Source: a virus (Duplodnaviria; Heunggongvirae; Uroviricota; Caudoviricetes). From it: 32,364 nt of DNA. Where the stretch lies: IMG/VR virus record IMGVR_UViG_3300023371_004649. The stretch is one strand, 5' to 3'. The position numbers and the translations under genes are program-made. Of this stretch, positions 1 through 32,364 are shown one piece after another. The notes under the pieces were generated by a model that saw only the letters and a list, made by a program, of their open reading frames with translations, was not told where the DNA came from and made no database searches. How positions within the stretch are numbered: position 1 is the first letter of the stretch; each line of letters starts with the position of its first letter.

Positions 1-572
1 ACAACATTGATTAACTTCTTGCCTAAATCTGTTCTTGTACCTTTCTGATTTTCTCTGAAAAAGGTCTCGTCAACTTGCACCACGCCCGATAAAACAGGCT
101 TTGGCATTAGGCTCATAGCGTGGAGCAGCTTATGTCTTGCAAGGTGAACGGCATTTCTTGTTATGCCGTCAAGATGGTAATCCTTTTCAAGAGTATCTAC
201 CATTTCGTCTAATGAAAAGTTGTTGACGGTCATGTGAACAAGTCTGACCCATATTTCCCAAGTCCAGTTGGTGCCCTCCATAAATGTATCTGTGGTGAGG
301 GCAAAAGTGGTCTTGCAGTTCTTGCAGTAATATCTTTGAAGACCATACTTGGAGCCGTTCTTTACAAAGTTATTGGAGTTGCAAGAAGGACAAGCAGATA
401 CAGGGGCTAATGCCTCTAATTTGGTCTGGATTTCCCCTTGCTTCATTTGGTTGATTTGGTCTAAAACCTTTACCTGTCTGACTTTTTCATATTCTTTCAG
501 ATAAACGGTCAGTTCTTCTAATGATAGGTTCATTAGGTATTTCTTGAATATTACGCGGTCTGGCTTTTTCAT
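1..572 (-). CDS. IS1595-family transposase, N-terminal 190 aa (runs off the window; missed by the ORF track)
   Basis: Manual translation from ATG 572 (RBS AAGGGAG): MKKPDRVIFKKY...CPSCNSNNFVKNGSKYGLQRYYCKNCKTTF (zinc ribbon)...VLSGVVQVDETFFRENQKG (first catalytic D region of IS1595 DDE transposases). Confidence 0.9.
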   Translation of the reverse strand, partial: MKKPDRVIFKKYLMNLSLEELTVYLKEYEKVRQVKVLDQINQMKQGEIQTKLEALAPVSACPSCNSNNFVKNGSKYGLQRYYCKNCKTTFALTTDTFMEGTNWTWEIWVRLVHMTVNNFSLDEMVDTLEKDYHLDGITRNAVHLARHKLLHAMSLMPKPVLSGVVQVDETFFRENQKGTRTDLGKKLINV

Positions 573-722
573 ATAGTTCACTCCCTTGTATTTTTCTCTT
601 AACACAAGGTATCTTTTTCTGTCTGAAAGTTCCCTGTATCTGTCCATATGCAGAAATGTGATAATGAACATTTTTCAAAAAAATTATATCAGTTTTTGGG
701 CGTAATAACAAGGTCGCTGACC
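1..722 (-). mobile_element. IS1595-family insertion sequence, left part; left end estimated near 720-740
   Basis: Transposase plus upstream non-coding DNA. The end is inferred from where the adjacent membrane-protein frame stops looking protein-like; the partner IR is off-window. Confidence 0.6.
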
Positions 723-796
723 ATCAAGATAATTTTCAACTATATCAGATTTTTACACACATTATATCTCTAACAAAAGACAACATCGTAAAGATA

Positions 797-1921
797 TTGT
801 TGTTTCTAATAATTGTCACCAAGATATTATTATTCCCATTTTTGGATTACAATATTTGTATGTTATACTCAATAATAATAGCTTTCCATTTGTTGAAGAA
901 ATACTTGGAATGTAAAAACCCCAAACTATTACTTGGCACGGGGATAGCATTATGCATTGCATTAGAATTTAAGCATTCTCTACCTGGAATAATAATTATA
1001 TTTTTAACGTTGTTCCTTCTTGTCCATTGTGTAAAAAATAAAACTTTAAAACATTTTTTTTACTACGCCATCGGAGGATTATTCCCAGCAATAATTTTAT
1101 TAATGATTGCATTAATAAATGGATATTTAGTAAATATGATAGACTATACCGTTTTTGGACTAGGAGAATTTGATGCACTTGGAAAAGAACAGAAAATACT
1201 CCCTCTATTTATTGCAACAGTTATTATCTTAGTATTGTTTTTAGTTAGTATTATAACAAAAGGAAAGATAAAAAAAAGAATTCCGTTATTTATTTTTATG
1301 GCCTCTATTTACGTCCTTTTAATATTAAAAGATGACAGATGTTCTATCTTTGCTCTAATTTATATCTTAACATTAATTGGACTAGAAGAAAATGATTTTA
1401 TAAAAAGTAATTTTGAAAAAGCTTTCAACCCAAGAAATGTTTGTTGCACAGTCTCCATTATTTTTTATTTGTTATTAATAATAGCATTATTCGCAATATC
1501 AGCAAAACAAATTGTAAATATAACCAACACAGAATTTGTTATAACCGATAAATATGAATGGATAGATAATAACAAAATATATAAGTCATCTCTTGATTTT
1601 GTTGAAGATATAGATGCTTATATAACATCCAATCCAGACAAAAAAATATTACCAATTTCAAGCTTCACAAAACTTTATTCGCTATCGAAGAATCAATCTT
1701 TTGGAGTTTTTGATTTGTTAATAGAAGGCAACGTTGGAAAAATAAATCATGAAAAAATGTATGATATAATTAACGAACAATATGACTTGGTAATTCTTGC
1801 AGAAATGCAATTACCGATGGAATATTCTAAGATATATAATTACGTAAAAAATAATTATGAATTGTATGAAAAAATCCCTATCTGTGACGGATATGGATAT
1901 GTATATAGAGTTAATAATTGA
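797..1921 (+). pseudogene. Multi-TM GT-C (ArnT/PMT-like) glycosyltransferase, probably 5'-truncated by IS1595
   Basis: Many hydrophobic helices, LDYN and ALEFKH motifs, soluble C-terminal domain. No RBS at TTG 797; the frame stays open back to 668 and reads protein-like (YQIFTHIISLTKDNIVKILLF) up to the IS. Confidence 0.55.
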
Positions 1922-1986
1922 ATATTGTTTTTAATAAAATATATAAGCCACAATAAAAATAAAAGGAATATACGGAGGATAAAAAT

Positions 1987-2247
1987 ATGTTGAACTGGCA
2001 CTATTGGCATCCCGAGCATCTGGATGGAAGCAGATTTATCGAAGTACAGGAATCTTATCTGTGTTTCAGGTACAAGATTTGTCGTATGAATGACAAGTGC
2101 CTATATGTCTGCTACACCACGCCTTCCGACCAGGGCAAGTTCCCCGTCCCCGACGTGGAAACTGGCAAAAAGAGGGCAGAAGAGCATCTAAAAACGATTC
2201 TCGAAGACCTTGCATCCGAGATTGCCAAAGTCCTGGCACTTAATTAA
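1987..2247 (+). CDS. Hypothetical protein, 86 aa
   Basis: GGAGG RBS, ATG start, own terminator; visibly GC-richer than its flanks. Confidence 0.8.
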   Translation: MLNWHYWHPEHLDGSRFIEVQESYLCFRYKICRMNDKCLYVCYTTPSDQGKFPVPDVETGKKRAEEHLKTILEDLASEIAKVLALN

Positions 2248-2271
2248 ATCTCCCTGCGGGGAGATTTTTTT
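2246..2271 (+). terminator. Intrinsic terminator
   Basis: AAATCTCCC-tgcg-GGGAGATTT followed by a T run. Confidence 0.85.
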
Positions 2272-2370
2272 CTTCAATATATTTTAATATTTACTTTTTG
2301 ACTAATATGTATTATAATAAATGTATAATAACTTAATTTTGAATTTTGAAAAGAAAGGATGAATGTAATA

Positions 2371-2928
2371 ATGTCTAATATTTGGGGAAAAACCCTTTTA
2401 GAAGCAAAAAGAGTTGGTAGCGCTATTTCTAAGTCTGCAAAGGAAGTTGGAGGAGCTATTGGCCAGGCTACTGCAAATGTAGCTGACCACACAAAGAAAA
2501 CTGCCAAGATTGCAATGCTAAAAGCAGAAATGGACCAAATGAGCACAAAACTAGGAAAAGCAGTATTTAACTACGGAATAACTGAAGAAAATGAAGAAGC
2601 TCTGGAAATCATGAAAGAAATGCTTAATAAAAAGTCCGAAATCGAAAAGTTAGAAAAGGAACTCGATAATTGTGACTGTAAGTGTGAGCATAACCATGAA
2701 TGTGGCCATGAAGGTCCTTGCGATTGCGAATGTGACTGTATCGACTGTGATGAAGAAGTAGAAATCGATGAAGAAAAGTGCGATTGTGAAAATTGCGGAG
2801 ATGATTGCGACTGCGAATGCCATGATGAAAAATCTGAATTTGCCACCAACGAAGAAAATGATGCTCAGATTCTTGAACAGACAGAAACCACTTGTATTTG
2901 CGACGACAATACCAAAACAGAAGAATAA
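2371..2928 (+). CDS. Coiled-coil protein with Cys/His/acidic metallothionein-like C-terminus
   Basis: RBS AAAGAAAGGA 2350-2359 favours ATG 2371. N-terminal helical region (KIAMLKAEMDQMSTKLGKAVF); 17 Cys mostly in CxC repeats in the C-terminal half. Confidence 0.8.
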   Translation: MSNIWGKTLLEAKRVGSAISKSAKEVGGAIGQATANVADHTKKTAKIAMLKAEMDQMSTKLGKAVFNYGITEENEEALEIMKEMLNKKSEIEKLEKELDNCDCKCEHNHECGHEGPCDCECDCIDCDEEVEIDEEKCDCENCGDDCDCECHDEKSEFATNEENDAQILEQTETTCICDDNTKTEE

Positions 2929-2945
2929 TAAAAAAGAAAAGAGCA

Positions 2946-2955
2946 CTCTTAAGAG
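2946..2955. repeat. Target-site duplication, left copy (CTCTTAAGAG)
   Basis: Identical to 9315..9324; abuts the left TIR. Confidence 0.95.
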
Positions 2956-2991
2956 CAATGTCATTAAGTTAAGCAACTGAAGGCAAAAATT

Positions 2992-3034
2992 AAAAGACCT
3001 ACCTATTGTTGAAAAATAATAGGGGGTCTTTTTT
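2992..3034 (+). terminator. Terminator just inside the left transposon end
   Basis: AAAAGACC/GGTCTTTT outer stem, CCTATT/AATAGG inner stem, T run; would block read-through from the flank. Confidence 0.7.
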
Positions 3035-3058
3035 ATTTTAATACTTATAAAAAATATA

Positions 3059-3088
3059 AAACCTATTCCCAATTACGAGAATAGGTTT
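3059..3088 (-). terminator. Terminator of the small hydrophobic ORF
   Basis: AAACCTATTC...GAATAGGTTT stem, followed by a U-rich tail on the minus strand. Confidence 0.7.
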
Positions 3089-3093
3089 GTAAA

Positions 3094-3270
3094 TTATTTT
3101 TTCAATAATTTACAAATTGCAGGGATGCCTATAAAAATTAAGCAAACCATCAAACCAGTGGGGTACTCTGTTGCTAAGTTTAATGTGACATCTATCCACA
3201 TTTTACAGTAACCTAACAAACATTCGCCTATAACCATAAGTAAACCCCAAAGATTTTGCAAAATTTGCAT
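3094..3270 (-). CDS. 58-aa hydrophobic protein, candidate type I toxin
   Basis: RBS AAGGAGGTG (3286-3278) 7 nt before ATG 3270; C-terminal hydrophobic helix GLMVCLIFIGIPAIC with a KLLKK tail; structured leader. Confidence 0.7.
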   Translation of the reverse strand: MQILQNLWGLLMVIGECLLGYCKMWIDVTLNLATEYPTGLMVCLIFIGIPAICKLLKK

Positions 3271-3380
3271 TAGCACTCACCTCCTTAATAATACTCCACT
3301 TAAAGAAGGTGTTCCCACTTTAAGTGGGCAATATAAGTTTATTTACGATTATATAAGAATATAAAAATACCTTGTTTGTC

Positions 3381-3410
3381 AGACTTTCCTATTCAGGGAA
3401 GTCTTTTATT
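3381..3410 (+). terminator. Plus-strand hairpin with T run, antisense to the small-ORF leader
   Basis: AGACTTTCCT-attc-AGGGAAGTCT followed by TTTATT. Confidence 0.55.
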
Positions 3411-3428
3411 GTGTGATTTTGCCACAAT

Positions 3429-3456
3429 TTGACATTTTAAAATAGATACATATACT
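3429..3456 (+). promoter_or_regulatory. Sigma-A promoter upstream of the wHTH gene
   Basis: TTGACA-16 bp-TATACT; inverted repeat ATTGTG-N9-CACAAT (3408-3428) abuts the -35. Confidence 0.55.
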
Positions 3457-3666
3457 ATAGATGCTTATTACGATTGTTGTAAAAATTATCTAACATAAAT
3501 AACTAAATAAGAGACATAAATCATTTATTTATAACAGTTTATTCTATATTAAGTATCTAAAAAGCTATATTTCATATCTAAAATTACTATAATACATTAA
3601 CTGTAAAAGTTTTCTTACATACTTATTATGAAGTATTTTATTTTCAATGTGTGGAGGTGAATTACA

Positions 3667-3930
3667 TTGGCAAATCCTAATGTTTTGACTAACGATAGTT
3701 TTAAGGTCTTATCGTGGTTGTATGAAAAAAGAGACAAAAATAATTTAATCAAAGTCACTCAACAGGAGTTGGCAGACGACATTGGGTTGAGCAGACCCAC
3801 AATAAACATCATTTTTGGAAAATTAAAAGACGCAGGTTATTTAATCCATGATGATAGCAAAGTTGGTCGTTATTATTTGACTCCAGATGCTATAAAAGTC
3901 GTTGATACTTTTAGGAAATGGAGCAAGTGA
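3667..3930 (+). CDS. Winged-HTH (Crp/MarR-type) DNA-binding protein
   Basis: GGAGGTGA RBS, TTG start; VTQQELADDIGLSRPTINIIFGKLKDAGYL helix-turn-helix plus wing (GRYYLT). Confidence 0.85.
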   Translation: MANPNVLTNDSFKVLSWLYEKRDKNNLIKVTQQELADDIGLSRPTINIIFGKLKDAGYLIHDDSKVGRYYLTPDAIKVVDTFRKWSK

Positions 3931-4055
3931 TAATGAAAGAAATTACTAAATTTTTTTGTTGGCAATATACCGCACAAGGTATAATCTCAACAGAAATTAT
4001 AACTTATAGGGTTAAATACCCTTTCAAATAAATTGATTTTTAGGAGGTTGTTGTC

Positions 4056-7000
4056 GTGATAAAAGAATTTAATTTAGATGCAATACAAACTGATAAGTAT
4101 AAAAAAACATTATCTAAAGCAATATCACATATAACATTTGTTAGTGGAGATACTGAAGAGAATGTTCGTAAAAATGTAGAATATGCTATTAGAATCGCAT
4201 TAAAACAAAGCAATATATATATATGATGAGTTTGATTTAATAGATATGTTTAAATCTGAAACAAAGGTAAGACTTAAAGACACATCTATTGGATTTATGG
4301 ATAGTGATTTCAAAAATATTGTTATCGAATATAAAAAATATGAGAGATTAGATAAAGAATCTGATAGAAATGAGGCACAGCAACAGATTAAGGATTATAT
4401 GGAGTCTGATGACTTAGCTAAATTCCCTATTCTTTATGGTTTTTTAACAGATGGAAAAACGTTTTACTCTTATAAAAAAGAAGGCTCTTCCTTCGAAGAA
4501 CTTAAAGAATTTTCTGGTTATTTAGATGAACATAAATTGGATTACTTCTTGCGTTGTCTTGTTAATTATGATAAGAAGGATATTACTCCTTTCAGCTTAA
4601 AAGAAGATTTCGCAATTATAAACAATAAAACTGATAAGACGACTACAAATCTGTTTTTAGAATTGCTTAATATCAAGAATGGTTCAAAGAATGATAGAAC
4701 TAAACTTTTGTTTTCTGAATGGGAAAAATTATTTAAGTTGTCAGAGGCAGATAACAGCAACAATGAAGAAGTTACTAAAAGAAGAAAGGCACTTAGTTCC
4801 TTGATAAGTAGAGATATTATTGATGCAAGTGATGAATACAATGTTATCTTTGCTATACATACTCTTTATTCTTTGATTATTAAGTTAATTGCTATAAAGG
4901 CTGCCAAAGAAAATAGTGAAACATACAATACTAATTTCTATGAAATCAGCAAATATGACAATGCTAAATTGTTGAAGTTTATTAAGAGTATTGAAACAGG
5001 CAACATATTTAAGCGTATGAATATCCTTAATATGATTGAAGGAGATTTCTTCTCTTGGTATATAGCAGAAGCATTAACAGATGAGTTTTATAATAATTTT
5101 AGAGATTTATGTTTTAAACTTTCCAAATATGAGACCTTCAGTGTTAAGTTATTAGACAAAACTCAGGACTTCTTTAGGGAATTATACGAATCTTGTGTTC
5201 CTGCTGAAATAAGACATTCATTTGGTGAGTTCTATACACCTTATTGGTTAGCAGATGGTGTTGTAATCGACTACATAAATAGAAAAAATATTAAAGATAT
5301 TTATAAGTCATTAGACCCCACCTGTGGTTCTGGTACATTTGTAATGGTAAATATGGATAAAGTTATTGATTTTATCAATAGAAATCATACTGAATTGACT
5401 GATAAGGAAAAGACTGAAATAATTTTATCTAATTGTTATGGTATAGATTTAAACCCTCTTGCTGTATTAAGTTCTAAAATTAACTATTTTATGAATATCG
5501 CAAGTGTTTATGATGGCACTTATCAAATAGAAATTCCTATTTACCTTGGAGATAGTTCATATATGCCTCAAACTGAAATACTTGATGGTGTAAAATGTAT
5601 TTCTTATGACTTTTTTACAGATGTTGAAGAAGGAAATGATTTTATCCATTTCTGTTTGCCTTTATCTTTAATAAATGATAAACACTTCATAACCTATATG
5701 GATGAATTAGAAGCAATAATCATTGGTAAAGAAGATGACAAAAAGAAATCTAAACAGGCAAAAGATTATTTAATTTCTAAAATAGAAAAAAGTTCCCTAA
5801 ACATAAAAGTTGAAAGAGAAATTGAAGATTTAATCAATAAATTGGTTGAATTAGAAAGCAAAAAACTTAACTCTATTTGGTTAAGAATTTTTGCTAACTA
5901 TTTAAAATCTTCTTCTCTTTGTGATATGGATTTAATTTCAGGTAATCCACCTTGGGTAGATTGGAAGAACTTGCCTGATAAATATAGTGAGAAATTAAAG
6001 ATTTCTTGTAAAAACACAGGTATTTTCTCAAATGATAAGAATGTTGGTGGTATTAGCCTCAATATTTGTGCTTTAATCGCTATGAAGTGTTGTGATAAAT
6101 ACCTCAAAGAAGATGGTGAATTATCTTTTCTTATGCCAGATGGAATCTTGTATAATAAATCTTTTGAAGGATTTAGAAAATTTGAAATCGATGGTAGAAA
6201 ATATTACTTCAAAAAGATAGTTGATTGGTCTAAGGCTGGAAAACCATTTGACCCTGTTGCTATCAATTTCTGTTGTTTTACTATTTCAAAAGATAAACAA
6301 GACTATACCAAAGGAATTCCTTTTGTTAGATATTCAGCTAAAAAGGGTGCTAAATTCTATGATACCCACGCTGTATTTGAAACAGAAAAGGACAAGTTAA
6401 ATGTGGAAGATATGTTCGCATATATGATAAACACAAAGAGCAATAATCCATTTACAATACTTGATGCTCCTATTCCTAATATTGATAAGATAGTTGGAGA
6501 GAAACAGTATCGTTTTAGAAAAGGCTTAGGGTTAAAAGCAGAAGTACATAAATTAGTTTATGCTAATGAATGTCCTACTGACAATACCTTGGCTTACTTC
6601 TACACCTTTGAAAAAGGCAATAAATATAAATCTGTTTCTAAAAACAAAGTGCTTTTAGAAAAGAAATATGTAAGACCTTTAATCGAAACTCCTTGCTTAA
6701 CATTCTATCAATTAGATTGGGATAATGAATATACTGTATTCCCTTATGAATGGGGTACAAAGACACCTATTCCTTTCGAAGAGTTAAAGAAGAAAGCTCC
6801 TCATTTGGCACAATATCTTTTAAGTAACAAAGAGATTTTGGATAATCAAAGCGAATACAATAAGAGAATCCAAAATACAAGTGAATTCTATGGAATTATA
6901 AGAACTGCTGATTATATGTTTAGAGACAATTTCGTTTGTATAAAAGATAACGGTCAATTAGTTGCTACACCTGTAAATAAAGTAAAAACTCATTGGGGAG

Positions 7001-7467
7001 AAGATGTTGTTCCTGTATTTGATGGGCATGTTAGTTATATTTCAGAAAAGTTAAATGATACTCCTATTTCTTCTGATGAAATGTATTTTATTTCTGGAAT
7101 ACTTAATTGTCCTTATGTCAAGAAGTTTGTTGAAGCATCTTCCAGTTCTCAAAGCATAGGTACAAAGTTTGATATAAACCTTCCACAGTATGATGATACA
7201 AATTCAAAGCATATTGAAATTGTAAAAGTTGTAAAGGAAGTAGTTAGTCTAATTAAAAAGAAAGACAATCTGCTGGAACAGATTGTCGCTGAAAATGAAG
7301 CTAATGATTATATAAAACAGAAAGACCTGTCAAATATTATTAAACAAAATAAGAAATCTGAAACAGGTAAAAAAGAATTTGATGATTTAATTTTGGTTTA
7401 CAACAATCAATGTTCTGAAGTATCTACATTGATAACAAAAATCCAAGACCTCTATATTTCAATTTAA
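4056..7467 (+). CDS. Fused restriction endonuclease / N6-adenine methyltransferase (type IIG-like), frameshifted at an (AT)6 tract
   Basis: RBS AGGAGG (4042-4047) and GTG 4056 open a 56-aa frame (…GDTEENVRKNVE…) ending at TGA 4224-4226. The other frame continues into the 1073-aa ORF with FMDS…VIEYK (PD-(D/E)xK-like), FYTP, DPTCGSGTF (motif I), GIDLNPLA, NPPW (motif IV) and a C-terminal TRD-like region. Confidence 0.85.
4213..4224 (+). repeat. (AT)6 simple sequence repeat at the frameshift
   Basis: agc a ATATATATATAT gat gag; n=7 or n=4 units restore the frame, n=6 does not. Confidence 0.9.
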
Positions 7468-7476
7468 AAATTAAAT

Positions 7477-7591
7477 AAAAAAATGAGAGTTGCCTGCTGG
7501 AACAAGCAACTCTCTGGATAAACAACATTTCAAGATTGACAATAAGTTTGGCTGGACACCTTACACGAATTGTTTCTTTTTATGCTGTTCA
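7477..7591 (-). ncRNA. ~115-nt outward-reading small RNA upstream of the transposase (RNA-OUT-like)
   Basis: Consensus promoter upstream; GAGAGTTGC(7485-7493)/GCAACTCTC(7506-7514) stem with a U tract only on the minus strand; no RBS-led ORF. Confidence 0.65.
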
Positions 7592-7597
7592 TTTTAT

Positions 7598-7626
7598 ATT
7601 ATACCATACTGTTGTAATTTTGTCAA
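7598..7626 (-). promoter_or_regulatory. Consensus sigma-A promoter with extended -10 (pOUT-like)
   Basis: Minus strand TTGACA-17 bp-TATAAT with TG at the extended -10 position. Confidence 0.85.
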
Positions 7627-7704
7627 CAAGTTTACAGCGTAATCTCAAGGAATAATTTAACTTTGTCAATTTTGAACAATTCTACGATAAGGAGAGTGTT
7701 CAAA

Positions 7705-9042
7705 ATGAAACACAATGAATATGTTTTAAATAATTTAATGTCTGTAATAGACACTATGTATAACAATAAAAATGATTTTGTTAAAAATCCAGATAAGGAT
7801 TTTACTCGTAATAGAAAATTAGATTTCCAACACACCATTATGCTTATTCTTAGTATGAATGGCAATACACTCAACAAGGAACTTTATGATTATTTTGGTA
7901 AAGACCCTCGTGCTATTGCTACTTCTTCTGCCTTTGTACAACAAAGGGATAAGATAGCTGATGGTGCTTTTGAGCATCTATTTCACGCTTTCAATAAAAG
8001 TATGATAGATTTTAAAACTTATTCTGGTTATAGATTATATGCTGTTGATGGTTCAGATATCAATATTGCCTACAATAAAGATAGTGATACTTATATTGAT
8101 TATACTCATAAGGACAAAAAAGAAGGAAGTGCTGCAGTAAATCAATTTCATCTTAATGCCATTTATGACTTAATGAATAAAGTTTATGTAGACGCTTCCT
8201 TACAACCAAGAAGCAAGTTAGATGAGCGTAGAGATTTTATTGAAATGCTTAAAAGAATGTCTTTACCTTCAAAAACTATTTTTATAGCAGACAGAGGTTA
8301 TCCTTCTTGGAATATGTTTGCTCATTTTAAATACAAGAACAATGCGGATTACCTAATTCGTGTAAGGAATGGCGAAAACAGAATTATTAAATCGTTACCA
8401 ATGACAGAATTTGATATTACAAAGAATCTAATTGTTTCTACAAATCAATATGATAGAGGCAAGGAGAATTATGTTATTGTTCAAACTCGTAAGGGAAAAC
8501 AAAACCGTATTTATACTGAAAAAGCAAGTAGTGCTGTTGTACAATGGGATTTTGCTGATAAAGAAACTTTGTCTATTCGTATTGTTCGCTTTAAGATAAC
8601 TGATGATACTTATGAAACTATTATCACTTCTCTTCCAAAAGATAAATTCCCATTAGAAGAAATAAAGAAGCTCTATGGTATGCGTTGGGGTATTGAAACT
8701 TCATTCAGAGAACTTAAATATGCTATTGGATTGACAAACCTTCATTGTAAAAGAGAAGATTTTGTAGTTCAAGAGATATTTGCTAAATTAACATTTTTTA
8801 ATTTTACTCACAGGATTGTTGAAATGATAGTTGTTGAGCAAGATGAAAATCGTAAATATACATATCAAGTCAATTTTACTATGGCAACTCGTATATGTGT
8901 TGATTTTTTCAAAGCATTGATAAGCAGTGCTGACCTTTATGAACTAATGACAAAGTATATAGTTCCAATAAGACCAGGTAGAAGCGATAAACGCAAAATG
9001 AAAACAAAAGCATTCGTTTCATTCGTATATAGAGTAGCTTAA
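7705..9042 (+). CDS. IS4-family DDE transposase, 445 aa
   Basis: RBS AAGGAGAG favours ATG 7705; AVDGS (D), IADRGY (D) and YGMRWGIETSFRELK, the IS4 Y-2-R-3-E-6-K signature. Confidence 0.95.
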   Translation: MKHNEYVLNNLMSVIDTMYNNKNDFVKNPDKDFTRNRKLDFQHTIMLILSMNGNTLNKELYDYFGKDPRAIATSSAFVQQRDKIADGAFEHLFHAFNKSMIDFKTYSGYRLYAVDGSDINIAYNKDSDTYIDYTHKDKKEGSAAVNQFHLNAIYDLMNKVYVDASLQPRSKLDERRDFIEMLKRMSLPSKTIFIADRGYPSWNMFAHFKYKNNADYLIRVRNGENRIIKSLPMTEFDITKNLIVSTNQYDRGKENYVIVQTRKGKQNRIYTEKASSAVVQWDFADKETLSIRIVRFKITDDTYETIITSLPKDKFPLEEIKKLYGMRWGIETSFRELKYAIGLTNLHCKREDFVVQEIFAKLTFFNFTHRIVEMIVVEQDENRKYTYQVNFTMATRICVDFFKALISSADLYELMTKYIVPIRPGRSDKRKMKTKAFVSFVYRVA

Positions 9043-9063
9043 TTTAATTACATCATATTATGG

Positions 9064-9101
9064 TTCAATTTACTCATTTTTTATAAAATGAGCGAATTGA
9101 A
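9064..9101 (+). terminator. Hairpin after the transposase
   Basis: TTCAATT..CTCATTTT / AAAATGAG..AATTGAA inverted repeat. Confidence 0.55.
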
Positions 9102-9314
9102 TTAGTTCAAGACGAAGTTAAATGCTTCGTCTATTGGTGCTGCCCCAAAATATTGATAATATAGAAAAATGTGATAAAAGACACCTAAATTCGCTGAAAA
9201 AATGTGAAAGTAGGTGTCTATATTTTTTATATCTCTTAACTTAATAGGTTTTATCCAAAATCAGCATAAGAAAAGGACCTGAAATTCAATCAGGTCCTTA
9301 ACTTAATACCATTG

Positions 9315-9324
9315 CTCTTAAGAG
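9315..9324. repeat. Target-site duplication, right copy (CTCTTAAGAG)
   Basis: Identical to 2946..2955; contains the stop codon of 9318..10025. Confidence 0.95.
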
Positions 9325-10025
9325 TGCTCTTCTTCTATTTCTGACAAAATTTCGAGAGTTTTAGTTTCTGAATTAAACCAAGTAGCATAAACTCCTTTAA
9401 CGGTTGTAGGATTCATGTCTTTGATGCGTTTAACTTCCTCTATGATATCTTCTTTAGAAGCATTTTCCCCAACAGAACTACTGCTTCCCCCACCAGATAC
9501 CATAGCAATATTTATAACGCCATACCCAGGAATCTCAATTTCCTCATAGCTTGCCTGTTTAAGAACCAACTTTTCGTCGTCACATTCGTCTTTAGCAATA
9601 TATCTGCTAAAACCATATAGCGATTCAGGCTCTTCATCTCCCATATAAAACACATCTCTGTATCCATCGGGTACTGCTTCCCCCAAAACGTCTTTGAGTA
9701 GTTTTTCGTACTCTTCGTTTCGACTAAAATTAAATCCACCCCAATTTTTGAAGATAGACAAGTACCCACCAGGGATTTCAGACAATTTCTTTTGCCAAAT
9801 AATATCTTTGCCCTTTGTAACAGCAAGAATACAACACTCTACATCGTATTCAATGTTATTAGTAATGACATTGTCATCTTCATCTCTGACAAGTCTGTAG
9901 TCATAGGAATAACCACATTCCATACAAAATTGAGTGTCTTCTCCTGTGCGGCAATTTAATTCCGCATAAAGAGCTCCCTCACTTTTACAGTAAGGACATG
10001 TTTCGTAACTTATACTTGAACTCAT
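9318..10025 (-). CDS. Hypothetical protein with N-terminal zinc ribbon
   Basis: CPYC...CMEC; RBS GGGAGG. Confidence 0.8.
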   Translation of the reverse strand: MSSSISYETCPYCKSEGALYAELNCRTGEDTQFCMECGYSYDYRLVRDEDDNVITNNIEYDVECCILAVTKGKDIIWQKKLSEIPGGYLSIFKNWGGFNFSRNEEYEKLLKDVLGEAVPDGYRDVFYMGDEEPESLYGFSRYIAKDECDDEKLVLKQASYEEIEIPGYGVINIAMVSGGGSSSSVGENASKEDIIEEVKRIKDMNPTTVKGVYATWFNSETKTLEILSEIEEEHS

Positions 10026-10106
10026 AATTTCCCTCCCATTTTTTTGTTACTTATTTTATTATATAAAAATTAACAATTAAAAATTTTAAAAAACAATAAA
10101 AACCTA

Positions 10107-10135
10107 TTGACTTTTATTTGTAAATATGTTATAAT
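10107..10135 (+). promoter_or_regulatory. Sigma-A promoter, extended -10
   Basis: TTGACT-17 bp-TATAAT with TG; AAATATGTTATAAT motif. Confidence 0.85.
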
Positions 10136-10140
10136 ATAAG

Positions 10141-10224
10141 TGTAAGATAGATGTTCTGTGAACGTCCTTTCTTTACTTGTGTGTGATAAAGAGCAGCGGT
10201 TGTACCATTGCTCTTTATTTTTTT
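10141..10224 (+). ncRNA. Standalone ~80-nt small RNA
   Basis: Lies between the strong promoter and terminator ATAAAGAGCA(10186-10195)/TGCTCTTTAT(10209-10218)+T6; the only ORF is 11 codons with no RBS. Confidence 0.65.
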
Positions 10225-10232
10225 GCAAAACA

Positions 10233-10260
10233 AAAAGTCGTTACACATGTAACGACTTTT
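10233..10260 (-). terminator. Terminator
   Basis: AAAAGTCGTTACA-ca-TGTAACGACTTTT. Confidence 0.8.
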
Positions 10261-10728
10261 TTATTTAACGCTTACAATGAAAGTTAATATATCATAATAA
10301 TCCCCAGAACCTTTAGAGGCAACCCTAAAATATAAATCCTGAGTAACTTCACCGTTATACTTTTCTCCCGAATTTACGGCCAAAATGATAGTATCTAAAT
10401 CTACCAAATATTTATTATTTGTTCCTATTTCATAAAAAATATAATTATTTTCTTCATTAATTTTATCAGCTCTCCAACCGCCATTATAGTTTTTACTAGA
10501 AAGAGAAATCTTTAAAACTTTATTATCAGAAATTAATACATCTTGAGCCGAAATATTAGTTATATACTCTTTAGATTCATCAAACGAAAACCCAGGAGGA
10601 ATTACAATAATGAAAGCCTCGTTTGCACCATATCTTATCGCCTCTTTATTTTCAGCAAATACGTCTAATGTAAAAAACGTATTAAGAATTAATACACATA
10701 AAATAATACTGGATAATAAGCGTTTCAT
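10261..10728 (-). CDS. Secreted protein, probable beta-sandwich fold
   Basis: Sec signal peptide (MKRLL…VFA); C-terminal GDYYDILTFIVSV strand typical of fimbrial/WxL-like folds. Confidence 0.7.
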   Translation of the reverse strand: MKRLLSSIILCVLILNTFFTLDVFAENKEAIRYGANEAFIIVIPPGFSFDESKEYITNISAQDVLISDNKVLKISLSSKNYNGGWRADKINEENNYIFYEIGTNNKYLVDLDTIILAVNSGEKYNGEVTQDLYFRVASKGSGDYYDILTFIVSVK

Positions 10729-10898
10729 GTCGTCAACTCCTTCCTAATTTAATTTATTATATCTCTTGTTCCTATTATACTGAAAAGAGCTCTAAAAATA
10801 CATGATAATTCGCTCTAAGACAAATAATATAAGTGTTTGACCCCCTCCTATAAGACAAAAAATAAAAAGTCTGGCTCATTTAAGAACCAGACTTTAAA

Positions 10899-11159
10899 TT
10901 ATAAACTATCTCGTGTTTTTTCATTGCAAAAAGTTGTAAGATTTTCAAGCGCCTCGTTAATACGACCCTCTTCATAAGGATAAATGAAATTTTCATAAAG
11001 TTCTGCATACTGTTCAGATGTACAACCAAGATTCTCCCATCTCATAATTTCGTAGAATTCTGCGAAATCTTTTTTCATTTGCAGCAGACTTTCCAATAGT
11101 TGCCGAGAATGCTCATCACACTTTTTACGAAGCTCTTTAGCACGTTCATACTTTTCCAT
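10899..11159 (-). CDS. Hypothetical protein, 86 aa
   Basis: AAGGAGG RBS; followed by a terminator hairpin near 10864-10894. Confidence 0.8.
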   Translation of the reverse strand: MEKYERAKELRKKCDEHSRQLLESLLQMKKDFAEFYEIMRWENLGCTSEQYAELYENFIYPYEEGRINEALENLTTFCNEKTRDSL

Positions 11160-11168
11160 ATTTCCTCC

Positions 11169-11462
11169 TTAATAACAAAAATCATCTGCGATTGCTCGCA
11201 CTTCATTTCCCTCTTTATCTTCAACGATAAGCCGTCTATAAATATTGCTATCGCTAGAAACCTTATATTCTCCAGAAATAAGCTTATTATAAACAGACTC
11301 TCTCATATACATTTCCATTTCAAAAGCCTGAGGATAATCGTCAAATGTCCCATAAACAATCTTAACTAAAGATTCTCCGCCAAACTTTTCTTTCAGTTTC
11401 TTATCGGGATACCACATTCTCCAAGTATTTGGATTGCGATTAATACTGCAAATACTACCCAT
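11169..11462 (-). CDS. Hypothetical protein, 97 aa
   Basis: AGGAGG RBS before ATG 11462; the ORF-track start at 11513 lies inside the promoter. Confidence 0.75.
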   Translation of the reverse strand: MGSICSINRNPNTWRMWYPDKKLKEKFGGESLVKIVYGTFDDYPQAFEMEMYMRESVYNKLISGEYKVSSDSNIYRRLIVEDKEGNEVRAIADDFCY

Positions 11463-11647
11463 ATTGCTTCCTCCTAGGTCATTTCTTCTATTAATATTAT
11501 AACATATTTTCAAAACAAAAACAATAGATTATAAATATTTTTATTTTAAAAATCGACAAAGTGGCGGTGAGTGATATTACAATTCATTTCGCCGCCACTT
11601 TAATAAAAAAATGACCAAGTCAAAAAACTTGGTCATTAATTATTTTA

Positions 11648-13972
11648 TTACCACTTCCAATTTTTAATTTCAGGCAAATCTTCGCCATATTCAGCAATAT
11701 ATTGTTTATGTTCAACTAATTTATCATTCATTTTTTGAATTAAACTAGCACCCTTATTACCTAACTGAGGAAGTTTGTAAATAACATTTTTAACTAAATT
11801 AAATCTGTCAATTTCGTTCTGAACACGCATATCAAATGCAGTAGTAATTGTACCTTCTTCGTTGTACCCCTTAACAACTAGATTTTTATTATTTCTAGTA
11901 TACGTTAATTCATGAATAAGCGTAGGATATCCATGGAAAGCAAATATAATAGGCTTATCCTTAGTGAAAATCATATCATATTCGTCATTAGTCAAACCAT
12001 GAGGATGCTGTTCGCTAGACTGCAGCTTAAATAAGTCAACAACATTTACAACTCGAATTTTAATATCGGGGAATTCCTCTCTTAAAATCTTTACAGCAGC
12101 CAAAGTTTCTAAAGTAGGAGTTTCTCCTGCACAAGCCATAACAACATCAGGCTCTTGTCCTTCATCATTGGACGCCCACTGCCAAATACCAATACCTTGA
12201 GTACAATGTTTAACTGCTTCATCCATAGACAACCACTGAGGACGAGCATGCTTAGAAGTTACCAAAACATTTACATAGTTCTTACTTCTGATACAATGGT
12301 CAAAGCAACTCAATAGGCAATTAGCATCAGGTGGTAAATACATACGAACAACATCTGCTTTCTTGTTCGCAATATGGTCCAAAAACCCAGGGTCCTGGTG
12401 AGTATAACCATTGTGGTCCTGTTGCCATACGTTAGAAGATAAAATTAAGTTCAGAGAAGCAATATCAGCTCTCCAGTTGAGGTCATTACAAACTTTTAAC
12501 CACTTAGCATGCTGAGCAGCCATAGAATCAATAATTCTAATAAACGCCTCATAGCTATTAAAGAAACCATGACGACCAGTTAGAACATAACCTTCCAACA
12601 TACCTTCACAAACATGCTCAGATAACATAGAGTCCATTACTCTGCCATCAACAGCAAGGAATTCGTCATTATCATACTTTTCGGCATTCCAAGAACGATT
12701 GGTAACTTCGAATACACTACCAAGTCTATTGGACATAGTTTCATCAGGCCCAAAAATCTTGAAATTGTTAGGATTGTTTTTGACAATATCACGAACAAAC
12801 TTACCCAATTCAATCATGTCCTGACCATCTTTTTCACCATGTTTGCCAATATCAAAAGCATAATCTTTAAAATCAGGGACGTTTAAGTCTCTTAGCAAAA
12901 GACCACCGTTTGCATGAGGATTAGCACCCATTCTACGATTCCCTTTAGGAGCCATATCCTTAATCCAAGAAACCACCTTGCCATCTTCAGTAAACAACTC
13001 TTCAGGCTTATAACTACGAAGCCAAGTTTCAAGTAGTTTTAAATGGCTCTTCTTATCCATAGTAATAGGAACCTGATGAGCACGGAATGTACCTTCAATT
13101 TCTTTCCCATCAACAATACTAGGCCCAGTCCATCCCTTAGGAGTACGAAGCACAATCATAGGATAATGAATATATTCTTCTGTTTTCTTTACTTTTTTAA
13201 TGTCCTTAACACAAGAATCTAATGCCTTCATCATTTTTTCATGCATATCCATAGGTTCTTCACCTTCGACGAAATAAACTTTCCAACCACAACCATGGAG
13301 ATAATCTTCTAATTCTTTTTCAGGAATACGAGCCAATAATGTAGGATTCGCAATTTTGTATCCATTTAAATGAAGAATCGGAAGAACAACACCATCAGTC
13401 TTAGGATTCAAAAATCTATTCAATTGCCAAGAAGTTGCTAAAGGACCAGTTTCAGATTCTCCATCTCCTACAACACATGCAGCAATAAGGTCTGGATTAT
13501 CTAACACTGCACCAAAAGCATGAACCAAAGAATAACCGAGTTCTCCTCCTTCATGAATAGAACCAGGAGTCTCTGGTGCTACATGACTTTGAATTCCACC
13601 AGGGAAAGAGAATTGCTTGAATAATTTTTGAAGGCCTTCCTTATCTTCAGTAATGTTAGGATATACTTCCGAATAAGTACCTTCTAAATAAGTATGGGCC
13701 ACCATAGCATTACCGCCATGTCCAGGTCCAGATAAATAAATCATATTCAAATCATTTTTGTTAATGATTCTATTCAAGTGTGTATAAATGAAGTTTTGGC
13801 CAGGAACTGTTCCCCAGTGTCCAACAATCTTCTTTTTAATATCTTCTGCTTTTAAAGGTCTCTCTAATAAAGGATTGTCTAATAAATATAACTGACAAGC
13901 AGATAAATAATTTGAAGCTCTCCAATAAGCATCTAACATTTGAGCTTCCGTCATATTCTTTTTCTGACTCAA
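11648..13972 (-). CDS. xfp: Phosphoketolase (xylulose-5-P/fructose-6-P)
   Basis: [50 protein letters not shown] (TPP-binding), [12 protein letters not shown]; RBS AAAGGAG favours TTG 13972. Confidence 0.95.
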
Positions 13973-14108
13973 AAGTAATTCTCCTTTCAATAAAAATATG
14001 TATTATTTTTGAATTTTTTATGTTCTTTATATTAACATCACTATTTAGTCTATTACCCATTTTTACGAAATATAATCTTGAAAAAGCCAATAAAACAGGT
14101 GAAAAGCC

Positions 14109-14753
14109 TTACTTTTCCCCTGTAATTATTTCGTTAAGAACTGGTCCAAGTTTTTTATACAAAACAGAATCTTGACCAAGAATTGTGAAATCGTCTTCAA
14201 TTTCTTTTGCCGAAACAATTTTAATAATCTTAAATTTTAGAGCTCTTAAGGAACAAAAAGAAGCTACCCCATATCCCTCCATATCAAGATAAACATTATT
14301 TATTCTAGATAATAAAATATCGTTATATATCATATCTTGATTTGTTTCTTCTTGGCATGTTATTAATAGCCCATTTTCATCCCAAACCCCACTATTTAAC
14401 CCAGCATCGTCATAATGATATAATTCTGGTTTGTACTTGAACGAATAGTTTATAATACTTTTGTCAAACTCGACAACATCCCCAATATTATAATTCCCTT
14501 TAATACAAGCACAAATTCCAATATTATAAAGTTTATCACAAAAGAACCATTCTCGTAATCTTGAAGCAGCAATAATAGCATTATTTATGCCTATTCCTGA
14601 AATTGAAACAAAAATTCTTTTGTTTTTTGTTTCATATCTATAAATATTATCATATATTTTGGTTATATTATAAGAAGGCAGATATTCCTTCATAATTTGC
14701 ATAATGTGATTAGCCTCAGCCACTGTGGATATAATTAATCCATAATGCTCCAC
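14109..14753 (-). CDS. MTA/SAH nucleosidase-like (nucleoside phosphorylase fold)
   Basis: SGIGINNA, NIGIC, GDVV, DMEGYGVA..C, IKIVS; RBS AAAGGAG favours GTG 14753. Confidence 0.75.
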   Translation of the reverse strand: MEHYGLIISTVAEANHIMQIMKEYLPSYNITKIYDNIYRYETKNKRIFVSISGIGINNAIIAASRLREWFFCDKLYNIGICACIKGNYNIGDVVEFDKSIINYSFKYKPELYHYDDAGLNSGVWDENGLLITCQEETNQDMIYNDILLSRINNVYLDMEGYGVASFCSLRALKFKIIKIVSAKEIEDDFTILGQDSVLYKKLGPVLNEIITGEK

Positions 14754-14858
14754 TTCATCAACTCCTTTCGACTTTATATCTGGAGTATACCCCATTTTTT
14801 ATTAAAAACAATGGGCAAATATATCTATAACCCTCTTAAAGAAGTCTAACCAGAAAAA

Positions 14859-14888
14859 AACTCCTACTCAGATATCTGAGTAGGAGTT
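14859..14888. terminator. Perfect 30-bp palindrome / terminator
   Basis: AACTCCTACTCAGAT-ATCTGAGTAGGAGTT. Confidence 0.75.
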
Positions 14889-14890
14889 AA

Positions 14891-15244
14891 TTATTCGCCT
14901 AATATAGTGGTTATGATTTCGCATTTAGCCGTTATATGCTCATCTTCAAGCACAATATGTTCTTTCCAAGCTCCATTAGTAGCGGCAATAGCTATAGGAA
15001 ATTCTCTGGCAGACATACGATATCTATCGACTAAAGGAATTAATTCAGTATATTCTGGTCTAAGAATAGTAGAATCTACAACTTGTACACCACCATGTGT
15101 ATTGCTTATCCCAAATACCGTTAGCAAAAAACTAAAAATAGATTCAAATATCTCTAAATTTGTAACATCACTTTCGGCAATAAACGAATAATCTAACTTA
15201 TGGTCACCCGAAATAAAAGCAGTTCTAATCAGATATTTTTTCAA
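14891..15244 (-). CDS. Hypothetical protein, 117 aa
   Basis: Co-oriented ORF overlapping the stop of the upstream gene; GGTGGTGA RBS. Confidence 0.7.
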   Translation of the reverse strand: MKKYLIRTAFISGDHKLDYSFIAESDVTNLEIFESIFSFLLTVFGISNTHGGVQVVDSTILRPEYTELIPLVDRYRMSAREFPIAIAATNGAWKEHIVLEDEHITAKCEIITTILGE

Positions 15245-15944
15245 ATACTTTCACCACCTTTTTTGGCTCTTCTTTTATAACTCTTAGTTTATTTTTACAC
15301 ATAAACTCTTTACAGTTTTTACATCTTAAATTTTCATTTGTATTATCGTGAAAACGTTCGGGATATTTATGATGCATAATTTCCCAAACAGCAAGGACTA
15401 CAAAAGACATGCCAACTAAAGAGTAGTTATAAATATTTGGAATAGCTATCAACGGTGTAAACATCATAGCAAAATCCCAATTATATATCCTACAGGTATT
15501 ACAACATTTATTTCTCATTAGCCATTTCTGAAATGGGCAGAAAAACAAAACACAAACCAAATCACAAACAGCAAAAAACATAGATAACATAAGCATAAAA
15601 TCTTTATCTATGATTTTTGAAAAATACAAAGTGAAGAATATAGAGTTAAAAGATACCCAAGCAATGGCTACAATTATTGCAGATTTATTATCTTTTGTAG
15701 CTCGCCCATTCCCAGGTATGTAATTTCTCTTAAAAATCTTTTGATTGCCCATACTTTCAATCTTTTTAGGTACAAGACGAACAATCATTTTAACATAAAA
15801 GAAAATCCAAATAATGGCGTATGTTATACATTTAATAATTGGATTTTCTGATAATTTATCTATTGTATGAGTAGTAACTGTCAGAGCAAAAATTGCAGCT
15901 CTAACAGCAAGCTCTATCCAATGATTTTTAGTTATTTGAGACAT
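15225..15944 (-). CDS. Cys-rich integral membrane protein
   Basis: About 6 TM segments; FFCPFQ.W.M.NKCC.TCRIYNWD..MMFTPL and PERF motifs, recalled from uncharacterised clostridial proteins. Confidence 0.8.
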   Translation of the reverse strand: MSQITKNHWIELAVRAAIFALTVTTHTIDKLSENPIIKCITYAIIWIFFYVKMIVRLVPKKIESMGNQKIFKRNYIPGNGRATKDNKSAIIVAIAWVSFNSIFFTLYFSKIIDKDFMLMLSMFFAVCDLVCVLFFCPFQKWLMRNKCCNTCRIYNWDFAMMFTPLIAIPNIYNYSLVGMSFVVLAVWEIMHHKYPERFHDNTNENLRCKNCKEFMCKNKLRVIKEEPKKVVKVFEKISD

Positions 15945-15973
15945 CTCTTATCCCCTCCAATACTGATTATATC

Positions 15974-16159
15974 TTACTTTTTAATATTTTCAGATATAAC
16001 CTCATCGGGAGCGATAACATATCTTTTAATATACCCCTTAGACTTCCACTCTTCTGCCAGCTTCTGTAAATCTTTTTGCATTTCTAAGTCTGCATCCACG
16101 TTAGTAATTACATTATCAGAAGCAAAAAGATAAGAAATTAACATATTCCCCTTTTCCAT
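15974..16159 (-). CDS. Hypothetical protein, 61 aa
   Basis: GGAGGAG RBS; in the leftward gene run. Confidence 0.7.
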   Translation of the reverse strand: MEKGNMLISYLFASDNVITNVDADLEMQKDLQKLAEEWKSKGYIKRYVIAPDEVISENIKK

Positions 16160-16184
16160 ATTTACTCCTCCACAGTTATATTTT

Positions 16185-16730
16185 CTATTTATCTAAAATT
16201 ACCACCTGATTAATAATCTCCTGAGTGATAATACCAGTATCTTTTGTTAATTCGTATAGTTTTTCAAGGTCAGCGTCTTCTTTTTGAACTTTAACCTGAA
16301 TCCACTTAGGCTCATTAGGACGATAATCCAACCATGTCTTAGGAGGACGGCTAAGTGCTAAATGAAACATAGCAACAATACGCTCTCCCGCTTCCTTACT
16401 CTTAACAAACCCAGACAGGTCATAACCAATACCACGAGGTCTCCAAAATTCTCCGCCAGCATCAGGCCGCACGTCAGGGGCTTTATAAGAGTGCTTAGGA
16501 ATCCCGATACGAGGATGCTTAATAGCTCTAACACATTCAGCAGGATTATCCCCATACCCAATCTTGAGAGTGGATACATCCATATCATCAGGAAGAAGCA
16601 TGAAATTAATTTCACATTCTCCGCAAGTGACAGGAACCTGATTCCCGACTCTCATATTAGAATGTACATAATCACAACCACAATTTGGACATCCAAACTG
16701 TTCAAAATCATTCCAATGAATACCGTACAT
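16185..16730 (-). CDS. Hypothetical protein with CxxC zinc-binding pairs
   Basis: CPNC…CGEC; AAGGAGG RBS. Confidence 0.8.
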   Translation of the reverse strand: MYGIHWNDFEQFGCPNCGCDYVHSNMRVGNQVPVTCGECEINFMLLPDDMDVSTLKIGYGDNPAECVRAIKHPRIGIPKHSYKAPDVRPDAGGEFWRPRGIGYDLSGFVKSKEAGERIVAMFHLALSRPPKTWLDYRPNEPKWIQVKVQKEDADLEKLYELTKDTGIITQEIINQVVILDK

Positions 16731-16741
16731 GTCTATCCTCC

Positions 16742-17083
16742 TTAAAATTTATATTCGGAAGCACACTGGTCGCAAACCTTAAGAGTCCCTTCACCAATAT
16801 AGACCCCACAAACTTCACAATAACCAGGCTTCTTTTTATTGAGTTCATTTTCTAAAATTATCTGCTTTTCCTTTTCAGCCTGTTCTAAATCAATGCCGAA
16901 AAATTCGGCAAGAATCTTTTCGTTATTGATATAATCCGAAGTCCCCATAGGATAAAAAGGTTCATCTCGAGAAACCTTCCTATCAAACATATCATATTTC
17001 GCCTTTAAAAAGTCCAAAAATTCTCCACAAACCTGAGACTGGTCTTTTACTTCAAGCATTTTGTCAAGCATAGGTGTTTTCAT
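16742..17083 (-). CDS. Hypothetical protein with C-terminal zinc finger
   Basis: CEVC…CDQC; GGAGGAG RBS. Confidence 0.8.
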   Translation of the reverse strand: MKTPMLDKMLEVKDQSQVCGEFLDFLKAKYDMFDRKVSRDEPFYPMGTSDYINNEKILAEFFGIDLEQAEKEKQIILENELNKKKPGYCEVCGVYIGEGTLKVCDQCASEYKF

Positions 17084-17097
17084 ATTTTACTCCTCCG

Positions 17098-17685
17098 TTA
17101 TCTCTTTTTAAAGACCCTAGCATAAAGAATACACTTAATCTTTTCTCGAAGCATAATATCTTCAATTCCATTAAGAACATTTTCGATTTCCCGCTCATCA
17201 AGAACAAGAGTTCTGTCACTATAACCCCAGTACTTATCATATCTAATAGGAGTAGGAACTCCAGGATACTCTACGATATCATAAATATTGAAAATTTCTT
17301 CAATATTCTTCAACATTTCATCAGAAATACCACGTGCATGTAACCACTCAATCAAATCCTTAGTAGCTTCCACATAATTTTCGTTAATAGTAACTTCAGG
17401 ACTAATAATATCGTTAGTATTAATCCTTAAAATCGTTTCGTCATCAACATTTACATTGCTACTTTTCAAAGAAATTTTGGAACCATCTGCAAATTTTACA
17501 GTCTTAGTAACCCAGAAAGAGTAGTATTCAATAATGTCTACAATATCATCTCTGTTAGTAAAATATTTAGCAAAAGAACGATAAGCACTATCTTCGTCTT
17601 CTTTGCCAGTAGTAATTACTTTTAGTTTATATCCATCTAAAAGAGCCAATAGGCCTTCAAGATTATAACAAATTTTCTGCTTCAT
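17098..17685 (-). CDS. Hypothetical protein, 195 aa
   Basis: AAGGAG RBS; in the leftward run. Confidence 0.8.
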   Translation of the reverse strand: MKQKICYNLEGLLALLDGYKLKVITTGKEDEDSAYRSFAKYFTNRDDIVDIIEYYSFWVTKTVKFADGSKISLKSSNVNVDDETILRINTNDIISPEVTINENYVEATKDLIEWLHARGISDEMLKNIEEIFNIYDIVEYPGVPTPIRYDKYWGYSDRTLVLDEREIENVLNGIEDIMLREKIKCILYARVFKKR

Positions 17686-17697
17686 ATTTCTTCTCCT

Positions 17698-18066
17698 TTA
17701 TTCAAGTTTTAGAGGAGGATAAGGACCTTCCCCATTATCATAAACCTTTGTCCAAGTATATGCTGCAACAATTTCGTAATACACACAAATTTCTCCAACC
17801 TCATAATTCTCAAATAGTTGAGGGTATTTCTTTTTGCCTTCTTCAGTAACAATGCATCCAATACCTAATTGTTCATTACCGAATTCAACAACTTCATCAA
17901 GAGAAACTTTTTCAAGGACAGCATATTCATCCTTGATTACATCGGGGTCATAACAAAAATCAATTCTATTACGGTCTAATTCTACAAAACCATAACGATT
18001 ATGTGTGGTTTGAACAACCATCCCCTGCTTCAGGTCACTTTTCTTCATATATATAAAACCTCTCAA
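17698..18066 (-). CDS. Hypothetical protein, ~116-122 aa
   Basis: First gene after the promoter at 18088-18116; the start may be the second Met (MKKSDL). Confidence 0.75.
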   Translation of the reverse strand: MRGFIYMKKSDLKQGMVVQTTHNRYGFVELDRNRIDFCYDPDVIKDEYAVLEKVSLDEVVEFGNEQLGIGCIVTEEGKKKYPQLFENYEVGEICVYYEIVAAYTWTKVYDNGEGPYPPLKLE

Positions 18067-18155
18067 AAAACTTATTTTAGTATTTCTATTATAACATATT
18101 TTTTAATATTTGTAAAGAAAAAGGCCAAATTCCATTTGGAATTTGGCCTTAAATA

Positions 18156-18932
18156 TTATTTTTCTTCGAAATGAATACGGTTTTCTACATAATCTCTATC
18201 AGCAGAGATAATAGGCATTTCATAATCGATGTACCATTTACCATTTTCGTCTCTAACACATGCCGAACCACGTTTACAAGGAACAGGAAGTTCATTCCAA
18301 TTTACGCCCTTTTCAGTAAACATCTTGTCCTGAAGCTTCTTAGTGGAAATGCCGTTGATTTCCTTCTGCTTATAAAGGGACTGAGCAAGCATCTGAATCG
18401 AATTCTTTTCAGCATCTTTCTGTCTCCAAAGAACATTGTTGCAAACATCATCAACTGGAACATTAAATGCTCGACAATCAAAATCTGCACAGAAGAATTT
18501 ACGAGTATAAACATCAAACCTTTTGCCTACATTTTCAGGCTTTACCATCTCTTCGTTAACTGTCTCAATAAAAAACTTATTGAAATAACGAGAAGCCATA
18601 GAAGCACCTACACTACAAAGCTTTTCAAGACGATAATCAAACCAAGCAGCAGTATCAAGGGTCTGATAATCACAGAGTACAAGAGTAATTTCATCACTCT
18701 GTACATAACCCAAAACTACTCCCTGAATAGATTCACAAAGCGCCTTCATAGTCTTTTGCATAGTAGCCATAAAAACCTTATCAAAAGGCTTCTCAAATCC
18801 ACGAGTAAGAGTGTGAAATGCATTTCCGTCAATACGCATCACTACTGGGCAACGTCTCATAAGTGAAATATTGGTAACAGCTTCATATCTCTTCTGCCTA
18901 TCACCAAATGCATCTTTATATTTCTTAGCCAT
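18156..18932 (-). CDS. thg1: tRNA-His guanylyltransferase / Thg1-like 3'-5' polymerase
   Basis: RIDGNAFH, YVQSDEITL, FDYR.EK..S..AS, FDCRAFNVP, WRQ.DA.KNSI. Confidence 0.93.
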   Translation of the reverse strand: MAKKYKDAFGDRQKRYEAVTNISLMRRCPVVMRIDGNAFHTLTRGFEKPFDKVFMATMQKTMKALCESIQGVVLGYVQSDEITLVLCDYQTLDTAAWFDYRLEKLCSVGASMASRYFNKFFIETVNEEMVKPENVGKRFDVYTRKFFCADFDCRAFNVPVDDVCNNVLWRQKDAEKNSIQMLAQSLYKQKEINGISTKKLQDKMFTEKGVNWNELPVPCKRGSACVRDENGKWYIDYEMPIISADRDYVENRIHFEEK

Positions 18933-18971
18933 AATAACTATATCTCCTTAATTAATGTTTTATTTTTTGTT

Positions 18972-19370
18972 TTATACATGGATAATAGGACACCCAATAG
19001 GCCTACCATCAATCCACTCATAACAGTCGCAACCAAAAGGACAAGCTTTAGTTTTCCCAAAGTCATAAGTCTCGTCATCTTCATACGTAATAATTAGCGG
19101 ACATTCCATGCACGTTTTAGGAATTCTACTGAGGGTAATGCGAATTTCTCCTTCAGGATTAGAAATGCGATTATGGACAGACGCGGCAATTTCATCACCT
19201 TCAGCTTTGCACTGTCGCCAAATAAGACGAATTTCCCAATCTTCAATCATCCCAGACTTTTCATACACATCAATAATTTTATCACAAATTTCTCTGTAAT
19301 CATTTTTAATATCTTTTTTTCGGTAATTTTTTATTACCATTTCCACTGTTTTCTTACCAAACCCAGTCAT
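18972..19370 (-). CDS. Hypothetical protein with C-terminal Cys cluster
   Basis: CMECP…CPFGC.C…CP; AGGAG RBS. Confidence 0.75.
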   Translation of the reverse strand: MTGFGKKTVEMVIKNYRKKDIKNDYREICDKIIDVYEKSGMIEDWEIRLIWRQCKAEGDEIAASVHNRISNPEGEIRITLSRIPKTCMECPLIITYEDDETYDFGKTKACPFGCDCYEWIDGRPIGCPIIHV

Positions 19371-19477
19371 AATCTTTCTCCTCTGAATTCTTTTTATTGT
19401 TTATATAATAACATATTTTTGTTAAAAAATCAAGGAAAATAATAAAAAATGCAGCGGATTAACTCGCTGCATTAAAA

Positions 19478-20611
19478 TTACTTATCGAAACCTTCATAAT
19501 ATTCAGTATATATTTCAGTTATCTTTTCACTGCCATCAACAGCAAAAAAACCATCTTTTTTATATACTTTAACATCGGAACGAACGCCCTCTTTTTTGAT
19601 ATAAGAGAAGGCATTTTTAACTGTCCAATTACTAATGATAGATGTAGCATCACCAGGCTTTACAGTTCTTCCAATTCCAGAAGAAAATGCATTAGTATCA
19701 GCAGCTTCAATTCTAATAGTGTCAGTGCTGTCAGAATTGTTCTCTATAAAATACACTCTATAAAATTTGTCGCTTTCTACTGGGTCCAAATACTCGGTAA
19801 GAATACCTACTTTTAAACCATTATTATCATATACAATTCTTAAATCATTTTTCTCAGTAATTAAAACCTGCTCATAATCTGTAGCACTTGTAGAAAAGCT
19901 TAAGTCCATAAATGTTTCATCACTGTTTTTATCGACAGCAGTTACTGTAAGCTCTGCTGTTTTAATTTTTTCAATATTATTAACAAGCAATTCAACTTTG
20001 GGAATAATAATCTTTATTTCACTAATGCTATTTGCAGCAACAGTGGTTGCCATTAATCCAGTAAGATTAAGACCGTTCAGATTAATATAATACCCATCAT
20101 ATAGCATAACGCTTACACTGCTGGATGTTTTGTTTTGGAACTCTAAGAATAATAAATCACCAGAAAAATCAGTTTCAAGTCTTACAGGAGTTACCTTATA
20201 TTTATCATCCTCATAAGTTACAGATTCTAGAATATCAACCTTTCTATTTTCAGCAACATATTCTATTAATGCTTGGTCCCCACCACTTACACCGCAATGT
20301 AAAGGAAGTAGCATATGCTTATTAACATCTAATCCCAAATAATCCTTTTCAGTAATAGCTTTTTCAATATTAAACTCTCCAGAATCTTCGGTATTATTTT
20401 CTTCAACTTTTCCTCCAGTAATTTCTTTATTTTCGCCTTTAGAAATCTCACCTTCAGCTGTAACTGGCGTCTTATTTTCTTCTACTTCCGCCTTAACATC
20501 TTCTGAAGGAATGTCGGATTGAACCGTTTCCTTTCCTCCACAAGCAGTTAAAGAACAAATCAACAACAAAGCTAACAACATAGAAATATATTTTTTTAAA
20601 TTTTTATACAT
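19478..20611 (-). CDS. Lipoprotein
   Basis: Signal peptide with lipobox LTA-C, acidic linker, beta-rich domains; AGGAGG RBS; terminator 19448-19473. Confidence 0.85.
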   Translation of the reverse strand: MYKNLKKYISMLLALLLICSLTACGGKETVQSDIPSEDVKAEVEENKTPVTAEGEISKGENKEITGGKVEENNTEDSGEFNIEKAITEKDYLGLDVNKHMLLPLHCGVSGGDQALIEYVAENRKVDILESVTYEDDKYKVTPVRLETDFSGDLLFLEFQNKTSSSVSVMLYDGYYINLNGLNLTGLMATTVAANSISEIKIIIPKVELLVNNIEKIKTAELTVTAVDKNSDETFMDLSFSTSATDYEQVLITEKNDLRIVYDNNGLKVGILTEYLDPVESDKFYRVYFIENNSDSTDTIRIEAADTNAFSSGIGRTVKPGDATSIISNWTVKNAFSYIKKEGVRSDVKVYKKDGFFAVDGSEKITEIYTEYYEGFDK

Positions 20612-20728
20612 ATTTAAACCTCCTAAAAGATATTCAATATCTAGTATATACTATTTATTATATCACAAAAAACAAAAAAAGAAATAACACTACCTTTTGA
20701 CAACAATCAAAAAAGTAGTGTTATAAGT

Positions 20729-21043
20729 TTAGACCGTTACACGAGTGATGCAAACATCAAAAAAGAAATCAAACTCTCCACCATGCTGACCGTTGAGAAT
20801 CTCCATGAGCATGCACTTATTGCAGCGGAAACGCTCACCATCCCATCCATTCCAGGGATTGTCATCATCACAGGATGTACGAGTGTGCTCAATAAGCTTA
20901 AGCATGAAATTCTTTTCCTCATCGGAGTAACTGGAAATCTTATCTTCAACTGCTCTCTGCTTCTTGGCGAGCTCTTCTTTTTCGGCTTGAGCAATTTCAG
21001 CATCAAGCCTCTTTCGCTGTTCTCTCATTTCTTGCAAAGTCAT
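20729..21043 (-). CDS. Hypothetical protein, coiled coil plus Cys/His motif
   Basis: GGGAGG RBS; EHTRTSC…RC.KC.L. Confidence 0.75.
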   Translation of the reverse strand: MTLQEMREQRKRLDAEIAQAEKEELAKKQRAVEDKISSYSDEEKNFMLKLIEHTRTSCDDDNPWNGWDGERFRCNKCMLMEILNGQHGGEFDFFFDVCITRVTV

Positions 21044-21109
21044 AACATCTTCCTCCCATGTTAATTTTCTAATGGTTAATAATATTATATTCGTTGTACG
21101 ACAATTATA

Positions 21110-21138
21110 TTGACTTTTTTATTTTTCTCGGTTATATT
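21110..21138 (+). promoter_or_regulatory. Sigma-A promoter for pnuC-nadR
   Basis: TTGACT-17 bp-TATATT. Confidence 0.6.
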
Positions 21139-21199
21139 ATATATAGACTTAAATACAAAATGTATCTAAGTAATAAAAATAAAAAAGGGGTCGATAACT

Positions 21200-21886
21200 A
21201 TGACAAAAACCAAATTACTACCTAATTGGAAAATTAGTGAAATTATATGGATGTTATTTGCTACATTAACCATTTTAGGATTATCTCTATACTGGGGAGA
21301 TACCCCCATAGGAATTATCTCAGCAGTAACTGGAGTCTTGTGTGTAATATGCACAGGTAAAGGTAGCCTATGGGCATATATTTGGGGTTTAATTAATTGT
21401 GTATTATACGGATGGATTTCTCTAGAATCCAAATTTTATTGGGAGGTCGCACTAAATTGGATTTATTATACACCTCTTCAGTTTTATGGTTTTTATTGCT
21501 GGAAAAAATATATAAATAAAGAAACAAATGAAGTTTCTAAAATTAAGATGTCTAATAAAAACTTTACAATTATGATTTTAGGGACATTATTAGGAACTTT
21601 TGTTTTAGGGTATATTTCTAAAATGCTTGGAGGGAATCTACCATTTGTTGATGCATTAAGCACAACGGTTTCTATTGTAGCAATGATAGTTTCTATTAAC
21701 AGATATACAGAACAGTGGATTTTGTGGCTAATCGTAAATACCGTTTCTATTAGTCTTTGGTCTTATAATTTTTTCATTACAGGAGGAGAAGATATCGCAA
21801 CTTTAGTAATGTGGATTATTTATTGGTTAAACGCTTTGATTTCTTACATCAAATGGCGCAAGGAATCTAATGCAAAGGAGGTATAA
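21200..21886 (+). CDS. pnuC: Nicotinamide riboside transporter PnuC
   Basis: Multi-TM; W..G.IN..LY, QFYGFY.W, D...T..S..AM…EQW..W..VN; directly upstream of the NadR-like gene. Confidence 0.9.
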   Translation: MTKTKLLPNWKISEIIWMLFATLTILGLSLYWGDTPIGIISAVTGVLCVICTGKGSLWAYIWGLINCVLYGWISLESKFYWEVALNWIYYTPLQFYGFYCWKKYINKETNEVSKIKMSNKNFTIMILGTLLGTFVLGYISKMLGGNLPFVDALSTTVSIVAMIVSINRYTEQWILWLIVNTVSISLWSYNFFITGGEDIATLVMWIIYWLNALISYIKWRKESNAKEV

Positions 21887-21888
21887 TT

Positions 21889-22893
21889 ATGTACAATGTA
21901 GGAATGTACGGTGGGTGTTTTGACCCAGTTCATCTCGGACATGTAAATGATATAATAAAAGCGTCTTCTATGTGTAAAGAACTTTATTTAGTTCTTAGTT
22001 ATTCTAAAAATAGAGACCATATTAATTATAAACAGAGATATCAGTGGCTGGCAGAAATCACAAAAGAAATTGAAAATGTAAAAATTATTGCAATTGAAGA
22101 TACTGACACTGCCAAAGAAAACTACGATTGGAATAAAGGCGCCAAAGATATCAAAAATGCAATTGATAAAAATATTGACGTAGTATTTTGTGGAGATGAC
22201 TACAAAGGAACTAATCGATTTGAATCTTTGTATCCAGAAAGTAAAATCATGTACTTCTCTAGGAGTATAGTCGATATTTCTTCTACTCAAATCAGAGAAA
22301 CCCCTATTAAATATTGGGATTATCTACCTAAGGTTGTACAACCCTATTTTTGTAAAAAAGTACTGGTTGTCGGTAGCGAAAGTACTGGCAAATCTACATT
22401 GACTAGAAATTTAGCATTAGCTTTTAATACTACATATCTTGAAGAAGTTGGACGTACAGTTTGTGAAAGAGCACAATCTGAAGAAATGATGTCAGAAACA
22501 GATTTTTTGGAAATTATGGTAAAACATAAGGCCAAAGAATATGAAAAAATGGCAGAAGCAAACAAAATATTATTTATTGACACAGATTGTGTAACAACTT
22601 TATTTTATAGCGGATTTCTTTGTGAAGAAGATGAAAATATCGCAGCTTATAAAAAATTATGTGACGGAATTAATCATTTCAATAAGTACGATTTAATAAT
22701 CTATCTGGATATTGATACTGATTTTATACAAGACGGTACCAGGAATGAAGAAATTAGAGATAATAGAGAGAAGTATAGTAATATGCTAAAATCTCTTATG
22801 GATGAATATAAGCTAAATTATCATATAATTAAAGGTTCTTATTTGAATAGGTTTGAGGAGTCTTTTAAATTAATTGAATCATTGATAAAATAA
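21889..22893 (+). CDS. nadR: NadR-like bifunctional NMN adenylyltransferase / ribosylnicotinamide kinase (no HTH)
   Basis: GGCFDPVHLGH (HxGH), FCGDDY, ISST.IR, then P-loop GSESTGKST, DTD, QDG.R. Confidence 0.9.
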   Translation: MYNVGMYGGCFDPVHLGHVNDIIKASSMCKELYLVLSYSKNRDHINYKQRYQWLAEITKEIENVKIIAIEDTDTAKENYDWNKGAKDIKNAIDKNIDVVFCGDDYKGTNRFESLYPESKIMYFSRSIVDISSTQIRETPIKYWDYLPKVVQPYFCKKVLVVGSESTGKSTLTRNLALAFNTTYLEEVGRTVCERAQSEEMMSETDFLEIMVKHKAKEYEKMAEANKILFIDTDCVTTLFYSGFLCEEDENIAAYKKLCDGINHFNKYDLIIYLDIDTDFIQDGTRNEEIRDNREKYSNMLKSLMDEYKLNYHIIKGSYLNRFEESFKLIESLIK

Positions 22894-22895
22894 CA

Positions 22896-22923
22896 AAACC
22901 CGAGTGGATTTCCACTCGGGTTT
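22896..22923. terminator. Bidirectional terminator
   Basis: AAACCCGAGTGGA-tt-TCCACTCGGGTTT between convergent genes. Confidence 0.85.
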
Positions 22924-22927
22924 AATT

Positions 22928-23209
22928 TTAAATATTCAAAACTTTGGCAAGCCCCTTCGCTCCTCCAATAAATATACGAGAAGTAGTATAAGCGATACAG
23001 GTAATAGCTACCCATGCAAAAACATATAGATTCCCGTAAGTAATTACATATTCAGAAGCAAACATGTAACTGATACAAGAAGCAAAAAATGTTACCATAA
23101 AAACAAGTGCCAAAGGAACATCTTTATCTTTACGATAAGAAGTAAATTTCATAATCGTGGGCATTGCAAAAACAATAGTAATTAGTAGTACTGCATTCAT
23201 TAGTCTCAT
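22928..23209 (-). CDS. Small membrane protein, 93 aa
   Basis: GGGGTGA RBS before ATG 23209; three hydrophobic segments. Confidence 0.7.
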   Translation of the reverse strand: MRLMNAVLLITIVFAMPTIMKFTSYRKDKDVPLALVFMVTFFASCISYMFASEYVITYGNLYVFAWVAITCIAYTTSRIFIGGAKGLAKVLNI

Positions 23210-23213
23210 AAAA

Positions 23214-23516
23214 TCACCCCAACGCAATATTGCAGTAATGTGCGAACTCCTCGGGTTCGGGAATAGAAAAAAATCCATCTTTTTCTCTATCATATTTAAA
23301 GAACCAACGATTTTTCACATCGGGATGAATGCCAGGGTCCATCTCTTCAATAACTGCATAATCATAAAGATATTCCCACATGTCACAAGAATTATGATTT
23401 AATGCATATTCGGCATCTTCAAAAGTTGCTTTAAATCCAAAACAGCGGGAGGCCCCCATATCAAGCCAACCCAATTCATCTTTTGCTATTTTAGAAAAAC
23501 AAGTAATGAAAAACAT
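23214..23516 (-). CDS. Hypothetical protein, 100 aa
   Basis: AAGGAGGT RBS. Confidence 0.8.
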   Translation of the reverse strand: MFFITCFSKIAKDELGWLDMGASRCFGFKATFEDAEYALNHNSCDMWEYLYDYAVIEEMDPGIHPDVKNRWFFKYDREKDGFFSIPEPEEFAHYCNIALG

Positions 23517-23533
23517 ATTCCTACCTCCTTGTG

Positions 23534-23701
23534 TTAGATATATATTTCAGCTTCTTTAGTTTGTTCGTTATAATGGACATTATGAATTTCTTCATCGAGA
23601 GCGTCTTCTAATCGTAGCCAACCATCACCATATCCTTCACCAATCATATCATCGGCAATAATGGCTTCAGGATGCGCTGCTAACCATTCTCTAACCGTCA
23701 C
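23534..23701 (-). CDS. 55-aa acidic protein (below the ORF-track cutoff)
   Basis: GTG overlaps the upstream TGA (GTGA), GAGGTGG RBS; MTVREWLAAHPEAIIADDMIGEGYGDGWLRLEDALDEEIHNVHYNEQTKEAEIYI fills the gap exactly. Confidence 0.75.
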   Translation of the reverse strand: MTVREWLAAHPEAIIADDMIGEGYGDGWLRLEDALDEEIHNVHYNEQTKEAEIYI

Positions 23702-23994
23702 CGTTCTACCACCTCAGCAAACAACTGATAAATATGAAGGTCATCAATGGTAGGAACAGATTCCCCGATAAAACTTTCAAACTTAATTTCATCGCCCTTC
23801 TTCTTAATATTTTCCATGACGCCAACTGCATCGCTGAGATTGTTAAAGAAGGTCGCCTTATTGTTAGGAATATGGCATTCGACGCCGATAATCATAGGTT
23901 GAATTTCCATCCGACCACTGTCGGACATAGAAACTAAGGAATTGGACTTAATAGTCACAAATTCAAAGGGACTTAAACCGATTACATAAAGCAT
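23698..23994 (-). CDS. Hypothetical protein, 98 aa
   Basis: AAGGAG RBS; follows kptA. Confidence 0.75.
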   Translation of the reverse strand: MLYVIGLSPFEFVTIKSNSLVSMSDSGRMEIQPMIIGVECHIPNNKATFFNNLSDAVGVMENIKKKGDEIKFESFIGESVPTIDDLHIYQLFAEVVER

Positions 23995-24007
23995 ATTTAT
24001 TTTCTCC

Positions 24008-24562
24008 TTACATTTTAGTTATATATTTAGTTGCTACATAGTTAGTGAGCCAAACGCCGTTTTTAGAGAGATAGAACTCAATACCATCTTCATGCATTTG
24101 TTTAGCATCAATAGAAAGAATAACTACATCACCATGACGCTCACCAACTTTAGTAGCAGTTTTGATGTCGGCACTTAAATGAACGTACTGACGGTTCCTC
24201 TTTTGAATGCCACCCTTCAAAATACTATCAACAGACTTAGTTGCAGTACCATGATAAAGAACATCAAGAGGAACTACAGGTTCATAGTGCATATCTAAAG
24301 TTTTAATACTGTGACCCTGGTTCGCACGGATATAATATACCCCATCAACTTCTTTTAAGTCAAATCGCTGCTTGCTATTATTAGCAACCATGGTCTTAAT
24401 TTTCTCAAGATTTAGATTCGCATACTTCTTTTTCTTATTAACCTTCTCAATAAGCTCATCTACTAAAACCCAACCGTCTTCAGACATATTGAGCTTTAAA
24501 TATTCAGGATGATGACGAAGCAGCATAACGATATATTTGGAAGTATCATACTCTTGATACAT
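24008..24562 (-). CDS. kptA: RNA 2'-phosphotransferase (KptA/Tpt1)
   Basis: LRH, KQRF, IRANQGHS, LYHGT, RQYVHLS, RHG, NGVWLT. Confidence 0.95.
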   Translation of the reverse strand: MYQEYDTSKYIVMLLRHHPEYLKLNMSEDGWVLVDELIEKVNKKKKYANLNLEKIKTMVANNSKQRFDLKEVDGVYYIRANQGHSIKTLDMHYEPVVPLDVLYHGTATKSVDSILKGGIQKRNRQYVHLSADIKTATKVGERHGDVVILSIDAKQMHEDGIEFYLSKNGVWLTNYVATKYITKM

Positions 24563-24587
24563 GACAAATCACCTCAATTTCATTTCT

Positions 24588-24616
24588 ATTATAACATATT
24601 TTACACAAAAAGTCAA
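24588..24616 (-). promoter_or_regulatory. Sigma-A promoter of the repeated AAAATATGTTATAAT class
   Basis: TTGACT-17 bp-TATAAT; related copies at 10107, 11496, 18088, 19405, 31414. Confidence 0.8.
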
Positions 24617-25156
24617 ACGAAATAGAAAATTATTTCGCTAGTATCACAATTCTGTCACATATTTTTCACTTTTCTCGTTCTAAGAATAATTTATATTTAT
24701 TTATTATTCTTTTTAGCCTCATTACCTGGAGCTGCAGCTCAGAAGATACTGAAGAACTTTCAGAAAAGTAGAATATTTAAAATATATAAATTATTATTTT
24801 AAAAGTAAATTTAAGTTTTTATTTTTTATAAAAAAATATTAGTAAATTTATTTCCTTAAAAAAATATATAAAAACTTAAATAAAAAGGCCAAAATTAAAA
24901 AAAATAAAAAAGAGGCCTTTTTGGCCTCTTTTAACCCTCAAAAGTTGCAAATTCTGCTGTTTTTTAAAAAGAATATTAGAAACATATAAAACACGATTTT
25001 TTAACTATTTCTTCAGAAAGCCAATTATAAAAATATAAAACGGTAGACTTTTATTTTTAATAATTTTTATATAAAAATTATTCTAAAAGCATAAAAAAGA
25101 ACCTTCTCCAAGAAAAAATAAAAGGGAGAATCCTTTCGAATTCTCCCTTAAATATA

Positions 25157-26905
25157 TTAGTCATCAATAGATGTACCAACGTCATCATCTTTATCGAAAC
25201 CAAATTTGTCAGCGATATCAGCGCCCCATTCCTTGAGGTCATCCATAGCTTTATCCCATTTAGCATCAACATCTTTATAAATATCGCTGGCAGCTTCTTT
25301 AATATCTGCCCAAAGATTACCAGCATCTTCAGAAATCTCTTTCCCAAGACTCTTAGAAGCATCTCTAATGCCCTGTAAATCATCTTGAATGTTATCATAA
25401 AAGTTATTTACAGTTTCGGAGAAATTCTGAACATGTTCGTTTTGAGCAAATTTATTAGCCCAAGTGGCAACATCATCTTTAACTTCACCAACAATATTGT
25501 CAACGTTGGCAACAAAAGTTTGAGAAGCTGCCTTAGCATCAGCAAGTTCTCCAGAAATCCATTCTTTTGCATCTTGAATTTTATCCTCGACTTCTTCATT
25601 AAACTTCAAGAACCAATGCTCATTATCAGCTTTGCCTTCAGCAACAGTTTCGGCTGCCACTCCTTCGTTTTCAACAGTAGATAATTTAGCATCGACAACA
25701 GCAAGTCTATCATTAAGCTCATCTAATTGCCCTTCAAGAGAAGATTTCATCTTGTCCTTGAATTCATCAGAGAAGAAACCCATGTTATCTATTTTATCCA
25801 TTTGTTCTTCAATCTCTGCTTTAGCAGATTCTACTTTGAGCTTAATTTCTTTTGCATTCTCAATTTCCATTTGTTCAAATTTTTCAAGCTGCTGTTCATA
25901 ACCAGAAAGCTCTTCATGGCTCTTATCAAGAATGCGTTGCATCATATCCTTGAGTTTGCCATCTTCCATATCCTCAATTTTGTCTTCGTACTTTTCAATC
26001 TTTTCTTTGAGGTCATCATATTTTTCTTGAGTATTGTCTCTGATTTTATCAGTCAGGAAATTACCAGTACCGATTTCTTTTTCCTCGGCAATATCCTTAG
26101 AAACAGCTTCAGCAGCTCCCAAAGCAATACGCTCTTTATTATTAAAGAAAGAATTATCGTTCTCAGGAATAATGCCTGCTTTCTCATTAAATTCAGAAAC
26201 AAATTCAGCTCTATCTTCCTTAGCGCATGGAACACTTCCGATGTGCTGAGCTTCTCCTTCTTTATTAATGAGATAAACTCTCATATTATCACCAACGCCT
26301 TTTAATGCAACACCTACATCTTCATTGTAATAATCATATTTAGTTTCAACAGTAACAGTATGGTCTTCAACTTCTCTTCCTTCAAATCTCTCTTTGATGT
26401 TTCCCCAAATAGAAACTTTTTCATCTTTCTGAGCATCAGCGGTTGCCCCCTCAACAGTATTTTCGACTGCAGGAGCAAGCCTATCATCAATAGCTTTAGC
26501 TATGTCTCTCTGAGACCCCATAAATTCATCTATACCATTCTTATCAATAACTTCCTTTATTTCATTACCTACACCGAATGGCATATTGTCTAAGCTTTCA
26601 AGTCTCTCAGAAGCAGCTTCACCCCATTGAGTAACTTTAGCAACAATTTTAGGGTCAATTTCTAATTTTTCAGCAAGAGACTCATCTTCCATAGTAATAG
26701 TAACCTTCTGGTCAGCAGTATTGGGAAGTCCCATCTTAAGAGCTATATCAGTATCAACAAATCCTAACTTCTCAGGAATTTGGCCAGCAATATCAGCCTC
26801 CATAACTCCATATTTCTCTTCTAAAGCATTAAAAAGCTGGTCGTATTCATACCCGCTCAAGCCTGTTTTTTCTTGAACTAAATTTCTAAAACTTTTAATA
26901 TTCAT
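25157..26905 (-). CDS. Large acidic helical/coiled-coil protein with apolipoprotein-like C-terminal repeats
   Basis: GGAGGTG RBS favours ATG 26905; D/E/K/A-rich; amphipathic W-containing repeats in the last ~150 aa. Confidence 0.8.
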   Translation of the reverse strand: MNIKSFRNLVQEKTGLSGYEYDQLFNALEEKYGVMEADIAGQIPEKLGFVDTDIALKMGLPNTADQKVTITMEDESLAEKLEIDPKIVAKVTQWGEAASERLESLDNMPFGVGNEIKEVIDKNGIDEFMGSQRDIAKAIDDRLAPAVENTVEGATADAQKDEKVSIWGNIKERFEGREVEDHTVTVETKYDYYNEDVGVALKGVGDNMRVYLINKEGEAQHIGSVPCAKEDRAEFVSEFNEKAGIIPENDNSFFNNKERIALGAAEAVSKDIAEEKEIGTGNFLTDKIRDNTQEKYDDLKEKIEKYEDKIEDMEDGKLKDMMQRILDKSHEELSGYEQQLEKFEQMEIENAKEIKLKVESAKAEIEEQMDKIDNMGFFSDEFKDKMKSSLEGQLDELNDRLAVVDAKLSTVENEGVAAETVAEGKADNEHWFLKFNEEVEDKIQDAKEWISGELADAKAASQTFVANVDNIVGEVKDDVATWANKFAQNEHVQNFSETVNNFYDNIQDDLQGIRDASKSLGKEISEDAGNLWADIKEAASDIYKDVDAKWDKAMDDLKEWGADIADKFGFDKDDDVGTSIDD

Positions 26906-27081
26906 ATGTATATGCACCTCCAAAATATTTTCATGATTAATAAATCATATTTTATTATATCTACGTAAAAAGACAAATACAACACATCTGAAACAAAATA
27001 ATCATTAGCTCCTAAAAAACTTGTCTTTCTATTAATAATATGCTATAATATAAATAATTATCTAAAAGAGGAAGTGTAAAT

Positions 27082-27474
27082 ATGCTTGAAAGAATTGATG
27101 CAAAAGAATTAATTTTCTCCGATGAAATAGGAGACGATAGAGTAAATACCTGCTTAACCCTTGACGATTACGATTGGATGTCGTATAAACTTACAACTGC
27201 TTTTCGAACTGAAAAATTAGGCCGATTAGCTGTAGAATTTGAATACTTCGGATTAACTACTTCTTCTATGAAAGTAACGCAAACCCATAATGATGTAACA
27301 ATAAATTATGAATATGAATATCCTACCGATATATTCCAAAAGCACATAACAATTTTTATGACAAACCACATAGCTGCTTGGAATGATAAATATGCTTTTA
27401 ACGGTGAGGATGAAGTGCTTGCTTTCTATAACGAAGTAATAGAACAAGGAAAATTAAAAGAAAGCAGTACCTAA
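27082..27474 (+). CDS. Hypothetical protein, 130 aa
   Basis: Promoter TTGTCT-17 bp-TATAAT (27021-27049) and GAGG RBS. Confidence 0.8.
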   Translation: MLERIDAKELIFSDEIGDDRVNTCLTLDDYDWMSYKLTTAFRTEKLGRLAVEFEYFGLTTSSMKVTQTHNDVTINYEYEYPTDIFQKHITIFMTNHIAAWNDKYAFNGEDEVLAFYNEVIEQGKLKESST

Positions 27475-27523
27475 TATAGAATATTGGGTACTGCTTTTCA
27501 TACATAAAAGGAGATGACACAAA

Positions 27524-29140
27524 TTGATAAAAAAGATATCTATAGCACTAATTATTTTGGTATCATTATTTATCTTATTCCTATGTAATGGATGGTACAT
27601 TGATTTCGATGATAGAATTATTTCTGGAAATATTGAATATGGAGAAACTATCAGAGTTTATAAAGGCGATGCTAGGCTAAAAGGAAAATTTCTTTTTAAA
27701 GAAAAAGGAATTCCTTTGTTTTCTGATTTAGAACATAATATAGACGATGATAAGCTTGGAACTTATCAAATTACATATTATGCCGATTTTCTATTTTGGA
27801 AAAACACATTACAAACAAGTGTAACCATTGTAGACACCACACCTCCAGAAATTGATTTAAACATAATAAAATATAATTACACCTCTCCAAATGAAAAATA
27901 TGAAGAAGAAGGATTCGACGCATATGACAAATATGACGGAGATTTAACTCATAAAGTAACATCCTACGAGGAGAATGGGAAAGTATATTATTCTGTAATG
28001 GATTCATCTGGAAATATAGGAACTGCAGTAAGGGAAATCCAATATAAAGATTCAGTAGCTCCAAGAATAGAGCTAATTGGAGACTATATTTTAAATATTC
28101 GTCAATATGAAGAATATAAAGAACCTGGATTTAAAGCAGAAGACGATTGCGATGGCGATTTAACAAGCCAGGTAAAAATAAAAACAGATTTAAATACAAA
28201 CGTACCTGGTAAATACGAAATAAAATATTCTGTTGTAGACAGCTGGCAAAACGATTACGAAATTACACGAACAATTATCGTAAACGAAGTAATCGAACCT
28301 GAAAATAAAGAGCCAATTGAACCAGATATCACTACCCCAGAAGATGTTATCGAAGCCCCAGAGACCCCAGAAACTACTGAGCCCACGACCCCAGAAGATT
28401 CTGAAACGTCTACAGAAAATACTGACACAAATGATGGAGAATCTATTTCAACAGAATCTACAGAACAAGAGACTACACTTGAGCCTCCAGAAGAAAACCC
28501 AGCAACCCCAGTTGAACCAGTTTCTGATAAAGTTATTTATCTGACTTTTGATGATGGTCCCAGTAAATATACCCCCGAATTGTTAAGAATTCTAAAAGAA
28601 AATGATGTAAAAGCCACATTCTTTGTGGTTGGGTCATATTATAAAAATACAATAAAAGACATTTATAATGACGGCCACGCAATCGGTATTCATAGTTATA
28701 CTCACGAATACAAAGATATTTATGCGAGCGTCGATGCTTATTTTGCTGATTTAAACAAAGTTAGAGAAATGATTTACAATCAAACGGGTATATATACAAA
28801 CCTTGTTCGGTTTCCAGGAGGGAGTTCCAATACTGTAAGCAAATTTAATCCTGGTATTATGACGACTCTGGCACAAGAATTAGAAGCAAGAGGATATGCA
28901 TATTTCGACTGGAATGTAAGCAGTGGAGATGCAGGTTCTACAAAAATAACAAATGAGGTTTATAATAATGTAATAAAAGGCATCGAAAATAAAAAAGTAG
29001 CCATTGTTTTACAACATGATACTTATAAATACAGTATTGATGCCGTACAAGATATTATAAATTGGGGCAAAGAAAATGGATACAGATTCGAAACATTAAA
29101 TATAAACAGCCCGACTTCTCATCATAAAATTTATAATTAA
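27524..29140 (+). CDS. Membrane-anchored CE4 (NodB) polysaccharide deacetylase with Ig-like DUF5011-type repeats and a P/E/T linker
   Basis: N-terminal TM; D.YDGDLT..V repeats; YLTFDDGP, HSYTH, RFPGGS, DWNVSSGD, LQHD. Confidence 0.9.
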   Translation: MIKKISIALIILVSLFILFLCNGWYIDFDDRIISGNIEYGETIRVYKGDARLKGKFLFKEKGIPLFSDLEHNIDDDKLGTYQITYYADFLFWKNTLQTSVTIVDTTPPEIDLNIIKYNYTSPNEKYEEEGFDAYDKYDGDLTHKVTSYEENGKVYYSVMDSSGNIGTAVREIQYKDSVAPRIELIGDYILNIRQYEEYKEPGFKAEDDCDGDLTSQVKIKTDLNTNVPGKYEIKYSVVDSWQNDYEITRTIIVNEVIEPENKEPIEPDITTPEDVIEAPETPETTEPTTPEDSETSTENTDTNDGESISTESTEQETTLEPPEENPATPVEPVSDKVIYLTFDDGPSKYTPELLRILKENDVKATFFVVGSYYKNTIKDIYNDGHAIGIHSYTHEYKDIYASVDAYFADLNKVREMIYNQTGIYTNLVRFPGGSSNTVSKFNPGIMTTLAQELEARGYAYFDWNVSSGDAGSTKITNEVYNNVIKGIENKKVAIVLQHDTYKYSIDAVQDIINWGKENGYRFETLNINSPTSHHKIYN

Positions 29141-29179
29141 AAAAATGAACTGTTGTAAATTTTACAACAGTTCATTTTT
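29141..29179. terminator. Bidirectional terminator
   Basis: AAAAATGAACTGTTGTAA-att-TTACAACAGTTCATTTTT. Confidence 0.85.
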
Positions 29180-29186
29180 TATGTCT

Positions 29187-30104
29187 TTATTTGAAAATTT
29201 CAACTATCTTTTTCTCTTCAAAATTTATAGTCTTCCAATCAGCAAAATTATTAGTTGGAGAAGTAAATAGATAAATTATTTCTCCATCTTTAACCGCAGT
29301 AGCCTTGTTAATTAAAGAATATTTATCGGAATATTTGGTATTCATTTTTAGTCCCATACACCAGATATTGTTGTTTTTACAATATCTATGTAATTCTCTG
29401 AAAATCATTTCAACTTCATATTCATCAATATTCTCAAGACTATCAATTTCAAAAAGAGACACAGTTTTCTCATTATAAATACTCTTATATTCTGAAATAT
29501 GTATTTCATTATCCCAAACTTTGAAAATCAAGGGCTCGTCAAAAAATTCATATTTTTTCATAAACAATCTATTTACATAAAGATGGTCTTTGAGGTCAAA
29601 GACGTTTCTAGTATGACAAAAATTCATACCGAAATCAGACATCATAGCATCATCATCGATAACAACATATTGCTTGATAAAATCCTTATAATCTTCTAAA
29701 TATCTCTGAATAACTGTTTCTTTTTTACCAGATTCTAAAACCTCAAGAATATATTCGTCCATATCATAAAGCTTAAATAAAGCATTAAGACAATGATATG
29801 GCACAGATTCTCTCCAGCCACTATGAATGACGAGATAAGCATTAAAATCTCTGAGAATTTGTTTTATTCTTGCGAGTGCGATTTCATCCCAATCAAAATA
29901 AGCAGCCCCCAAATCCCAAATGTTGCACTGAAGAAAATTTTTATCATTATATCTATCTGCAAAATAAGCTGGCAACTTTTCCAATTCATATTCAAACCGA
30001 GAATCCTGAGAATATGGTTGAATAACACCATCTATATCAAGAAAGATAATATTTTTCTTAGTATTATCTCTTGGTTCTTTGCGAAAAGCAAAAGATTTGT
30101 GCAT
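29187..30104 (-). CDS. HAD-family phosphatase of the Swiss-Army-Knife RNA-repair type plus a C-terminal domain
   Basis: IIFLDIDGVI, LVIHSGWR, YVVIDDD. Confidence 0.8.
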   Translation of the reverse strand: MHKSFAFRKEPRDNTKKNIIFLDIDGVIQPYSQDSRFEYELEKLPAYFADRYNDKNFLQCNIWDLGAAYFDWDEIALARIKQILRDFNAYLVIHSGWRESVPYHCLNALFKLYDMDEYILEVLESGKKETVIQRYLEDYKDFIKQYVVIDDDAMMSDFGMNFCHTRNVFDLKDHLYVNRLFMKKYEFFDEPLIFKVWDNEIHISEYKSIYNEKTVSLFEIDSLENIDEYEVEMIFRELHRYCKNNNIWCMGLKMNTKYSDKYSLINKATAVKDGEIIYLFTSPTNNFADWKTINFEEKKIVEIFK

Positions 30105-30108
30105 AATA

Positions 30109-31032
30109 TCACCCCTTCTTCGCTAATTTTGCATAATAAGGAACCGCCATCAATTCCGAACGAAGTGTATCATACATCTTATGAAGTTTAGGGTCAACCC
30201 ACTGCATCCATTCCTTACGATTATCTTCGACCATCATCTGACGAAGCATGGTTGCAGAAATAGGCAGCTTGCTGCGATGAACAATGAACTCGCTAGTATC
30301 CTTAATATCTTCTTCGGCAAACCAACGACTACGGGCTTCATCATTGCCATAAATCATAAGCTCAGGTGCCTTATATAGATATCTATCAACATTGTCAAGC
30401 ACAAATCTACCCCAATCGGCAGTAATATCATCTTCGTGTGTTAAATCAGGAAGAGCATAAATATGAACTCTATCCTTATCTGGATAGCATTCACGAATAA
30501 CGCTCATACGAGTAGCGATGTTAAAAGGATTTCTTTCTGTACCACTCTCCTGAGAAGAACCCACAAGAATAAAAACTCTATCACAAAGGTCTAAAGCAGT
30601 ATTCACAAGGCTCTGATGACCCTTGTGAAAAGTCTGAAAACGACCAACAATTAATCCACTATCATAAACCATAATTTTTCCTCCTAAATCTGTCAAGTCT
30701 TGAATTTCTTCAACTTTAAAAATATCATTATTTAAATAAACATAATTATTTCGAATAACTTCAAAATAATTAGTCACAAAAGAAGCAATTTGATTTCTGT
30801 CAAACCAATTTGCCAAAGCAGAAGTTATTGCCAAAAGAAAATCATTACGAATATCGTCATCTGCTACAACGTTAGAAAATCGAACGTCCTGATTCACTTT
30901 AGGTTGCTTATTAACCCAATCATTTAATGCGTCTCTAATATAGTTCGCTCGAAGCGAATCAGAGAACACAGCAAGGTTAACATCATATGGAACGTCAAAG
31001 TCCGCAAACGCCTTAACTTTTAAAATATACAT
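30109..31032 (-). CDS. Orphan domain fused in frame to a NadM-type NMN adenylyltransferase; internal start at 30672
   Basis: GRFQTFHKGH, GSSQESGTERNPF..R, ISAT..R; internal AGGAGG-7 nt-ATG at codon 121. Confidence 0.85.
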   Translation of the reverse strand: MYILKVKAFADFDVPYDVNLAVFSDSLRANYIRDALNDWVNKQPKVNQDVRFSNVVADDDIRNDFLLAITSALANWFDRNQIASFVTNYFEVIRNNYVYLNNDIFKVEEIQDLTDLGGKIMVYDSGLIVGRFQTFHKGHQSLVNTALDLCDRVFILVGSSQESGTERNPFNIATRMSVIRECYPDKDRVHIYALPDLTHEDDITADWGRFVLDNVDRYLYKAPELMIYGNDEARSRWFAEEDIKDTSEFIVHRSKLPISATMLRQMMVEDNRKEWMQWVDPKLHKMYDTLRSELMAVPYYAKLAKKG

Positions 31033-31048
31033 ACAATAACTCTCCTTT

Positions 31049-31381
31049 TTAGATAGACACTACTTCTTCTAAACTAAAACTAGTAGAATAAATATAGACT
31101 GTATTATTATTACATACATCTTTAATTCTAGCAAATAGTTTTTGAGCCTTATCATAATCCATCAAAGGCAAAACACAATCGTTAAAATCCTTTTCTGCAG
31201 TAGCAGAATCTAAATCTTTGTCCATAGTTACCCAAACATTATTCAAATTGGGCAACTTACAACAAAAATCATTTAGTGCATCTCTTACTCTACAAATATA
31301 TGAAACATCTTCATGCGCTGCAATAACGATGTCATAGTTTTCGTCCGAATCATTAATAGCTTCTAGCTTAAGAATATACAT
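31049..31381 (-). CDS. Hypothetical protein, paralogous to the N-terminal domain of 30109..31032
   Basis: Shared MYILK, YD, RDALND and end-of-domain F..EE motifs. Confidence 0.75.
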   Translation of the reverse strand: MYILKLEAINDSDENYDIVIAAHEDVSYICRVRDALNDFCCKLPNLNNVWVTMDKDLDSATAEKDFNDCVLPLMDYDKAQKLFARIKDVCNNNTVYIYSTSFSLEEVVSI

Positions 31382-31454
31382 ATTATTTCTCCTCCATAAT
31401 ATTTCTCAAGTATATTATAACATATTTTTGTTGAAAAATCAATAAATAAAAGAT

Positions 31455-31486
31455 AAAATCACCTAAGCATTTTCTTAGGTGATTTT
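31455..31486 (-). terminator. Terminator after degV
   Basis: AAAATCACCTAAG…CTTAGGTGATTTT. Confidence 0.8.
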
Positions 31487-31497
31487 ATAAATATTAT

Positions 31498-32364
31498 TTA
31501 TCTTTCTTCTCCATAGAAGATAACAGCAAGAGCACCAGGACCAGTATTATTCCCAAGAATAGGACCAACAGGTGCTACAATAACTTCAGCATCAGGATGC
31601 TCTTCACGAAGCTGATTAGCAACAGTATTAGCATCTTCTTCAGCATCCATATGAGCAACAAAGAAGGTATCAGGCTTGCTACAACGAGTCTTAGCCTTTT
31701 CAATAAGGTTTCTAACGCCAGTCTTACGACCACGAATCTTTTCAACAAGTGCTACCTTACCATCATTATCAAGCTTAAAGATAGGACGAATACCAAGCGC
31801 AGTGCCCATAATAGCACTAATAGTAGAAATACGTCCAGTCTTCTGAATATAACCAAGGTCTTCGACCATAAAGAAATGATTAATCTTTAGACGAATCTCT
31901 TTAATATACTCAGCAACCTGAGCCATAGACTCACCCATCTTCTTACGCTTTGCGGCCAAATATGTAAGCATTCCCAAACCAACACATCCAGCAAAAGTAT
32001 CAATAACTTCTACATTTGCTTCAGGATATTCTTCGGAAATTTCTCTAGCAGCCAAACAAGCAGCTTGATAAGAACCAGACATACCAGAAGAGAAAGAAAT
32101 ATAGAGAACATCTTTACCAGTCTCAATAATCTCCCTCATAATATTCATAGCATCCATCATATTAATACAAGAAGTCTTACCAATATGACCAGCCTTAATC
32201 TTTGATTGAAAATCTTCTAGGCTGAGTTCTCTATAATCAGAATAGTGCTTGTAATCCTTGCCATCAATAAGAAGCCCCATAGGTACAACCTTTACCCCTA
32301 ATTTCTCAACCATTTCATGAGAAAGGTCACACCCACTGTCAGTTACAATTGTATAATCTCGCAC
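31498..32364 (-). CDS. DegV/FakB-family fatty-acid-binding protein
   Basis: IVTDSGCDL, KTS, SSGMSGSYQ.A, GRIS…LGIRPI, H.D, GP.LG..TGPGA. The GTG start sits at the window edge, so the RBS is not visible. Confidence 0.92.
   Translation of the reverse strand: MRDYTIVTDSGCDLSHEMVEKLGVKVVPMGLLIDGKDYKHYSDYRELSLEDFQSKIKAGHIGKTSCINMMDAMNIMREIIETGKDVLYISFSSGMSGSYQAACLAAREISEEYPEANVEVIDTFAGCVGLGMLTYLAAKRKKMGESMAQVAEYIKEIRLKINHFFMVEDLGYIQKTGRISTISAIMGTALGIRPIFKLDNDGKVALVEKIRGRKTGVRNLIEKAKTRCSKPDTFFVAHMDAEEDANTVANQLREEHPDAEVIVAPVGPILGNNTGPGALAVIFYGEER

Follow-up and report, generated by a model that had tools for sequence, protein, structure and literature searches.

How do restriction-modification (R-M) systems move between genomes? 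The matter has long been debated, largely on indirect evidence such as linkage to mobile genes and odd flanking repeats. The stretch of DNA analysed here (the window; 32,364 nt) raises the question in a compact form, since positions 2956-9314 (6,359 bp) make up a 6.4-kb IS4-family transposon that encloses 4.7 kb of passenger DNA, with a type IIG R-M gene among it, plus one intact transposase. The whole is best explained, with a probability of about 0.88, as an autonomous passenger-carrying IS4-family transposon with R-M cargo that landed in a terminator hairpin.

Boundaries, family placement and passengers

Read from the sequence, an exact 10-bp duplication, CTCTTAAGAG, brackets the whole 6.36 kb, with identical copies at 2946-2955 and 9315-9324. 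Immediately inside it lie two 18-bp terminal inverted repeats, CAATGTCATTAAGTTAAG on the left (2956-2973, plus strand) and CAATGGTATTAAGTTAAG on the right (9297-9314, minus strand), which match at 16 of 18 positions. In a repeat search no inverted repeat of the region was longer than the one formed by these ends (51 nt, 84% complementary), which reaches that length because the flanks are themselves palindromic. A degenerate pattern of the ends had two zero-mismatch matches in the 32-kb window, one at each end of the element, and allowing up to three mismatches gave no inner left end within the 300 nt that precede the transposase gene. The 18-mer of the left end also terminates dozens of related elements, and the GT/TC difference between left and right ends recurs in two sister elements, L004 and L092, making it a feature of the family and not a sign of decay. 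The repeat core occurs a second time (ATTAAGTTAAG; 9235-9252, minus strand) 62 bp inside the right end; this sub-terminal copy lies at the same distance in L003, L004, L092 and L094, and is visible in L006 and L096. This structure is no assembly artefact: independent assemblies (L001 and L011) cross both junctions, and the left one is also read through, with no mismatch, in a contig from run X7.

The transposase is encoded on the plus strand (7705-9042) by a single ORF of 445 aa, intact and without a frameshift, which matches PF01609 (E 1e-22, 81 bits, cut-off 23) and NF033592 'IS4 family transposase' (150.1 bits, cut-off 115). Both D115, D196 and E331 and the Y-(2)-R-(3)-E-(6)-K signature (Y324-x2-R327-x3-E331-x6-K338) are invariant across 36 aligned relatives, and the DDE spacings of 81 and 135 fit the D(60-110)D(100-150)E by which the IS4 family is defined (PMC2266710). 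Target duplications, 10 bp here and 9-10 bp in six sister elements, agree with the ~10 bp expected of the family. The preliminary description had compared the element with IS4/IS231-type elements; the ends are those of the IS4 subgroup and not of the IS231 one. The IS231 signature is CAT-------AA--TAA--- (PMC2266710), with which the element agrees at the AA and TAA positions but has A and not T as its third base; the IS4 subgroup has duplications of 10-13 bp and the end signature -AATR--------WTW---- (PMC2266710, Table 1), to which CAATGTCATTAAGTTAAG conforms with AATG at positions 2-5 and TTA at 14-16. The size typical of this subgroup, 1400-1650 bp, is that of the compact relatives described below and not of the cargo-bearing form. 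In annotated records the closest named transposase is that of IS1675, an IS4-family element of Lactococcus plasmids, which at ~40% identity over 98% of the protein is a distant relative.

Reading of the sequence otherwise bore out the architecture first proposed, both in the inverted-repeat pair, exact 10-bp duplication and single YREK transposase and in the passengers listed, all of which are present: a small ORF, a winged-helix gene, a type IIG R-M gene and a promoter-plus-terminator unit. The small ORF (3094-3276, minus strand; 3059-3276 with its own terminator at 3059-3088) encodes a hydrophobic product of 58-60 aa with a GRAVY of 1.16, two predicted membrane helices and a Lys tail. It has no Pfam match, no PADLOC or NCBIfam family and no homologue in the sister elements, and the case for an addiction role, such as that of a type I toxin-antitoxin module (a small membrane toxin, toxic on expression, with a cis-encoded antisense RNA), is weak.

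Sister elements, terminator-hairpin targets and mobility

Seven independent cargo-bearing elements of 5.6-8.6 kb were identified, namely that of the window and six sisters (L004, L006, L092, L094, L096 and L097), the transposases of close relatives being 59-77% identical. All seven could be assessed; they have common ends and 9-10-bp duplications, occupy unrelated terminator-hairpin sites, and each carries the 87-aa winged-helix gene. R-M genes are clear in six of the seven, window included, and differ in type, so that five of the six sisters carry clear R-M cargo different from that of the window; L097 has no clear R-M, and its winged-helix gene directly precedes the transposase. Left ends of one type, together with the winged-helix gene, were found at at least five different flanks. 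A G-run frameshift was at one point considered for the split specificity gene of L096 and was dropped, as the ORFs overlap by ATGA and the G-run resembles a ribosome-binding site.

Where transposase identity falls to 42-47%, the elements are for the most part plain insertion sequences of 1.6 kb that have the same ends, and this compact form is the commonest. The metagenome scan yielded such 42-47% relatives alone, the close clade having been sampled via exact-protein look-ups. Distant transposase relatives only (38-45%, and one short 56% fragment) were returned by the IMG/VR scan, and a single distant match by the scan of genome contigs (L002, which is compact and has no recognisable duplication); the named phage collection contained no close relatives of the transposase or the right flank. 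Alignment of compact left ends with the leader of the cargo clade gave no usable homology. A relaxed pattern had also pointed to two long 'elements' (L029 and L032); these proved to be pairing artefacts, with compact ends present there.

When joined, the flanks of the element recreate one perfect terminator hairpin, common to two convergent genes and split by the insertion. The hairpin loop falls inside the duplication at 18 of 21 reconstructed targets and in 7/7 cargo elements (mean z -3.7), and compact relatives insert into like hairpins without having the winged-helix gene; a preference for terminator-hairpin loops is common to the entire family. The element also has inward-facing terminators of its own. 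One, a long hairpin with a T-run predicted by RNAfold, lies inside the left end (2992-3040, plus strand), where a hairpin and T-run occur in 8/9 related left ends; the other abuts the right inverted repeat (9273-9299, minus strand) and is kept in 6/7 sister elements. Together they would substitute for the split terminator and block read-through into the element. In the mechanism that we propose, the DDE/YREK transposase would recognise the two 18-bp ends and the whole unit would move by cut-and-paste, as do studied IS4-family members, integrating with a 10-bp stagger that would generate the CTCTTAAGAG duplication in the loop of a terminator hairpin between two convergent genes.

The proposal that a single transposase mobilises the whole 6.4-kb unit with its R-M cargo is strongly supported by these comparisons, as the ends, the target duplications and the winged-helix gene recur in six independent sisters, of which five have clear R-M that differs from that of the window. 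It could still be argued that mobility is confined to a short insertion sequence beside the transposase, with the 2956 repeat a relic of another copy and the cassette ordinary neighbouring DNA, given that compact 1.6-kb relatives predominate and that the cassette is found without a transposon in L134. This reading is largely refuted, and we give it almost no weight: the exact duplication spans the full element and recreates one hairpin, no end-like sequence precedes the transposase gene, each of six more long elements is flanked by a duplication of its own at an unrelated site, and left ends with the same winged-helix gene lie at at least five flanks. An immobile fossil, inserted once as a unit and now unable to move, is a more serious alternative, which we nevertheless consider rather unlikely. 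The 18 contigs that encode the exact transposase come from several samples and all represent one locus, the two ends differ by two mismatches and the R-M gene of the cargo is already decaying; the transposase ORF, on the other hand, is intact with every catalytic residue present, the target duplication is still perfect, and the GT/TC difference, recurring as it does in L004 and L092, is not decay.

No second copy or location of the exact element was found in those 18 contigs, and no empty site either in them or via the right-flank protein look-up. Contigs of four runs, compared over 1500-10800, contained no joint of 2955 to 9315, an absence from which, in contigs, nothing follows, and consisted there of low-depth fragments of the element and spurious short AT-rich joints. 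As only this one occupied locus was found, current activity is unproven. The empty allele or second location by which the preliminary description proposed to check mobility is therefore lacking for the exact element, although its close relatives do occupy several different sites.

The leader of the transposase gene offers possible means of restraining transposition. The promoter-plus-terminator unit (7485-7626, minus strand), which answers to the sRNA listed at first reading, has an outward promoter with 12/12 consensus positions (TTGACA-17-TGnTATAAT; 7598-7626, minus strand); its -35 and -10 boxes are kept in most of eight aligned leaders, the terminator hairpin in all eight, and the predicted outward RNA has no Rfam family at E up to 1. 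In the same alignment an invariant box, TTTGTCAATTTTGAACAA, and its inverted partner, TGTTCAAAAT (7662-7706, plus strand), are predicted to pair across the ribosome-binding site and start codon. Both the outward promoter and this start-codon-hiding stem may act as brakes. IS10 uses pOUT/RNA-OUT, in which an outward RNA overlaps the 5' end of the transposase mRNA, and fold-back inhibition of transposase translation. Membership of the IS4 family, a strong outward promoter in the leader and a stem able to cover the start codon are common to IS10 and the present case; the outward promoter of the present element, however, lies ~80-110 nt upstream of the start codon, and its predicted RNA is without sequence similarity to IS10.

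The regulator-led cassette and its interrupted R-M gene

Homology to L134 delimits a self-contained cassette (3416-7495, plus strand) made up of a promoter, the winged-helix gene, the type IIG R-M gene and a terminator. The L134 cassette is 87% identical at the nucleotide level over 4103 nt and stands alone, without inverted repeats or a transposase, indicating that the cassette is a separable unit, also present outside the transposon. At its head, where the L134 homology begins, is a promoter-like site (TTGACA-16-TATACT; 3429-3456, plus strand; 11/12), and its end is closed by a hairpin terminator (7485-7514), the minus-strand reading of which also ends the outward RNA; across eight elements the position of this hairpin is conserved and the stem sequences differ. 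The 87-aa winged-helix DNA-binding protein (3667-3930, plus strand) matches Pfam HTH_Crp_2, HTH_24 and MarR_2, has an AF2 model with a MarR/ArsR-like fold (pLDDT 91.5) and belongs to no PADLOC or NCBIfam family; among sister elements it is 33-79% identical. Upstream of its ribosome-binding site, alignment revealed an operator-like palindrome (TGTAAAA...TTCTTACA; 3601-3620, plus strand), with a TGTnAAA-N-TTTnACA motif in the equivalent place in most of 10 aligned cassettes, and we regard this as a candidate operator to which the regulator may bind.

The winged-helix protein is most likely an autoregulating repressor or controller acting at the palindrome downstream of its promoter. C proteins, small DNA-binding proteins of the Xre-type helix-turn-helix class that head R-M operons and have a palindromic site near their own promoter, time R-M expression after transfer. 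The regulator of the element resembles them in its operon-head position and nearby palindrome, and by analogy may act like a C protein; it differs in being a MarR/ArsR/Crp-like winged helix without a PADLOC match, and the palindrome is no known C-box, so that it falls outside the C proteins as defined by an Xre-type HTH and a C-box.

Pairwise identities of the winged-helix protein and the transposase correlate (r = 0.89, from non-independent pairs), and the comparison indicates that these two genes diverge jointly, the R-M genes behind the winged-helix gene being exchanged. Joint divergence while R-M genes change, together with the arrangement in L097, where the winged-helix gene immediately precedes the transposase with no R-M between, might suggest that the protein serves transposition, through end binding, target choice or transposase repression, and not R-M control. 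We consider this improbable. An R-M gene usually follows the winged-helix gene after 10-30 nt and in the same orientation, compact relatives reach the same type of hairpin without the winged-helix gene, and homologues of it with similar upstream regions head cassettes that lack this IS4-family transposase, as in L134, in a BrxL-like cassette (L114-L123) and in a sister cassette inside the Tn7-like element L125. By the same evidence, the gene is not exclusive to the IS4 transposon backbone.

The main ORF of the R-M gene (4246-7467, plus strand; 1073 aa) encodes a type IIG restriction-methyltransferase according to PADLOC and Pfam. It covers positions 58-1056 of the 1100 in PDLC03630 (REase_MTase_IIG; E 3e-133) and matches Eco57I and, weakly, MmeI_N and MmeI_Mtase; a search of PDB sequences gave no match. 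A D-X8-E-X-K nuclease motif (DSDFKNIVIEYK) is present at residue 19, and methyltransferase motifs I (DPTCGSG) and IV (NPPW) at 357 and 567, so that profile coverage and catalytic motifs are those of the class, but the frame is interrupted at an (AT)6 tract (4213-4224, plus strand). Upstream, the N-terminal 56 codons (4056-4226, plus strand) are left stranded as a piece that has no family in PADLOC or NCBIfam and aligns with the N-termini of full-length relatives (P0242-P0248; 1134-1154 aa). The alignment indicates that the frameshift is genuine. By detaching the first 56 codons of the nuclease domain, it would most likely leave the gene restriction-dead, either decaying or retained as a methyltransferase.

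The preliminary description took this R-M system to be switchable. The frameshift at (AT)6 on which that claim was based stands, and a reversible phase-variation switch, with the transposon delivering an ON/OFF R-M system, has some appeal: the break sits exactly in a dinucleotide repeat, one AT unit more or two fewer would bring the gene into a frame that matches the full-length relatives from one end to the other, the D-X8-E-X-K motif and motifs I and IV are intact downstream, and the R-M gene of L094 is likewise split at A-runs. All assemblies, however, have the identical OFF tract length, and no length variant was seen among the contigs compared, in which minor variants cannot be revealed. 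Six dinucleotide units are, moreover, short for efficient slippage. In the 87%-identical L134 copy there is no AT tract at the corresponding place and the gene is broken elsewhere, and the L006 nuclease is broken by the loss of 1 nt in a run of just three A. A switch is thus doubtful. As three other relatives (L134, L094 and L006/7/9) have suffered independent lesions of unrelated kinds in the nuclease part, recurrent nuclease inactivation appears likelier than a reversible switch.

Relation to known carriers of R-M systems

Passenger-carrying IS4 elements are already known as such, and passenger genes placed after the left inverted repeat and ahead of the transposase gene have been described as a hallmark of the IS231 subgroup only (PMC2266710). 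Like the present element, IS231-subgroup members and MIC231 of the Bacillus cereus group have a single YREK transposase, ~10-bp duplications and passengers in that position. The element differs in its ends, which begin CAA and not CAT, in its hosts, uncultured gut replicons as opposed to Bacillus, and in its cargo, a regulator-led R-M cassette exchanged between members; the available portions of the literature searched report no R-M passenger in IS231. Furuta, Abe and Kobayashi (2010) described R-M genes lying between inverted repeats, in some cases with short target duplications, and proposed that R-M systems are mobile in this form (PMC2853133). Those units were single cases in which no active transposase was identified (PMC2853133), whereas the present element is an autonomous member of a defined IS family and recurs with different R-M types. 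Tn7-like transposons likewise have cargo dominated by defence systems, R-M included (Benler et al. 2021, PMC8649781), and one sister cassette sits in the Tn7-like L125, but they use TnsB/TniB/TniQ machinery, are much larger and choose other targets. The literature searched contained no published description of an element such as this one, which belongs to a previously undescribed group of transposons that swap R-M cassettes.

We see an even chance that this group is an IS4-family clade specialised in carrying regulator-led defence cassettes that can be exchanged, and that it homes to terminator-hairpin loops with replacement terminators that make insertion nearly harmless, shuttles R-M between large phage-like or conjugative gut replicons and shares cassettes with Tn7-like elements. 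If so, R-M systems have a dedicated autonomous transposon vehicle, compact and with one transposase, defined ends and different R-M types in one slot; the repeated presence of different types in the same slot makes R-M mobility and cassette exchange directly testable. Landing at a hairpin apex with replacement terminators, an unusually tidy way to insert, would, if confirmed, be relevant to research on target choice and to builders of insertion tools. The repeated, independent loss of the nuclease part suggests that what the carriers, perhaps large phages of the gut, retain is the methyltransferase and not the restriction function, which bears on phage-host and phage-phage conflict.

Boundaries and family of the element

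The element extends from 2956 to 9314 of the window (6,359 bp), and an exact 10-bp target-site duplication, CTCTTAAGAG, can be read from the sequence on either side of it (2946-2955 and 9315-9324). Its terminal inverted repeats, CAATGTCATTAAGTTAAG on the left (2956-2973) and CAATGGTATTAAGTTAAG on the right (9297-9314, minus strand), are identical at 16 of 18 positions and constitute the longest inverted repeat found in the region by a repeat search, reaching 51 nt once extended because the outer flanks are complementary to each other. A degenerate end pattern has just two perfect matches in the entire window, both at the ends of the element, and no match directly upstream of the transposase gene when up to 3 mismatches are allowed. 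Both junctions are spanned by independent assemblies from different samples, and a contig from an additional run matches the window perfectly across the left one, which rules out assembly error. Only the right end has, 62 bp further in, another copy of the repeat core, ATTAAGTTAAG (9235-9252, minus strand), and this copy is found at the same offset in the related loci L003, L004, L092 and L094. This may be an extra transposase-binding site.

The transposase gene (7705-9042) has a good ribosome-binding site and encodes a 445-aa protein whose scores exceed the curated thresholds for PF01609 and NCBIfam NF033592 ‘IS4 family transposase’. Across 36 relatives, D115, D196, E331 and the Y324-R327-E331-K338 residues are invariant, and the DDE spacing and YREK motif are those by which the IS4 family is defined (PMC2266710). 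The ends match the signature of the IS4 subgroup, -AATR--------WTW----, for which duplications of 10-13 bp are described (PMC2266710), and depart at the third base from the IS231-subgroup signature of the same survey. The preliminary description had named an IS4-family transposon and cited IS4/IS231-type elements for comparison; the family assignment holds, and the ends are of the IS4-subgroup rather than the IS231 type. In annotated records the nearest named element is IS1675 of Lactococcus, with a transposase about 40% identical.

To sample the close clade, we used exact-protein look-ups of the nearest transposases, which are 59-71% identical to that of the window. These yielded six sister loci (L004, L006, L092, L094, L096 and L097), at which elements of 5.6-8.6 kb carry 18-bp ends of the identical type and are each bracketed by their own 9- or 10-bp duplication at unrelated sites. 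An eighth locus, L003, was left out of judgement, as its sequence stops 317 nt upstream of the transposase gene. Thus the inverted repeats, exact duplication, lone YREK transposase and passenger genes of the preliminary description are all seen in the sequence, and its core reading, an IS4-type transposon with restriction-modification (R-M) cargo, is supported and, through the sister elements with their own duplications, widened to a family.

Relatives at 42-47% transposase identity, collected in a metagenome scan, are overwhelmingly elements of 1.55-1.70 kb with the same ends. A 2.5-kb relative (L012:2150-4633; transposase 46% identical), for which no target duplication was found, carries between its left end and transposase gene a gene whose 266-aa product contains a PemK/MazF-like toxin domain. 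Another member of the 42-47% group, L059, has a 494-aa cargo gene of no known family. One compact relative (L052:40-3879) is split by a nested IS66-family transposase gene and keeps a 10-bp duplication placed in a hairpin.

Passenger genes in extra DNA between the left end and the transposase gene have been described for the IS231 subgroup, and in 2008 such DNA was stated to be unseen in other IS4 subgroups (PMC2266710). A 2010 proposal considered R-M genes within inverted repeats, some with short duplications, to be a mobile form, although for those units no transposase was identified (PMC2853133). We found no description in open-access papers or preprints of a clade within the IS4 family whose members carry exchangeable R-M cassettes headed by a regulator, or of insertion into hairpin loops combined with replacement terminators. 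The genes around the window element are mostly orphans, together with Thg1, NadR-type, HAD_SAK_2 and DegV genes, while the neighbours of the sister elements include genes for primase, Clp protease, CCA-adding enzyme, RtcB, RNA ligase and an intein-bearing NrdD, or conjugation genes; a search of a named phage collection returned no close relatives of the transposase or of the right flank.

A regulator-led cassette with exchangeable genes

All seven long elements have a winged-helix gene placed after the left end and before the transposase gene; it encodes 87-88 aa, or 67 aa as called in L096. What lies behind it differs. The window has a single-chain type IIG enzyme (PADLOC PDLC03630, E 3e-133); L004 has a type IIG R-M subunit with a type II specificity subunit; L006 and L008, contigs of one element, have an EcoRI-like methyltransferase with a GmrSD_N/HNH nuclease; L092 and L096 have another type IIG enzyme (PDLC03616) with specificity subunits; L094 has a type IIG enzyme with a fused specificity domain; and L097 has nothing more than an oppositely oriented gene with weak resemblance to methyltransferases. 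Pairwise identities of winged-helix proteins and transposases are correlated (r = 0.89, for pairs that are not independent). Among L006, L092, L094 and L096, regulators that are 67-79% identical and transposases that are 69-77% identical accompany three R-M types, so that the regulator keeps to the transposon backbone while the genes behind it are swapped. In L092, a gene for a 533-aa RRXRR/HNH nuclease (L092:3285-4886) also separates the left end from the winged-helix gene, which gives a second variable slot.

With 151 clusters among 5.8 billion (E below 1e-5), the winged-helix family is small, and its members are almost all unnamed metagenome proteins. The AlphaFold model (pLDDT 91.5) resembles DNA-binding domains of the MarR, ArsR, IclR and Crp types and has no sensor domain. 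Most cassettes have a palindrome, TGTnAAA-N-TTTnACA, downstream of the -10 box and ahead of the ribosome-binding site (3601-3620 in the window). Given this palindrome, the DNA-binding fold and the position at the cassette head, we infer that the protein is an autoregulating controller of the cassette. As such it would be functionally akin to the C proteins of R-M systems, although it is not a member of their family.

Judged from sequence, the cassette is a separable unit. The stretch from the TTGACA of the cassette promoter through the terminator stem after the R-M gene (3416-7495) is 87% identical over 4.1 kb to L134:2997-7089, where it sits between unrelated genes with neither inverted repeats nor a transposase. 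A winged-helix protein 48% identical to that of the window, P0205, heads a Dam-like methyltransferase/GmrSD cassette that includes a 133-aa gene. This cassette lies behind an IS4-type left end at at least five different flanks (L124, L126-L133), which points to close relatives having transposed repeatedly. In L125 (1-9563), a P0205-type cassette lies inside an apparent Tn7-like end, which starts with TGT and has three CAAGTCTAATTGCAC-like sites, and is followed by TnsB, TniB and TniQ genes. Over the available 952 nt (the regulator gene plus the first part of the methyltransferase gene), L125 and L124 are 98.5% identical. This near-identity in two settings suggests that the cassette has been exchanged between IS4-type and Tn7-like transposons; defence cargo is well documented in the latter (PMC8649781).

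P0190, also of the winged-helix family, is encoded at the head of a BrxL-like cassette. In these loci (L114-L123; e.g. L115:963-5323), a 97-aa winged-helix gene overlaps the start of the BrxL-like ATPase gene, downstream of which are 360-aa and 533-aa genes of no known family. Upstream, these loci share the promoter region of the L124 cassette but have no IS4 ends. We regard this unit as a candidate defence cassette.

Breaks in the restriction genes

In the window, a 56-codon ORF (4056-4226) corresponds to the N-terminal part of relatives that are full-length at 1134-1154 aa, and the alignment passes gap-free into the 1073-aa ORF that follows, while the PADLOC profile match starts only at position 58. 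These are, therefore, one gene with a frameshift. The frame is broken within an (AT)6 tract (4213-4224), downstream of which the D-X8-E-X-K, DPTCGSG and NPPW motifs are intact.

A frameshift in a short repeat is what the switchable R-M system of the preliminary description would entail, and the break at (AT)6 is indeed present. A dedicated switch nevertheless seems rather unlikely in view of unrelated breaks elsewhere. The 87% identical L134 copy has no AT tract and has its N-terminus cut off by a different lesion; the L094 enzyme is split near A-runs; and in the L006 element, seen in four samples, a three-A run of the GmrSD_N/HNH nuclease gene is one A short in three (L006:6240-6440 versus L008:2011-2210), the fourth retaining AAA and an intact gene. 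All four independent breaks (window, L134, L094 and L006) fall in the nuclease-bearing gene, which leads us to favour recurrent loss of restriction, possibly with the methyltransferase kept.

Target sites, the transposase leader and small genes

Targets were rebuilt by joining both flanks minus one copy of the duplication. The rebuilt sites take the form of a hairpin followed by a T-run (mean folding z-score -3.7 versus shuffles), and at 18 of the 21 sites examined, among them those of all seven cargo elements, the hairpin loop lies within the duplicated 10 bp. The window target is the terminator common to the convergent genes 2359-2928 and 9318-10025. An inward-reading strong hairpin with a T-run lies just inside the left end of every cargo element (8 of 9 related left ends in all), and a similar inward structure directly adjoins the right end in six of seven. 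These end terminators would stand in for the split host terminator and insulate the element.

An alignment of the transposase leaders of eight elements revealed a terminator hairpin at the cargo end in all eight, with a stem sequence that varies between elements, and a minus-strand promoter, TTGACA-17-TGnTATAAT (7626-7598 in the window, a 12/12 consensus match), whose outward-directed boxes are conserved in most. The small RNA of the preliminary description is borne out here as a conserved promoter and terminator unit of about 100 nt, the predicted RNA covering about 7480-7590 on the minus strand; an Rfam search of the leader matched no family. The leader also contains an invariant box, TTTGTCAATTTTGAACAA, and its partner, TGTTCAAAAT, covers the start codon, which suggests that a stem between the two may occlude translation of the transposase.

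The addiction module that had been entertained would involve a strongly hydrophobic ORF with its own ribosome-binding site and terminator (3094-3276, minus strand). It matches no family and has no counterpart in any sister element, and such a role is conceivable yet unsupported. The window lacks another small membrane protein, of 62-66 aa, which is conserved in L004, L094 and L096 (48-80% identical) and has a membrane helix at its N-terminus and an HSYDTTFCRD motif. Its gene lies just upstream of the winged-helix gene in L094 (3918-4118, minus strand) and L096 (4073-4273, minus strand); in L004, four small genes separate the left end from the winged-helix gene, with this one (2810-2998) first.
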